This document shows positions 1-64,000 of a DNA stretch of 64,000 bases, piece after piece. The number at the start of each line of letters is the position of its first letter. Position 1 is the stretch's first letter. The position numbers and the translations under genes were made by a program. This stretch comes from an uncultured SAR86 cluster bacterium. GTDB lineage: Bacteria; Pseudomonadota; Gammaproteobacteria; Magnimaribacterales; D2472. Location of the stretch: NCBI GenBank assembly GCA_902512655.1, contig CABXJR010000003.1, positions 3,355 through 67,354 on the forward strand, in the 5' to 3' direction. The notes beneath the pieces were generated by a model that did no database searches, was not told the DNA's origin, and saw only the letters and a list, made by a program, of their open reading frames with translations.

Positions 1-634
1 GAGTAGACTTTTCTTTGGAGTCCAAAATCCTTAGAGGATTAGATTTTAATCTTGCTTGATCTTTTTCATGTAATTCGTTTATATGTGGTTCGAGAAAGCT
101 GACCAGTGATTTACAAAAATTCTCCTTGGCAAGCTCATCACCTAGGTGATTTATTTTGATTTTATAGTCTGAAATACCGATTAATTCATTGATCTGCAAA
201 ACCATGCTAATCAACTCATATTCTGAAAGTCCTTCTTCAAATCCAAGATACTCAACTCCCACTTGATGAAACTGCCTGAATCTTCCTTTTTGTGGTCTTT
301 CGTATCTAAACATCGGGCCTTGATACCAAAACTTATGTTTTTCCTGTTCTTGTTTTTTTTGAATAATTGCTCTAATAACACTCGCTGAAGCCTCCGGCCT
401 CAGGCTAATACTTTCTTCATTACGATCTAAAAATGAATAGAGCTCTTTATTAACAATGTCAGATGCATTCCCTACAGATCTTGAAAAAAGTTCTGTGGAC
501 TCTAGTATTGGAGTACGAATTTCATGTAAATCAAAAGAATGAAAAATTTTAGAGAGTTTTGATTCGAATATATGCCATCTCACTAAATCCTCAGGAAATA
601 GATCGGGCATACCTCTTAATGATTGAATCTTCAC
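1..634 (-). CDS. hisS: Histidine--tRNA ligase (HisRS), N-terminal ~210 codons; the gene runs off the left edge
   Basis: Not in the ORF track because it is edge-truncated. My minus-strand translation from GTG 634 (or ATG 610) reads ..IQSLRGMPDLFPEDLVRW..ELYSFLDRNEESISLRPEASASVIRA..WYQGPMFRYERPQKGRFRQFHQVGVE, matching class II HisRS motifs 1-2. ispG-hisS adjacency is conserved. Confidence 0.85.
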   Translation of the reverse strand, partial: MKIQSLRGMPDLFPEDLVRWHIFESKLSKIFHSFDLHEIRTPILESTELFSRSVGNASDIVNKELYSFLDRNEESISLRPEASASVIRAIIQKKQEQEKHKFWYQGPMFRYERPQKGRFRQFHQVGVEYLGFEEGLSEYELISMVLQINELIGISDYKIKINHLGDELAKENFCKSLVSFLEPHINELHEKDQARLKSNPLRILDSKEKST

Positions 635-638
635 TTTT

Positions 639-1736
639 TTAACCTTTTGCAATTATGTCTAAAGAATTTCTCTTTTCGATTTCTTCTTTTACTTGCTCTT
701 CTATTGTATCAACAAGTTTCTCATTAGAGACTTTTTTTGAAGCGGCACCATTGACATACAACAAGTTACTTGGACCGCCCGTTAGTCCAATATTAGCTGC
801 CTTGGACTCACCTGGGCCATTAACATAGCAACCAATTATTGCCACTTCTAAATCCTCAGTAATGCCTTCAAATCGTGTTTCAAGCTCATTAACTACCTCT
901 ATAACATTAAAATTTTGTCTAGAGCAGCTAGGACATGCAACTATTCTAATCCCTCGACTTCTTAAATTTAGGCTTTTTAAAATATCCCAGCCAATCTTCA
1001 CTTCATCTACCGGATCTGAAGCAAGCGAAACCCTAATCGTGTCACCTATGCCTTCAGATAAAAGAATGCCTAGACCAATAGATGACTTAACTGAACCAGC
1101 CCTATAACTTCCAGACTCTGTTATACCCAAATGCAACGGCTGATCAAGTAATTTAGAAAACTTTCTATAGCTATCAACGGTCATTTGAATATTTGAGGCC
1201 TTTAGACTTAATTTAAAATTTGAGAAGTTGTATCTATCTAAAATATCTACATGCCTCAACGCTGATTCAACCAATGCATCTGAATTAGGCTCACCATATT
1301 TTTTTTGTAAATCTTTTTCTAAAGATCCAGCATTAACACCGATTCTTATAGGAATATTATTATCTTTTGCAGACTGAATGATTTCTTGAACTTTATTTTC
1401 CTTGCCAATATTTCCAGGATTTATCCTAAGGCAATCAGCTGAGTTAGCTACCAGTAAAGCAATCTTATAATCGAAATGGATATCTGCAACGAGTGGAACT
1501 GAAACTGAATTTTTTATTTCTTTAAATGCCTTAGCGCAATCCTTATCTGGAACAGAAACTCTTACAATGTCTGCACCAGCCACCACCAAGTCTTTAATCT
1601 GATTAATTGTAGCTTGAACATCTGTTGTATTTGTATTTGTCATTGATTGAATAGAGATTGGATGATCCCCGCCAACGCCAATATTTCCAACAAATATAGG
1701 TTTTGTTTTTTTTCTTTTTATCCAAGAATTGTTCAT
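639..1736 (-). CDS. ispG: 4-hydroxy-3-methylbut-2-enyl diphosphate synthase (IspG/GcpE)
   Basis: 365 aa. Fe-S cysteines in [10 protein letters not shown] and GCYVNGPGE. Full-length GcpE-like sequence at the rlmN-rodZ-ispG-hisS position. Confidence 0.95.
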
Positions 1737-1915
1737 GCTTCTAGTTCCGATGAATCAACATTAACATCAAGTTGAATGGAATCAAGTCTATCTTGTATAA
1801 AAAAATTATTGATTTGGTTATGCAGTTCATTAATATCTTTATTAAAGTTTTTTTAAATTTCTATCTTAAAATCGTCTACGTTGCCAAGAGTTTCGTTTAA
1901 TGGAAACTCTGACAC

Positions 1916-2302
1916 TTAGCTAAAATTATTCCCGCCTTGAAAAATAAAAATTAGTGAAATTAAAAAAACAAGAAATATAATAAAAATATAAATAATATTT
2001 TTCTTTAAAAATAATTTGTTAGATGAATCAGATTCAAGATTTCTCTCTGCTTTAGCAACTACTTTAGCATTATAAATATCAAAAAAACTTACCTCTAAAT
2101 TAAGGAATTTTGAATATTTTTTAAAATATTGAAGAGCGAAAATTCTGGCTGGAAAAATTCCATAATCGCCTGACTCAATGCCTTTAATATATTCAATATT
2201 AATTAAAATTTGACTAGCGACCTCTTCTTCAGTCATAGAGCGAAGGATGCGAGCATTTCTAAAAGCTTTACCAACCTTTGCTGTATGTGCAGATTTAAGC
2301 AT
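1916..2302 (-). CDS. rodZ: RodZ-like cytoskeleton protein, truncated (Xre-type HTH plus one TM helix, no periplasmic domain)
   Basis: 128 aa. N-terminal HTH region (LRSMTEEEVASQILINIEYIKGIESGD) then a hydrophobic helix (IIYIFIIFLVFLISLIFIF). It sits between rlmN and ispG, where rodZ lies in E. coli and Pseudomonas. Confidence 0.6.
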   Translation of the reverse strand: MLKSAHTAKVGKAFRNARILRSMTEEEVASQILINIEYIKGIESGDYGIFPARIFALQYFKKYSKFLNLEVSFFDIYNAKVVAKAERNLESDSSNKLFLKKNIIYIFIIFLVFLISLIFIFQGGNNFS

Positions 2303-2303
2303 T

Positions 2304-3395
2304 TTAAGTATTGATTAAGTTAATGGAATTGTTTTTATTTTTTCCTTTTACACTTTTAGTGAGCTTGCCAACAAGCTGTCCACATGCTCCATCAATTGCA
2401 TCTCCTCTTGAGATTCTAAGAGTGGTTATAAATCCCTTTTTGATCAAAAAATCTTTAAATTTATAAATAGCACTCTCTTGAGATCGAATATAATCACAGC
2501 CCTCAAAGGGATTAAAGGGTATAAGATTTATTTTGCAGGATAATCCATCTAGAATCTTCCCTAAATCTTTTGCATGATCCAATGAATCATTTACACCATC
2601 TATTAAAATATATTCAATTGTTATTGTTTTACGTTTACTCTGCGTTTTTAGGTAGTTTTTACAAGCATCTAAGAGTTCTTCTAGTGGATATTTTTTATTA
2701 ATTGGAACTATTTCATCTCTTAAAATATTGTTCGGAGCATGCAAAGATATCGCCAATGAAACATCAGTCTTATTAGCAAGCTTATTAATTTCTGGCACTA
2801 TCCCTGAAGTGCTAAGTGTAATCCTTCTTTTAGAAAGTCCATATGCATTTTGATGCTGCATTAAATCAATAGAACTCATCACTGGTTCAACATTGAGTAG
2901 AGGCTCGCCCATTCCCATAAATACAACATTTGATATTGGTGGGCTAGATTCATCATGGAAATTAGCTAGCCATAACTGACCTATAATTTCTGCATCTGAT
3001 AAATTTCTCTCAAAACCTTGTGCGCCCGTTGCACAGAAAGTACATTGCAATGCGCATCCTGCTTGCGAAGATATACAAAGAGTCAGCCTTTTTTTTTCTG
3101 GGATCTTAACCATTTCAATCATTGAGCCAGAATCTAGTTTAATTAAATATTTCTTTGTTCCCTCCGGAGATAGAAAACACTCCTCTACTGAAGGAGGTTT
3201 TACTTCAGCAATTTCAGAGAGCTGATTTCTTAATGCAAGACTAAAATCAGTCATGTTCATAAAATCAATAACTCCACGTTGGTGAATCCATTTCATCAAT
3301 TGAGAGGCTCTAAAATTTGGTTGCTCTATTGATTGGAAAAAATTTACCAGTGATTCATATGAGAATCCTAGTAAATTTATCTTTTCTTTATGCAC
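2304..3395 (-). CDS. rlmN: Dual-specificity 23S rRNA/tRNA A2503/A37 C2-methyltransferase RlmN (radical SAM)
   Basis: 363 aa. Radical-SAM CxxxCxxC motif in GCALQCTFCATG and a C-terminal catalytic Cys in DGACGQL. Lies next to ndk. Confidence 0.93.
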   Translation of the reverse strand: MHKEKINLLGFSYESLVNFFQSIEQPNFRASQLMKWIHQRGVIDFMNMTDFSLALRNQLSEIAEVKPPSVEECFLSPEGTKKYLIKLDSGSMIEMVKIPEKKRLTLCISSQAGCALQCTFCATGAQGFERNLSDAEIIGQLWLANFHDESSPPISNVVFMGMGEPLLNVEPVMSSIDLMQHQNAYGLSKRRITLSTSGIVPEINKLANKTDVSLAISLHAPNNILRDEIVPINKKYPLEELLDACKNYLKTQSKRKTITIEYILIDGVNDSLDHAKDLGKILDGLSCKINLIPFNPFEGCDYIRSQESAIYKFKDFLIKKGFITTLRISRGDAIDGACGQLVGKLTKSVKGKNKNNSINLINT

Positions 3396-3399
3396 TCAA

Positions 3400-3819
3400 T
3401 TAAAAGATTTCATTATCATCAAAAAAATAGGAAATTTCTCTTGTCGCACTATCAGTTGAGTCAGATCCATGAACAGCATTTGCGTCTATTGTCTGCGCAA
3501 AGTCTGCTCTTATGGTACCAGGCTCTGCTTCATTTGGATTAGTGGCACCCATAAGTTCCCTATTTTTTAAAACAGCATTATCTCCCTCCAACACTTGTAC
3601 GAATACTGGAGCAGATGTCATATATTCAACAAGGTTTGGGAAAAAGGATCTTCCCTCATGCTCTGCATAAAAACCTGCAGCCTGAGCTTCATCCATATGT
3701 ATCAATTTACCAGCAACCACTTTAAGACCATTTTCTTCAAAGCGATCTATTATTTTCCCAATAATATTTCTAGATGTTGCATCAGGTTTAATTATTGAAA
3801 GTGTGCGTTGTATAGTCAT
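3400..3819 (-). CDS. ndk: Nucleoside diphosphate kinase
   Basis: 139 aa. Begins [10 protein letters not shown]-like and has the active-site His context NAVHGSDS. Confidence 0.95.
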
Positions 3820-3854
3820 AAGGTTACTCCTAAATTTGCGACATTATAGGTGAG

Positions 3855-4055
3855 TTAATCCAATTCATCCATCCATGCCATTTGGATTGCTTCAAGAATT
3901 TTTTCATTTGACTTGCTAGGATCTCCCACAAAATTTTCTAAATTAGATATTTTGTTGTGCAAATCTGGGAAACTTATCCATTGCGGATTAATTTCAGGGA
4001 AGCTTTCATAAAGCTCTATGGCAATTTCTTGTATATCAGACCAATCTATTTTCAT
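3855..4055 (-). CDS. iscX: Fe-S cluster assembly protein IscX (YfhJ)
   Basis: 66 aa acidic protein. MKIDWSDIQEIAIELYESFPEINP.. aligns by eye with E. coli IscX. It is the last gene of the isc operon, and its start overlaps the upstream stop (TAATG). Confidence 0.85.
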   Translation of the reverse strand: MKIDWSDIQEIAIELYESFPEINPQWISFPDLHNKISNLENFVGDPSKSNEKILEAIQMAWMDELD

Positions 4056-4771
4056 TAGTGATCCTCTGAAACCTGGTTAATAGTATATTTTGGTATCTTG
4101 ATGACAGTTAATTCATCCTCAGGATATACCTGACAACCTAATCTTGACCTAGCCTCGAGACCCCACGCTTTGTCAAGAAGATCTTCTTCATCATCTGAAG
4201 CATCTTCAAGGTTAGCAAAGCCTTCTTTAACAATAATGTGACAAGTTGTGCATGCGCATGACATTTCACAAGCATGTTCTATACGTATTTTATTTCTGAG
4301 ACATGCCTCTAAAATACTCTCGCCATCTAGGGCATCTATAATAACTCCCTCAGGACAAAGCTCTTCGTGAGGTAAAATTTTTATTTTTTTTTTTACTTCA
4401 GATCTTTTAATGAGATCAGTTTCACTAGAATCAATTGTGAAGCTTTCTCCACAGCCACAGAGTGCAGTTGCATTTGGATTGTGAAATTGAATACCCTTAT
4501 TGAACCCGTCATCTGTATAGTCAACCATACTACCTTTGAGGAATTCAAAACTCTTTGAATCAACTAAAAATGTACAATCATCTTGCTTAATAACAGTGTC
4601 ATCATCATTTTGGCATTCTTCATATCCAAAAAAGTATTCATAACCTGAACAACCGGCTTTTTTAACGCCAATCCTTATTGAATTTTTAGTAATTTCTTTT
4701 TCAAGCATGCTTGAAAAATGAGAAATTGCTTTATCAGAAAATTGCAGTTGTTCTGGTTTAAATTTTTCCAT
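4055..4771 (-). CDS. Fusion protein: IscA (A-type Fe-S carrier) N-terminal domain plus [2Fe-2S] ferredoxin Fdx C-terminal domain
   Basis: 238 aa single ORF. Residues ~1-112 are IscA-like (GCSGYEY ... CGCGESF C-terminal signature). Residues ~130-238 match E. coli Fdx almost colinearly (ILPHEELCPEG, IEHACEMSCACTTCH, LLDKAWGLE, SRLGCQV, IPKYTIN). The linker is TIDSSETDLIKRSEVKKK. Confidence 0.85.
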   Translation of the reverse strand: MEKFKPEQLQFSDKAISHFSSMLEKEITKNSIRIGVKKAGCSGYEYFFGYEECQNDDDTVIKQDDCTFLVDSKSFEFLKGSMVDYTDDGFNKGIQFHNPNATALCGCGESFTIDSSETDLIKRSEVKKKIKILPHEELCPEGVIIDALDGESILEACLRNKIRIEHACEMSCACTTCHIIVKEGFANLEDASDDEEDLLDKAWGLEARSRLGCQVYPEDELTVIKIPKYTINQVSEDH

Positions 4772-4777
4772 TTGACA

Positions 4778-5182
4778 TTATTGCTTCTGCTCAAAATCAT
4801 CAATCGCTTGCTGAATTGAATCTTCTGCCAAGACCGAGCAATGAATTTTTATAGGTGGCAACTCTAGAGCTTCTGCAATTTCAACATTTTTAATTTGTCG
4901 TGCTTCCTCCAATGTTTTACCAACAAGCATATCTACTAATTCACTAGAAGATGCAATTGCTGACCCACATCCATATGTCTTAAATTTGACATCCTTGATA
5001 ACATGCGTATTCCCTTTTGATTCGCATTTGATTTGTAATTTCATTACATCTCCACATGTAGGAGCACCCACCATTCCAGTGCCAATATTCGCTTCTTTTG
5101 GATCAAACCTACCTACATTGAATTTTTCAGGTTCATTTAGGATATTTTCGAATTTTTCAATTACTTTTTTACTATATGCCAT
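4778..5182 (-). CDS. iscU: Fe-S cluster scaffold IscU
   Basis: 134 aa. Three conserved cluster Cys contexts: GAPTCGDVM, YGCGSAIASS and IHCSVLAEDS. Confidence 0.95.
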   Translation of the reverse strand: MAYSKKVIEKFENILNEPEKFNVGRFDPKEANIGTGMVGAPTCGDVMKLQIKCESKGNTHVIKDVKFKTYGCGSAIASSSELVDMLVGKTLEEARQIKNVEIAEALELPPIKIHCSVLAEDSIQQAIDDFEQKQ

Positions 5183-5198
5183 AAATACCTCCCAATAC

Positions 5199-6425
5199 TT
5201 AATGCGTTTGCCATTCTACTGAGTCAATATCAATGCCATCGAGGTACATCTCCCATAAGGGTGATAGCTCTCTTAGCCTTTCAACTGCGTGGTTAATTAG
5301 AGTAAGCGTATAATCCAACTCTTCTTCAGTAGTAAATCTTCCAAAGGAAAATCTGATTGAACTAGAAGCCAGCTCATCTTTTCTTCCAAGAGCTCTTAAT
5401 ACATATGATGGTTCTAAACTTGCTGATGTGCAAGCCGAACCAGAAGATACAGCTATATCTTTAAGAGCCATGATTAATGATTCGCCCTCTACATATGCAA
5501 AACTAATGTTAAGAATATTGCTTACTTTGTTAGTAAAGTCTCCATTAACATAAATTTCTTTGATTTTTGAAACAGACTCATAAAATCTATCATGCATGGA
5601 TTGTATTCTTGCTTTATCTGAATGCATTTCTTCCTTCGCTAGTTTAAAAGCCTCACCCATTCCAACAATTTGGTGAGTTGGAAGCGTGCCTGATCTCATG
5701 CCTCTTTCATGACCGCCTCCATGGATTTGAGCCTCAATCCTCACACGAGGTTTTCTTCTAACAAACAATGCACCAATACCTTTGGGCCCATATGTTTTAT
5801 GAGCAGAAAATGACATTAGATCAACCGGAAGATTGCCTAAATCAATATCTACTTTTCCTGTACTTTGGGCAGCGTCAACATGAAAAAATATGCCGTTTTT
5901 ACGAGCGACCTTTCCAATTCCATCAAGATCGTTAATAGTTCCTAATTCATTATTAATATGCATAATAGAAACTAGGATCGTATCTTCCCTTATTGCATCT
6001 GATACTGCCTCAGGAGCAATTAGTCCTCCTTCATTTGGCTCTAAGTAGGTAATCTCAAAACCATCCCTTTCAAGTTGTCTACATGGATCTAAAACAGCCT
6101 TATGTTCTATTTTTGAGGTAATGATATGTTTTCCATTATCTTTATAAAAATTTGCAATTCCCTTAATCGCAAGATTATCGGCTTCAGTAGCACCTGAAGT
6201 CCATACAATCTCTCTAGGATCACAATTAACTAAATTTGCAACATGAGATCTTGCTTCTTCTACTGCTTCTTCAGCTTTCCAACCAAATTTATGAGATCGC
6301 GAGGCTGGATTCCCAAAATTTCCATCCAATGTTAAGTGATCAGAAATTTTTTTTGCAACCCTTGGATCTACTGGTGTGGTAGATGCATAATCCATGTAAA
6401 TAGGTAATTTTATTTCATTGCTCAT
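5199..6425 (-). CDS. iscS: Cysteine desulfurase IscS
   Basis: 408 aa. PLP-lysine context [14 protein letters not shown] and active-site loop SSGSACTS. 4-nt overlap with the iscR stop. Confidence 0.95.
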
Positions 6426-6862
6426 TTTTGAATTTCCTTAACAACTATTTGAGGGCTGTTTTGCTTATCTGCAAGGTCTGAAATGAAAATATCGCTTAAA
6501 AATTGATCTACAACATTATTCAGATCATCCCAGAGCTTGTGTGAATTGCATTTTTGCCCTAAGTGACATGAAGAAGTACCTGCGCAGTTAGTAGCATCAA
6601 GGTTCTCCTCAACAGCCTCCATAATTGATTTAATACTTATATCATTGGGTTGTGATGCGTAAATATAGCCACCATTTCTGCCTCTAACACTCTTAACGAT
6701 CCCTGCAATACGCAATTTTCTGAATAATTGTTCAAGATAAGTTAAATCAATACCTTGCCTTGAAGCTATATCACGTAATGCAACAGGGTTATTGTGACCA
6801 GAAAAATTTTTCAGGTCAGCAAGAGCATTAACAGCATAATGGCTTTTAGTGGTAAAATTCAT
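6422..6862 (-). CDS. iscR: Rrf2-family Fe-S regulator IscR
   Basis: 146 aa. N-terminal wHTH aligns with E. coli IscR ([10 protein letters not shown].., SYLEQLF-like TYLEQLF). Cluster ligands lie in [19 protein letters not shown]. First gene of the isc operon. Confidence 0.9.
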
Positions 6863-6868
6863 GCAGGT

Positions 6869-6896
6869 ATTATCAATACCTGACTAAATTAGTCAA
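6869..6896 (-). promoter_or_regulatory. Candidate sigma70 promoter of iscR (TTGACT-16 nt-GATAAT)
   Basis: The minus strand reads TTGACT AATTTAGTCAGGTATT GATAAT ACCTGC ATG. The A of the iscR ATG is the 7th nt after the -10 hexamer, which predicts a leaderless transcript. No Shine-Dalgarno is visible. Confidence 0.4.
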
Positions 6897-6900
6897 GTTT
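6876..6900. promoter_or_regulatory. IscR type-1 binding site
   Basis: ATACCTGACTAAATTAGTCAAGTTT matches the E. coli type-1 consensus ATASYYGACTRWWWYAGTCRRSTAT at 24 of 25 positions by hand alignment. It lies -14 to -38 from the iscR ATG and overlaps the purC stop codon. Confidence 0.6.
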
Positions 6901-7608
6901 TATTTTCATTCCCAGTCTCTCACCTACCTCTCCATATGTTTCTATAACATTTCCTAGGTCTTGGCGAAACCGATCTTTATCCATTTTTGTTAATGTAACT
7001 TTATCCCAAAGTCTACAACCATCAGGTGTAAATTCATCAGCAAGAAGCATCTTGCCATTAAATTTCCCAAACTCTAATTTGTAATCTACTAAAATGAGGT
7101 TAGCTTGCATGAAAAAATCAACCAAAATATCATTAATTTTAAGGGTTAAATCTCTCATAGCATCTGCATCCTCTTGAGTCGCCCAACCAAAAGATTCAAT
7201 ATGGTGATCGTTAATTAATGGGTCTCCCAATTCATCATCTTTAAGGAAAAACTCAAATAATGGTGGATCTAAAATCAAACCATCCTCAATCCCCAATCTT
7301 TTACAAAGTGAGCCTGTTGCCCTATTTCTAACAACGCACTCAATAGGAAACATATCTAGCTTATAAACTAAAGATTCATGATTAGAAAGCAATTTTATAA
7401 AGTGAGTCTCTATGCCTTTTGAAGCCAAAAACTCCATAACAAAGGCATTGAATTGATTGTTAACCTTACCTTTATTATCTAAGGCTTCTATTTTTTTTCC
7501 ATCAAAAGCAGAAGTATCATCTCTGAACTCCATTATTAGCTGATCAGGTTCATTGGTAGTAAACAAAGATTTAGCTTTTCCAGTGGTGATTTGAGATATT
7601 TTTTCCAT
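6889..7608 (-). CDS. purC: Phosphoribosylaminoimidazole-succinocarboxamide (SAICAR) synthase
   Basis: 239 aa full-length PurC-like protein (GKAKSLF.., RDDTSAFDG, CRLWD). dapA-bamC-purC synteny. Confidence 0.93.
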   Translation of the reverse strand: MEKISQITTGKAKSLFTTNEPDQLIMEFRDDTSAFDGKKIEALDNKGKVNNQFNAFVMEFLASKGIETHFIKLLSNHESLVYKLDMFPIECVVRNRATGSLCKRLGIEDGLILDPPLFEFFLKDDELGDPLINDHHIESFGWATQEDADAMRDLTLKINDILVDFFMQANLILVDYKLEFGKFNGKMLLADEFTPDGCRLWDKVTLTKMDKDRFRQDLGNVIETYGEVGERLGMKIKLD

Positions 7609-7614
7609 AATTTC

Positions 7615-8613
7615 TTAACTTAATAGTTCATTAATCTTAGATATCAGGGCTTCAGCATCATCGCTACTTCCCTCAAGAGATTCAACATAGATGTTTGTCT
7701 TATCATTTTCAGATTTTAATATTATTTTAAATTCTGCAGCCTCTCCAAGCAAAAGTGCCCCATCGTCTTGGTTATCATTAAAATTTAAAAATGAAAACCA
7801 GCCCTTCTTTTCTGATTCAACAGAATAACTCACCAAAAAAATTCCATTATTTCTATCAATATCATTGGAGGTTATATTGCCAGCAGTTAAGGCCCTGCTA
7901 ATTGCAGACCATGCTCTATCAAAACCAAGGTTTAACTCGATAATAGTTCTATCATTTAAATTAAAAATCTTTGCTTTCTTTCTATCATTTAAGTTTTGTG
8001 CAGCTAATGATGTACCAGAGAAAGAAGATGCAGAGCTTGCAAAAAATTCTACTATTTTACTGAGTTCTTTTTGAATGAATTCAGGTTCGCTGGCATTTGA
8101 AGAATTAGGGTCAGTAAAATATGTTGACAGAAAAATTTCAGTTGAAGATTCTTTGATGCCATGTTCAATTGTTATTCTGAAATTCAGAGAATCAGAATAT
8201 TTAATTAGCATGATGCCTGCATCTGGGTCACTCTCTATTATTGGCATAGACGAAGCTTCAAAATAACTCTTTGTAATTGGCCATGATGTTGAAGGAAGGC
8301 TCTCAACATACACCCACATCAATTCACCAAGACGTCTTAACTGGACCTCATTAGAACCGCCAGAAGAAAATATTTGCCTTGGCGCAGGAATGTCCTGAAT
8401 GTCAGCTAATGGTATGCCCTGACTAATAGGCGGGTAATGATCTTCTTTTTGAATGGTTAGATCTGATGATGGTAAATTTAAATCAGAAGCAAGCTCCTCT
8501 TCAAAGAATTTATTTTTTGTTTCCGGAAAGAGACCTTCTGGACCAGAAATATATGAGCATGAAGCCATACAACTCAGAGTGAGTACAAAAAGATAGTTTT
8601 TAGAATATTTCAT
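7615..8613 (-). CDS. bamC: Outer-membrane protein assembly lipoprotein BamC (NlpB)
   Basis: 332 aa. Signal peptide with lipobox (LTLSC / MASC). Loosely colinear with E. coli BamC. Sits between dapA and purC as in E. coli. Confidence 0.65.
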   Translation of the reverse strand: MKYSKNYLFVLTLSCMASCSYISGPEGLFPETKNKFFEEELASDLNLPSSDLTIQKEDHYPPISQGIPLADIQDIPAPRQIFSSGGSNEVQLRRLGELMWVYVESLPSTSWPITKSYFEASSMPIIESDPDAGIMLIKYSDSLNFRITIEHGIKESSTEIFLSTYFTDPNSSNASEPEFIQKELSKIVEFFASSASSFSGTSLAAQNLNDRKKAKIFNLNDRTIIELNLGFDRAWSAISRALTAGNITSNDIDRNNGIFLVSYSVESEKKGWFSFLNFNDNQDDGALLLGEAAEFKIILKSENDKTNIYVESLEGSSDDAEALISKINELLS

Positions 8614-9509
8614 ATTAATTTTAATTTTATCATCTCCTCTAAAGTTTGTTCATGATATGTGTTGTTAAAAGATACCAATGGGAGCCTGATACCAGAGTTA
8701 ATTTTACCCATCTTATGCAAAACCCACTTCACGGGTATTGGATTGGACTCAATAAATAAAAGTTCATATAAACTCTTGAAATTTGAGTCTAATTTTTCTG
8801 CATCATTGAATTGCTTACCTAGATTAAGAGAGCAAATATTAGCAATATGCTGGGGAATAATATTAGCAGCTACAGAAATAACTCCATTACCTCCATTTGC
8901 CATAAATGAATTAAAAGTAGGATCATCGCCTGAGAAAACTGAAAAGCTTTTTTTATCACTTATATTCTGAGATATTGATAAAAGTTCAGCCAATCTTTTT
9001 GAATCATCTAGAGCCTCCTTTATTCCAATAATATTAGGATGATTGGAAAGTTTTATTACAGTATCAGGTTTTAAATCAGATGCTGTTCGAGACGGTACAT
9101 TGTAGAGAATTTGAGGGATATCAACCGCATCTGCTATCTTAGTAAAATGCTTTAACAGACCCTCTTGATTTGGTTTATTGTAATAAGGTGTGACTATGAG
9201 AGCATAATCTGCTCCAATTGAAGCAGCCGATTGTGTTAGATCTATGGCTTCTTGAGTTGAATTTGCTCCTGTTCCAGCAATAACTGGAATTCTTCCCTTT
9301 GCAAAACTAATAGTTTTTTTAATAATTTCTATATGTTCAGAAACACTTACTGTCGCCGACTCTCCAGTCGTCCCAACAGATACCAATCCATTAGTTCCAG
9401 ATTCAATATGCCACTCAATGAGAGCCTCAAGAGCTTGAAAATCCAAACTTCCATCTGATTCCATTGGAGTTACTAGAGCTACAAAACTGCCTTCGAGGGG
9501 TTGCATCAT
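8610..9509 (-). CDS. dapA: 4-hydroxy-tetrahydrodipicolinate synthase
   Basis: 299 aa. GTTGES motif, YNVPSRT, and GIKEA with the Schiff-base Lys context. Confidence 0.95.
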   Translation of the reverse strand: MMQPLEGSFVALVTPMESDGSLDFQALEALIEWHIESGTNGLVSVGTTGESATVSVSEHIEIIKKTISFAKGRIPVIAGTGANSTQEAIDLTQSAASIGADYALIVTPYYNKPNQEGLLKHFTKIADAVDIPQILYNVPSRTASDLKPDTVIKLSNHPNIIGIKEALDDSKRLAELLSISQNISDKKSFSVFSGDDPTFNSFMANGGNGVISVAANIIPQHIANICSLNLGKQFNDAEKLDSNFKSLYELLFIESNPIPVKWVLHKMGKINSGIRLPLVSFNNTYHEQTLEEMIKLKLI

Positions 9510-9555
9510 TATTGTTTTCGGTAAAAAATAAAACTATACACTTTTTTTATAAAAA

Positions 9556-10032
9556 ATGATGGTCAAAAATTTAGAAGGGGGGAAATGCCCTAAATTTAGT
9601 GCTGAGGCAACTAGCGAACAAACTATATCAAATCAAACCTACAAAGATAAAAACGTTGTAATTTATTTTTACCCTAAAGACTCAACTCCTGGCTGCACAA
9701 TAGAAGGTCAGGAATTCAGAGATAATTATAAAAAGTTTAAAAAATGTAATACAGAAATTTTAGGCGTATCAAGGGAATCTATTAAGTCTCATGAAAACTT
9801 TAAATCCAAGCAAAATTTCCCCTTTGAACTTTTATCTGACCCAGATGAAAAAGTTTGCAAAGCTTTTGATGTTATGAAGATGAAATCAATGTATGGAAGA
9901 CAATATATGGGTGTCGATAGAAGTACTTTTATTGTTAATGATCAAGGTAAAATTATTAAAGAGTGGAGATCAGTTAAAGTAAAGGGGCATGTACAAGAAG
10001 TACTAGAAACTGTACAGAAATTATTTAAATAA
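9556..10032 (+). CDS. bcp: Thiol peroxidase / peroxiredoxin Bcp
   Basis: 158 aa. Peroxidatic Cys motif YPKDSTPGCT. Divergent from dapA, as in enterics. Confidence 0.9.
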   Translation: MMVKNLEGGKCPKFSAEATSEQTISNQTYKDKNVVIYFYPKDSTPGCTIEGQEFRDNYKKFKKCNTEILGVSRESIKSHENFKSKQNFPFELLSDPDEKVCKAFDVMKMKSMYGRQYMGVDRSTFIVNDQGKIIKEWRSVKVKGHVQEVLETVQKLFK

Positions 10033-10041
10033 TAAATATTT

Positions 10042-11094
10042 TTAAGCTAAGTTTTCTGGCCATGAATTCCAAATAGCTTTAATTAGTGTTGCAATGGGGA
10101 TAGCAAAAAATACTCCCCAAAAGCCGAACATGCTACCAAATACAAAAACCGCGAGCATTATAATTACCGGGTGAAGCTTTACTGCATCAGAAAAAAGTAT
10201 AGGTACTAACAAATAACCATCAAGTATCTGCAAAATTATATAAACTCCAAGTAAAAGCCAGAAATCAAACGTAAGTCCAAACTGAAGAAGTCCAATGGCT
10301 GCAACAGGAATGGTTACTATGAAAGCTCCTAAAAAAGGTATCAGAACAGAGAAACCAACCAGAACTGATAAAAGTGCAATATATTGCAAGCCAAAGAAAA
10401 TAAAGATTGCAGCTGCAGCCAAACCAACAATTACAATTTCAATTGCCTTACCTCTTGCATAATTACTTAATTGATCATCCATCTCAACCCATACTTTTTC
10501 GAGCATGCCTCTTTCTTTAGGCAAAATAGCTAAAAAACTTGAAATAATGGATTCCCTGTCAAACAAAAAGAAAAAAACGAGAATAGGTAAAAGAATTAAA
10601 TTTATTGCAACAGTAACCGTATTTTGAATTCCAGTAATTGAAGCCTTTAAAAAGTCTTGTGAGATAGATGTGATCTGCCCAGAAAGACTTTGTAAAAATG
10701 TTGTAATTTGGTCAGAGGAAATTAAATCAGGGTATTTTGAAGGAATATCTTGAACAAATATCATCAAAGAATTCACCCATTTTGGAATTTCCAGAATTAA
10801 TGATTGAAGCTGCTGATAAACCAATGGGCCTAACCAAATAATCATTGCTATGCCTACCAATAAAAAGAAGCAGTATGTAAGAATTAATGAGGCTAGTTTG
10901 TTAATCCCGTATTGCTCGAAACGAGACTGCATGCCTATAAGCAAATAAGCCAAAATAAGACTTGCCAGAAAGGGTGTTAAAATACCTCCTAAAAAAAACA
11001 GAGTTAAAAAAAACCCTGTTAGCAATAATGCAAAAACAAGAGTTTCTTCATTTGAAAAAACTTTCTTTAATAGATTATTTAACTCTTCTAGCAC
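10042..11094 (-). CDS. perM: AI-2E family (PerM/YdiK, UPF0118) membrane transporter
   Basis: 350 aa polytopic membrane protein with the family-typical C-terminus GFWGVFFAIPIA. Divergent from bepA, as for E. coli perM/yfgC. Confidence 0.75.
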   Translation of the reverse strand: MLEELNNLLKKVFSNEETLVFALLLTGFFLTLFFLGGILTPFLASLILAYLLIGMQSRFEQYGINKLASLILTYCFFLLVGIAMIIWLGPLVYQQLQSLILEIPKWVNSLMIFVQDIPSKYPDLISSDQITTFLQSLSGQITSISQDFLKASITGIQNTVTVAINLILLPILVFFFLFDRESIISSFLAILPKERGMLEKVWVEMDDQLSNYARGKAIEIVIVGLAAAAIFIFFGLQYIALLSVLVGFSVLIPFLGAFIVTIPVAAIGLLQFGLTFDFWLLLGVYIILQILDGYLLVPILFSDAVKLHPVIIMLAVFVFGSMFGFWGVFFAIPIATLIKAIWNSWPENLA

Positions 11095-11185
11095 TTTTTA
11101 TATTTATATTTGTCTTAGAAATGCTATGTTAATTGAAATTACTCAATAGGTTAAGTTTAAATACAATTTAAAACATATAGATATA

Positions 11186-12613
11186 ATGATAAATCGTACT
11201 GTTTTTCTTTTATCGCTAATAACACAGCTATTATTTGCTCAAGAAAAAGATCTAAATTTACCTAGCTTAGGAGACCGTGTCTCTGGAGTAATATCTCTTG
11301 AGCAAGAAAAAATCTTAGGTCAAGGATTTTTAGAGCAAGTTTATGCTCAAGCTCCATTGATTAATGATCCAATAATACAAGAATATACTGAATTACTTAT
11401 ATACAGGCTTTCTGAAACGTCCCAAGTTAAAGATAGGCAATTTACGATTATATTAATTGATGAAAAATCACTTAATGCATTTGCAGCTCCAGGTGGTGTC
11501 ATTGGGGTAAATGGTGGTTTATTTTTAAATGCTGGGAATGAAGCTCAACTCGCTTCTGTATTGAGTCATGAATTGGCCCACTTAAGCCAACGTCATTTTG
11601 CTAGAAATATTCTGAGAGGAAAAGATACCAATCTAGCATCTTCCTTGGTCATGGTCTCAGCCATAGCCTTGGCCATTGTTTCAAATAATCCCACAGCTTT
11701 TATCGCAGGGCCAGCTGCTCTAGCTCAACAACAGCTCAGATATAGTCGTATTTTTGAACGAGAAGCTGATAGATATGGTTTTAATAATTTGATTGCTGCT
11801 GGATATGATCCGAAAGGGATGGGAGAGATGTTTGAAAGTATGGCAAAAACAAGAAAATTAGCAGGCGATAACCCCCCCGAATTTCTTCTGACACATCCAG
11901 TAACATCATCAAGGATAAGTGACGCATTTAATGCTGCTGAAAGAATAGAGTTCTCTGGTGGAAAAAAAAATACAGTAAATTTTGAATTTATTAAAGGAAG
12001 ATTAAAAACACGATATTTTTCATCCTCACCCCAAGCCGCTTCTAGATATTTCAAAAATTTATATCTAGAAAGCCCCTCAAATGAAAATAAATACGCGTAT
12101 GTAAAAGCCCTTAAATTAAATAATGAGGCAGATCTAGCAATAGATTTATTAAATGAGATGTTAGATAAATTTCCCAAGAATCTTATTTTAAATATTACAA
12201 AATCAGAGATTCTATTTCATGAGCAGCGTCTAGATGATGCACTTAAAAATATTAATAAAGTACTAAATATTTCTCCTAAAAATTATCCTGCATCTATTAT
12301 CAAATCAAAAATTCTTAGTGCAAAAAAAGATACCATTCAAGCTGAAGAAATTCTAAGAGATCTTTTAATTACTAAAAATAATGACCCAAGCCTTTGGCTT
12401 CAATTATCTGAAGTGCAAAGAGCTGGAAAGAATAGAATTGGCTATCATCTAAGCAGAGGAGAATACTTGATGCTTTTAGGAGATTTTGAAAATGCTTTGA
12501 ATCAATTTAGATTTGCATTAGGGCTCTCTAATAACTCGTTTCAAATTTCTGAGACGATCATGACAAAGATTAATCTTGCGCAAAAGAAACTTGGCACTAG
12601 AAGAGGTTTTTAA
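11186..12613 (+). CDS. bepA: Periplasmic M48 metalloprotease/chaperone BepA (YfgC) with TPR domain
   Basis: 475 aa. Signal peptide, HEXXH zinc site in LSHELAHLSQRH, EREADRYG, and a C-terminal TPR-like half. Confidence 0.85.
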   Translation: MINRTVFLLSLITQLLFAQEKDLNLPSLGDRVSGVISLEQEKILGQGFLEQVYAQAPLINDPIIQEYTELLIYRLSETSQVKDRQFTIILIDEKSLNAFAAPGGVIGVNGGLFLNAGNEAQLASVLSHELAHLSQRHFARNILRGKDTNLASSLVMVSAIALAIVSNNPTAFIAGPAALAQQQLRYSRIFEREADRYGFNNLIAAGYDPKGMGEMFESMAKTRKLAGDNPPEFLLTHPVTSSRISDAFNAAERIEFSGGKKNTVNFEFIKGRLKTRYFSSSPQAASRYFKNLYLESPSNENKYAYVKALKLNNEADLAIDLLNEMLDKFPKNLILNITKSEILFHEQRLDDALKNINKVLNISPKNYPASIIKSKILSAKKDTIQAEEILRDLLITKNNDPSLWLQLSEVQRAGKNRIGYHLSRGEYLMLLGDFENALNQFRFALGLSNNSFQISETIMTKINLAQKKLGTRRGF

Positions 12614-13872
12614 TTGCTAACGTTCTCTTTCGGGGGAATTCTGTATCCAAGTATTCCTAAATATGCAGCAAAAGGAATTGCCAATAATGGGATCTGTGAA
12701 AAAGCTACTCCAAAAGATTTAACAAATAAGATGAAGCCACTTCCAGAAAAATCTCCCATTCTGACCAAAAATGTATCAACCATAACTGTTGATTTATATC
12801 TATCTGTTCTTTTTAAGTAGCTAAAAACAACCTCTCTAGTTGGTTTATTAACGCCATATTCAAATAGTCTTAAAATAATTGTGATGATAAAGACATAGGT
12901 AATTGATGGATAAATATAATAACCAAGAAATGCACCCATAAATAAAAATCCATAAAACATTAGAATAGTTTTTGGTCCAGCAAATCTGATAATTGCTGAA
13001 GTTAAGAAGATTTGAGTGAACAAAGTGAGGATAGTTACTGTTTGTTCAATGTTGCTGAAGAAAACAATTCTATTGCCACCATCCGAGGACCAAGAATTTA
13101 CTATATCAATTGAGGTAACCCAATGAATGGTCATCATTGCAGTCCAGAGATACATATATAATCCTATAGATCTAATTTGAGAAGACGAAATAAGATTTTT
13201 TATTGCATCAAAGCTTGAGCCACCAGCTGCGCTATCAATGCCCTCCATAGATACAAATCTTTTAAGCAAAATAAGGCCTGTGATCAAAGATAACATTAAA
13301 AAAAGTATTGAAATTAATGTAAAAAAGATGATGCCAGATTCATTAAATGTTGAAGCCAATTGTTTAGAAATCTCAGAGCCAAGAAACGCTCCAAGCGAGC
13401 CACCAGCAGCAATGACTCCAAATACATTTGTTGCTCCATCTCCACGAAAGAGGTTGATAATTACCACCCAAAAAATCGAGACTACAAAAAAAGAATATAC
13501 ATTACACCAAATATAAAAAATTTGGCTTAACCAAACTGCCGAGGAAAGATTAAAAAATTCCCATAAAAAAATAAATGTAAATAAATTGAGAATAAAGAAT
13601 GAATAACACCCCACTAATACCCCTCTTAAATTTCTTCTTGATGCAAGCCATGAATAAATTGGATTTAATAAAAGCATTACAAAAGCTCCTACTCCCAAAA
13701 GGTATGGCAGTATATCTGAATTCTGAACGGCCATTTCATTTCTAACAGGTCGTAAAATATACCAGGAGCACAAAACTAAAAAAAAGAAAATGCCAGCAAG
13801 CCCTGATTCCTTAGTAAATGATAGAGAAAGCCTCTTAAATGAGCTTTTCATGAGGTTAATTAATATAGACAT
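12610..13872 (-). CDS. Polytopic membrane transporter, MFS-fold, possibly ATP:ADP antiporter (TLC/Npt)-family related
   Basis: 420 aa with about 11-12 hydrophobic helices. The N-terminal WYILRPVRNEMAV resembles the YS.LR..KD motif of TLC/Npt transporters. Judged by eye only. Confidence 0.35.
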   Translation of the reverse strand: MSILINLMKSSFKRLSLSFTKESGLAGIFFFLVLCSWYILRPVRNEMAVQNSDILPYLLGVGAFVMLLLNPIYSWLASRRNLRGVLVGCYSFFILNLFTFIFLWEFFNLSSAVWLSQIFYIWCNVYSFFVVSIFWVVIINLFRGDGATNVFGVIAAGGSLGAFLGSEISKQLASTFNESGIIFFTLISILFLMLSLITGLILLKRFVSMEGIDSAAGGSSFDAIKNLISSSQIRSIGLYMYLWTAMMTIHWVTSIDIVNSWSSDGGNRIVFFSNIEQTVTILTLFTQIFLTSAIIRFAGPKTILMFYGFLFMGAFLGYYIYPSITYVFIITIILRLFEYGVNKPTREVVFSYLKRTDRYKSTVMVDTFLVRMGDFSGSGFILFVKSFGVAFSQIPLLAIPFAAYLGILGYRIPPKENVSN

Positions 13873-13892
13873 TTATTAATTAAATAGTGCAA

Positions 13893-13968
13893 TGGTGGGT
13901 CGCACAGGATTCGAACCTGTGACCAATTCGTTAAAAGCGAACTGCTCTACCAACTGAGCTAGCGACCC
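13893..13968 (-). tRNA. lysT: tRNA-Lys (anticodon UUU)
   Basis: 76 nt. The minus strand reads GGGTCGCTAGCTCAGTTGGTAGAGCAGTTCGCTTTTAACGAATTGGTCACAGGTTCGAATCCTGTGCGACCCACCA, near-identical in architecture to E. coli tRNA-Lys. CCA is encoded. It follows cpoB, as in E. coli. Confidence 0.95.
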
Positions 13969-13996
13969 AAGATAGGATTCCATAAAAAAGATGTGA

Positions 13997-14632
13997 TTAT
14001 TCCATATTTTCTAATAACTGCAAGGCTAATGATGAAGCAGCATTTTCAGGAAATGTTTGAACAACAAATTGATATTTTATTTTTGCAGCACTGGGTTCAC
14101 CTGACATCATAAAAATATCACCAATTTTCTTATGAGCTAGCGGAGCTCGCCAATGATCAGGGAAGTCTGAAGCCAATCTTTGAAAAAACTTTTCACTTTC
14201 TTCAAGGTTAGATTCTAATAATAAAATTTCTCCAAGCCAAAAGAGACTTAAGGGAATTTTTTCATCATCATTAAAATTGTTGGCTAAATAATTGAAGGAT
14301 TGTTTGGCAGCTTCGAAATCTTTGTCATTTAACTCAGAAATTGCTTGGTCATAAACCTCATCAATGCTTTTGACATCATTAATACCTTCAAACCTAAATG
14401 TATTTATTTTAGATTCGGTTGTGTTATCAAGTGAAATTTTATTACCGGCTTGGTTTGATTCTTCATTTAATAATTTTTCTATGAGGTATGCTTGTGACTC
14501 TAACTCGCTCCTTAAACTTGCAAGCTCCCCTTCAAGCTCTTGTATTTTTAAAAATAAGATGTCAGATGAATCTACTTCTTGAGAATGAATTTGAACAGGC
14601 ACCAAGAAAAGAATGGTAAAAAAGAATTTCAT
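13997..14632 (-). CDS. cpoB: Tol-Pal system protein CpoB (YbgF), coiled coil plus TPR
   Basis: 211 aa. Signal peptide, an N-terminal coiled coil (ELEGELASLRSELE) and C-terminal TPR repeats. Last gene of the tol-pal cluster. Confidence 0.85.
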   Translation of the reverse strand: MKFFFTILFLVPVQIHSQEVDSSDILFLKIQELEGELASLRSELESQAYLIEKLLNEESNQAGNKISLDNTTESKINTFRFEGINDVKSIDEVYDQAISELNDKDFEAAKQSFNYLANNFNDDEKIPLSLFWLGEILLLESNLEESEKFFQRLASDFPDHWRAPLAHKKIGDIFMMSGEPSAAKIKYQFVVQTFPENAASSLALQLLENME

Positions 14633-14643
14633 TCAGCAGAAAA

Positions 14644-15129
14644 CTACTTGATTTCTACTCTTCTATTTTTTGACCACGCAGTATCATTTGAACCCAAGGA
14701 TAATGGTCTTTCTTCGCCATAACTTTTTGTAATTAATCTATTTCTCTTAACTCCGTTTGCAATTAAATAGTTTGCAACGGACTCGGCACGCCTTTGACCC
14801 AAAGCTAGGTTATATTCTCTAGTTCCTCTCTCATCAGCATGACCTTCAACTGATATTGTAATTTTTTGATTCCTTTTCATTAAATCACTAACGCCTTTTA
14901 AAGCTTGGATTGATTTAGATGTAAGATTGAATTGATCGTAGTCAAAGTAAACTACAGCATTTGCAAGCACGGCCTTAGTAGCTGTAGATTTTGATGTTAT
15001 TGAAACGCCAGCAACACTTTGATCTGAAACTGCCTCTTCCGTTATTTGGACAGAACTGCAAGCAGAAAAGATGAGCATTAATGATAAAGCGAGAAACGTA
15101 TTAATTGATTTGTTCATAAAAGATTCCAT
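14644..15129 (-). CDS. pal: Peptidoglycan-associated lipoprotein Pal
   Basis: 161 aa. Lipobox LIFSAC and an OmpA-like domain (YFDYDQF.., EGHADERGT.EYNLALGQRRA, NRRVEI). The start may be the internal ATG at 15117. Confidence 0.93.
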   Translation of the reverse strand: MESFMNKSINTFLALSLMLIFSACSSVQITEEAVSDQSVAGVSITSKSTATKAVLANAVVYFDYDQFNLTSKSIQALKGVSDLMKRNQKITISVEGHADERGTREYNLALGQRRAESVANYLIANGVKRNRLITKSYGEERPLSLGSNDTAWSKNRRVEIK

Positions 15130-15139
15130 TTAAAATATA

Positions 15140-16426
15140 TTATCGTAAAAAATTTGACCAAGCTGGCTCTCTAACTTCGCCCTTTGATGCTGGTAACTTA
15201 AACTTAGCACCGCTTAGACTAAAACCAGCAAGCAAGCTTAGATTTTCTTCTTTAATGCCATAGATTACCATATTACCGTTAGGAGCAACACTAGGTGATT
15301 CATCCATCTTTGCTTCGGTTAATATTCTGATAAAATTTTCTCTTTTGTACTTGAGAGCTATATGGAATAAACCATTACCAGATCGATGAACAAAAACAAT
15401 TCCCTCTTCATTTGGAAGATACGAAGCTTTTGCATTATATGTTCCTTCAAATGAAACGCGCTTAGCTTTTGGATTTAATTTTCTAAGATCCAGCTCATAA
15501 ATTTGAGGCGAACCAGAGCGACCGCTTGTGAACAAAATTTTGTTTCCTTTAGGAGACCAAGTGGACTCTGTATCAATTGCAAACTGATTGGTCATTCTGG
15601 TTAAAGTTCGATCACGCAGTCTTAAAATATAGATTTCTGCATTTCCATCTTGATAAAGTGTTAAGGAAAGGTATTTTCCATCAGGCGACCATGAAGGAGA
15701 GCTAATCTGAGTATCCTTTGACAAAACAGCCTCTCTTTTACCAGATGCAATCTCTTGAATAAATACTTTTGCCATCCCTGTTTCAAATGATACGTATGCA
15801 ACCATTTTCCCATCTGGTGACCACGATGGAGATATGATTGGTTCAGAGCTCGATAAAAGAGTTTTCTCATTAGCCCCGTCAGAATCAGCTAACATAAGTT
15901 TATATGTGGAGATACGTTGTGAATCTTTTATCTCGTTTACATACAAAAGCCTGGTTGCGGCTATGCCCTTAATTCCTGTTATTGACTCATAAATTCCATC
16001 GCTTGTGTAATGAGCTAGCTGCCTAATTTGATTTGGTATACCGAAAACTTTTGAACTACGGACTTTTCTTTTCTTATGAACATCATAGATTTCGTAATTA
16101 ATGTCTATAGAATTATTTGCTTTAATGATTGTACCAGTAACTAAATAATCCATTCCAAGTAATTTCCAATCACTGTATATCAACTCATCATCTATAATTT
16201 TCACAGGCAATAATAATTCCTCATCAAGAATTGAAAATTCGCCTGTTCGAATTAAATCATTCCTCATTATATTGTTAAGCTGCTTTGAAACCCTTGCATT
16301 GCCTTCAAAAGGAATCATTGCTACTTTGTATTGCTCTTCAGAGCCCTTGGTGATTTCTAAAAATAACTCTCCATAGCTCAGCATTGGAGCAAGCAGTAAA
16401 GTAAATAGTAAGAAATTTTTTTTCAT
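15140..16426 (-). CDS. tolB: Tol-Pal system beta-propeller protein TolB
   Basis: 428 aa. Signal peptide and repeated SPSWSPDGK propeller blades. Confidence 0.95.
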   Translation of the reverse strand: MKKNFLLFTLLLAPMLSYGELFLEITKGSEEQYKVAMIPFEGNARVSKQLNNIMRNDLIRTGEFSILDEELLLPVKIIDDELIYSDWKLLGMDYLVTGTIIKANNSIDINYEIYDVHKKRKVRSSKVFGIPNQIRQLAHYTSDGIYESITGIKGIAATRLLYVNEIKDSQRISTYKLMLADSDGANEKTLLSSSEPIISPSWSPDGKMVAYVSFETGMAKVFIQEIASGKREAVLSKDTQISSPSWSPDGKYLSLTLYQDGNAEIYILRLRDRTLTRMTNQFAIDTESTWSPKGNKILFTSGRSGSPQIYELDLRKLNPKAKRVSFEGTYNAKASYLPNEEGIVFVHRSGNGLFHIALKYKRENFIRILTEAKMDESPSVAPNGNMVIYGIKEENLSLLAGFSLSGAKFKLPASKGEVREPAWSNFLR

Positions 16427-17058
16427 GATGGATTGAAACTTATAGCTATTTCTTGAAACTCTTTTTCATAAAGAGATCTCGGAATCGAATTAAAAAAATT
16501 AAATGTCTCGACTCTTCTAACAGCTTGCAGGGCCGAGTTATCAAATCGAATGTTACCGCTACTTTTAATAAGATCTACTCCTTCTATTCTCCCAGAAGAA
16601 CGAATTTTGAGCCTTAAAGTTGCAACCAAATCTCCCGGTATATTTCTCGGTTTCATCCAAGCATCTTCTATCGAAGAAATGATTCTCTGCGCATACATTG
16701 AAATTTCTTGCTGCTCTTGATCCGCTTTAATCTCATTCTCTTCTAACAATAAACTAGCTATATTAGATTCTATAAATGCATCATCTTGAGAGCTCTCAGA
16801 AGCTTCTTTATTTTTTGAGTAGACAATATCTTGAGAGGATTGTATCGGAATGCTTGCATTAACCATGGTTGAAGTGGGAATTTTTTTTCGTATATTTTGA
16901 GACGGCAAATCAAACTTTAGCTCTATGAGCAGAGGTTTAGATATAAGAAGTGACTGAGAACTGTTAGCGTCAAAGGTTCCATATATATAAAGAAAAATAG
17001 CAGCATGGATGCAGAAGGAAAACAGCGATGCTTCTAAGTATCTATGATTCGCTATCAT
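16423..17058 (-). CDS. tolA: TolA (short form)
   Basis: 211 aa. N-terminal TM anchor, an acidic/polar linker and a TonB/TolA-like C-terminal domain. Lies between tolR and tolB. About half the E. coli length. Confidence 0.75.
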   Translation of the reverse strand: MIANHRYLEASLFSFCIHAAIFLYIYGTFDANSSQSLLISKPLLIELKFDLPSQNIRKKIPTSTMVNASIPIQSSQDIVYSKNKEASESSQDDAFIESNIASLLLEENEIKADQEQQEISMYAQRIISSIEDAWMKPRNIPGDLVATLRLKIRSSGRIEGVDLIKSSGNIRFDNSALQAVRRVETFNFFNSIPRSLYEKEFQEIAISFNPS

Positions 17059-17470
17059 AGCCTGAAGTAATAATTCCTATTTTTTGAATTCCTAAACTTT
17101 GAATGCCTGCCATACCCTTAGCGACATAATCGAAAGGCACATTAGCATCGCTTTTAAAGACGATCTCAATATCTGGATTTGCTTGATAAATAATTTTAGC
17201 CTTATTTTTTAATTCCATTAGAGAGATGGGTAATTGCTCTTCTCCTAAATTAATAAAATACCCTCCCTGCCTATCAATTGAAATTACAAGTGGCTCACTT
17301 GAGACTGACATCTTGGTTGTATCAGTTATTGGTAGATTCACCTCAATACCTTGAATAAGCAAAGGAGAGAGAACCATAAAAATAATTAAAAGCACTAACA
17401 TCACATCAATATACGGAACTACATTAATGTCTGCGTTTAACTTTTTCCTTTTGCCAATTCTATATATCAA
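17042..17470 (-). CDS. tolR: TolR (ExbD family)
   Basis: 142 aa. INVVPYIDVMLVLLIIFMV is the ExbD/TolR signature. Confidence 0.92.
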   Translation of the reverse strand: MIYRIGKRKKLNADINVVPYIDVMLVLLIIFMVLSPLLIQGIEVNLPITDTTKMSVSSEPLVISIDRQGGYFINLGEEQLPISLMELKNKAKIIYQANPDIEIVFKSDANVPFDYVAKGMAGIQSLGIQKIGIITSGYDSES

Positions 17471-18147
17471 AGCTTTGCTTTAACCGTTTGTCTATAAAGA
17501 ATGCTAGCTAACTCTTCACCAAATATAGAAGATTGTTGCAACTGAGTATCTGAATCTGACGCAAACCTGTTGTATGCAACAACCGCTGGAATTGCTGCAA
17601 AAAGACCCAAAGCTGTTGCAACTAGTGCTTCCGAGATTCCAGGAGCAACGGCATTAATTGTTGCTTGGGTGGCATCTGAAAGACCTTGAAAAGAATTAAT
17701 AATTCCCCAAACTGTTCCAAAGAGGCCGACATAAGGACTCACTGATCCAACATTAGCCAAAAAAGGAAGATGGCGCATTAGTGACTCCTCCTCTCTAGCC
17801 AAAGATACTCTTATAGCCCTGTTAACACTTTCAAGGTCCTCGATTGTTATTTGCTGATCCTCACTCAGTCTTAAAAATTCTCCAAATCCATGTCTAAAAA
17901 CTCGCAAAGATCCAATTAATTCTTCATTGGGAATTTCATCAATTCCAGCATACAGTTCATTAAGATCTTTCCCTGACCAGAATTCCTTTTCAAATTTCTT
18001 ATTGGCCTCTTTAATTCGGTTTAAATTAAAGTATCTTTCAAAAATAACAATCCATGAAATGATTGAAACCATTAACAATAAAACCATAACAGCTTGAACA
18101 ATCAAACTAGCCTGGAGAAATAAATCTATAACTGAAAAGTCACTCAT
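17467..18147 (-). CDS. tolQ: TolQ (MotA/ExbB family)
   Basis: 226 aa with three TM helices. PYVGLFGTVWGI and ALVATALGL motifs. Confidence 0.93.
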   Translation of the reverse strand: MSDFSVIDLFLQASLIVQAVMVLLLMVSIISWIVIFERYFNLNRIKEANKKFEKEFWSGKDLNELYAGIDEIPNEELIGSLRVFRHGFGEFLRLSEDQQITIEDLESVNRAIRVSLAREEESLMRHLPFLANVGSVSPYVGLFGTVWGIINSFQGLSDATQATINAVAPGISEALVATALGLFAAIPAVVAYNRFASDSDTQLQQSSIFGEELASILYRQTVKAKL

Positions 18148-18148
18148 A

Positions 18149-18565
18149 TTAGTTTTTAAATAATTTTAATAAGCCTAAAGGAAAAGCTTTTGGTTTGCCT
18201 GAGTCATTGTTTATAAAGCAGACTTCCACCTCTCCCTTGCAAATGAGTGTATCATTTTTTGCATTTAAAACAGATTGAAAAAATATAGTTCTTGCTTTGC
18301 TAACCAGCTCAATTTCAGTGCTTACAGTTAAGTCATCTTCTAATACTGCTGAATAGTAATATGAAAGATTAATTGATTTCACAACATAAGACTCATTGCC
18401 TTTAGACATTGCATCTGTTTGAGATAAGTTATTCTCAATTAAAAACTGAGATCTAGCTCTTTCTAAGTATTTAAGATAATTTGCATGGTAAACGACGCCT
18501 TGGAAATCAGTGTCTTCTACGTAAACTCTGCAGTAAAAATTCTTAGACTTGAAACGAGGATTCAT
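18149..18565 (-). CDS. ybgC: Tol-Pal-associated acyl-CoA thioesterase YbgC (4HBT hotdog fold)
   Basis: YVEDTDFQGVVYHANYLKY is the YbgC/4HBT catalytic-Asp motif. The track start at 18574 is TTG; I prefer ATG 18565. Confidence 0.88.
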   Translation of the reverse strand: MNPRFKSKNFYCRVYVEDTDFQGVVYHANYLKYLERARSQFLIENNLSQTDAMSKGNESYVVKSINLSYYYSAVLEDDLTVSTEIELVSKARTIFFQSVLNAKNDTLICKGEVEVCFINNDSGKPKAFPLGLLKLFKN

Positions 18566-18965
18566 GTTGCTCAATATCTACCTGAAAAAGGTAACGAAGA
18601 ATTTCTACAAAATCTTCCCACATCAAATCAATTGTCATAGGGGAAAAATCGAGTTCTGGAATTAAAGTTCCTGCCAATATTCTGACTTTAATTGGTCGAC
18701 GGTTAAACTTATAGATTAAGGCTGGAAACTCCCCTTCTCCAGTAGCTGCTAGCACTTGATCCCACCAATCTTGAGAAGGTTCAGAGCCATCGCCATATCT
18801 TTTGCATTCCAAACACCATCTTCCTAATTTCAAATCAGGCAATTCTTTTGTTCGCGTTTGCTCTAAAATTCTTTTAACAGGCTGATTTAAACCTAACTGT
18901 TCAACTAAAAGATTGCCAATTTCTCTTTCAAAATTAGCTCCTTTAGTTCTTGAGTTGATCGCCAA
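18543..18965 (-). CDS. Hjc-like PD-(D/E)XK nuclease, putative Holliday-junction resolvase
   Basis: 140 aa. KGANFEREIGNLL ... ELPDLKLGRWCLECK gives E13/E15, D44 and E53-x-K55 in the order seen in archaeal Hjc (KG..ERE / D / E-x-K). TTG start preceded by GAGGA-N6. It occupies the ruvCAB slot between yebC and ybgC. Confidence 0.55.
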   Translation of the reverse strand: MAINSRTKGANFEREIGNLLVEQLGLNQPVKRILEQTRTKELPDLKLGRWCLECKRYGDGSEPSQDWWDQVLAATGEGEFPALIYKFNRRPIKVRILAGTLIPELDFSPMTIDLMWEDFVEILRYLFQVDIEQHESSFQV

Positions 18966-18967
18966 AA

Positions 18968-19705
18968 TTAGTCCTCTACAACAAAGTCCTCAGGAAATTC
19001 AGCATTTGTATGAACCTCCTGAACATCATCAAGATCATCCATAAAATTCATTATTTTTAAAACTTTCTCTGATGCTTCCTGATCTAGTTGAACTAAAGTA
19101 TCTGCTCTCATAGTATTTTCAGCTAATAATATTTCAATATTATTTTTCTTAAATGCCTCTCCAACAGCAGAAAGATTTGCAGGTATCGTAATAATTTCAA
19201 AATAATCTTCAGTAACAGTGAAATCTTCTGCGCCAGCATCTAATGCAATTTCCATAATTTTATCCTCATCATGAGAAAGACTTACGTGCATAACTCCTAG
19301 CTTATTAAAAAGGTAAGCAACTGATCCATCAGTTCCCATATTGCCTCCAAATTTAGAAAAAGCATGGCGAACATCAGCAACTGTTCTATTTCTATTATCT
19401 GTCATCGTCTCTACAAGAATAGCAACGCCATTAGGACCATAGCCCTCAAAAATTAATTCCTCAATAACACCCGTTTCACCTGTTCCAGAACCCTTTTGGA
19501 TTGCGCGCTTGATAGTATCTTTAGGCATATTTGCAGCGTTCGCTTTATCAAGGGCTAATCTAAGCCGAGGATTATCACTAGGATCAGGGCCGCCTTTTGC
19601 TGCAACAGTAATCTCTCTAATCACTTTGGTCCAAACTTTTCCACGAGATGCATCTTGTCTTGCTTTTCTATGCTTAATATTTGCCCATTTGGAATGTCCG
19701 GCCAT
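18968..19705 (-). CDS. yebC: YebC/PmpR family protein
   Basis: 245 aa. MAGHSKWANIKHRK.. is the canonical YebC N-terminus. Lies downstream of aspS. Confidence 0.93.
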   Translation of the reverse strand: MAGHSKWANIKHRKARQDASRGKVWTKVIREITVAAKGGPDPSDNPRLRLALDKANAANMPKDTIKRAIQKGSGTGETGVIEELIFEGYGPNGVAILVETMTDNRNRTVADVRHAFSKFGGNMGTDGSVAYLFNKLGVMHVSLSHDEDKIMEIALDAGAEDFTVTEDYFEIITIPANLSAVGEAFKKNNIEILLAENTMRADTLVQLDQEASEKVLKIMNFMDDLDDVQEVHTNAEFPEDFVVED

Positions 19706-21472
19706 CTACTGATCCGGTTCAAAAGTTGATTTGATATTTAACTCATCTAGCTGATCATCAGAAACTAAACTAGGCGCATCTGTAAGCAAACAAGATGCAC
19801 TTTGTGTTTTAGGGAAAGCAATCACATCACGGATATTGGTTGTATCAGATAACAACATTACAATTCTATCTAATCCAAATGCAATGCCGCCATGAGGCGG
19901 ACATCCAGATGATAAAGCCGACAGAAGGAAACCAAATTTTTCCATAGCTTCATTAGAAGAAATTCCAAGTATTGAAAATATCTCTTGTTGCATTGAGGGA
20001 TCAAAGACTCTCAAAGACCCTCCACCAAGTTCATAACCATTCAAAACAAAGTCATATGCACATGCCAATGAGTTATCTGGATCATTTTTTAATTCATCAA
20101 TTGATACGGCTGGCAAAGTAAATGGATGATGTAATGAAGTAAGGTTGTTTTCTTTATTTCTTTCAAACATTGGAAAATCAATAATCCAACATGGGGCCCA
20201 CGAAGAATCCATTAAATCTAAGTCTTCTCCAAGCTTCTTAATCAATGAGCTCATTGAAAGATTAACAATGTCTTCCTTTCCAGCTCCAAAAAATATAATG
20301 TCATCACTTTTCGCATTTAAGGAAGAAATAATTGAGTCAATGGTCTCTTTCTTAAAAAATTTAAGAATTGGTGATTGGAGTCCATTTTCTTGATCAAGGT
20401 CTATAACTTTAATGTAAGCAAGTCCTTTAGCGCCTAATTTACCAACATAGTCAGTGTACTCGTCAATTTTTTTTCTTGTCATTGATGCAGCTTCAGGAAC
20501 TTTTAAAGCCACAACCCTTGATGCAGGATCATTAGCAGGCGCTGAAAATACTTTAAATTCTTCATCTTTTACAAGTTCAGCAATATCATTAAGTTCTAAC
20601 GGAATTCTTAAATCGGGCTTATCGCATCCAAATTTACTCATAGATTCTTTATATGTAATTCTTAGAACTTCTGTTTTTTTGTAATCTGTAAATTCAGAGA
20701 GCAATGAAACAACTAAGTCTTCTCCAAGCTGAAGTATTTCTTCGGTAGACACAAATGAAGCTTCGATATCAACTTGAGTAAATTCAGGCTGTCTATCTGC
20801 ACGTAAATCTTCATCTCTGAAACACTTAGCTATTTGATAGTATTTATCCAACCCACCGATCATTAGCAATTGCTTAAATAGCTGAGGAGATTGAGGTAAT
20901 GCAAAAAACTCACCAGGGTGAACTCTACTTGGCACTAAATAATCTCTCGCTCCCTCAGGAGTTGCTCTAGTTAGGATAGGCGTCTCAATTTCATGAAAAT
21001 TACGATCTTCTAAAATCGATCTTATTTTTGAAGTTATTTGCGACCTCTTGACTAGCCTTTGATTAACTTCGGGACGTCTTAAGTCTATAAATCTGTGTTT
21101 AAGTCTTACATCTTCATTCACGTCTTGATAGTCATCAAGGGGAAATTGAGGTGTGATAGCTGAACTAAAAACCTTTAAATTGTTAGCTTCAATCTCAACC
21201 TCTCCTGTAGCCATTTTAGGATTGATAGCGCCTTCAATTCTTTTTCTTACCAGCCCATGAATATTTACAACATATTCACTTCGGCAGGAATCAGCAGCAT
21301 CAAATATTTCCTTTGACTCAGGATTAAAAACAACTTGAACTATTCCATGCAAATCGCGAATATCTAAAAAAATTACGCCGCCATGATCTCTTCTTTTGTG
21401 AACCCATCCAGAAATCTCAATATTGCTACCTATGTCTGAACTATTAATATCTCCGCAATAATGTGACCGCAT
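19706..21472 (-). CDS. aspS: Aspartate--tRNA ligase
   Basis: 588 aa. Class II motifs [16 protein letters not shown] and GGIAFGLDR. Confidence 0.95.
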
Positions 21473-21487
21473 TTTTATCTCTCTTGT

Positions 21488-21778
21488 TTAAGTTTTTTTA
21501 TCTGAACTTTTGCTTTTAGATTGATCAGTAGTTTTTGTTTTTTCTTTAGGCTGTTTTGATTTTTCATCCTTAGTATCTACTATATTCTTTTTAGAGCCAG
21601 TTTTAAAATCAGTTTCATACCAACCGGCCCCCTTTAACCTAAAAGAAGGAGCAGAAACTAATTTTTTTACCGTTTTTTTGTTACATGCAGGACAGCTTTC
21701 AACAGGATTATCTGAAAGTCTTTGAATTACTTCAAATTGATGCTCACATTTCGAGCATTTATAATCATAAATCGGCAT
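21488..21778 (-). CDS. FmdB-family zinc-ribbon protein with a Lys/Ser-rich tail
   Basis: 96 aa. MPIYDYKCSKCEHQFE...CPACN gives the CxxC...CxxC FmdB signature. Confidence 0.8.
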   Translation of the reverse strand: MPIYDYKCSKCEHQFEVIQRLSDNPVESCPACNKKTVKKLVSAPSFRLKGAGWYETDFKTGSKKNIVDTKDEKSKQPKEKTKTTDQSKSKSSDKKT

Positions 21779-21832
21779 AAGTCTCTAAAAAAATATAGAA
21801 TTATAAACTAAATGAAAATTCAATTATAAAAA

Positions 21833-23113
21833 ATGTTTTGGTCTAAGGTTTTTTTGCCCACTTTAAAAGATACTCCTCAAGATGCAGAGGTTATTAGCCA
21901 TCAACTAATGCTGAGATCTGGAATGATAAGAAGAGTTACATCTGGGATATACACATGGCTTCCTATTGGTTTAAGGGTTTTAAGAAAGGTCGAGAATATT
22001 GTTCGAGAAGAAATGGATGCATCTGGAGCTCAAGAAGTTCTTATGCCAATGGTTCAACCAAAAGAGTTATGGGAAGAAACTCAAAGGTGGGAAAAAATGG
22101 GTCCTGAGCTATTACGAATACAAGATAGGCATGAAAGAGATTTTTGCCTTGGTCCTACGCATGAAGAAGTAATAACAGACTTAATTAGAAACAATATGAA
22201 AAGCTATAAGGAATTGCCTCTAAACCTTTATCAAATCCAAACTAAATTTAGAGATGAAGTAAGGCCAAGATATGGCGTTATGAGAGGAAGAGAGTTTTTG
22301 ATGAAGGACTCCTATAGCTTTAGTCTAAATGAAAAATCATTGAACGAATCATATCTTTTAATGAAAGAGACCTATAAAAAAATTCTAGATAGATTAGGCT
22401 TAAAATTTAAAATCGTGAAAGCAGATTCAGGGGCAATTGGTGGCGATATATCAGAAGAATTTCATGTTTTAGCTGAAAATGGTGAAGATACCATTGCGAT
22501 CAGTGACTCTTCAGATTTTGCTATTAATACTGAGCTTTTATTAGAAGAGGGAGAAGATCTAGAATCTCTTCAAGGAAAACCATCTCCTGATGGAGAAGGC
22601 ACCATTCAAATTAAAAAAGGAATTGAAGTCGGTCATATTTTTCAACTTGGAAAAGTTTACACAGATGCTATGAAAGCTAATGTTCTTGATCATGAGGGTA
22701 AAGCAAAGAACCTTTTCATGGGTTGTTATGGGATAGGAATATCAAGACTTGTGGCTGCTGCAATAGAGCAAAATAATGATGAAAAAGGAATTATATGGCC
22801 AGAATCTATGACTCCATTCGAAGTAAATATTATTACTATAGGTTTTGATAAGGATGAAAAAATAGCAAAAGCTGCAACAGATTTATACAAGGAATTATCA
22901 TCCATGGGATACGAGGTGATGCTTGATGACAGAAAAGATGGTTATGGAACTAAAATGAAAGATGCTGAATTAATTGGTATTCCAATCAATATCATTATTG
23001 GCAAACAATATCTTCAAAATAATGAAATAGAGCTAAAACACAGAGATGGTCAAAGCTCTATTGGAAAAGTTGAGGATATTACAACTATTTTTGAACACTA
23101 CAAAAGTAGCTAA
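21833..23113 (+). CDS. proS: Proline--tRNA ligase, bacterial type, lacking the INS editing domain
   Basis: 426 aa, colinear with E. coli ProRS at both ends ([58 protein letters not shown]). Only ~12 aa lie where E. coli has its INS domain of roughly 165-180 aa. Confidence 0.9.
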
Positions 23114-24292
23114 TTAGATCCTCTCAATAATTGTTGCATTAGCAGTTCCGCCACCCTCACATATTGCTTGCAAACCATACCTTCCATTTGTTCTTTCAAG
23201 TTCATGCAGCAATGTTGTCATTAATTTAGCTCCAGTTGCTCCTAAGGGATGACCTAGAGCCATTGCTCCACCATTAACATTTAATTTAGCTATGTCGGCT
23301 TGTAACTCAATAGCCCAAGATAGAGGGACAGGAGCAAAAGCTTCATTTACCTCATAAAGATCAATGTCATTAATTTTTAAATTAGTAGCTTTTAAAACTT
23401 TGTGAGAGGCTGGTATTGGTCCACCTAGCATCATTATCGGGTCGTCACCAACAACACTAATCCCAACAATCCTTGCTCTTGGATCAGCTTTTACTTTTTT
23501 AAGCCCCTCATCGTTACATATCATAAGTGCGGCTGCGCCATCTGTAATTTGGCTTGCATTACCAGCGGTTATCACGCCGCCTTCAGTAACTGGGTTCAAA
23601 CCTGATAGAGCTTCAAAACTTGCATCATATCTAATACCCTCATCATTTAGAACCATATCAGTTTTTCCTTCAACATTTTTCGCTTGTACAGGAAGAATCT
23701 CTCTATCAAAATACTTACCTTCAACAGCTGCAGCTGCTTTTTGATGACTGCTTAAAGCAAACTTATCAAGATCTTCCCTGGACAAATTCCATTTTTCTGC
23801 CATCAGCTCTGCGCCAGTAAATTGTGAAAAGAAAATACCCGGATATCTTTCTTTCATACCATCTGAATCAAATGGCAGACCGTGACCTGCCTCATATCCA
23901 TCTTTAATGCTTGCACCAATTGGTACCATAGACATTACCTCCACCCCTCCACCAATTACAACATCTTGAGTTCCAGACATTACAGCTTGAATTGCAAAAT
24001 GAATAGCTTGTTGAGATGAACCACATTGTCGATCCACTGAAGTTCCTGGAACAGATTCTGGTAGGCCTGAAGCAAGAACAGCATTTCTTGCGACATTACC
24101 GGATTGAGCTCCGACTTGGTCAACGCATCCAAATATAACGTCGTCAATTAGCGCTGGATCAATGCCTGACTGATGAACAAGCTCATCCAAGACTTTTGCA
24201 CCAAGATCGGCTGGGTGCCACTGACTTAAACTTCCGTTTTTCTTTCCTCCAGCTGTTCTAACTGCTGAAACTATATACGCATTATTTGACAT
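23114..24292 (-). CDS. Acetyl-CoA C-acyltransferase (thiolase)
   Basis: 392 aa. Active-site Cys in VDRQCGSSQQA, NEAFA, GHPLGATG and CEGGGTANA. Confidence 0.9.
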   Translation of the reverse strand: MSNNAYIVSAVRTAGGKKNGSLSQWHPADLGAKVLDELVHQSGIDPALIDDVIFGCVDQVGAQSGNVARNAVLASGLPESVPGTSVDRQCGSSQQAIHFAIQAVMSGTQDVVIGGGVEVMSMVPIGASIKDGYEAGHGLPFDSDGMKERYPGIFFSQFTGAELMAEKWNLSREDLDKFALSSHQKAAAAVEGKYFDREILPVQAKNVEGKTDMVLNDEGIRYDASFEALSGLNPVTEGGVITAGNASQITDGAAALMICNDEGLKKVKADPRARIVGISVVGDDPIMMLGGPIPASHKVLKATNLKINDIDLYEVNEAFAPVPLSWAIELQADIAKLNVNGGAMALGHPLGATGAKLMTTLLHELERTNGRYGLQAICEGGGTANATIIERI

Positions 24293-24356
24293 GAAACTCT
24301 CCTATATTGAGAGTATCTTAATCAATTTCTACACGTCATAACAAGCTAATGGATAA

Positions 24357-25364
24357 TTATTTCTTAGCTGTTTTATTCACTGATGGAATATAAGCTTTTC
24401 TAATTTCCTTTACTAGACTGTCTCTAATCTTAGTGTTTTCTTTTAAGAATTTACTCGCGTTTACCTTACCTTGACCAATCTTTTCGCCGTTATGGCTGTA
24501 CCAAGACCCAGATTTTTCAACTAATTCAAGCTTTTGACCTAATTCTAATATCTCACCCTCTGTATTAATTCCCTCTCCATACATGATTTGAAACTCAGCC
24601 TGCTTGAAAGGAGGAGAAACTTTATTCTTAACAACTTTTACTCTAGTTTCATTCCCAACAACTTCTTCGCCTTCTTTAACAGCGCCTATACGTCTAATAT
24701 CTAGACGAACCGAAGAGTAAAATTTTAAGGCATTACCCCCGGTAGTTGTCTCAGGGTTACCAAACATAACTCCAATCTTCATTCTGATTTGATTAATAAA
24801 TATAACCATTGCATTGGAGCGCTGTATGTTACCTGTAATTTTTCTTAAAGCTTGTGACATCAAACGAGCCTGAAGACCCATATGATGGTCACCCATATCT
24901 CCTTCAATCTCTGCTCTAGGTGTTAGAGCGGCTACAGAGTCTACTACAATCAAATCTACACTTCCGGATTTAACAAGCATATCTGTTACCTCCAATGCTT
25001 GTTCTCCTGTATCAGGTTGAGAGAGCAACAGTTCATCCACATTCACGCCTAATTTTTCAGCATAATTTGGATCAAGTGCATGTTCAGCATCAATAAATGC
25101 TGCAGTACCGCCAGCTTTTTGACATTCAGCAATAGCTTGGAGTGTTAATGTTGTTTTTCCAGATGATTCCGGTCCAAAGATCTCCACAACCCTTCCCTTG
25201 GGTAGGCCGCCAATACCTAGCGCTATATCTAAGCCAAGTGAACCTGTAGAAACTGATGGCATATCTACAATTTCTCTATCTCCCATTTTCATAACAGTTC
25301 CTTTGCCGAACTGCTTTTCAATTTGGGATAAAGTCTCGTTTAAGTTTTTTTCTTTATCTGACAT
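24357..25364 (-). CDS. recA: Recombinase RecA
   Basis: Walker [10 protein letters not shown] and canonical RecA sequence throughout. The track start at 25370 is TTG; ATG 25364 sits 6 nt after AAGGAG. Confidence 0.96.
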
Positions 25365-25376
25365 AATCAACTCCTT

Positions 25377-25396
25377 TACTGTATATTTGTACAGTA
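25377..25396. promoter_or_regulatory. LexA (SOS) box upstream of recA
   Basis: TACTGTATATTTGTACAGTA is a perfect CTGT-N8-ACAG palindrome close to the gammaproteobacterial consensus. It abuts the recA SD and a TATAAT on the minus strand (25398-25403). Confidence 0.8.
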
Positions 25397-25514
25397 TATT
25401 ATAAATCTGGAAAAAGTAAATTAAATATTATCAAATTCATGCTGACTTGTTGATTAGTCGTTGTTAAAATCAATTTATATTCAATTGCAATACTTATATC
25501 AATTCCCTTCATAA

Positions 25515-25838
25515 ATGGCATTCATAGTTACTGAATCATGTATAAAATGTAAGCATACAGACTGTGTTGAAGTATGCCCTGTTGATTGTTTCTATGAAGG
25601 TCCAAACTTTCTTGTAATTCACCCAGAAGAATGTATTGACTGCGCCTTGTGTGAGCCAGAATGCCCTGTTGAAGCGATTTTTTCTGAAGATGAACTGCCT
25701 GAGGATCAGATTGACTTTATTGAAATTAACGCTGAACTGAGTGAAGTTTGGCCAAACATTACTGAAGAAAAAGATGAACTTCCTGAAGCCATAGAATTTT
25801 CAGAGATCAAAGAGAAGAAACATCTTCTTGAAAGATAA
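25515..25838 (+). CDS. fdxA: 7Fe ferredoxin FdxA ([3Fe-4S][4Fe-4S])
   Basis: 107 aa. [18 protein letters not shown] and [12 protein letters not shown] cluster motifs. Confidence 0.9.
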
Positions 25839-25853
25839 TGAATATCTAATTGT

Positions 25854-26504
25854 TTAAAAGAGAGAATTCAATTTCTCAGCGTTAATAGGCTTTCCATTTT
25901 TTCTAAGCTGAAATCGTAACATTGGATAAGCTGCTTCCGAATTTCCAAGTTGAGCTATCATTACGCCCTTTCCAACATCATCGCCTTGCTCAACAAAAAT
26001 TTTGTCGCAATGAGCGTAAAGGCTTAAATAACCATTGGGATGAGAAATCATAACCAGGTTTCCATAACCTGGAATATCAGGACCAGAAACTACTACCTTG
26101 CCACTGTGAATAGAGTGAATAGGCAGCCCCCTGGGTTCCTTGAAAATTAGCCACGAATCATCTTTTATGGCTACTTTTGATTTCCCTCCCAAGGGATGAT
26201 GCCATGTAATAGCCTTAGACTCTTTAATGGAATTATTTTTTACAAAATTTCCTGAAAAAGTTAATTTTTGGTTTGGGTAAATAGTATATGGCTTTTTTAA
26301 GTTATTATTTTTAATCAATAGCTCTGAATCTATATTAAAATTTATTGCAATAGACCAAATAGAATCACCTGGCTGAACAATATATGATTCAGTGGAACGA
26401 GAAGGTAAAAAATTTTTGTAGGATTGCTGTAAAGCATCCAAGCTAGAACAGCTTGAAATTATAAAAGTTAAAATCATTAATAACTTTGTATCAAATTTAA
26501 TCAT
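25854..26504 (-). CDS. nlpD: LysM plus M23 peptidase-domain lipoprotein NlpD
   Basis: 216 aa. Lipobox IISSC, LysM (YIVQPGDSIWSIA), and a C-terminal M23/LytM domain (GNLVMISHPNGYLSLYAH). surE-pcm-nlpD synteny. Confidence 0.85.
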   Translation of the reverse strand: MIKFDTKLLMILTFIISSCSSLDALQQSYKNFLPSRSTESYIVQPGDSIWSIAINFNIDSELLIKNNNLKKPYTIYPNQKLTFSGNFVKNNSIKESKAITWHHPLGGKSKVAIKDDSWLIFKEPRGLPIHSIHSGKVVVSGPDIPGYGNLVMISHPNGYLSLYAHCDKIFVEQGDDVGKGVMIAQLGNSEAAYPMLRFQLRKNGKPINAEKLNSLF

Positions 26505-27223
26505 AGTAAAAATACGCCTGATGAAAGTATAAGTCCTGAAAAAATATGCATTAATGTTAACTCATGAGAAGAATATATTGATAAAATGGCTTTAGGTAAA
26601 AGGAAAAGAGAAATTAGACAACCTAATGCAAAAGGTCCCAATAACGCAAAGTCAAAGATTGCAACTGCCTGAATGATTGGAGCATATACTCCTAAAACTA
26701 CTAACATAGCACTTCCAGAAATACCGGGAATTAAGAAAAATGAAAAGGCAAATATTCCACTTACAAATAAATAAGGAATAGATATATTTCCTGAGCCAAT
26801 ATTTAATTCTTGCAATGTGAATCCAATAATAATTCCCAAAGATAAAAATATTACTAATTTCTTATCCTCAATAAGATCTTTTAAAAAATTAATAACATAA
26901 ATAGATAATACAATCATCAATAAGCCCAAGGATGAGAGAAATAATTCCTCATAATTAGTTAATAGGTAGTTAATTCCTTTAGAGCAAAAAATGACAGCAA
27001 TCATCATAGAAAATATCAAAGGTAAGGAAACATTAAATTGAAATGTTTCTGAAAGAGATCGAAAGTTTAATGTTAAGTTTTTCACTCTTAATTTGCTTAA
27101 AATTGTCATTAAGTTTGGATAAATCTTAAAAATTACTGCAACAGTTGCCCCAGAAATACCGGGAATAAGCTCTGCAACTCCCATGCAAAATCCAGCCAAA
27201 GAGTATTTAATTTGATTATTCAT
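26501..27223 (-). CDS. DUF368-family membrane protein (PopT-like candidate undecaprenyl-phosphate translocase)
   Basis: 240 aa polytopic protein. Duplicated IPGISG(A/S) motifs (ELIPGISGATVAV and LIPGISGSAMLV) are typical of DUF368. Confidence 0.65.
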   Translation of the reverse strand: MNNQIKYSLAGFCMGVAELIPGISGATVAVIFKIYPNLMTILSKLRVKNLTLNFRSLSETFQFNVSLPLIFSMMIAVIFCSKGINYLLTNYEELFLSSLGLLMIVLSIYVINFLKDLIEDKKLVIFLSLGIIIGFTLQELNIGSGNISIPYLFVSGIFAFSFFLIPGISGSAMLVVLGVYAPIIQAVAIFDFALLGPFALGCLISLFLLPKAILSIYSSHELTLMHIFSGLILSSGVFLL

Positions 27224-27225
27224 AC

Positions 27226-27861
27226 TTAAACTTCCCCATTAGAAACACCTGGCAGCATTGGTACGAATGCAACCTCTTCATGGATTATTTCTTCATTTTC
27301 AGTTTTACTTTTTTTGGTTACAACATAAAGCTTTTGCTGTCCCTCAAGTCCTACAGGGATAACAAGCTTTCCTCCAACCTTCAAGAGATCAAGCAACTCT
27401 TCTGGATATTGTCTAGGGGCTGCTGCACAAATTATTCCATCAAATTTTAAGTCTTCCTCCCAACCATTAAACCCATCTGCATGCTTAACAATAACATTTC
27501 TAATTTTTAGCTCACTTAAATTTTCACGTGATTTCGCAACCAAAGGTTTAATTCTCTCAACTGCAAAGACATCATTTGCAAAGTGTGACAATACTGCAGA
27601 TTGATACCCACAGCCAGAACCTATTTCGAGGACTTGATTGAGAGCTTTGCCTCTTTTTGAGGTGTGAGAGATCAAATGCTCTGTCATTCGTGCAACAATG
27701 TAGGGCTGAGAAATTGTTTGTCTATACCCAATGGTTAATGCTCTGTTTTCATAAGCTCTACTCCACAAAGCTTGATCTAAGAAAATATGTCTTGGGACTT
27801 GGCTTAAAGCATCAAGAACGCGAAAGTCTTTAATTCCCATATCAAGTAGTTGCTGAATCAT
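27226..27861 (-). CDS. pcm: Protein-L-isoaspartate O-methyltransferase
   Basis: SAM-binding VLEIGSGCGYQSAVL and ISQPYIVA. The track ORF starts at GTG 27948 inside surE. ATG 27861 has an AAGGA SD and aligns with the E. coli Pcm N-terminus. Confidence 0.9.
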   Translation of the reverse strand: MIQQLLDMGIKDFRVLDALSQVPRHIFLDQALWSRAYENRALTIGYRQTISQPYIVARMTEHLISHTSKRGKALNQVLEIGSGCGYQSAVLSHFANDVFAVERIKPLVAKSRENLSELKIRNVIVKHADGFNGWEEDLKFDGIICAAAPRQYPEELLDLLKVGGKLVIPVGLEGQQKLYVVTKKSKTENEEIIHEEVAFVPMLPGVSNGEV

Positions 27862-27895
27862 TTGGTCCTTAACTCTTGTAAATGTAAAGCCAGAA

Positions 27896-28645
27896 CTATT
27901 CACAACCAAAAACCCCCCTATAAAGATCCCAACTAACAAAATCTGCACTTAAATTGTAATCAAGAATTGAAATAGAAATATAATTTTTATCAATTGCTTG
28001 AATATCTGTTCCTAATTGGTCAGGCAAAAGCGAGCCTGAAGGTCCAAAACTATAAAATTTAAAAGAGTCTTTTATTCTGATGAGGTCTGGAGTATCAGGA
28101 ATACCTCTTTTTCCGAGTGTTGTTATTCGTGTCCCTTTAATTTCTGAGGAAGGTAAATCTGGAAAGTTTACATTAACAAGCAAGTTTTTCTTTGATGGAA
28201 GCTTGGAAACTTGGTTGGTAATTAGTAGTGATTGCTCTGCAATAAATGGTAAATTTTTTGGGTTGTAGGCAGCTACAGAGAAAGCAACCGGAACATAGTC
28301 CAATCTTCTGCCTGCAATGGCTGCGCCAACAGTTCCAGAATAGAAAATATCTTCTCCTAAGTTTGCTCCCAAATTAATTCCTGAAACAATCATTTCAATT
28401 GGCTCAGGAATTACTGATAGCAATCCGAGATAAGAGCAATCTGCAGGAGTGCCTGAAACTGAAAAAATATTTGGGTTAATTTCTTCAACTTCTATCTCTT
28501 TTCGAAGACTTATTGCTGCACTCATTCCGCTGCAATTTTCTTTTGGTGCAATTAAAAAAACTTTATGCTCAGAACTTAAAGATTTAAATAATTCAGTTAT
28601 TCCAGATGCTTTATAACCGTCATCATTAGTTAACAAAATATTCAT
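27896..28645 (-). CDS. surE: 5'/3'-nucleotidase SurE
   Basis: 249 aa. Starts MNILLTNDDGY and contains SGINLGAN. Confidence 0.93.
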   Translation of the reverse strand: MNILLTNDDGYKASGITELFKSLSSEHKVFLIAPKENCSGMSAAISLRKEIEVEEINPNIFSVSGTPADCSYLGLLSVIPEPIEMIVSGINLGANLGEDIFYSGTVGAAIAGRRLDYVPVAFSVAAYNPKNLPFIAEQSLLITNQVSKLPSKKNLLVNVNFPDLPSSEIKGTRITTLGKRGIPDTPDLIRIKDSFKFYSFGPSGSLLPDQLGTDIQAIDKNYISISILDYNLSADFVSWDLYRGVFGCE

Positions 28646-29802
28646 TAAAAAATTTTTAAAGAAGCGATTGCATATACAGCAATACCATTTCCATCACCAA
28701 TAACCCCCATTTTCTCTGTGGTAGTAGCTTTTACCCCAATCAGACTTTCCTCAATACTTAAGATTGCTGCGAGAGATTTTTTGAGTTGATCTACATAAGG
28801 TTCAATTTTTGGTTGCTCGCACACAATTACAAAATCAATATTCCTTGGTTGAAGGCCTCTCTCTTTTAATAAATCTAATGCCTTTTCAATAATTTTTAAG
28901 CTACTAAGATTTTTATTTTCTTCTTCAGTATCAGGAAAATAGTAGCCAATATCTCTCAATCCCGCAGCACCAAGTAGGGCATCGGAGATAGCATGCAAAA
29001 CAATGTCTCCATCTGAATGTGCCACCGTGGATAGTTTGCATTTTATAAAGACATTACCTAGAGTTAAACCATCTCCTGGCTGAAATCTATGAAAGTCCAC
29101 GCCTCTCCCAATCCTAAAATCTTTTCCTATGTGGTTAGCTATATCTTCAACATAAGTTATTTTTATATTTGATACTTCTCCAGGCGCTGCTAAAACTTTA
29201 AATCCCGCATACTCCATTGCTTGAGACTCATCACTCATATGTAGATTTTCTTTTTTGAGCTTATCAAGTGCTACTTTTAGAGATTTACGATAGAAAATTT
29301 GAGGAGTTTGAACATGCAAAAAATTTTCTCTTTCAACAGGAATTGTCTCGTCACCTTTTTTCATACGCAGAGAATCAGTTACTGAAATTACTGGAAACAC
29401 TCCCTGAGCAGATTGAGCGTTGACAAATTGGGTCAATAAATCCTCAAAATGGTTCTTTTGTACCCAAGGTCTTGCGGCATCATGAACTACTACAATTTCT
29501 ACACTTTCATCAACTGCTGCTAAGGCATTAAATACTGATTCACTCCTTGAAGAGCCTCCTGTAATAATTCTAGCTTTCGTGTTCTTATAAAAAGATTGGG
29601 ATTTAATTAAATCTTCATCTTCATCTTCATTTATAGCAACAATTACTTCTTTGATGCTAGAAATTTCTAAAAATAAATTAACAGACTTCTCTAAAACCGT
29701 CTCATCTCCAAGATTTAAAAATTGCTTAGGAATTGAGCAACCAAAACGACTACCACTTCCTGCAGCAGGAATGATAACTGCAATGTTATCCCTGAGGCTC
29801 AT
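28645..29802 (-). CDS. ispDF: Bifunctional IspD/IspF (MEP cytidylyltransferase plus MEcPP synthase)
   Basis: N-terminal half IIPAAGSGSRFG...VHDAARP (IspD). C-terminal half RIGRGVDFHRF...HSDGDIVLHAISDALLGA (IspF). The track start is 29844; ATG 29802 aligns better with the IspD N-terminus. Confidence 0.9.
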   Translation of the reverse strand: MSLRDNIAVIIPAAGSGSRFGCSIPKQFLNLGDETVLEKSVNLFLEISSIKEVIVAINEDEDEDLIKSQSFYKNTKARIITGGSSRSESVFNALAAVDESVEIVVVHDAARPWVQKNHFEDLLTQFVNAQSAQGVFPVISVTDSLRMKKGDETIPVERENFLHVQTPQIFYRKSLKVALDKLKKENLHMSDESQAMEYAGFKVLAAPGEVSNIKITYVEDIANHIGKDFRIGRGVDFHRFQPGDGLTLGNVFIKCKLSTVAHSDGDIVLHAISDALLGAAGLRDIGYYFPDTEEENKNLSSLKIIEKALDLLKERGLQPRNIDFVIVCEQPKIEPYVDQLKKSLAAILSIEESLIGVKATTTEKMGVIGDGNGIAVYAIASLKIF

Positions 29803-30088
29803 TAGGCTTTCTCTCCCTAAATCTAAGAAAATCCTCATCTTCATAGATTAAATTTAATTCTTCCCTAGCAAACTTTTCTGCATGAGCATCATTCTTTTGT
29901 TTGCTCTGAATCTCGCTCTCTAATTGATTATTTTCTTCAGCAATAACTTGATTTTGCATAAGAAGTTCTTGATTTTCATTTTGTACAGCAGCGAAATTTC
30001 TTTTACTATCAATACCAAAAAAAAGATTATATAAAGCAATAAAAATTAATAAGAGAATAAACAAATTTAAAAATTTAACTAATGACAT
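29786..30088 (-). CDS. ftsB: Cell division protein FtsB
   Basis: About 100 aa with an N-terminal TM helix and a coiled coil. ARE(E)LN..Y.DE resembles the E. coli FtsB end. eno-ftsB-ispD synteny. The track start 30097 is TTG. Confidence 0.8.
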   Translation of the reverse strand: MSLVKFLNLFILLLIFIALYNLFFGIDSKRNFAAVQNENQELLMQNQVIAEENNQLESEIQSKQKNDAHAEKFAREELNLIYEDEDFLRFRERKPNEPQG

Positions 30089-31363
30089 TTTTGGCAAAAG
30101 TTAGATCAGATTGCTCAGCCTCAATCCACAGTAATCTATTGTATTTTGCCACTCTGTCAGATCTGCAAGGAGCGCCTGTTTTAATTTGGCCAGTCCCTAA
30201 ACCAACACAAAGATCTGCAATAGTACTATCTTCCGTTTCTCCTGATCTATGAGAAATAATTGATTTAAATCCATTTTTATTACCCAGATGAATGGTTTTC
30301 ATGGTTTCAGTGATAGTTCCAATTTGATTAAATTTAATCAAAATTGAATTTGCCAAAGAATGATCAATCCCTTTTTGAAGTTCTGTTGAATTGGTTACGA
30401 ATAGATCGTCTCCCACTAGTTGACATCTATCTCCCAATACCTTTGTAAGATTTTTCCACCCCTCAAAATCACTTTCATCCATCCCATCTTCTATTGAAAA
30501 GATAGGGTACTTATTAGTAAGGTCTTCTAGATAGTGAGTGAACTCATTGGGATTTAACTGTATAGATTCTCCTGCAAGGTTGTAAATGCCATTGTTATAG
30601 AATTCTGAAGCAGCGCAGTCCAAAGCAATTCCCACATCCCTACCCTCGGTAAGCCCATTATTTCGAATAGCTTGAATGATAAGCTCTATAGCTTCTTGAT
30701 TAGACTGAAGGTTTGGAGCGAAACCACCCTCATCGCCAACACTCGTACTTAAACCTTTTGAATTTAAAATATTCTTCAGATCAGAATATATCTCTGTTGC
30801 CCATTGCATGGCTTGGGAGAAATTATCAGCTCCAACAGGCATGATCATAAATTCTTGAATATCAATATTATTGTTAGCATGCTCCCCACCGTTAATAATA
30901 TTTAACATTGGGGTTGGCATTCGCATCTTTGGTTTATCAACATTTATATTAGAAAAAACCTGATTTATATATTTATATAGGGGTAGCTTCAATGCTTTAG
31001 AGCCTGCATGCAAGACAGCCAAAGATACACCCAAAATAGCATTTGCACCAAGCTTAGATTTAGATGAGGTGCCATCTAAAGCAAGCATTTTTTCATCAAT
31101 GTCTTGCTGATTTGTAACATCCATACCAATTAATGCTGGAGCAATTACTTCTTTGATATTTGCCACAGCTTTACTAACACCCTTACCCATAAAAGCTGAA
31201 TTATCATCTCTAAGCTCTAAAGCCTCTTTAGACCCTGTAGATGCTCCACTTGGAACCATTGAAGTTGCATAAATACCATTATCTAAAATTACCTTACAGG
31301 AAACTGTTGGAGTTCCTCTAGAATCAATGATTTGAATTGCTTGGATAGAGTTAATGATTGGCA

Positions 31364-31364
<1 letters not shown>
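30075..31364 (-). CDS. eno: Enolase
   Basis: 429 aa. SHRSGETED and IKTGAPCRSDR. Confidence 0.96.
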
Positions 31365-33834
<2,470 letters not shown>

Positions 33835-33888
33835 TTAAGTTATGATGGGAATACAGAATATCAGATTCTAGTCCTAATAAAAACTAAG

Positions 33889-34968
33889 TTAGGCAGATTC
33901 TTCAAATAATGGTCTTGATAAATCAGCCCAATCTATATCAGCATCACTTTTGGCTTCCGCATATTCTAAGATACCCAAATCTTCAAATTTACCTTTTACA
34001 GAATCTCTTAGTAGGCCGATTCTTCTTAAGTTTGGCATAACTCTTTGAAAAAGCAGTTTTTGAAAATGCTTAGTAATATCAGAACCTAATTGAAATTGTC
34101 TTGCATCCTCAGCATCCCAGCCAAAATGATCAAAAACATCCATTGAAACAAGCCTCTCCCTACTTAACCAGCATGCCTCATAGGCAAATTGTGCACGGTC
34201 TTCTTTCTCATCTTCTGTCAAGGTTTCAACAAATTCTTCAAGATAGTTTATTCCAAATGTGACATGCCTAGCCTCATCACGAATAATCAAGCCAAGCATA
34301 TCTCTCAATACAGGGTCCTTGGTTAGCTCTCTGGAGGTTTGAAATGCAGCCAGCGCTAAACCCTCAATAATAGTTTGCATGCCAATAAACTTAAGATCCC
34401 ATCTTGGATCAGTAAGAATTTTATCTAAAATTGATTTCAAAGCATTTCCGATTGGGTACATAAGTTTTATTCTTGTTTGAATATACTTATTAAAAGCCTC
34501 CACATGTCTAGCCTCATCAAATGTCTGAGATGCTGCATAGAGCTTTGCATTATAAGTTGGAGCACATGAAGTAAGTTGAGAGGCAACCAGGAGAGCTCCT
34601 TGCTCCCCATGAAGAAATTGACTTTGACTCCAAGCAATTCGATGGTTTAAAAATTCTATTTTTTTATCATCAGAAAATTTTTGATACGGAGCATAATCAT
34701 CCCAAAATATTGGAGTTGGCTCAGTCATAGGCTCAAATGGTCTAGACCAATCAATATCAACCTCAACATTCCAATTTAGCTCCTTTCCGAGCTCATAAAG
34801 CTTTTTGAGCCTATTATCTTGAACAGTGTAATCCCAGTTATATGCTCCAGATAAAGGAGTATTAAAGATTTCTGCAATGTCAGTAGCCACGCCTTCAGTC
34901 ATGTATGGAGGAAGACCTTCCTCCAATTGAATTTCTCTAGGGTTATTTTTTAAATAATCAATTTTCAT
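33889..34968 (-). CDS. Ferritin-like diiron-carboxylate oxygenase (DExRH type; AurF/desaturase-like), function unknown
   Basis: 359 aa with two E-x(~30)-DEARH modules (HGEQGAL...FDEARHVEAF and IIEGLAL...RDEARHVTFG). Its ATG overlaps the alr stop (ATGA). Confidence 0.5.
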   Translation of the reverse strand: MKIDYLKNNPREIQLEEGLPPYMTEGVATDIAEIFNTPLSGAYNWDYTVQDNRLKKLYELGKELNWNVEVDIDWSRPFEPMTEPTPIFWDDYAPYQKFSDDKKIEFLNHRIAWSQSQFLHGEQGALLVASQLTSCAPTYNAKLYAASQTFDEARHVEAFNKYIQTRIKLMYPIGNALKSILDKILTDPRWDLKFIGMQTIIEGLALAAFQTSRELTKDPVLRDMLGLIIRDEARHVTFGINYLEEFVETLTEDEKEDRAQFAYEACWLSRERLVSMDVFDHFGWDAEDARQFQLGSDITKHFQKLLFQRVMPNLRRIGLLRDSVKGKFEDLGILEYAEAKSDADIDWADLSRPLFEESA

Positions 34969-36014
34969 ATATTTAAATAGTGTCGTTTTACTCTTTGATT
35001 TATTTTGGTCATAAGTTCATAAGAAAGCAAACCATTCTTTTCCGTATTCTCTAAGATAGATAATTCAGGAGACCATAATTCACACCAGTCTCCAATTTTA
35101 CAATCGGGGATTTCTGTAATATCAATTGAAATTAGATCCATGCTGACTCTTCCAAGAATTTGAGATCGATGGCCATTCACTAATACAGATGTTCCATCTA
35201 TAACTGTTTGAGGGAAACCATCAGCATAACCACAATATACAATAGCAATCTTAGAAGATTTTTCTGTCTTTACCCTTCCACCATATCCAATTCTTTCATT
35301 TTTATCTAAGGATTGAATGGAGATAATTTGACTTCTAAATGTCATAGCAGTTTTTAAACCTAAAAAGTCGATTCCTCCATACATGGCAATGCCTGGTCTA
35401 ACCCAATCATACGCTCTATCAGGAAAATTAAATACTCCAGCAGAATTCAATAAGCTTCTTTGCATTTCTATTTCAATCTGATTCCAGGCATGATCAAAAC
35501 TCTTAAATTGAGCATCATTTAACTCATCTTCTGGTTTATCTGCACAAGCTAAATGCGTCATCAAAACATTTGAATTCTTTAGAAGCGATTCAAATTGATC
35601 AAGCTCATCTAGTCCAATACCCAGCCTATTCATGCCAGTATTTACTTTAATCCAAAACTGCAAATCATCTCGGTATTGCTTTGCTAGTGGCAATTGAGAT
35701 ATTGAATGAATGACAGACCATATATTATTTTGTTTTAAAGCATCATAAGCATCTGATGAATATACACCTTGCATAACCAAGATTGGCTTTGAGGATGTTT
35801 CTCTTATCTTAAGAGCCTCTCCTAATCTAACCACACCATATCCATCAATTGCATCGTCTAATGCCTTAGCGGCTATCTCAAGATCATGCCCATATGCATT
35901 ACTTTTAATAACGCCCATAATTTTGCAATTTGCAGATAAGTTGCTTTTAATTACTTGGATATTATTTCTTACAAGCTCATAATCAATTACAAGCTCTGAA
36001 TTTGGTTCAATCAT
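34965..36014 (-). CDS. alr: Alanine racemase
   Basis: 349 aa. PLP-Lys motif VIKSNAYGHD. dnaB-alr synteny with 4-nt overlaps at both ends. Confidence 0.92.
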   Translation of the reverse strand: MIEPNSELVIDYELVRNNIQVIKSNLSANCKIMGVIKSNAYGHDLEIAAKALDDAIDGYGVVRLGEALKIRETSSKPILVMQGVYSSDAYDALKQNNIWSVIHSISQLPLAKQYRDDLQFWIKVNTGMNRLGIGLDELDQFESLLKNSNVLMTHLACADKPEDELNDAQFKSFDHAWNQIEIEMQRSLLNSAGVFNFPDRAYDWVRPGIAMYGGIDFLGLKTAMTFRSQIISIQSLDKNERIGYGGRVKTEKSSKIAIVYCGYADGFPQTVIDGTSVLVNGHRSQILGRVSMDLISIDITEIPDCKIGDWCELWSPELSILENTEKNGLLSYELMTKINQRVKRHYLNI

Positions 36015-37381
36015 TGAATTGAGTCGTAATAGCTATCAACAGCAAAGTCTTCAAACCTTGTAAATTCTTTAAGGAAAGTAAGATTCACTTTCCCGATCGG
36101 TCCATTTCTTTGTTTACCGATAATAATTTCGGCCTTGTTTCCCTCTTCAGAATCTTCGTTATAAACCTCATCTCTGTAAATAAATAAGATTACATCTGCG
36201 TCTTGCTCAATTGCACCTGAATCTCTTAAATCTGCCATAATAGGTCGCTTATTGGGTCTTTGCTCTACAGCTCGATTTAACTGAGATAATGCCATTACGG
36301 GAACATTAAGTTCTTTTGCAAGCATTTTTAAAGATCTAGAAATTTCAGAAATTTGATTTACTCTATTTTCTTGTGACGCAGGTAATTGCATTAATTGAAG
36401 ATAATCGACGACTATCAAAGACAATCCGTTGGGTTCTTGTCTAGCAATTCGACGAGCTCTTGCTCGCAACTCCATGGGTGAGAGCATTGAACTATCATCA
36501 ATATAAAGAGGTAAATCTTTTAATTTAGAAGATGACTCCATAAACTTTTTGAGGTCAGCTTGATTCATTGAGGCTGATCTAACTTTTTGTTGGTCAATTT
36601 TAGCGTTACTTGCTAATAATCTAGTAGTCAATGACTCAGCTGGCATTTCAAGGCTGAACACTAAAACGCCACCAGAAATATCGTTATTAAGAACAAGGTT
36701 CTCAACAATATTCATGCTTAATGCTGTTTTACCCATACTTGGTCTAGCAGCAACAATTATCAAGTCTCCCTTTTGCAGCCCTTGTAACTTACTATCAAGA
36801 TCCTTATAACCTGTAGAAGCACCAAGTAGAGATGATCCATTTTTTGCAATTTCATTCATTCTCTCAATTGATTGAGGGATTAACTCGTCTAATTTCTGAA
36901 TATTATTTGATGTTCTGCTAGCTTCATCATTTAATGAAAAAATTTTTGTTTCAGCTTCATCGAGCAATTCGTCTGCATCTTTACCCTGAGGGTTAATAAT
37001 AAGCTCAGAAATTTCTGAGTTAATCTTCATGAGCCTTCTTGAAATAGATTTTTGCCTAATCATCCCGGCGTAAGCTTCTAAATTTGCTGCGGAGGGACTG
37101 GTAGAGGCTAAATCAATTAAATAATTCTTGCCGCCTGCTCTTGTGAGGAGATTCTTGCTATCAAGTCGATCTGAAACTGTGAGAGGGTCTAGGGGTTTAT
37201 TAGAATTAACAAGCTCCCCCATTGACTGAAAAATATTTTGATGATCTTGACCCTCAAAATCAGTGAATTCAATGATCTCGCTAACAGCATCATATCTTTC
37301 TGTCTCAAGCATTAGTCCACCTAAGATAGCTCTTTCGAGCTCTCTCACTTGCTGTGTATTTTCTATGGATTTGGTGGACAT
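36011..37381 (-). CDS. dnaB: Replicative DNA helicase DnaB
   Basis: 456 aa. Walker A ARPSMGKTA, VVDYLQLM, and QLNR..E.R. No intein. Confidence 0.96.
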   Translation of the reverse strand: MSTKSIENTQQVRELERAILGGLMLETERYDAVSEIIEFTDFEGQDHQNIFQSMGELVNSNKPLDPLTVSDRLDSKNLLTRAGGKNYLIDLASTSPSAANLEAYAGMIRQKSISRRLMKINSEISELIINPQGKDADELLDEAETKIFSLNDEASRTSNNIQKLDELIPQSIERMNEIAKNGSSLLGASTGYKDLDSKLQGLQKGDLIIVAARPSMGKTALSMNIVENLVLNNDISGGVLVFSLEMPAESLTTRLLASNAKIDQQKVRSASMNQADLKKFMESSSKLKDLPLYIDDSSMLSPMELRARARRIARQEPNGLSLIVVDYLQLMQLPASQENRVNQISEISRSLKMLAKELNVPVMALSQLNRAVEQRPNKRPIMADLRDSGAIEQDADVILFIYRDEVYNEDSEEGNKAEIIIGKQRNGPIGKVNLTFLKEFTRFEDFAVDSYYDSIQ

Positions 37382-37417
37382 AAATATGATTCTTACATCA
37401 TATTATTAAGATAACAA

Positions 37418-37864
37418 CTATTCAGGTTTAACAGATACCTCAACAACACACGAAACTTCAGGGTGGAATAGCAAAGTAATTGAGTAATCTCCAAGCTCTT
37501 TCAGAGGTCCATCAGGCAATTGAATGACGCTTTTGTCAACAGTATGATCAATCTCATTAAATGCATCTGAAATTTCTCTAGTTCCAACTGAGCCATACAA
37601 TGCGTCCTCCTCAGTTACTTGGACTTTAATCTCAACCTTAGCTCCGGAAACTGCATCGGCCTTACCTTGAGCATTTGCTAACTCATCAGCTGAGGCTGCT
37701 GCCAGTTCTGATTTTTTGCTCTCAACATACTTAAGGTTTTCATCAGAGGCAAACATTGCTTTCTTTTTGGGAATAAGGAAATTTCTTGCATATCCTGAAC
37801 TAACCTCAACAACGTCTCCAATTTCACCTAATTTTTGGATTTTATCTAAAAGTATAATTTTCAT
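37418..37864 (-). CDS. rplI: 50S ribosomal protein L9
   Basis: 148 aa. Starts MKIILLDKIQKLGEIGDVVEV..GYARNFLIP. Confidence 0.95.
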   Translation of the reverse strand: MKIILLDKIQKLGEIGDVVEVSSGYARNFLIPKKKAMFASDENLKYVESKKSELAAASADELANAQGKADAVSGAKVEIKVQVTEEDALYGSVGTREISDAFNEIDHTVDKSVIQLPDGPLKELGDYSITLLFHPEVSCVVEVSVKPE

Positions 37865-37867
37865 AAT

Positions 37868-38059
37868 TTATCTATGAGAGTCTGTGTATGGTAGTAAAGC
37901 TAAAAATCTAGCAATCTTAATTGCTTTTGTTAGTTTTCTCTGCTCTGAAGCGCTGATATTAGAAACTCTTGCAGGTATAATTTTTCCTGTCTCAGTAATG
38001 TACCTTTTTAAGAGGTAAACATTCTTGTAATTAAAATTTTTGCTATTAGATTCTGTCAT
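37868..38059 (-). CDS. rpsR: 30S ribosomal protein S18 (short N-terminus)
   Basis: 63 aa. [12 protein letters not shown] and [11 protein letters not shown]. Confidence 0.93.
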
Positions 38060-38499
38060 TATTCACCATCCTTTGATTCTTCTTTCTCAACTGACTCATC
38101 AGCATTATTTTTTTCTGCTGGTGTAACTTTTGGTTTCTCTTGACTCCGATCTTCTTCTTGAGGAGCTTTTTTTGCCTCCCTTGATTCTACAAGTAACAAT
38201 GAATCCTCTAATGATGGAGAGTCAACTTTTAATAAAAGGTGACGTATCACAGAAGTATCATATTTTAATTTAGATTCGAGCTCCAAAGCAGACTCTGAGG
38301 GACCTTCTATCTGGAAAATAGCATAATGACCTTTGTTGTGATTAAGGATGCTGTAGGCTAGCTGTCTTCGACCAATATTCTCAAGCTTATGAATTTTAAA
38401 ATTAATATCAGTTAAGGTCTTCTCAAACTTAGCGTGAAAATCATCGAACTTAGTAGATAAGTCAGGATTGAGTATTAGAGTTAATTCGTAATTATTCAT
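38059..38499 (-). CDS. rpsF: 30S ribosomal protein S6 with an acidic tail
   Basis: 146 aa. Starts [13 protein letters not shown] and contains GRRQLAY. Its stop overlaps the rpsR start, so there is no priB between them. Confidence 0.93.
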
Positions 38500-38579
38500 A
38501 TTTTTCCTTATGAGTTAATAGATTTTTTGAATATCAAAAAACCAAGGAGCGTGAATTCTATGTCAAATACATCCAGCAA

Positions 38580-39809
38580 TCAATAATTATTTTTTAAGAA
38601 GCCAAAAGCTTTATCAAAAAAACTTTTATTATTTTCTAATGTATAGCCTTGCTTAATTTGATCGAAACCAAAGCCAACCAAACCCAAAGCAGTAGCGTAT
38701 ATTGGATTTTTTAATACAGCCTCCATGCCATTAAATTTTTCAGGAATACCAAGTCTTACACTTGTTTGAAAGATAGATTCAGCTAAAGCAACAGCTCCTT
38801 CCATTTTTGAAGTGCCGCCTGTGAGAACAATCCCTGCAGGAATTTTATTTTCAAAACCATTACGTTTGATTTCTGCTTTTACTAAATCAAAAAGCTCGAC
38901 ATATCTTGGCTCAATGATTTCAGCCAATGATCTCCTAGATAAATCTTCCGGAGGCCTTCCTCCAACCCTCATTACTTCTAGAGTTTCTCCATCTTGAGTG
39001 AGTTCTGCTGCTGCACAACCATGTTTTTGCTTAATATCTTCTGCTTGAGCGGTAGGAGTTCTTAATGCAACAGCAATATCACTGGTTACTTGATCGCCTG
39101 CAATTGGAATAACTCCAGTAAATGATATTGAGCCAGAGTTAAATACTGCAATATCTGTGGTACCTCCGCCTATATCCACTAAACACACCCCAAGCTCTTT
39201 TTCATCCTCTGATAATACTGAATATGAGCTCGCTAACTGCTCCAAAACAAAACCATCTACACCAATTCCACATCTTTTAACACATTTTTCTATATTTTGA
39301 ATAGCATTATTAGCACAGGTCACTAGATGTACGTGGGACTCTAGCCTGACACCAGACATTCCAAGTGGCTCTCTAATAGAGTCTTGATTATCAATGACAT
39401 ATTCTTGAGGAAGGACATGCAGCACTCTTTGATCTGATGGAATTGCGACTGCCTGTGCTGCTTCAATAACTCTATCTATATCGCTTGCTTCAACTTCTTT
39501 ATCTTTTATGCCTACTATTCCATGAGAATTTAAACTACGAATATGGTTGCCTGCAATTCCAACATATACATTCTTAATTTTTCCTTCAAATGATGCCTGC
39601 GCCTGATCAATAGATTTTTGAATTGCATCTGTAGTTGCATCAATATTTACTACAACCCCTTTTTTAAGCCCGCTCGATGGATAAGACCCCATCGAGACTA
39701 CTTCTAATGAATATTGATCAACATACTTGCCAATAATACATACAACCTTTGAGGTCCCAATGTCTAATCCAACAACATAGTCAGAATCTTTTGTTCCGTC
39801 ATTTGCCAT
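38580..39809 (-). CDS. ftsA: Cell division protein FtsA
   Basis: 409 aa actin-like ATPase (GLDIGTSKV, VDIGGGTTDIAV). Confidence 0.95.
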   Translation of the reverse strand: MANDGTKDSDYVVGLDIGTSKVVCIIGKYVDQYSLEVVSMGSYPSSGLKKGVVVNIDATTDAIQKSIDQAQASFEGKIKNVYVGIAGNHIRSLNSHGIVGIKDKEVEASDIDRVIEAAQAVAIPSDQRVLHVLPQEYVIDNQDSIREPLGMSGVRLESHVHLVTCANNAIQNIEKCVKRCGIGVDGFVLEQLASSYSVLSEDEKELGVCLVDIGGGTTDIAVFNSGSISFTGVIPIAGDQVTSDIAVALRTPTAQAEDIKQKHGCAAAELTQDGETLEVMRVGGRPPEDLSRRSLAEIIEPRYVELFDLVKAEIKRNGFENKIPAGIVLTGGTSKMEGAVALAESIFQTSVRLGIPEKFNGMEAVLKNPIYATALGLVGFGFDQIKQGYTLENNKSFFDKAFGFLKNNY

Positions 39810-40446
39810 AATTTAAAGCTGCTCCATCCTTGTATCTTAAATCAATAATACTCGGAGTTAAGTTTTTTTCGAAAATATATTTTAAAGTTAAGGAAAGTTT
39901 TTCAAATATCGTATAGGAGAGATCAGAACCCATATTGATTCGTAAATTATTTCTGGTTTTAAAATACCAACCCTCTGCTTCAGTGTAAGTAACGGAAGAA
40001 ATTCTTAAATTAAAAGCTTCAGTTACTCCATAAAACTGCTTTTCAACTTTTAACCATTCAGCAACCAATTCAATTGGTATATTTAGATGCAATAAATCTG
40101 GATGCTCTTCAAAATATAAAAATTTATTTAAATTTTCATCTAAATAAAACTTTTCTTGCCAAATATATTTGGGCTCTTTTGATTCAATAAATATTTCTAA
40201 AGGTTTGAAGAGATTTTTCTTAATCAAGAAAGAATTGATCCAGTTTTGATTTTGTAAAAAATCAGAAAGGTTTTTGTATGAATTTATATCCTCCAAGGCT
40301 ATCAGCAGGCCCTCCTCTTGTTCCAAAAATTGAGGGTTTTCAAAAAATACGATTGCTTTTTGGCTTGAGATGTCTGAACATCCAAGAAAGATATTGGCTA
40401 TGAGAATGAGTAATAGAAATCTAGCTTTTAGCATTGATGATTTCAT
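39799..40446 (-). CDS. ftsQ: Cell division protein FtsQ (compact)
   Basis: 215 aa with an N-terminal hydrophobic anchor. Lies between ddl and ftsA. The call rests mainly on synteny. Confidence 0.75.
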   Translation of the reverse strand: MKSSMLKARFLLLILIANIFLGCSDISSQKAIVFFENPQFLEQEEGLLIALEDINSYKNLSDFLQNQNWINSFLIKKNLFKPLEIFIESKEPKYIWQEKFYLDENLNKFLYFEEHPDLLHLNIPIELVAEWLKVEKQFYGVTEAFNLRISSVTYTEAEGWYFKTRNNLRINMGSDLSYTIFEKLSLTLKYIFEKNLTPSIIDLRYKDGAALNYGK

Positions 40447-41338
40447 TTACAAGCTCATCATATGATAAGCCAATTGATTCTGCTGATTTAGGAAATAAAC
40501 TGTGAGATGTCATCCCAGGAACTGTATTTACCTCAAGAACATAAAAGTTTTGATTACTGTCTTGCATAAGGTCAACTCTTAACCAGCCCTTAGCTTTGAC
40601 GATATCAAGTGTTTTTAAACAAATCTGCTCAAGCTCAATTTTCTTTTTATCAGTAATTATAAATTCATTAAGCTCAGTGTCGTCATTTACATACTTGGCA
40701 TTAAAATTATAGAAAGATTCTTTGGTTATTATCTCTACTGGGGGTAAACATTTTCCGTTAAGAATAGGAACGGTGAGTTCTTTAAAATCTATACTTTCTT
40801 CAAATATAAATTGTCTTTTTGAATCTAAGCTATCGCTAATGGCTTTTTTTAAATCATTATTAGTTGATAATTTAAAAACATCTATACTTGATCCATCCTC
40901 TGTAGGCTTTAAAAAAATTTCATTGAATGGTCTGAATTGATCAAAAATTGAATCGTCTAAATTGCCCTTAAATTCATGCAAAGAGGGAACAGAAATCCAA
41001 TTTGGAGTAGGAATTCTATTTTCTCTTAAGATTTTTTTAAAGGTATCTTTATTCCAAGTAATTTTACAAGCTTCATAACCGCTTCCGGTATATGGAATGT
41101 TATTTTGTTGTAAGAAGCTTTGCAGCTCTCCTGACTCTCCATCCTGCCCGTGAAGAGCAATAAAAACAAAATCACCTTGCAAAAATTTTTCAGGTGAAAA
41201 CTCACTTGGATAATCAATTAATTCAGTCTCATAGCCCAAATCCTTAACTGATTGAAATACATATTTGCCACTTTCCAAGGATACACTTCGCTCGGAGGAC
41301 TCTCCGCCATACAAAACTGTAATTTTTTCTATTGCCAC
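40421..41338 (-). CDS. ddl: D-alanine--D-alanine ligase
   Basis: 305 aa ATP-grasp protein. Has GGES.E..VSL, HG..GE.G, and EVNT.PGMT. Confidence 0.93.
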   Translation of the reverse strand: MAIEKITVLYGGESSERSVSLESGKYVFQSVKDLGYETELIDYPSEFSPEKFLQGDFVFIALHGQDGESGELQSFLQQNNIPYTGSGYEACKITWNKDTFKKILRENRIPTPNWISVPSLHEFKGNLDDSIFDQFRPFNEIFLKPTEDGSSIDVFKLSTNNDLKKAISDSLDSKRQFIFEESIDFKELTVPILNGKCLPPVEIITKESFYNFNAKYVNDDTELNEFIITDKKKIELEQICLKTLDIVKAKGWLRVDLMQDSNQNFYVLEVNTVPGMTSHSLFPKSAESIGLSYDELVNEIINAKS

Positions 41339-42720
41339 TTATTTTTAATCTTTTTATTCAATTTTGATATAATTCCAGCACCTTGTGTAATTAAAATTGA
41401 GAAATTTTTATAATTTGATTGCAACCAAACCAAAGGGTCAGACTTTCCAATGTATTCAGCATTTTTATGATTTTTAGCTATCTCAGAAATTAATTTTTTT
41501 GAAGAAATTCCTTTGATTGGTTTTTCACTGGCGGGATATATGTCTAAAAGCAACAAGCTATCTACTTGGGAGAGCACTTGAACAAAATCATTGAGAAGTT
41601 GTTGAGTCCTAGTAAATCTATGTGGCTCAAAAATCATGCATATTTTCTTACGAGGAAATTTTTGGCGTATTGCTTGAATGGTTGCTGAAATTTCAACAGG
41701 ATGGTGGCCATAATCATCTATTAAAATTCTGGGCTGATCATAGAAATTAAGATTTGAAATCTCAAATCTTCTACCTACACCTTGAAAATCGTTTAATCCT
41801 TTTGAAATATTCTTGATAGAAATATTTTCTTCAATGGCTACACAAATAGCAGCAGTAACATTGTATAGATTATGTTTGCCACTTAAATGGGTAGAAAATT
41901 TATAATGTTTTTTATTGCTGTGGTCTGTTATTTGAAATTTTTGAACACCTTTTCTTAGCTTTATATCAGTTATTTGAAATCTATTTTTTGCACTAAAGCC
42001 AAATGTTATGTGCCTTCTATGAATATCTCTAGAAATCTCACGAATGTTTGAGTCATCTAAATTGAGTAAAATATAACCATAAAAAGGTAAGTTTTCGGCA
42101 AAACTTACAAAAGATTGATTTAATTTTTCTTGATTTGATTCATAAAAATCTAAATGATCGTTGTCTATATTTGTAATTACAGCAATATCAGGTTGAAGAT
42201 GAAGAAATGATCCGTCGCTTTCATCAGCCTCAACAATAATATAGTCGCCCTCCCCAAGATTGGAGCTTCTCCCAACGCTTAATACTTGGCCTCCAATAAC
42301 ATAAGTGGGACTTAAATTTGCTGCGTTAAAAATACTTGCAATTATACTAGTTGTAGTAGTCTTGCCGTGACTGCCAGCAATCGCAATACTTCGATACGGT
42401 TTCATCAGAGTTCCGAGCATCTCAGCCCTAGGAATAATAGTTAATCCAGATTTCTTGGCATATGAAAGTTCATGATTTCTCTTAGATATTGCAGATGAAG
42501 CAACAACCAAATCAGCATTCTTAATAAGCCTAGGCTCGTGACCAATTTGAACTTTAGCACCAAGTTTTTTTAATTCCTTTAACTCATCTGTAATAACAAG
42601 ATCTGAACCCGTAACTTTAAAACCTCTTTTTTGTAAAATCGTAGCAATACCAATCATGCCGGATCCTCCAATACCGATCATGTGAATTTTTTTAAACTTT
42701 TGAAATCCTAAAGCGGTCAT
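41329..42720 (-). CDS. murC: UDP-N-acetylmuramate--L-alanine ligase
   Basis: 463 aa. GIGGSGM and GSHGKTTTTS. Confidence 0.95.
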   Translation of the reverse strand: MTALGFQKFKKIHMIGIGGSGMIGIATILQKRGFKVTGSDLVITDELKELKKLGAKVQIGHEPRLIKNADLVVASSAISKRNHELSYAKKSGLTIIPRAEMLGTLMKPYRSIAIAGSHGKTTTTSIIASIFNAANLSPTYVIGGQVLSVGRSSNLGEGDYIIVEADESDGSFLHLQPDIAVITNIDNDHLDFYESNQEKLNQSFVSFAENLPFYGYILLNLDDSNIREISRDIHRRHITFGFSAKNRFQITDIKLRKGVQKFQITDHSNKKHYKFSTHLSGKHNLYNVTAAICVAIEENISIKNISKGLNDFQGVGRRFEISNLNFYDQPRILIDDYGHHPVEISATIQAIRQKFPRKKICMIFEPHRFTRTQQLLNDFVQVLSQVDSLLLLDIYPASEKPIKGISSKKLISEIAKNHKNAEYIGKSDPLVWLQSNYKNFSILITQGAGIISKLNKKIKNKWQ

Positions 42721-42733
42721 ATATTTTTAAATT

Positions 42734-43765
42734 TTAAAATTTTAAAATTGAACTTAGCATTGTTACTGCTGCTTGGAAATGGTCTAAATTACTCTCTGTC
42801 TCTGACCATTTCAAATAAAGCTTTTGTTCAATAATATGATTAAGTTTTTTCGAGAGGGATTCAACAGATTCAAGCTCAGTATGAATCAACCCCATATCTA
42901 AATCTGAGATATATTTAGCATTGAAGAGCTGATGATTATCAATTGCAGATGGCAAAGGAATCATAAGAGACCCTCTTCTTAAACTAATGGCTTCTGATAA
43001 AGAAAGCGCGCCTGCTCTAGAAATAATGAAATCTGACCACAAAATTACCTCATGAGGTAAATCATAAAACTCTTCTACCTCTATAGAGATATTGCTTGAG
43101 TATAACTCTTTTATCCCTAATGATTTTCCATTTCCAGATTGATGCTTCACTTCTAATGGGATGTTCAGTTGATTTAAAGCAATAGGTATATTTTTATTTA
43201 TAAATTCAGAGCCTTGACTTCCGCCTGTTATATAAATCCTTATAGGCTCATGATTTAGGTTTATGAAAGAGGATGATTTCAACTGTTGAATAGGATTTCC
43301 TACGAGCATCATTTTTTTTGAAATCGGTTCATTAATTGAAAACCCTAAAAAAATTATTTCTGAAAATTTTTTTAACATCTTATTGGATGTTCCCATGATT
43401 GCATTTTGCTCATGCAAGAAAAGAGGTTTTCTGCAAATCCATGCCGATAACCCGACTGGTAAAGAGATATATCCTCCGAAGCAAACTATATAATCAATAT
43501 TGTTACTTTGTATATAAAAAATACTTTTAAAAATTGAAGCTATTAGACCTATCAAGGAAGTGATTTTAAAAATCAAATTTTTTCCTCTAAACCCTTTCAT
43601 AGGAATAGTTAAAAGTTCTATTTTCTGAGGGAGGACTCTATTTTCTATACCAGTTTTTGTTCCAATCCAAAGAACCTCATGATCATTTTTGATACATTCT
43701 CTGCCAAACTCTAGTGCCGGAAAAACATGACCCCCGGTTCCTGCTGCAGAAATTAAAAATTTCAT
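42734..43765 (-). CDS. murG: Undecaprenyldiphospho-muramoylpentapeptide beta-N-acetylglucosaminyltransferase
   Basis: 343 aa. Has AGTGGHVFPAL and a SRAGA.S..E-like motif. Confidence 0.93.
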   Translation of the reverse strand: MKFLISAAGTGGHVFPALEFGRECIKNDHEVLWIGTKTGIENRVLPQKIELLTIPMKGFRGKNLIFKITSLIGLIASIFKSIFYIQSNNIDYIVCFGGYISLPVGLSAWICRKPLFLHEQNAIMGTSNKMLKKFSEIIFLGFSINEPISKKMMLVGNPIQQLKSSSFINLNHEPIRIYITGGSQGSEFINKNIPIALNQLNIPLEVKHQSGNGKSLGIKELYSSNISIEVEEFYDLPHEVILWSDFIISRAGALSLSEAISLRRGSLMIPLPSAIDNHQLFNAKYISDLDMGLIHTELESVESLSKKLNHIIEQKLYLKWSETESNLDHFQAAVTMLSSILKF

Positions 43766-44868
43766 TACTTTATCGTCTTATTTTCAAAATTAATTCTTAA
43801 AACTAGGCCCATTAAAAACATAAATAAAATTAAGCTTGTGCCCCCATAACTTATAAAAGGAAGAGTTAAGCCCTTTGTTGGCAAGATTCCAAGATTCACT
43901 CCTATATTAAACAATACTTGAATTGCAATCAAAATACCTGCTCCAAAAGAAAGCAACCCTTGAAATAACTTACCTAGCTCTAGTGCTTTTATTGATGTCT
44001 TAATGATGCCTAGAATTAATAAAGCAAATAAAAAAATTACCATTAACCCTCCAACTAATCCAAACTCTTCAACAATTACAGCAAAAATAAAATCAGTATG
44101 TGGCTCGGGTAGATATAAATTTTTTTGCAGACTATTACCTAAACCTAGACCGAACCACTCGCCCCTCCCGATGCCTAGTAGCGCATTTGATAACTGCCAT
44201 CCTGGCCCATAAAAATTCTCAAACGGCTCAGTAAATGAAATAAATCTTATATACCTATAAGGCTCTAGGTATACGGCAACAGCAGCCAATGCCGCCATAA
44301 GCAAGATTAATAGTGAGAATTGCAAAAATGAAATTCCTGCAAAAAACAATATTGCAATCACCAAAGCTCCAATTACAAGTGTTGATCCAAGATCAGGTTG
44401 GGACATAATTAATAACCCGAAAAGAGCCAAAACAGCCAAAGGTCTTAAAAAACCCAATGAAGTATTAATTTCTCTTAGTCTTCTAACGCAATAACCTGAA
44501 ATATATATTACTAAAGCTATCTTGCTTACTTCTGAGGGTTGAATATTTATTGGGCCAATTCTAATCCATCTAAGACTTCCATTGACTTCTGTGCCCACCC
44601 CAGGAAAAAAAAGAGCAATAAGTAACAAAAAAGAACCAATTAAAATTACCCAATCTAATGTTATAAATAAATTTGATGGGATGCTTAAAGCAATAATTGT
44701 TGCAAAGACACCAATAATAAAAAAAATTATTTGCCTTGAAGCAAAATGAAAAGGAGTCCCATAAATATCCTCAGATACATAAATGCTTGAAGATGCAACC
44801 ATCACCAGACCTATAAACAACAAAGAGAGATATGGAAGAACAATTAATATGTTGTCGCGATCAATCAT
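43765..44868 (-). CDS. ftsW: Peptidoglycan glycosyltransferase FtsW (SEDS)
   Basis: 367 aa polytopic protein. QPSE..K, P.PHTDFIF, and LPF.SYGG.S. Confidence 0.93.
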   Translation of the reverse strand: MIDRDNILIVLPYLSLLFIGLVMVASSSIYVSEDIYGTPFHFASRQIIFFIIGVFATIIALSIPSNLFITLDWVILIGSFLLLIALFFPGVGTEVNGSLRWIRIGPINIQPSEVSKIALVIYISGYCVRRLREINTSLGFLRPLAVLALFGLLIMSQPDLGSTLVIGALVIAILFFAGISFLQFSLLILLMAALAAVAVYLEPYRYIRFISFTEPFENFYGPGWQLSNALLGIGRGEWFGLGLGNSLQKNLYLPEPHTDFIFAVIVEEFGLVGGLMVIFLFALLILGIIKTSIKALELGKLFQGLLSFGAGILIAIQVLFNIGVNLGILPTKGLTLPFISYGGTSLILFMFLMGLVLRINFENKTIK

Positions 44869-45922
44869 TTGAACTCATTGCAAGCTTTATAAAATGATCT
44901 CCTCGTTCTTCAAAGTTTTTATAATCTTGACCGCTTGGATGACCGGGAGAAAAAAGTATATGAGTTTGAGAATCATATTTTTCCTTAAATATGGATCTCA
45001 TAACAGATAAAAGGCCTTGATTATGGAGCAATATTTTTTCTGGGTGAAATATTTTGCTTGATATCTCTTCTGCATGATTGCCGAAAATGTAAATCTTTGT
45101 TGGGCCTACAATTTCATAGCTTTCATATTGCTCTTTATCTGGATTTCCGCAAAGGATCAATACATAAGGGTTAGACATTTTATTTAATGCAAATTTTAGT
45201 GCTGTCAAATTAGTTGCCTTAGAATCATTGATAAATACCATTTGATCATGCCTTACTATGTACTGATGCCTGTGAGGCAAATCTTTTAACTCAATATCTT
45301 GCACTAATCTTTGAGGTCTACCAGTAATCATCGACCATAATTTTCTTGGATCAGACTCTTCCGTTGTTTTTTTTGATTCATTAATTCTATTTTTAACTTT
45401 CTTATACTCTTCAAAATTTACATGATGATCAATATGATCAGGAGAAATGTTTAAGAGAACTCCTAAATCTAGCTGAATCTCTTTCATCTTCTCAAGCTGA
45501 AAGCTAGAAAGCTCAATTATTGAATATCGACAAGAATTAATATTATCCAATACTGGTGCGCCAATATTACCAACTAATTGAGATTCTTCTAAAAGCTGAT
45601 GCAAGTGATAACAGCAAGTACTTTTTCCATTAGTGCCAGTAATTCCAATTTTGTAAGACTTATCCTCTTTAAAAAAAATATCTAAGTCAGTTAAATACGT
45701 AATTTTGTCAAATTCTCCATTTGCATAAATCTTCTTTATATTGATTCCAGGGCTCAAATAAACCATCTCATAGGAATTTAATTTTTTTTCATTGGGCAAT
45801 TTATTAAAGATATTAGGCCCTTTCACATTTTTGTCATAGATTTCGAAAGATTTACCTTTATTTTTTAAATACCTTTCTATGGATTGGCCTGTAACTCCAT
45901 AACCAAAAATAAGGACTTTCAT
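44861..45922 (-). CDS. murD: UDP-N-acetylmuramoylalanine--D-glutamate ligase (compact, 353 aa)
   Basis: ITGTNGKST P-loop, NISPDHIDHH, and the C-terminal end SPG..S.D.YKNFEERG. Confidence 0.9.
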   Translation of the reverse strand: MKVLIFGYGVTGQSIERYLKNKGKSFEIYDKNVKGPNIFNKLPNEKKLNSYEMVYLSPGINIKKIYANGEFDKITYLTDLDIFFKEDKSYKIGITGTNGKSTCCYHLHQLLEESQLVGNIGAPVLDNINSCRYSIIELSSFQLEKMKEIQLDLGVLLNISPDHIDHHVNFEEYKKVKNRINESKKTTEESDPRKLWSMITGRPQRLVQDIELKDLPHRHQYIVRHDQMVFINDSKATNLTALKFALNKMSNPYVLILCGNPDKEQYESYEIVGPTKIYIFGNHAEEISSKIFHPEKILLHNQGLLSVMRSIFKEKYDSQTHILFSPGHPSGQDYKNFEERGDHFIKLAMSSND

Positions 45923-45928
45923 TAAGGG

Positions 45929-47014
45929 TTATCTGAGCTTTAAGGTTGCAAGTGCAAATAAGACAAGTACAAAAGTTATAATCCAAAATCGAACAATAAC
46001 TTTTGGTTCGGCCCAGCCTTTTAATTCAAAATGGTGATGAATTGGCGCCATCAAAAAAACTCTCTTACCTCTTAATTTATATGAGCCCACTTGGATAATA
46101 ACGCTCAAAGTTTCCATCACAAAAACTCCTGCCATAATTGCAAATACTATCTCATGTCTTATTAAAACTGCCAGGGTGCCTAAAATTCCTCCAAGTGTTA
46201 AAGATCCTAAATCTCCCATAAATATCTGAGCAGGATATGTGTTGTACCAAAGAAAACCTATACCAGCTCCTATCAAGGCTCCACAAAACACAATTAACTC
46301 TCCACTAAGCGGGTTAAATGGGATGAATAAATAATCAGAGATGATTAAGTTTCCAGATGCATAAGCAATGAGACCAAGACCGCCAGCTATCAAGACTGAT
46401 GGCAGAATTGCAAGCCCATCAAGACCGTCGGTTAGATTAACTGCATTAGACGATCCAATGATTACAAAAATGCTAATCAACAGAAAAATAAAAGGCGAAA
46501 TTACAAATATATATTCTTTATTAAAAGGCAAAATAAAAATTTGTTCATTTCCATTAGGGGAAACCTGCAACATAAATAACATTGAGAGCAAAGCAAAAAG
46601 AAATTGCAAGATGAGCTTATATTTTCCTTTTAAGCCTTTTGAGTTTTTTTCCTTTATTTTCAACCAGTCATCTAAAAATCCTATAGAGCTAAATGAGACG
46701 GTAATAAACATAAGAATCCATACGTATGGATTTTTAAAATCTGACCAAAACAATGTTGAAATAATTAATGAGAAGATAATAATTAAACCTCCCATAGTGG
46801 GTGTTCCAGTCTTTGCAAGATGTGACTCAGGCCCATCCCCCCTAATGGATTGTGAGAACTGAATATTTGTTAAAAATCTAATTAAGGCCGGACCAAGAAA
46901 AATTGACAGCATTAGCGCTGTAAGGGTCCCCCCAATAGTTCTTACAGTTAAATAACGCAGGACATCGAAGCCAGAATCATATGTCATTAACCAAGTACCA
47001 AATAATTCGATCAT
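45929..47014 (-). CDS. mraY: Phospho-N-acetylmuramoyl-pentapeptide transferase
   Basis: 361 aa. KTGTPTMGG, NAVNLTDGLDGLA, and APIHHHFE. Confidence 0.96.
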   Translation of the reverse strand: MIELFGTWLMTYDSGFDVLRYLTVRTIGGTLTALMLSIFLGPALIRFLTNIQFSQSIRGDGPESHLAKTGTPTMGGLIIIFSLIISTLFWSDFKNPYVWILMFITVSFSSIGFLDDWLKIKEKNSKGLKGKYKLILQFLFALLSMLFMLQVSPNGNEQIFILPFNKEYIFVISPFIFLLISIFVIIGSSNAVNLTDGLDGLAILPSVLIAGGLGLIAYASGNLIISDYLFIPFNPLSGELIVFCGALIGAGIGFLWYNTYPAQIFMGDLGSLTLGGILGTLAVLIRHEIVFAIMAGVFVMETLSVIIQVGSYKLRGKRVFLMAPIHHHFELKGWAEPKVIVRFWIITFVLVLFALATLKLR

Positions 47015-47015
47015 A

Positions 47016-48362
47016 TTATTTCCATAAGTTTAGAATTTCTTCCATTCGCATTGATCTTGAGCCTTTTAATAGTATTTTCTCTTTTCCTTTAAGATTTTTT
47101 TTCAAGAAATTTACTAACTCCAGCTTATTTTTAAAGAAAAAACCATTATTGCCAAATGCAAATACTGTATGACGGATTAAATCTCCATATCCAATCAAAC
47201 AATCTACCCCATGTATTTTGGCATAGTCTCCCAAGTCAATGTGTAGTTTTTTTCTAAATCTCCCCAACTCTCCCATGTCTCCAAGGATTGCAACCTTTCT
47301 TCCTTGAAATTGACACAAAACATCTAATGCAGCTTTCATAGAATCAGGATTAGCATTATATGAATCATCGATAACCGTTGATTGCTTAACCCATAATTTT
47401 AAATCTAAACGCTGAGGTGAATTCTTAAGTCCTCTCAGGCCATCTGTAAAGTCCTTTGTGTTTAACCTAGCAGCATAAATTGCTGCAAAAGAAGCAAGAA
47501 TATTTAATATATTATGCATTCCTATAAGTCTTGTTTTTATTTGCACTTTTTTCTTTAAGTGGGTTGATTTAATAAAAAAGGATAGGCCTTCTTTTGTCAT
47601 CTTAATTTGAGATGGGAAAAAAGATGCTGAAGGCTCTTGGCCAAATGTATAAAAGGTAATGTCATTCCTCATTTTTTTCCAGTAATCAACATATTGACCT
47701 TTTGGAACAATGGCTGAGCCATTTGTTTTGATGTTTTTTATAAGCTCAGACTTTACCCGAAGGACTCCCTTAACTGAGTTTAATCCCTCTAAATGAGAAT
47801 GACCTATATGGGTAATAATACCAATATTTGGCTTAATTATTTTTGATAGTAGATCTATATCACCTGGTTTTGCTGCACCCATCTCAAAAATTGCCGTGCT
47901 ATTTTGTGAGTCCAGTTCCAAAGCACACAGTGGTAAACCAATTTCATTATTGTAGTTCTGGTAAGTGCCATAACTATTTTTTATGCAAGTATTTAAAATG
48001 GTTTTAGTTGTTGTTTTTCCATTGCTTCCAGTAACCCCAATGACTATCCCTTTATACCTTTCAATTGCCATCTCGGCAGCACTAATCAAACATCCTTCAG
48101 GGCTTTTAACTGAAATAATTTTTGGTGAATAAGCCATAGAATTTGAAATTTTGCTCTTTCTTATAATTGCTAAAGATGCTCCTTTGTTGATTGCATCTTC
48201 CCCGTAAAAGCTGCCATCCTCTTTTGAGCCAGTCAGACCAAAAAAAACTGAATTCTTTTTTACTTTCCTTGAATCTATTTGAAAATTGCTAATTGGTAAA
48301 TTTGATTCACCGTCAAGTTGAAGGAGGGTTAATAAATCTTTTGTATTGTTAATTAGTTTCAT
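47016..48362 (-). CDS. murF: UDP-MurNAc-tripeptide--D-alanyl-D-alanine ligase
   Basis: 448 aa. GVTGSNGKTTTK and DDSYNANP. Confidence 0.94.
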   Translation of the reverse strand: MKLINNTKDLLTLLQLDGESNLPISNFQIDSRKVKKNSVFFGLTGSKEDGSFYGEDAINKGASLAIIRKSKISNSMAYSPKIISVKSPEGCLISAAEMAIERYKGIVIGVTGSNGKTTTKTILNTCIKNSYGTYQNYNNEIGLPLCALELDSQNSTAIFEMGAAKPGDIDLLSKIIKPNIGIITHIGHSHLEGLNSVKGVLRVKSELIKNIKTNGSAIVPKGQYVDYWKKMRNDITFYTFGQEPSASFFPSQIKMTKEGLSFFIKSTHLKKKVQIKTRLIGMHNILNILASFAAIYAARLNTKDFTDGLRGLKNSPQRLDLKLWVKQSTVIDDSYNANPDSMKAALDVLCQFQGRKVAILGDMGELGRFRKKLHIDLGDYAKIHGVDCLIGYGDLIRHTVFAFGNNGFFFKNKLELVNFLKKNLKGKEKILLKGSRSMRMEEILNLWK

Positions 48363-49809
48363 TGCCTAAAATTTCTAGAACACAATCTTTGTCATTAAAC
48401 GGTACTTTTTTTGAAAATACGTCCATATAGGTCTCATGACCTTTACCCAATATTACCAATATATTTTCTTTATTTAAGCATCCAAGTGCTAAGCTAATAG
48501 CTTCCTGCCTATCCTCTAAAATTTCAATACTTGTATGAGAATTTCCGACCATTGCATCTTTAGCAATAGAAGAAAAAGGCTCATAGCGATTGTTATCAGA
48601 TGTGAAAAATACTTTGCTGGCAAAATCTTGAGCCACCTTCATCATCTTGGACCTTTTAGATCTATCTCGATCTCCGCCACATCCAAAAACTAAAATTATT
48701 TCTTCATGATAATTGACTAATTCAGAAAGAATGTTTTGAATGGATTGATGGTCATGAGCAAAATCAATCAAGATATTCCCCTCTCTTAATCTTAAAATCT
48801 CGCCTCTTCCTTGCGGGAGTTTGATTGTATTATTTCTAATACTCTTAAATTCATTCAAAGAGATTTGGTCTGAAATTAAGGCAATAGCTGAAATATAGTT
48901 TTCTACATTAAATTTAAGAAATAATGAAACCTGAGCATCTAAGCATAAATTAGGAAAACTTAATTTTATATTTGAACTTCCGTTTGGATTATATTCAAGA
49001 GAATACTTTAATGCAGCTGAAGCATCAGTTGAACTTAAGAATTGTGATTTTGAAAGTTGTTTTTTTTGATCATCAGAAAAATTTTTAAGCAAGTCTTGAA
49101 TTTTGTCTATCAAGATAATTGTAGGATTTTTATTATTAAGTTCGATGATTGATAATTTTGCATTAATGTAATTTGATGCTGTTTTGTGATAATCCAAATG
49201 ATCAGATTGAATATTCAGAAGTGCTGTTTGTGAAAAAGGTAGGTTGCCCAACCGTTTTTGTGCTAATGCATGAGAGGAAATCTCAATGAAGATATATGTT
49301 TTTTGCTGAAATTTACAAGTCTGCAAAATTTGAAATATCTCAAATATCCCAGGTGTCGTGTTACCTTTTGTCTCGAAAAGATCGTCATTGATTATAGCTC
49401 CTAAAGTACCAATATAAACTGAGGGTTTTTTAAGAGTTCTGATTATATTATGAGCCATAAATGCTGTTGTTGTTTTCCCATTAGTTCCTGTTACGCCATG
49501 AAAGATAAAATCATCTTCAGATAAACCATAAAAGCTAAAAAGGATTTCCAAGATCTTTTCTTCCAAATTATCTAAGCAATAAATTGGTATATCGATCTCT
49601 TCATTTAATTTTTGGTCGGTAATAATGCAGGATGCTCCCTTTTGAACAGCATCTCTAATAAATTCATTTCCGTGTGAATCCACCCCCTGCCTTGCGAAAA
49701 ATAAAGAATTCTCTTGAACGTCTCTGGAATCATCTGTAATGGATGAGATAAAAAGATCATCAAACTCATTTGTATTAATGAAAGGTTTAATGATAGATAA
49801 TTTATTCAT
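48349..49809 (-). CDS. murE: UDP-MurNAc-L-Ala-D-Glu--2,6-diaminopimelate ligase
   Basis: 486 aa. GVTGTNGKTTT, and a DNNR motif in FFTSDNNRYE. Confidence 0.93.
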   Translation of the reverse strand: MNKLSIIKPFINTNEFDDLFISSITDDSRDVQENSLFFARQGVDSHGNEFIRDAVQKGASCIITDQKLNEEIDIPIYCLDNLEEKILEILFSFYGLSEDDFIFHGVTGTNGKTTTAFMAHNIIRTLKKPSVYIGTLGAIINDDLFETKGNTTPGIFEIFQILQTCKFQQKTYIFIEISSHALAQKRLGNLPFSQTALLNIQSDHLDYHKTASNYINAKLSIIELNNKNPTIILIDKIQDLLKNFSDDQKKQLSKSQFLSSTDASAALKYSLEYNPNGSSNIKLSFPNLCLDAQVSLFLKFNVENYISAIALISDQISLNEFKSIRNNTIKLPQGRGEILRLREGNILIDFAHDHQSIQNILSELVNYHEEIILVFGCGGDRDRSKRSKMMKVAQDFASKVFFTSDNNRYEPFSSIAKDAMVGNSHTSIEILEDRQEAISLALGCLNKENILVILGKGHETYMDVFSKKVPFNDKDCVLEILGNETN

Positions 49810-51406
49810 TCAGATAACTTAAGACATCGCTAGAAATAGCTGCAAACAATGGAGCAGCTAAAGCACCACCGGAATAATTATTTAGCCCTGGCTCATCAAT
49901 GCTGACAAAAATTGTAAGCCTTTTAGATGTTAATGGCGCAATTCCTGCAAAAGACGATATATATTTGCTTTGATCATATCCACCTTTTGAGCTGGCTTTA
50001 TGAGATGTTCCTGTTTTTCCTGCAACATCATAATTTGATATTCTTGCAAGGCTTCCAGTTCCATCTGATACAGCTAATTTTAATGACTCTAATACATCAG
50101 CAGCAGCATCTTTGCCTATTACTCTCTGCTTATAAACTTCAACATCATCTAAAAAAATTTTAAAATCTTTAAGATATCCCTCATTAGCAAATACTGAATA
50201 TGCTTGAGCTAATTGCAATGAGGAAGCGGTCATGCTGTACCCAAATCCGATACTTGCGATTTCATGATCAGAGATATTCTCCCTAGAGTTAATAACACCA
50301 TATGCAATGCTAGGAAAAAAAATATTGGGAGGCTTTGAAAGACCAAACCCTTTGTAACCTGAAATCAATCCCTCTATTCCAACTTGCAAAGCTAGCTTTG
50401 AAGCTCCAACTTGGCTTGATTTTGCAATAATTTCACTCGTGGTAAGGTTATGATAGTTTTTAGGATCAGATATCGTCCTACCACTCAAATTTATAAATCC
50501 TGGGCTTGTATCTATTACCTGATTTTTAGAGACTATTCCCATATCAATACCCTTGGCTAAAGCTAATGGTTTAATAATTGAGCCGGGTTCAAATGCATCA
50601 ACCAAAGCTCTATTTCTCTTTATCTTTCTTTTGGGGCTATTAGGATTGTATGAAGGATAACTAGCTATTGCTAAAATTTCTCCGGAAATATTATCCAACA
50701 CTATCGCGCTGCCACCTTTTGCATTATTCGCTTCAACAAAGCTTGAAAGGTGTTTATATGCATAAAATTGAACCCTGCTATCAATAGTTAACTTTTTATC
50801 AAAACCCTTGATTACTTCTTGAGTTACTTTAGGTCTCCTGCTTGCATTTCTATAAATAGTTTCTTGCCCAGGCACACCAGACAATTCAACGTCTAAAATA
50901 TTCTCAAGTCCCTCCAAGCCAAATCCATCTTTCCCAGCAAATCCGATCAAGGTAGATATTTGTTCGCCCAATGGATAATAGCGTTTTTGAAATGATTCAA
51001 TCTCAATACCAGAAAGTTTCAGGTTTTTAATATTCTCATATTGAGAAAAATTTAAATTAGAAAAAATTAAAGTTTTTTTATTAATTTGTTTAATAGCAGA
51101 AAAATCTTTTTGTAAAATAAGAAAATCTTTTAATTTATTGAAATCGCCTTCTGAAAAATTTTTTAGAGCATATAAATCATATTGATTGATTGATACCGCA
51201 AGAGGAACATCATTTCTATCCATTATGCTCCCTCGGTTAGCAGGTATTGACCTGGAGGTCTCGAGCATGCTCTCGCCTTTAGATTTTAAGAAATCTCCTT
51301 CAATATATTGAAGGCTAACGATTCTAAAAACTAAGATTAGTAAACTGAATGATAAAAATATATATATTAGATACGCCCGCCAACTATAACCAAAGTTATT
51401 TTTCAT
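49802..51406 (-). CDS. ftsI: Peptidoglycan D,D-transpeptidase FtsI (PBP3)
   Basis: 534 aa. N-terminal TM helix, SxxK in EPGSIIKP, and KTGT in AGKTGTS. Confidence 0.93.
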   Translation of the reverse strand: MKNNFGYSWRAYLIYIFLSFSLLILVFRIVSLQYIEGDFLKSKGESMLETSRSIPANRGSIMDRNDVPLAVSINQYDLYALKNFSEGDFNKLKDFLILQKDFSAIKQINKKTLIFSNLNFSQYENIKNLKLSGIEIESFQKRYYPLGEQISTLIGFAGKDGFGLEGLENILDVELSGVPGQETIYRNASRRPKVTQEVIKGFDKKLTIDSRVQFYAYKHLSSFVEANNAKGGSAIVLDNISGEILAIASYPSYNPNSPKRKIKRNRALVDAFEPGSIIKPLALAKGIDMGIVSKNQVIDTSPGFINLSGRTISDPKNYHNLTTSEIIAKSSQVGASKLALQVGIEGLISGYKGFGLSKPPNIFFPSIAYGVINSRENISDHEIASIGFGYSMTASSLQLAQAYSVFANEGYLKDFKIFLDDVEVYKQRVIGKDAAADVLESLKLAVSDGTGSLARISNYDVAGKTGTSHKASSKGGYDQSKYISSFAGIAPLTSKRLTIFVSIDEPGLNNYSGGALAAPLFAAISSDVLSYLNE

Positions 51407-51671
51407 AAGTTATATTAATTGCTTTCGTAATCTCCACCATCTGTAAAATTTCTTTTGCATGGCGTTCAACTTTAGCTGGAGAGCTAAGATGATAGTATTC
51501 AGTTTTTAAATTAAAATTTATTTTGGTCAATTTATTATTTGCAACTTGGAGATAAGCATTGTTCTCATGCTCTTGGCTAAATTGCCATCTAATTTTTATA
51601 GTCTCCAGACATACACAAAATAAAATAAAAATATTTATAAATAAAATATAAATAAAAATATCTTTTTTCAT
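51396..51671 (-). CDS. ftsL: Cell division protein FtsL
   Basis: 91 aa bitopic protein with TM helix IFIYILFINIFILFCV. Lies between rsmH and ftsI. Confidence 0.8.
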   Translation of the reverse strand: MKKDIFIYILFINIFILFCVCLETIKIRWQFSQEHENNAYLQVANNKLTKINFNLKTEYYHLSSPAKVERHAKEILQMVEITKAINITYEK

Positions 51672-52561
51672 AGCTTTGAAAATACCCTCATTACTGCGCT
51701 TCTTGAGCGAGGATTCATTTTGATATCATTGAGGGATGGTTTTATTTTCTTCTTGATACACCTATAAGTTTCCTTTACTGAGGTATTAATTGGTATATCT
51801 TTAGGTAACTCTTCAATTTCAGGTTTAAAGAAATTTTTTACAATTCTGTCCTCTAAAGAGTGGAATGAAATAATAACTACCACTCCGCCAACTTCAAGAA
51901 CATCATGTAGCTTTGAGAGCACTATTTTTAAATGATGTAACTCATTGTTTACATGGATTCTTATGGCTTGAAATGACTTTGTTGCCGGATGGGTTTTGCC
52001 AGTTCTTTTGAGAACTGTTTCGATCGTTTTTGTGAGTTCAATTGTAGTTTCCATTAACCTAGTGGCTCTAAACTGAACTATAGCCTTTGCAATTTTTCTT
52101 GATGCTTTTTCATCTCCATATTCGTATAAAATATCACTTATCTCTTTTTCAGATGCACTATTTAACCACTCAGCAGCACTAAAACCTGAAGATGTATCCA
52201 TTCTCATATCTAAAGGCCCATCACTTTGGAAGCTAAAACCTCTCATTGGATTATCTAAATGAGTTGAACAAGTACCAAGATCTAACAAAATTCCATCAAA
52301 TTGCTGCTGAGGAAATAGTGAATCAATTGCAGAATAATTCGAGTGGTAAATACTAAAACGTGAATCTGTGATGTTGTCTTTCCCATATGAGAATGCCTCT
52401 TGATCCCTGTCAACAGCATGCAGTGACCCTTTAGGAGAGATTCTGTTTAAGATTTCCTGAGAGTGGCTACCTCGTCCAAAAGTTAAATCTAGATAAGTTC
52501 CAGACAAATCATGGAGCAAGAAATCTAATGATTCTTCCAGCAGAACTGGAACATGGAGCAT
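51668..52561 (-). CDS. rsmH: 16S rRNA m4C1402 methyltransferase RsmH (MraW)
   Basis: 297 aa. Starts HVPVLLEE; also has DLTFGRGSHS, ISFHSLEDR, and NPRSRSA. Confidence 0.95.
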   Translation of the reverse strand: MLHVPVLLEESLDFLLHDLSGTYLDLTFGRGSHSQEILNRISPKGSLHAVDRDQEAFSYGKDNITDSRFSIYHSNYSAIDSLFPQQQFDGILLDLGTCSTHLDNPMRGFSFQSDGPLDMRMDTSSGFSAAEWLNSASEKEISDILYEYGDEKASRKIAKAIVQFRATRLMETTIELTKTIETVLKRTGKTHPATKSFQAIRIHVNNELHHLKIVLSKLHDVLEVGGVVVIISFHSLEDRIVKNFFKPEIEELPKDIPINTSVKETYRCIKKKIKPSLNDIKMNPRSRSAVMRVFSKL

Positions 52562-52565
52562 TGAT

Positions 52566-53693
52566 TTAATCTACTTGCTTTCTCATGAAGGTTGGCACAT
52601 CAAGGAAATCTATATCCTCTGCAGACGATGTGCCACCTGACTCGACCAATTTTTCTAGCTGTGGTGCATCTAGACCCACTGGATTTAGTTGCACTGTTGC
52701 TTTTCTTGAATTATCAACTGCTAAAGTTGCTGTTTTTTGATTTACACCTGTCGCAACAACCGTAACAAGTAATTCCTCTTCATCCATTGAGTCTTCCATG
52801 ACAGTTCCATAAATAATAGTTGCGTCATCAGCTGTAAATTCTCTAATAACTGAATCAACCTCATCGAAATCAGCCATTGTTGGAGATTTTGCAGTTATGT
52901 TTACTAGTATGCCCCTTGCGTCTTTTAGCTCAATGTCTTCGAGCAGCTCTGAGCTGACAGCTTGGCTAGCAGCATCAATCCCTCTTTCATCAGCGCTTGA
53001 TTGACCTGTGCCCATCATAGCTATACCTTTTTCTGACATAACTGTTTTTACATCAGCAAAGTCAACATTTATGTAGCCGGGTTTCATGATGATGTCAGAT
53101 ATGCCTTGAACCGCCCCTTTTAAAATGTCATCTGCTTTTGCGAAAGCCTCTTCCATGGAAGTTTTTCTTCCAAGAATATCCATCAATTTTTGATTCGGTA
53201 TTGTAATTAGACTGTCAACTTCTTCAACTAGTTCGGCTATACCTTGTTCAGCTGCAGCTTTTCTTTTATGACCTTCAAAGTTAAATGGCTTGGTAACTAC
53301 AGCTACTGTTAAAGCTCCAAGCTCCTTGGCAATTTCTGCAATAATTGGGGCGGCACCGGTTCCAGTTCCTCCTCCCATTCCTGCAGTGATAAAGATCATA
53401 TCTGCTCCAGATAATAATTCTTCAATTGCAGCTCTATCTCTTTCAGCTGCAGCCCTTCCTACCTTTGGATCTGCTCCAGCTCCCAAACCCCTAGTAACAT
53501 TATCACCAAGCTTTAAAATAGTAGATCCTTTGGCTCTGTCTAATGCTTGAGAATCAGTGTTTGCACAGATAAAATCCGCTCCCTGGATCTCATGATTTAT
53601 CATATGGATAACTGCATTCCCTCCAGCACCACCCACACCGATAACTTTAATCTTGGCTAGTCCAGCATTTTCTTCAATTATTTCCCAATTCAT
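52566..53693 (-). CDS. ftsZ: Cell division GTPase FtsZ, in a non-canonical position between mraZ and rsmH
   Basis: 375 aa. Tubulin signature GGGTGTGAAP, NTDSQAL, and the conserved C-terminal peptide DIDFLDVPTFMRKQ. Confidence 0.96.
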   Translation of the reverse strand: MNWEIIEENAGLAKIKVIGVGGAGGNAVIHMINHEIQGADFICANTDSQALDRAKGSTILKLGDNVTRGLGAGADPKVGRAAAERDRAAIEELLSGADMIFITAGMGGGTGTGAAPIIAEIAKELGALTVAVVTKPFNFEGHKRKAAAEQGIAELVEEVDSLITIPNQKLMDILGRKTSMEEAFAKADDILKGAVQGISDIIMKPGYINVDFADVKTVMSEKGIAMMGTGQSSADERGIDAASQAVSSELLEDIELKDARGILVNITAKSPTMADFDEVDSVIREFTADDATIIYGTVMEDSMDEEELLVTVVATGVNQKTATLAVDNSRKATVQLNPVGLDAPQLEKLVESGGTSSAEDIDFLDVPTFMRKQVD

Positions 53694-53704
53694 TTTCTAC
53701 CCCT

Positions 53705-54172
53705 TTAAAAAGATATTGTTTTTAAACTTTCTGGTAATACAACCTCAAGAATTTCGGTTGATAAAGCACCACCTGTTTGCCTCATTTCCCAATTTTTGTC
53801 ATTCCAGACTTCAAATTTATTTCCCATGCCAATGAATGATACTTTTTGTTCCTTTTGAATTTCTGCATACTCTCTAAGCTCTGAAGGCAATAGTATTAAC
53901 ATTCTGCTTTTTGGATCAAATGAACTCTCGCTAGCATTTCCCAAAATTGTCCATTGTAAGTTTCTTACAATTGGATCAAGGCCTTGTAATGATTGAAGTT
54001 CAGTGGATATACTTTTCCAAATTGAGCCTGGATAGACTTTTAATGCTGGATACTGAGGGTCTCTTGTAACAACAATGCTTTCTTCATTTTGAGCATAAAG
54101 TTGATTTCGATATTTAGCTGGGACAGCTAACCTTCCCTTTGCATCTATCGAAATTGTTGTAAAACCAAACAT
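53705..54172 (-). CDS. mraZ: Transcriptional regulator MraZ
   Basis: 155 aa. Starts MFGFTTISIDAKGRLAVPAKYR, with a second SpoVT/AbrB-like repeat (DPKSRMLILLPSELREYA). Confidence 0.93.
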   Translation of the reverse strand: MFGFTTISIDAKGRLAVPAKYRNQLYAQNEESIVVTRDPQYPALKVYPGSIWKSISTELQSLQGLDPIVRNLQWTILGNASESSFDPKSRMLILLPSELREYAEIQKEQKVSFIGMGNKFEVWNDKNWEMRQTGGALSTEILEVVLPESLKTISF

Positions 54173-54194
54173 AAAGTATAGTAAAAATTAATAT

Positions 54195-54240
54195 CTACAC
54201 ACTTTATACTACATTTATCACACTTTTACACACTTTTTTT
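54195..54240 (-). promoter_or_regulatory. Phased direct repeats (AAAGTGTG x3 plus one degenerate copy): candidate MraZ operator / Pmra region
   Basis: The minus strand reads AAAGTGTGTA AAAGTGTGAT AAATGTAGTAT AAAGTGTGTAG. Repeat starts on the plus strand are 54198, 54209 (degenerate), 54219 and 54229, giving 10-11 bp phasing. The array lies 20-65 nt upstream of the mraZ ATG. Confidence 0.55.
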
Positions 54241-54249
54241 AAAAAAAAT

Positions 54250-54586
54250 GAGTTGAGTTGATCTATAAGCCGGATTCTGTATTAAATGGCCATCTATCTA
54301 GGCAATATGTCGCCATATTGCTCAAGCAACCTACCCGAATCCTAGACGAGTAGCCTAAATGGATCCCTATTTGGTTTTGCTTCAAAGTGGGGTTTACACT
54401 GCCGTATTTGTTACCAAATACGCGGTAGGCTCTTACCCTGCCATTTCACCCTTACCAATTTCTTGGCGGTATAATTTCTGTTGCACTTGCCGTGAGCTCA
54501 CGCTCCCCAGGAATTACCTGGCACTCTACTCTATGAAGTCCGGACTTTCCTCTAACAAATTGTTAGCAGCCATCCGATCAACTCGC
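54250..54586 (-). ncRNA. rnpB: RNase P RNA (bacterial type A), compact at ~337 nt
   Basis: The minus strand contains GGAAAGTCCGGACTTCATAGAGTAGAGTGCCAGGTAA, GGTAAGGGTGAAATGG..GGTAAGAGC, AGCAAAACCAAATAGGG, GGGTAGGTTGCTTGAGC and ACAGAATCCGGCTTATAG. These match E. coli M1 RNA conserved regions. P1 pairs GAGTTGATC with GATCAACTC, and a U-run follows. End coordinates are +/-5 nt. Confidence 0.9.
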
Positions 54587-54606
54587 ATGCATTTTAATAC
54601 CTTTTG

Positions 54607-55431
54607 CTATGATTTAGAAATCTCTAAAAGGAATTTATAAACTTCTTGCTTGGAAAAAGATGTAATTTTAGCTAAAAGCTTTGATGCGTCTGTTGGAGAT
54701 AAATAATCAAGAAATGGACGACAAAAATTTTCATCTAAATTGATAGCTGTGCTGAGATATGAGCCAGGATAGATAAGAATTACGAACTCTCCCAATAATT
54801 TAATTTCATCATTTTTAATAAGAATTGCTATTTCTTTAATCGTTCCTCTATAAACAGACTCATATTCCTTGGTCATCTCACGACAAATTGCTACCTGAGT
54901 ACCTGGTCTAAGGACTTCAGAAAAAATTGAAATGGTATTGCTAATCCTCTTTGCAGATTCAAAATAAATATTTGTCGCGTCAGAGTTTTGTAACTTTCTG
55001 GCAATTTTTCTTTTTGCTTCATGTTGTTTAGGTAAAAAACCATTAAATAAGAATTTATCTGATGGCAAACCTGAAAGAATAACAGCATTTATCACTGCCG
55101 ATGCTCCAGGGAGGACGGTAAAAGAAATATCTTCATTGATGCACCTTTTAATTAATGGATAGCCTGGATCAGATATAAGCGGTGCCCCTGCATCAGATAT
55201 AAGTGCTATTTTTTCTCCGCCTTTAATTAGATTAATAATTTCATCGCTAGCTTGATCCTCATTATGTTCATGAAATGGTTTTGTTTTCTTCTGAATATCA
55301 AAATGTTGCATTAGTTTTGCAGCAACTCTAGTGTCTTCTGCAAAAATTTTATCTACTTCATTTAAAGTTTTAATTGACCTCAATGAGAAATCATTTAAAT
55401 TACCAATGGGGGTACAAATTATATAAAGCAT
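54607..55431 (-). CDS. rsmI: 16S rRNA 2'-O-ribose C1402 methyltransferase RsmI
   Basis: 274 aa. LYIICTPIGNL, AEDTR, ISDAGAPLISDPGY, and ESAKR. Confidence 0.93.
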   Translation of the reverse strand: MLYIICTPIGNLNDFSLRSIKTLNEVDKIFAEDTRVAAKLMQHFDIQKKTKPFHEHNEDQASDEIINLIKGGEKIALISDAGAPLISDPGYPLIKRCINEDISFTVLPGASAVINAVILSGLPSDKFLFNGFLPKQHEAKRKIARKLQNSDATNIYFESAKRISNTISIFSEVLRPGTQVAICREMTKEYESVYRGTIKEIAILIKNDEIKLLGEFVILIYPGSYLSTAINLDENFCRPFLDYLSPTDASKLLAKITSFSKQEVYKFLLEISKS

Positions 55432-55440
55432 GAAATTAAC

Positions 55441-56544
55441 ATGATGATTTTAAAAAAAAATAAATATTTAGCTCTTTTTATAACATTTATTATATTAGCA
55501 TCATGCTCAACAACATCGAAAAATTTAGAAATTAATTCACCAGAACCTGAAACGCGTGACTCAAAAGATTTCAAAGAAATCATGGACTATCAAAGTTACT
55601 CTCTTTATGACTTAGAAACAATCCAGAGGATCATTGAAATTGATATTTTGGATGAAAAACAGCTAAGAGATGCAAAATTATTAAAAAATAATTATCAAAA
55701 AATTCTATCCAAGAAAAAATACTCTCTTGAGCTCAAGCTTGATCAGCAATACTCTAAAGAGATTATAGAATTAATCTATAAACTGAATCTTCCGGTTAAG
55801 ATTCTGTGGAGTGAAAAAAAACAAAGCTCGCTCCCTGAAAATTTACTTACAGATAAAATTAATGGTTTCTGCTCAAGCATTTATGATGATGCTATTGATT
55901 CAATAAATAAGGCAATAAACGAAAAATCAAATTCAATATTAGTGATCTACTCTAAAGAATATGAATTCATTATTAAAGATTTAAAATCAAATAATTCAAA
56001 CTTCATGACAGTAGAATATGATTCAACTAACTTCCAGGAATTTTCTGCTAAGGTGTTTGGAATTAATTTTAGCGAAAAAAGATTTAAAAAGATTTCAAAC
56101 CTAAACCCAAATCAAAACTTAAATTTTATCCCTCGATCTAGATCTGATTTAAATCAAGTAATAATCCTTTTAAGGCCTCAAGAATACAAATCAATGATTC
56201 CAGCTCTAAGATATCATGGAGACAACCATTTTGAATATTTTAACTTTATCTCTTCTTTGGAAAATATTACCAATCCCCTGCAATTATTAGACTATGAAGA
56301 TTCTTGGACCCCTATTTCAAGATATGTAACAAGAAAAATTCAAAAAGATGAGCTAACAGCTCTAGAAAAATTCTTAGAATTAGGGGCTCTGCATGAATGG
56401 TTAATAGTGGAGTTTCTAAAGCAAGCCGGAGTTCAATCTGCAAATATAAATGGCGTTACTGGCAGTATTATTTTTCAACCAAATTCATGCTCAAAAAGAA
56501 TAATTCCTTTGCAGAAAATTAGCTCAGATTTATTTTCATCTTAG
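55441..56544 (+). CDS. lpoA: LpoA-like lipoprotein (candidate PBP1A activator), about half the E. coli length
   Basis: 367 aa. Signal peptide with lipobox ILASC. Divergent from rsmI, as for E. coli yraL/yraM. The call rests mostly on synteny. Confidence 0.45.
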   Translation: MMILKKNKYLALFITFIILASCSTTSKNLEINSPEPETRDSKDFKEIMDYQSYSLYDLETIQRIIEIDILDEKQLRDAKLLKNNYQKILSKKKYSLELKLDQQYSKEIIELIYKLNLPVKILWSEKKQSSLPENLLTDKINGFCSSIYDDAIDSINKAINEKSNSILVIYSKEYEFIIKDLKSNNSNFMTVEYDSTNFQEFSAKVFGINFSEKRFKKISNLNPNQNLNFIPRSRSDLNQVIILLRPQEYKSMIPALRYHGDNHFEYFNFISSLENITNPLQLLDYEDSWTPISRYVTRKIQKDELTALEKFLELGALHEWLIVEFLKQAGVQSANINGVTGSIIFQPNSCSKRIIPLQKISSDLFSS

Positions 56545-57149
56545 TCCCGAAGATCTCTTTCTATTAAAGATAGGCTGTCTTGAAAGCTAGGTCTAGCAAA
56601 TATTTTTGCTTGATAATCCAATAAAGGTTTGAGGTGCCTATTCAAGGGAAGGTTTATTCCAAGAGAAGGCAGTCTCCACAGAATTGGAGCTAAGTAGCAA
56701 TCAATTATAGAAAAGTCTTCGCTCATGAAGAAATTAAATTCTTTAAAAGTTGGTGCTACAGTGCTTATTTCATTTAATAATTCTTCTCTTACAATCAATA
56801 GTTCTTTTTCAGAAAGCTCTTTAGCAATTAATATATCAACTAATGGGCACCATTCTTTATTTATCCTTAGCATCAGGATTCTACTATTAGCTCTTGAGAC
56901 TGGATATACTGGAAGAAGTGGAGGATGAGGGAACCGCTCATCAAGATATTCCAACATCACTCCTGTGTCATATAAGCCGAGATCTCTATCGGCTAAAATA
57001 GGTAAGGTGTGATAGGGATTTAAAGCTAAAACTTCTTCAGGCGCCTCTTCATTTGAAGTTTCCCTTATTTCACATGCAATATCCTTTTCAGCAAGGACAA
57101 TTCGCACCCTATGGCTATAGTGGTCGTCGTTATTAGAATATAAAATCAT
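56541..57149 (-). CDS. sspA: Stringent starvation protein A (GST-like)
   Basis: 202 aa. YSHRVRIVLAEK and MLEYLDERFPHPPLLPVYPV are nearly identical to E. coli SspA blocks. Confidence 0.93.
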   Translation of the reverse strand: MILYSNNDDHYSHRVRIVLAEKDIACEIRETSNEEAPEEVLALNPYHTLPILADRDLGLYDTGVMLEYLDERFPHPPLLPVYPVSRANSRILMLRINKEWCPLVDILIAKELSEKELLIVREELLNEISTVAPTFKEFNFFMSEDFSIIDCYLAPILWRLPSLGINLPLNRHLKPLLDYQAKIFARPSFQDSLSLIERDLRD

Positions 57150-57174
57150 AGTGCCTCTTTTTTGTTGTTAAAAT

Positions 57175-57972
57175 CTAGTGATAATCTTTTTGATATTCTC
57201 TAAAAAGAAGATACGCAAACGATGTAAATACCACAAAAAATAATATTGCATACCAACCCATTCTTTCTCTGTCTGATCTACTTGGTTCCCCAATGTATGT
57301 CATGAAATTGACCAAGTTAAATATTACTTCATCAAATTCTTGCACGGACAATGAACCAGATCCCTCAATAGTTTTAAGGTAGCCACATTTCTTCTCAGTT
57401 ATATCATTACCAAACTCATCCCTTCTAACTCCGCCATTACTTGCAATAATTGGTATATCCTTACACGATAAAATTTGTTGACCCTGCAACGAGGCCAAAG
57501 CGTTTGGCATTGCTGCACCAGGATAGACCATGTTATTTACCCCATAGGGTTTTGAGGAGTCTTCATAGAACGTTCTAAGATATGAATATACCCAATCTGA
57601 TCCATGCAATCTAGTAACAAGCGTAAGATCAGGGGGAGCTATGCCGAACCAAGTTTCAGAAACGGCTGGTTTCATTGATCCCATCATTCTATCTCCCAGC
57701 TTTACGTTTGTGCCGAATACCAAGTTATCAATGAAAATGTCTTCAGGAATATCTAAATCCTCTGAAACCCTTCCCCAACGAGAATATTTAAGCGAATGAC
57801 AGCCATAACAATGATTAATAAAAGTAAGTGCGCCTAATTGCAGTGACTCCATATTATTAAGCTCAGGTTTAAAAGTATCGCATTCTCCATAATCTCCGCA
57901 TGGAGCACCTACTGCTGCCATAGATTCCATGGAACCAAAAAATAAGAAAGCTAATAACAAGGTTTTCTTCAT
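57175..57972 (-). CDS. petC: Cytochrome c1 of the bc1 complex
   Basis: 265 aa. Signal peptide, heme motif CYGCHS and a C-terminal TM anchor. Confidence 0.9.
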   Translation of the reverse strand: MKKTLLLAFLFFGSMESMAAVGAPCGDYGECDTFKPELNNMESLQLGALTFINHCYGCHSLKYSRWGRVSEDLDIPEDIFIDNLVFGTNVKLGDRMMGSMKPAVSETWFGIAPPDLTLVTRLHGSDWVYSYLRTFYEDSSKPYGVNNMVYPGAAMPNALASLQGQQILSCKDIPIIASNGGVRRDEFGNDITEKKCGYLKTIEGSGSLSVQEFDEVIFNLVNFMTYIGEPSRSDRERMGWYAILFFVVFTSFAYLLFREYQKDYH

Positions 57973-59186
57973 AATCTTTCTGGTACCGGCTTAGTTTTTT
58001 CAATTGAAGTATATATTGGCATTAATAAGAAAAATGCAAAATAGATCACGGTACCAATTATGCTGAGTGTTGTTCTTAAAGCTGTCACGGGAACTGTTCC
58101 AAGCCAAGCAAGCATTAGCCAGCTAATAATAAATATTGTCATAGCGATCTTGCTAAGTATTCCTTTATACCTGATAGAAGCTGCTTTGCTCCTATCGAGC
58201 CATGGCACCACAAATAATATAGCTATAGCTGCACCCATAACTACTAAACCACCAAGCTTGTCTGGGACAGCTCTTAACATTGCATAATATGGTGAGTAAT
58301 ACCAGACAGGTGCTATGTGTTCAGGAGTACTTAATGGATTAGCTTCTTCAAAATTTGCTAACTCAAGCATATATCCACCACCTTCAGGGAAGAAAAACAT
58401 GATAATTGAAAATACAATACCAAAGATTCCTATGGCAACTAATGCATTCAAAACTTTGTATGGAAAAAATGGGACGCTATCTAGTGGAACTCCATTCTCA
58501 TCTATATGCTTTTCAATATCAACGCCTTCTGGATTGCCTGCTCCTACTTCATGCAAAGCAACTAAATGCATAAAAACTAATGCAATCAAGATAAGAGGCA
58601 AAGCTACTACATGTAATGCAAAAAATCTTGAAATTGTTGCGCCAGAAATATAGTAATCACCTCTAACCCAAATTTCTAATGATTCGCCAATATAAGGAAT
58701 GGCTCCAAAAAGAGAGATAATAACTTGCGCACCCCAATAAGACATTTGGCCGTAAGGTAATACATATCCCAAGAAGCCCTCAGCCATCATAACAAGGTAA
58801 ATGGTCATACCAAAAACCCAAACCAACTCTCTCGGCTTATGATAAGAACCATATAACAATCCTCGAAACATATGAAGATATACAACAGCAAAGAACATTG
58901 AAGCTCCGGTGGTATGCATGTATCTAATAATCCAACCATATTCAATATCTCGCATAATGTATTCAATAGAAGCAAATGCGCCCTCTTCAGTGTTCTCATA
59001 TCCAAACATCAGCCAAATACCTGAAACAATTTGAATAATTAAAACAACGGATGCTAAAGCTCCAAACATGTACCAGAAATTTACTTTCTTGGGAACTGGA
59101 TGCTTTGATAGATGACGCTCATATGTATTTACGATAGGTAAACGGGCGTTTATCCAATTAAAAAATCCTGATGATTTTTGGGTCAT
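57969..59186 (-). CDS. petB: Cytochrome b of the bc1 complex
   Basis: 405 aa polytopic protein. IRYMHTTGASMFF, and a PEWY-equivalent in TPEHIAPVWYYSPYYA. Confidence 0.94.
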   Translation of the reverse strand: MTQKSSGFFNWINARLPIVNTYERHLSKHPVPKKVNFWYMFGALASVVLIIQIVSGIWLMFGYENTEEGAFASIEYIMRDIEYGWIIRYMHTTGASMFFAVVYLHMFRGLLYGSYHKPRELVWVFGMTIYLVMMAEGFLGYVLPYGQMSYWGAQVIISLFGAIPYIGESLEIWVRGDYYISGATISRFFALHVVALPLILIALVFMHLVALHEVGAGNPEGVDIEKHIDENGVPLDSVPFFPYKVLNALVAIGIFGIVFSIIMFFFPEGGGYMLELANFEEANPLSTPEHIAPVWYYSPYYAMLRAVPDKLGGLVVMGAAIAILFVVPWLDRSKAASIRYKGILSKIAMTIFIISWLMLAWLGTVPVTALRTTLSIIGTVIYFAFFLLMPIYTSIEKTKPVPERL

Positions 59187-59770
59187 TATGCTGTGCCTCT
59201 TTCTTCCCCTATTGTTAATATATTTCCGTCAAAGTAATGAGGCGGAACCTTTAAATTGGTAGGTGCTGGGACTCCTTTGAATACTCTTCCTACAATATCA
59301 AACATCGATCCATGGCAAGGACAAAAAAATCCGCCAACCCATGATTCATCCCAGGGCTGAGATTCTATTTCAGGGTAATATTTAGGAGCGCAGCCTAGAT
59401 GAGTGCAAACTCCAGCAATAACTGTATATTCTTGAGAAGTAGATCTAGTTGGATTGATATCTCTATAGGGCTCATCTATTTTCAGTGAACTTGGATCATC
59501 TAATTTAGATTCAACTTTTGAGAGGCTTTCCAATGCTTCTTTACTATGCCTAATAACAAAAACAGGTTGTTTCCTCCATGCAACCTGAATTTTTTGCCCA
59601 ATCTGCATTTTTGAAACATCAACTTTAACAGGACCGCCAACTGCTTTTGCCTTAGCGCTTGGGTTCCATGAAGCAATAAAGGGAACAACTGCAAATGATG
59701 CGCCAACTGCTCCTACGGCTGAGGTCATGCCTATAAGTACTTTTCTTCGCGTGGTAATTTTTTCTTCCAT
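59186..59770 (-). CDS. petA: Rieske [2Fe-2S] subunit of the bc1 complex
   Basis: 194 aa. CTHLGC and CPCHGS Rieske boxes, with a Tat-like N-terminus TRRKVL. Confidence 0.94.
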   Translation of the reverse strand: MEEKITTRRKVLIGMTSAVGAVGASFAVVPFIASWNPSAKAKAVGGPVKVDVSKMQIGQKIQVAWRKQPVFVIRHSKEALESLSKVESKLDDPSSLKIDEPYRDINPTRSTSQEYTVIAGVCTHLGCAPKYYPEIESQPWDESWVGGFFCPCHGSMFDIVGRVFKGVPAPTNLKVPPHYFDGNILTIGEERGTA

Positions 59771-59816
59771 TAATACCTATATTGGGAATGAACGGTAATA
59801 TTTAAATAATAAGAAA

Positions 59817-60209
59817 TTAACGTTTAGAAAATTGAGAGCTTTTTCTTGCTTTCTTTAATCCCGGTTTCTTTCTTTCAACTTTTCTATCATCTCTTGTTAG
59901 AAATCCTGCAGATTTCAATTGTGATCTTAGTGACTCATCAAATTCAAGCAAAGCTCTAGAAATACCATGCCGAATAGCTCCAGCTTGACCAAAACTACCC
60001 CCGCCTTTAACCATAGCCTTAATATCCACCTGCTCATCCAGCTCGGTCAATCTCAAAGGTTGCATCACTAACATTTGTGCAACCTGCCTTCCGAAGTAAT
60101 GGGACAATTCTTTATTATTCACTAGAATTTTTCCTTTACCTTTAGAAAGATAGACTCTTGCAGATGAAGTCTTCCTTCTGCCGGTTGCGTAATGAATTGC
60201 TGTGCTCAT
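59817..60209 (-). CDS. rpsI: 30S ribosomal protein S9
   Basis: [13 protein letters not shown] and a C-terminal ..KKARK..QFSKR. ATG 60209 forms an ATGA overlap with the rplM stop. The track start at 60224 is probably too long. Confidence 0.94.
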
Positions 60210-60640
60210 AATTTTGGTTCCCAAATTTGTGGTTCTTGTGATTCATGAGGGTGATTATCACCTTGATATACCTTAAGTTTTTTGAACATCTGCTTTCCAA
60301 GTTTATTTTTTGGCAGCATGCCTTTGACCGCTTGCTCTAAGACGTATTCAGGCTTATCTTCAAGAACATTTTTAAACGCTTTAGTCTTAAGCCCACCAGG
60401 ATAAAGAGAGTGAGTGTAATATTTTTTATCATCAAACTTTTTCCCAGTAACTTGGATTTTCTCTGCATTAATGACTACTACATAATCTCCACCATCAGTG
60501 TGGGGAGTGAAGGTTGGTTTATCTTTGCCTCTGATACGATCAGCTATTTTTGTGGCAAGACGCCCTAGAATTTTGTCAGAAGCATCTACAATATACCAAT
60601 CATGCTTAGCGTCTTCTTTTCTGAGTGAAAGAGTTTTCAT
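60206..60640 (-). CDS. rplM: 50S ribosomal protein L13
   Basis: 144 aa. WYIVDA..K.LGRLA..IA..LRGK, and GMLPKN.LG. Confidence 0.95.
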
Positions 60641-60713
60641 TACTTTTTTGTTTTAAAGAAAAAAATTAGATGCGAATGTTAATGTTTACGCGCTATTTAA
60701 TCAATATTTTAAT

Positions 60714-61772
60714 TCATTTAGTTTGATTTTTCTCTAAATTTTGAAGATATTTTGTTGAGGCTATTTGATTCAACCTGCTTTCGGTCCTGACCCATAAATG
60801 ATTCAACAGATCCCCGGCATACAAATTACTAATTAAATTTGGGTTATAGAATAATTTTAATTTTTGCCTTTCTTGATAAGCGATATCAATAAAACTAATA
60901 AATCTTCTTAATTTATCAATATATTCATCATTGCAAGCATGAAAATTATTAATGAAAACCCACTCAAAGCTTTCTATAATTTCAATAAAATCCTTGCTTG
61001 CACAGGGCGAAGAAAAAAAGTCATCGAATGAAACCCAAAGAAATTTTTCAGAGCAACCTAAACATCTAAATTTTCTATTATTTACTGAAAATTCAGTTGA
61101 GTTTGTAATATTTTCGTTAAATGCAATTTGCAAAAAATTCTTAATGTATTCATCGCTATTTCTATCTTCAGAAGAACTATCAAACCTAGAAATTTCCTTA
61201 AGTCTATAGTCTTCATTACCCAAGAGATTATGAACTAAAAAGTGTTCATTGATAAAATCAATTGTTTTTAAGAATTTATCTCTCTGTAGCCCATCTTTAT
61301 AAAGGCTATCTGGGTGGGAGTTAGATGAGACAAATAGCCTTAAACCCTTTTTAGATAATGCCTCAATTAAAGTTCCTATAATCATTGCATCAGCTATATC
61401 CTCAATCTGAAACTCATCTATAAAAATAATTTTATAGATATTTGATAAATCCTTAACTACCCTCATTAAGGGATCACTGTTTCCTGAAAAATCATATAAC
61501 TTTTTATGCACAAGCTGCATAAATTCAATGAAGTGAAATTGTCCTGCATCAGAAAAATATGAATCCTGTAGAGCTTGGAGCAGCATTGTTTTCCCCCTTC
61601 CAACTGGACCCCATAGATATAAATTGCCAATAGAGTTGTTACTAAAAAAAAATGATGGAGGTTTATAGATTGAATCTAGCTTAATAAATTCTTTCAGAAA
61701 TAAAGTTTGCGCATTATCAATAGCTATGCCTTGAGTAGATAAATTCTCTATTACAACTTTTATATCCCTCAT
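60714..61772 (-). CDS. zapE: Cell division ATPase ZapE (YhcM/AFG1 family)
   Basis: 352 aa. Walker A LWGPVGRGKTML and Walker B IIFIDEFQI. Adjacent to rplM, as in E. coli. Confidence 0.85.
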   Translation of the reverse strand: MRDIKVVIENLSTQGIAIDNAQTLFLKEFIKLDSIYKPPSFFFSNNSIGNLYLWGPVGRGKTMLLQALQDSYFSDAGQFHFIEFMQLVHKKLYDFSGNSDPLMRVVKDLSNIYKIIFIDEFQIEDIADAMIIGTLIEALSKKGLRLFVSSNSHPDSLYKDGLQRDKFLKTIDFINEHFLVHNLLGNEDYRLKEISRFDSSSEDRNSDEYIKNFLQIAFNENITNSTEFSVNNRKFRCLGCSEKFLWVSFDDFFSSPCASKDFIEIIESFEWVFINNFHACNDEYIDKLRRFISFIDIAYQERQKLKLFYNPNLISNLYAGDLLNHLWVRTESRLNQIASTKYLQNLEKNQTK

Positions 61773-61792
61773 ATTATTGATTTAATGATCAT

Positions 61793-62794
61793 ATGAAATT
61801 TTTTAATAACAAACTTTCAAGAATAAATTTTTTAATCTTGATTGGTATTCTTGCATATCTTTATACAAATATGTCGAATGTTGATGGTTATGTAGAGGCA
61901 ATTTCAAAAGCATCCCCATCAGTCATCAACATCAGTTCTAAAAAAAATATTAAATCAAGATCGTTGAATGGAGAATCTTTAAATGAGCTTATTGGCTCAG
62001 GAATCATTATTTCTAACGACGGTTATATTGTTACTAACCTGCATGTTATCGAGGGAGCCAAGATTATTAAAGTAGAGTTAGGTGATGGTCAGGTTTATCC
62101 AGCTTCCTTAATCGGTTTTGATGAACGATCTGATCTTGCGGTAATTAAAATTCAGCCAATGGATGCTTTGCGGCCTATTAAGCCATCAAATAGCTCATCA
62201 GTTCAAATAGGTGATCAAGTCATTGCGATTGGAAATGCATTTGGCTTAGGGAAAACTTTTACAAGCGGAATTATCAGTGCTACTGGAAGAGATTATGGGA
62301 ACCCATATCTTGAACTTATTCAAACAGATGCTGCTCTCAATCCAGGAAATTCTGGTGGAGCTTTAATCAATCATAAGGGTAATCTTATTGGAATGAATAC
62401 AAAGATTTATTCTAAAACTGGATCTTATGCAGGGATAGGATTTGCTCTTCCTGCCAATAAATTAATAGATATTGCATCAGAAATTATTCAATATGGATCA
62501 GTAAAAAGATCTTGGATTGGGGATTTCAGAGTCAAACTTAAAAGATTTGCCTTTGACAACAAAATAATGATTGGACTAGAAATTCTTGAGCTGAGAGAAC
62601 ATGGGCCTATTTTTGATCAAGGCAAAATAAAGCCTGGATCAATAATTATTTCTATAAATAATCAAGTTGCTTCTTGGGATAATTTAATCAGCGCTCTAAA
62701 TAATTCTTTTCCAGGAGACAAAATAAATTTCAAAATATTACAGGGCTCTAATGAAGAAGATTTTGAAATTATCACAGAAGCCTATCCAGGCTAA
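61793..62794 (+). CDS. degS: DegS-like periplasmic serine endoprotease (S1C plus one PDZ)
   Basis: 333 aa. N-terminal anchor and catalytic triad contexts TNLHV, DLAVIK and GNSGGALIN. One C-terminal PDZ-like domain. Confidence 0.8.
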   Translation: MKFFNNKLSRINFLILIGILAYLYTNMSNVDGYVEAISKASPSVINISSKKNIKSRSLNGESLNELIGSGIIISNDGYIVTNLHVIEGAKIIKVELGDGQVYPASLIGFDERSDLAVIKIQPMDALRPIKPSNSSSVQIGDQVIAIGNAFGLGKTFTSGIISATGRDYGNPYLELIQTDAALNPGNSGGALINHKGNLIGMNTKIYSKTGSYAGIGFALPANKLIDIASEIIQYGSVKRSWIGDFRVKLKRFAFDNKIMIGLEILELREHGPIFDQGKIKPGSIIISINNQVASWDNLISALNNSFPGDKINFKILQGSNEEDFEIITEAYPG

Positions 62795-64000
62795 TTTGGC
62801 AATCTAGTTATATTAGCTCCCAAATATGATAGCTTCTCTTCAATTCTTTCATAACCTCTGTCTATATGATAAATACGATCAACAATAGTTTCTCCTTGAG
62901 CACATAATCCTGCCAGAATTAAGCTTGCAGATGCACGCAAGTCAGTTGCCATGACTGGCGCACCAGTAAGCGAAGAAACACCTTTTATAAATGCATTACT
63001 TCCCTTAACAGTGATATCACATCCCATCCTATTTAACTCCTGTACATGCATAAACCTGTTTTCAAATACATTTTCTGTCACAACCGCAGACCCATTTGAT
63101 AGCGAATTTAAAACAGTGAATTGTGCTTGCATATCAGTTGGAAAGCCTGGAAATGGAGCTGTTGAAATATCTACCGGATTGATTGAATCTTTATTCATAC
63201 TTAGGTGAATATAGCTGTCTCCAACATTGATAGTTGCTCCACTAATCTTTAACTTATCAAGAATATTGCTCATACGAATCGGCTCGATATCCGATATCGT
63301 TATATCACCCTCTGTTATTGCTGCTGCAATTAAATAAGTACCAGCTTCTATTCTATCTGCAGGAATTTTAAAAATAGACCCATTAAGGTCGGTAACCCCA
63401 TCGATTATAATTTCATCAGTGCCAGCGCCTGTAATTTTTGCTCCCATTGATATTAAAAAATCTGCTAAATCCCCTACTTCCGGTTCCTTAGCAACATTCC
63501 TCAATATTGTTTGGCCTTCTGCTAGAACGGCTGCCATCATGATATTTTCTGTACCAGTGACAGAGACTCCTGGAAAAGTGATTTCACAACCTTTTAATTT
63601 CTTTGAACTTGCTTCAATGTATCCATTTTTTAGCTCAATTTTTGCTCCTAACTTTTCTAATGCATATAGGTGAAAATCAACCGGTCTAGTACCAATTGCA
63701 CATCCTCCAGGCAAAGCAATTCTTGCAAACCCATGACGAGCAACAAGAGATCCAAGCACAAGAATAGAAGCTCGCATTGTTTTAACAAGCTCATAACGCG
63801 CTTCAAAGTCATGAAGATTGGATGTTGAAATAGTAAATTCCATGTTCTCATTTAGAGTAATATCAGCTCCCATTGAGCCCAAGATTTCAAACATAGTAGT
63901 TATGTCTTGGAGGTATGGTAAATTTTTAAAAGTAACAGGTTTGTCAGTCAATATCGTTGCGGCAAGCATTGGTAATGCTGCATTTTTAGCTCCTGAACAG
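62791..64000 (-). CDS. murA: UDP-N-acetylglucosamine 1-carboxyvinyltransferase, N-terminus beyond the right edge
   Basis: The reading frame stays open to position 64000 (..SGAKNAALPMLAATIL..). Active-site Cys loop LPGGCAIGTRPVD. The C-terminus is complete. Confidence 0.94.
   Translation of the reverse strand, partial: CSGAKNAALPMLAATILTDKPVTFKNLPYLQDITTMFEILGSMGADITLNENMEFTISTSNLHDFEARYELVKTMRASILVLGSLVARHGFARIALPGGCAIGTRPVDFHLYALEKLGAKIELKNGYIEASSKKLKGCEITFPGVSVTGTENIMMAAVLAEGQTILRNVAKEPEVGDLADFLISMGAKITGAGTDEIIIDGVTDLNGSIFKIPADRIEAGTYLIAAAITEGDITISDIEPIRMSNILDKLKISGATINVGDSYIHLSMNKDSINPVDISTAPFPGFPTDMQAQFTVLNSLSNGSAVVTENVFENRFMHVQELNRMGCDITVKGSNAFIKGVSSLTGAPVMATDLRASASLILAGLCAQGETIVDRIYHIDRGYERIEEKLSYLGANITRLPN

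What the first reader, a model, noticed from the sequence alone, without database searches (positions are those of the whole stretch)
18543..18965. Hjc-like PD-(D/E)XK nuclease occupies the exact slot of ruvC-ruvA-ruvB
In Pseudomonas-type gammaproteobacteria the order is aspS-yebC-ruvC-ruvA-ruvB-ybgC-tolQRAB-pal-cpoB. This window keeps every flanking gene in that order. Between yebC (stop 18968) and ybgC there is only one 140-aa ORF. It reads KGANFEREIGNLL...ELPDLKLGRWCLECK...PALIYKFNRRPIKVRI. That gives E13/E15, D44 and E53-x-K55, followed by a beta-strand-like segment. This is the same order as archaeal Hjc resolvases (KG..ERE, D, E-x-K). The ORF is tightly embedded in the operon. It has a TTG start 2 nt after the yebC stop, a GAGGA-N6 SD inside the yebC 3' end, and a ~23-nt overlap with ybgC. 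This looks like in-situ non-orthologous displacement of the RuvABC resolvasome by a minimal restriction-fold resolvase, alongside a retained recA and LexA box.
Basis: partly seen in the sequence, partly recalled or inferred. Interest (0 to 1): 0.7.

Follow-up and report, generated by a model that had tools for sequence, protein, structure and literature searches.

The report
Hjc-like nuclease in SAR86's ruvCAB slot
SAR86 marine bacteria have lost the usual RuvABC machinery for cutting recombination junctions, and a small phage-type nuclease built like the archaeal resolvase Hjc sits exactly where ruvC-ruvA-ruvB normally lie and is conserved like a housekeeping gene, so it has probably taken over junction cutting.

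Summary
Window 18543-18965 (-) encodes a 140-aa protein wedged between yebC and ybgC-tolQRAB-pal-cpoB in a SAR86 genome.

**What the protein is.** It belongs to Pfam PF24608 (PDDEXK_15), a mostly phage-borne family. An AlphaFold model (pLDDT 92) has archaeal Hjc resolvases as its top 14 PDB matches. All seven residues essential in Pyrococcus Hjc have identical counterparts in X, and five are invariant family-wide.

**How well it is conserved.** The gene holds the same slot in all 61 SAR86 species genomes found, and in a second clade only about 55% identical. It has a conserved start 2 nt after the yebC stop. Its dN/dS is about 0.04, equal to aspS and yebC.

**Whether RuvABC is gone.** Published marker tables (Ramfelt 2024) show RuvA, RuvB, RuvC, RadA, RecN and MutS/L absent from the closed SAR86 isolate genome and, by the authors' statement, from 732 environmental genomes.

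**Conclusion.** The in-situ displacement reading is supported.
- The gene is phage-derived.
- It is not a Pfam Hjc member.
- It can replace only RuvC, not the RuvAB motor.

Junction cleavage itself is untested. RuvX is present and RecG status is unknown. No searchable paper links these facts.

The parts
18543..18965 (-). X: 140-aa PD-(D/E)XK nuclease (Pfam PF24608 PDDEXK_15; Hjc-like fold); putative Holliday-junction/branched-DNA resolvase
   Evidence: ORF. Pfam 30.2 bits against a gathering score of 27. phrog_244, E 4e-11. AF2 pLDDT 92, pTM 0.86. Foldseek top 14 are Hjc. dN/dS 0.036.
18927..18929 (-). Codon E13, the first catalytic acid (equivalent to P. furiosus Hjc E9). The adjacent R14 corresponds to Hjc R10.
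   Evidence: Invariant in 55/55 family members. Aligned to Hjc E9. Hjc mutagenesis is cited in PMC10956419.
18834..18836 (-). Codon D44, catalytic aspartate of the PD motif (P43-D44; equivalent to Hjc D33)
   Evidence: Invariant 55/55. GAT read directly. Aligned to Hjc D33.
18801..18809 (-). Codons E53-C54-K55, the E-x-K catalytic motif on strand beta-2/3 (equivalent to Hjc E46-V-K48)
   Evidence: E53 and K55 are invariant 55/55. They lie in strand E50-57 of the model and align to Hjc E46/K48.
18972..18976 (-). GAGGA Shine-Dalgarno-like element inside the 3' end of yebC, 6 nt upstream of the TTG start of X
   Evidence: Read directly. Purine-rich GAGG/GGAG elements are seen at the same place in most of the printed sample of 11 orthologous loci.
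18968..19705 (-). yebC (TACO1/YebC family), the upstream gene. Its stop lies 2 nt before the start of X. It is the canonical operon partner of ruvC.
   Evidence: Pfam E 1e-54. 51% identical to E. coli YebC. yebC-ruvC operon linkage is documented in PMC3403352 and seen in E. coli L004. RNA-derived contigs span the yebC/X junction.
18149..18574 (-). ybgC-like 4HBT thioesterase, first gene of the tol-pal cluster. It overlaps the 3' end of X by 23 nt (ATG 18565) or 32 nt (TTG 18574).
   Evidence: Pfam 4HBT_2, E 1e-13. Coordinates. The same adjacency is present in the orthologous loci.
24357..25370 (-). recA (retained recombinase), about 5.4 kb upstream in the same neighbourhood
   Evidence: The ORF translation has the RecA sequence. 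Pfam RecA_N/RecA_C hits fall on the orthologous genes.
25379..25394 (.). Perfect palindromic LexA (SOS) box, CTGTATATTTGTACAG, immediately upstream of recA
   Evidence: It is the only exact match to CTGT-N8-ACAG in the window. Matches with up to 1 mismatch are not enriched, so the significance rests on position only.

Best explanation
X is a domesticated, phage-derived PD-(D/E)XK endonuclease with an Hjc-type active site. It serves as the cellular resolvase for Holliday junctions and other branched DNA in SAR86 (order Magnimaribacterales).

Proposed history. In an ancestor of the order, the ruvC-ruvA-ruvB block between yebC and ybgC-tol-pal was replaced in place by this single gene. It inherited the operon context and translational coupling to yebC: its start is 2 nt after the yebC stop, and its 3' end overlaps ybgC.

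Proposed mechanism, by analogy with Hjc. The protein is probably a homodimer that binds four-way junctions made by RecA, which is retained and SOS-boxed. It would make paired nicks using a metal centre formed by E13, D44 and E53 together with K55, with DNA contacts from R14, R32 and K86.

Branch migration is no longer provided by RuvAB or RadA, both absent. It must come from RecA itself, from RecG if present, or from spontaneous migration.

Shown: the ORF, its family and fold, conservation of the catalytic residues, purifying selection, order-wide synteny, and the absence of ruvABC (from published tables). Inferred: dimerisation, junction specificity, and that it is the enzyme compensating for RuvC.
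For: Family and fold:
- PF24608 scores above threshold, and all 55 diverse relatives hit it.
- The AF2 model has pLDDT 92 with an alpha-beta-beta-beta-alpha-beta core.
- Foldseek PDB ranks 1-14 are all archaeal Hjc (A. fulgidus 2wcw, best E 4e-4; P. furiosus 1gef, TM 0.59; ST1444), with probabilities 0.92-1.00.
- hhalign against Pfu Hjc gives 86% probability, E 5e-6, over 74 columns.
- The HMM search against PDB finds Hjc/Hje as the only nuclease hits, in register.

Active site:
- The seven residues essential in Pfu Hjc (E9, R10, R25, D33, E46, K48, K81; PMC10956419) align to the identical residues E13, R14, R32, D44, E53, K55, K86.
- E13, R32, D44, E53 and K55 are invariant in 55/55 family members. 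R14 is kept in 46/55. K86 is K or R in 53/55.

Functional gene:
- dN/dS is 0.036, against aspS 0.059, yebC 0.052 and tolQ 0.058.
- A start codon occupies the same position in 60/61 loci while changing among TTG, ATG and GTG.
- RNA-derived contigs cover the gene and span the yebC junction.

Slot:
- aspS-yebC-X-ybgC-tolQ-tolR is found in 61/61 GTDB species loci, including a complete chromosome, CP097973.1, and on 1.1-Mb contigs.
- The same slot holds in a second clade where AspS and YebC are only 53-58% identical to the window's.
- yebC-ruvC operon linkage and the RuvABC-YbgC-Tol neighbourhood are documented (PMC3403352). E. coli shows aspS-yebC-ruvC-ruvA-ruvB.

Loss of the usual system:
- The RuvA_N, RuvA_C, RuvB_C, RuvC, RadA, RecN, MutS and MutL markers are absent from the closed HIMB1674 genome and from the SAR86 genomes tabulated (PMC11582366 Table S1). 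The exceptions are explained.

Family role in phages:
- Homologs sit in replication and recombination modules, next to exonuclease VIII/RecE-like genes, SSB, a Sak4 annealase, a ligase and primase-helicase.

Precedent:
- An archaeal Hjc restores repair to E. coli lacking RuvC (review PMC10956419).
Against: - No member of PF24608 was found with biochemical data. The 'Holliday junction resolvase' names in PHROGs, IMG and UniRef are predictions.
- TM-scores to Hjc are modest (0.43-0.59) and Foldseek E-values are weak (best 4e-4). X itself does not hit Pfam Hjc.
- PD-(D/E)XK nucleases with the same motif include restriction enzymes (3ndh is the next hit) and RNA nucleases.
- YqgF/RuvX (PF03652) is present in SAR86 and has reported resolvase activity in Mycobacterium (cited). 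It could be the resolvase instead.
- RecG, RecQ/TopoIII and RusA status in SAR86 could not be determined (one search found nothing).
- The stored copy of Table S1 shows only 47 of 732 genomes, and the only RuvB marker in it is the C-terminal domain.
- Gene position is guilt by association. YebC is nowadays viewed as a translation factor rather than a Ruv regulator (my own knowledge, not tested here).
- The RNA evidence is low-depth, and DNA carry-over cannot be excluded.
Confidence: 0.65

Rival explanations
1. X is a structure-specific or sequence-specific DNA nuclease with another housekeeping role, such as processing of stalled forks or flaps, or nucleoid or restriction-like surveillance. 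Holliday junctions in SAR86 would then be handled by RuvX/YqgF, by RecG-type reversal or RecQ-TopoIII dissolution, or would rarely form.
For: - RuvX (PF03652) is retained in SAR86, and RuvX resolvase activity is reported in Mycobacterium (reference).
- Phage resolvases are typically promiscuous on branched DNA (abstract of PMC3864405).
- The next fold neighbours after Hjc are type II restriction enzymes (3ndh, 8rpx), and one family member hits Mrr_cat.
- SAR86 also lost RadA, RecN and MutS/L, which suggests recombination may be reduced overall.
Against: - All seven Hjc-essential residues are kept, including the DNA-binding R32 and K86.
- The top 14 structural hits are Hjc, not restriction enzymes.
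- The gene sits precisely in the ruvC position and is order-wide.
- There is no adjacent methyltransferase or defence gene.
- recA, recF, recO and recR are retained, so junctions should still form.
- E. coli YqgF mainly acts in rRNA maturation (my own knowledge).
Confidence: 0.2
2. X acts on RNA, or in a YebC-linked translation or ribosome process. On this view its co-transcription with yebC reflects a shared non-DNA function, and the loss of ruvCAB from the same place is coincidental.
For: - X is tightly translationally coupled to yebC in 60/61 loci.
- RNA contigs span the junction.
- The PD-(D/E)XK fold includes tRNA-splicing and cap-snatching RNA endonucleases, which appear far down the Foldseek lists.
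- YebC/TACO1 is a translation factor (my own knowledge; eukaryotic TACO1 is noted).
Against: - RNA nucleases score far worse than Hjc (probability <=0.25 against 0.92-1.00).
- Phage homologs lie in DNA replication and recombination modules with no yebC nearby.
- ruvC, a DNA enzyme, normally shares the same coupling with yebC.
Confidence: 0.07
3. X is a selfish or decaying phage remnant, or a toxin-like nuclease, that happens to be inserted there and has no host function.
For: - The family is overwhelmingly phage-borne: 154 IMG/VR hits and 38 phage genomes.
- Nearest non-SAR86 relatives are on phage-sized contigs.
Against: - dN/dS is 0.036, equal to essential neighbours.
- The position is fixed in 61/61 species and in a clade about 55% diverged.
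- There are no other phage genes, integrase or att-like features around it.
- No viral contig carries a copy more than 49% identical to X.
- SAR86 genomes are streamlined at 1.1-1.6 Mb, so useless genes should be lost.
Confidence: 0.03

Closest known systems
Archaeal Hjc / Hje Holliday-junction resolvases (Pfam PF01870; PDB 1gef, 2wcw, 1hh1, 2eo0, 1ob8)
   Same: - Closest solved fold, taking ranks 1-14 in PDB.
- Same size class (about 120-140 aa).
- Same N-terminal K-G-x3-E-R-E helix motif, then D, then E-x-K.
- All seven mutagenesis-defined essential residues of Pfu Hjc are identical in X.
- An Hjc can substitute for RuvC in E. coli.
   Different: - X does not reach any score against the Pfam Hjc model. 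Only 3 of 55 relatives give weak hits.
- TM is only 0.43-0.59.
- X has a longer insert between helix 1 and the D-strand, and a long C-terminal helix (116-137).
- X is bacterial and phage-borne, not archaeal.
- No PCNA-interaction context.
- Dimer geometry is unknown.
Pfam PF24608 PDDEXK_15 / PHROG phrog_244 phage proteins (for example Roseobacter phages CRP-701/406/811, Klebsiella phage vB_Kpn2-P2, Providencia PSTCR4, E. coli Skure-like phages)
   Same: - X is a bona fide member.
- Same invariant G9, E13, R32, D44, E53, K55.
- BFVD top structural matches have TM 0.74-0.78.
   Different: - Phage copies are <=49% identical to X. They lie in phage replication and recombination modules.
- The SAR86 copy is a vertically inherited chromosomal gene in a housekeeping operon.
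- The PHROG label 'RusA-like' is not supported by fold or Pfam.
- I found no experimental work on any member.
RecU (Pfam PF03838) of Firmicutes/Mollicutes, the classical non-orthologous replacement of RuvC
   Same: - A PD-(D/E)XK-fold resolvase replacing RNase-H-fold RuvC in a whole bacterial lineage.
   Different: - No sequence-profile match.
- RecU is not in the top 50 with the better model.
- RecU lineages keep RuvAB, and recU is always distant from ruvAB, linked instead to a PBP gene.
- SAR86 lost RuvAB as well, and the new gene lies in the old ruvCAB position.
RuvABC resolvasome (RuvC PF02075, RuvA PF01330/PF07499, RuvB PF05491)
   Same: - Same genomic address (after yebC, before ybgC-tol-pal) and the same presumed pathway step downstream of RecA.
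   Different: - Unrelated fold (RNase H-like against restriction-endonuclease-like).
- No branch-migration motor.
- No tblastn similarity.
- RuvABC markers are absent from SAR86.
RusA (Pfam PF05866) and YqgF/RuvX (PF03652)
   Same: - Both are alternative small bacterial or prophage resolvases.
- RusA is also phage-derived and can suppress ruv defects.
- RuvX is present in SAR86.
   Different: - X has no Pfam hit to either.
- Neither fold appears among X's structural matches.
- RusA and RuvX use different catalytic architectures.

Membership tests
PD-(D/E)XK nuclease superfamily | Core alpha-beta-beta-beta-alpha-beta fold | tested here: met
   The AF2 model (pLDDT 92, pTM 0.86) has H5-24, E45-47, E50-57, H65-74, E80-87, E93-97. 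All significant PDB matches are PD-(D/E)XK enzymes.
PD-(D/E)XK nuclease superfamily | Catalytic motif E ... (P)D ... (D/E)-x-K, conserved across relatives | tested here: met
   E13, P43-D44 and E53-C-K55 are present. E13, D44, E53 and K55 are invariant in 55/55 sequences with 27% mean column identity.
Pfam PF24608 (PDDEXK_15, phage putative PDDEXK endonuclease) | Score at or above the curated gathering threshold | tested here: met
   30.2 bits against a cut-off of 27, E 5e-7, residues 4-96. 55/55 relatives match, best 1.7e-19. phrog_244, E 4e-11.
Archaeal Hjc (Pfam PF01870) | Match to the family HMM at or above the gathering score | tested here: not met
   No PF01870 hit for X at E<=1. Only 3/55 relatives hit weakly, best E 0.002. 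The PDB sequence-profile search gives Hjc at E 0.08-1.9 only.
Archaeal Hjc (Pfam PF01870) | Hjc fold as the nearest structural neighbour | tested here: met
   Foldseek PDB ranks 1-14 are all Hjc (probabilities 0.92-1.00, best E 4.2e-4, TM 0.43-0.59). hhalign gives 86% probability.
Archaeal Hjc (Pfam PF01870) | Residues essential for Hjc catalysis and DNA binding (Pfu E9, R10, R25, D33, E46, K48, K81) | tested here: met
   They align to the identical residues E13, R14, R32, D44, E53, K55, K86 (alignment; residue list from PMC10956419).
Archaeal Hjc (Pfam PF01870) | Homodimer that introduces paired nicks specifically in four-way junctions | not testable with these tools
   Only monomer prediction was available, and no biochemistry.
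RecU (Pfam PF03838) | HMM match, a stalk region, and linkage to a PBP gene with RuvAB retained | tested here: not met
No Pfam hit. The genomic context differs and RuvAB is absent.
RusA (Pfam PF05866), the label carried by phrog_244 | RusA HMM match and RusA fold | tested here: not met
   No RusA hit in Pfam at E<=1. No RusA structure among the listed Foldseek matches (top 50). The PHROG name appears to be a transferred functional label.
In-situ non-orthologous gene displacement of ruvCAB | The position between yebC and ybgC-tol-pal is the ancestral address of ruvC(-ruvA-ruvB) | tested here: inconclusive
   Supported by literature: yebC-ruvC share an operon in about half of RuvC organisms, and YbgC, TolQ and TolB are the next STRING neighbours of RuvABC (PMC3403352). 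E. coli shows aspS-nudB-yebC-ruvC-yebB-ruvA-ruvB. The Pseudomonas-type full order is recalled from memory, and the immediate sister lineage of SAR86 could not be inspected.
In-situ non-orthologous gene displacement of ruvCAB | The displaced genes are absent from the whole genome | tested here: met
   Absent from the 64-kb window and from all +-7-8 kb loci. Genome-wide absence comes from the published CheckM marker table for the closed HIMB1674 genome and other SAR86 genomes (PMC11582366). Caveat: this is literature evidence. Only 47 of 732 columns were readable, and the only RuvB marker is its C-terminal domain.
In-situ non-orthologous gene displacement of ruvCAB | The newcomer performs the displaced function | not testable with these tools
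   Requires junction-cleavage assays and complementation.

The most novel reading that the evidence does not exclude
SAR86, one of the most abundant bacterial lineages in the surface ocean, runs homologous recombination with a minimal toolkit: RecA, RecFOR and a single phage-derived Hjc-type resolvase, with no dedicated junction motor (RuvAB and RadA are gone). The whole RuvABC resolvasome would then have been swapped, at its own chromosomal address, for a 140-aa stand-alone enzyme captured from a phage recombination module. That would be a bacterial counterpart of the archaeal solution and a natural experiment showing that RuvAB is dispensable in a free-living gammaproteobacterium.
Probability: 0.35. 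Interest if true: 0.8.

Novelty: new variant of a known kind. Interest (0 to 1): 0.66.

Why it matters
RuvABC is regarded as the near-universal bacterial junction-processing system. The textbook exception, RecU in Firmicutes, keeps RuvAB and lies elsewhere in the genome. Here a free-living, globally dominant gammaproteobacterial order has lost RuvA, RuvB and RuvC, as well as RadA, RecN and MutS/L. It carries in their exact place a phage-family nuclease with an archaeal-type active site, conserved as tightly as aspS.

If X is the resolvase, several things follow:
- An uncharacterised Pfam/PHROG family found in many phages gains a defined function.
- It gives a clean case of a phage gene being domesticated into a core operon.
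- It shows what the minimal recombination apparatus of a streamlined bacterium looks like.
- It bears on how recombination and mutation rates shape SAR86 population structure.
- It explains part of the 'missing marker genes' that make completeness estimates for SAR86 genomes too low.

The question is directly testable, because a SAR86 isolate (HIMB1674) and simple E. coli complementation assays exist.

Tried and rejected
- NCBIfam and a single-sequence PDB search gave nothing.
- Literature searches for SAR86 with ruvC or Holliday junction, and for PDDEXK_15, returned zero papers. A search for streamlined, marine, ruvABC and absent found nothing relevant.
- I could not test directly for ruvA/B/C, recG, recQ, rusA or priA in a complete SAR86 genome. 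Supplement searches for RecG, RecQ, RecB, PriA, LexA and RecJ found nothing.
- The broad alignment A2 was too diverse for a viral-contig scan. P0144 as a single query found no viral locus.
- The YbgC row of the dN/dS table is invalid because of a start-offset error of mine, and I ignore it. The ybgC-overlap tally failed for most loci (non-ATG starts). Overlap or abutment is instead read from the tblastn coordinates.
- 'RusA-like' (the PHROG label) and RecU membership were considered and rejected on profile and fold evidence.
- The prophage-remnant reading was rejected on selection and synteny.
- Enrichment of LexA boxes in the window is not significant. Only the exact box upstream of recA is meaningful.
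- A homodimer or junction-bound model could not be built with the tools.
Full report
**1. The observation**

The window is AT-rich (34.6% GC). Its closest relatives are SAR86-cluster single-cell and metagenome genomes, up to 99% protein identity for the gene in question. On the minus strand, 18543-18965 is a 140-aa ORF (here called X).

- X starts with TTG at 18963-18965, 2 nt after the TAA stop of yebC (18968-18970). A GAGGA lies at 18972-18976, six bases upstream of the start.
- X ends with TAA at 18543-18545, inside the start of the ybgC-like thioesterase gene. The overlap is 23 nt from ATG 18565 or 32 nt from TTG 18574.
- The surrounding order is aspS, yebC, X, ybgC, tolQ, tolR, tolA, tolB, pal, cpoB.
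- recA lies about 5 kb upstream, preceded by the only exact CTGT-N8-ACAG box in the window (25379-25394).
- tblastn with E. coli RuvA, RuvB and RuvC finds nothing in the 64 kb, while YebC is found at 51% identity.

**2. A real gene under strong constraint**

- X has 571 relatives at E<=1e-3 in the word-indexed protein collection. An exhaustive profile search finds 624 clusters at 50% identity.
- A scan of one genome per GTDB species found 61 loci, all SAR86 or unnamed marine Gammaproteobacteria, including the complete chromosome CP097973.1.
- All 61 show aspS-yebC-X-ybgC-tolQ-tolR wherever the contig extends that far. None has a ruv gene within 7 kb.
- At the position homologous to the TTG start, 60 of 61 loci have a start codon, and it varies: TTG 27, ATG 18, GTG 15. 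In 46 loci it lies exactly 2 nt after the yebC stop. This fixes the start and shows that the tight coupling is conserved.
- Median dN/dS of X against the window copy is 0.036. The values for neighbours are aspS 0.059, yebC 0.052, tolQ 0.058 and tolR 0.027.
- Searching with the most divergent chromosomal relative (P0122) revealed a second large clade of 136-138-aa proteins. Their contigs carry cinA-recA-proS-aspS-yebC-X-ybgC-tolQRAB-pal-cpoB.
- In those lineages AspS and YebC are only 53-58% identical to the window's, about as far as E. coli YebC is. X is 54-60% identical.

X therefore behaves as a vertically inherited core gene across a deep clade.

Marine metatranscriptome contigs cover X, and three of them span the yebC/X boundary. 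Depth is low and DNA carry-over cannot be excluded.

**3. What the protein is**

- Pfam places X in PF24608, 'PDDEXK_15, phage putative PDDEXK endonuclease' (30.2 bits, cut-off 27). PHROGs places it in phrog_244 (E 4e-11).
- In an alignment of 55 diverse members (27% mean column identity) the invariant columns are G9, E13, R32, D44, E53 and K55.
- The first AlphaFold model, from a SAR86-only alignment, had pLDDT 81.6. The second, from the diverse alignment, reached pLDDT 92.0 and pTM 0.86, with the classical alpha-beta-beta-beta-alpha-beta nuclease core followed by a hairpin and a long C-terminal helix.
- Against PDB, ranks 1-14 are all archaeal Holliday-junction resolvases: A. fulgidus Hjc, Sulfolobus ST1444 and P. 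furiosus Hjc. Probabilities are 0.92-1.00 and the best E-value is 4e-4. Type II restriction enzymes follow.
- TM-scores are modest (0.43-0.59), so this is a related fold rather than a close copy.
- A profile-sequence comparison with P. furiosus Hjc gives 86% probability over 74 columns. An HMM search of PDB sequences finds Hjc and Hje as the only nucleases, below significance but in the same register.
- In that register, the seven residues that mutagenesis showed to be essential in P. furiosus Hjc (E9, R10, R25, D33, E46, K48, K81; review PMC10956419) correspond to the identical residues E13, R14, R32, D44, E53, K55 and K86 of X. Family-wide conservation is 55/55, 46/55, 55/55, 55/55, 55/55, 55/55 and 35/55 (53/55 counting Arg).
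- X does not reach the Pfam Hjc model. Only 3 of 55 relatives touch it weakly.

So X works like an Hjc on all the evidence I can compute, but it is a member of the separate family PF24608, not of PF01870. It is not RecU and not RusA, because neither profile nor fold matches. The 'RusA-like' name attached to phrog_244 is a functional label, not a structural one.

**4. Where the family lives**

- Outside SAR86 the family is mainly viral. 38 deposited phage genomes have a copy at 26-41% identity.
- At least 154 IMG/VR contigs have one, the best at 38-49% identity. None resembles the SAR86 clade closely.
- The nearest non-SAR86 clusters sit on 45-65-kb contigs, some from the 0.1-0.22 um Tara fraction, and some are named 'Holliday junction resolvase' by their sources.
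- Where neighbours are annotated, the gene lies in the replication and recombination module:
  - In Roseobacter phage CRP-701 it is beside a second PD-(D/E)XK nuclease, SSB and primase-helicase.
  - In Klebsiella phage vB_Kpn2-P2 it is near primase, RNase H, a ligase, a Sak4 annealase and a Cas4-type exonuclease.
  - In the closest viral contig it is directly after an exonuclease VIII/RecE-like gene and near a primase-helicase.

This is the context in which phage junction-resolving enzymes are usually found. It makes a phage the probable donor of the SAR86 gene.

**5. Is RuvABC really gone?**

I could not scan whole SAR86 genomes myself. Ramfelt et al. [quoted passage not shown] They also report that 27 of the 28 are systematically absent from 732 environmental SAR86 genomes.

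- Their Table S1 names the missing markers: RuvA N- and C-terminal domains, RuvB C-terminal domain, RuvC, RadA, RecN, MutS domain I and MutL C-terminal domain, among others. RecF, RecO, RecR and YqgF/RuvX are present.
- In the 47 genome columns that the stored file preserves, Ruv markers appear in only four genomes. Three of these are 3.5-3.9-Mb Pseudohongiellaceae that the authors excluded from SAR86.
- The fourth is a MAG with 4.3% contamination whose sister genomes score zero.
- The genera MED-G82, MED-G78, SAR86A and D2472, to which several of my loci belong by name, are in GTDB family D2472, the paper's 'Suzuki' family. The genomes with X and the genomes lacking Ruv therefore overlap.

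The paper's text never mentions ruv or a resolvase, and no paper in the library combines SAR86 with ruvC or Holliday junction.

**6. The slot**

- Zhang et al. 2012 (PMC3403352) found yebC and ruvC in one operon in about half of RuvC-containing bacteria. They list YebC, YbgC, TolB and TolQ as the strongest genomic associates of RuvA/B/C.
- E. coli shows aspS-nudB-yebC-ruvC-yebB-ruvA-ruvB.
- The same paper notes that RecU, the classical RuvC substitute, is always distant from ruvAB and that RuvAB is kept. SAR86 differs on both counts.

**7. Mechanism and rivals**

The best-supported reading (about 0.65) is that X is the cellular resolvase for Holliday junctions and branched DNA. It would act as an Hjc-like dimer on junctions made by the retained, SOS-boxed RecA, with RecFOR loading. 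The RuvAB motor has been lost without a like-for-like replacement.

The main rival (about 0.2) is that X is a branched-DNA or other DNA nuclease with a different role. Junctions would then be dealt with by RuvX, RecG or dissolution. RuvX is present, and the RecG/RecQ status is unknown. An RNA or YebC-linked role (about 0.07) and a selfish remnant (about 0.03) fit the evidence poorly. About 0.05 is left unassigned, for explanations I did not consider.

**8. Novelty and verdict**

PD-(D/E)XK resolvases replacing RuvC are a known kind (RecU, Hjc). The protein family is already in Pfam and PHROGs with predicted names, and the absence of Ruv markers in SAR86 sits in a published supplementary table.

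What appears to be undescribed is the connection: an order-wide, in-place swap of the entire ruvCAB block for a phage-family, Hjc-type nuclease in a free-living gammaproteobacterium that also lacks RadA.

The caveats are that the function is inferred, that the protein is not a Pfam Hjc member, and that only RuvC, not RuvAB, can have been functionally replaced.

Noticed in passing
window 25379-25394: A perfect palindromic LexA box, CTGTATATTTGTACAG, lies immediately upstream of recA (24357-25370, -). It implies a functional SOS regulon in a genome that has lost RuvABC, RadA, RecN and MutS/L. It is the only exact match in the window.
   Followed up: partly
literature: PMC11582366 Table S1 (not window coordinates): Besides Ruv, the closed SAR86 genome lacks markers for RadA, RecN, MutS, MutL, YbaB/EbfC, ClpB, RF3, PrmA/PrmB, LolA/LolD and BioB, and also the specific TIGR/Pfam models for FtsY and the Ffh signal-peptide-binding domain. 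The last two are surprising for essential SRP components and may reflect divergent sequences rather than true loss.
   Followed up: no
PHROGs phrog_244; phage records H5, H9, H11, H13: The label 'RusA-like Holliday junction resolvase' is being propagated to many phage genomes for proteins that are PD-(D/E)XK/Hjc-like and show no RusA profile or fold match. It is an annotation misnomer.
   Followed up: yes
L150 5939-6451 (protein P0122): One member of the second chromosomal clade is called as 170 aa instead of 136-138 aa, with an unrelated C-terminal tail ending 42 bases before the contig end. It is probably a frameshift or read-through into the ybgC overlap region rather than a real extension.
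   Followed up: no
window 23114-24292 versus L001 2558-5838 and L151 3789-3805: The interval between recA and proS is variable. The window has one thiolase gene. Other D2472-type genomes add DUF3604, Band_7 and a small ORF. The second clade has nothing there but has cinA upstream of recA.
   Followed up: no
window 21488-21778 (-): A 96-aa Zn-ribbon protein (Zn_ribbon_8/FmdB-like, CxxC...CxxC) with a long Lys/Ser/Thr-rich tail is conserved between aspS and the divergently oriented proS in all SAR86 loci examined.
   Followed up: no
window 19426-19512 (inside yebC): One RNA-derived contig in run X1 skips 85 nt (depth 2.2, single contig). It is likely an assembly or strain artefact, because 85 is not a multiple of three.
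   Followed up: no
window 17686-17721 (inside tolQ): A 33-36-nt stretch is matched by several otherwise unrelated contigs in three runs, with loose ends on both sides. It is a very conserved TolQ/ExbB motif shared with other taxa in the samples, not evidence about this organism.
   Followed up: no
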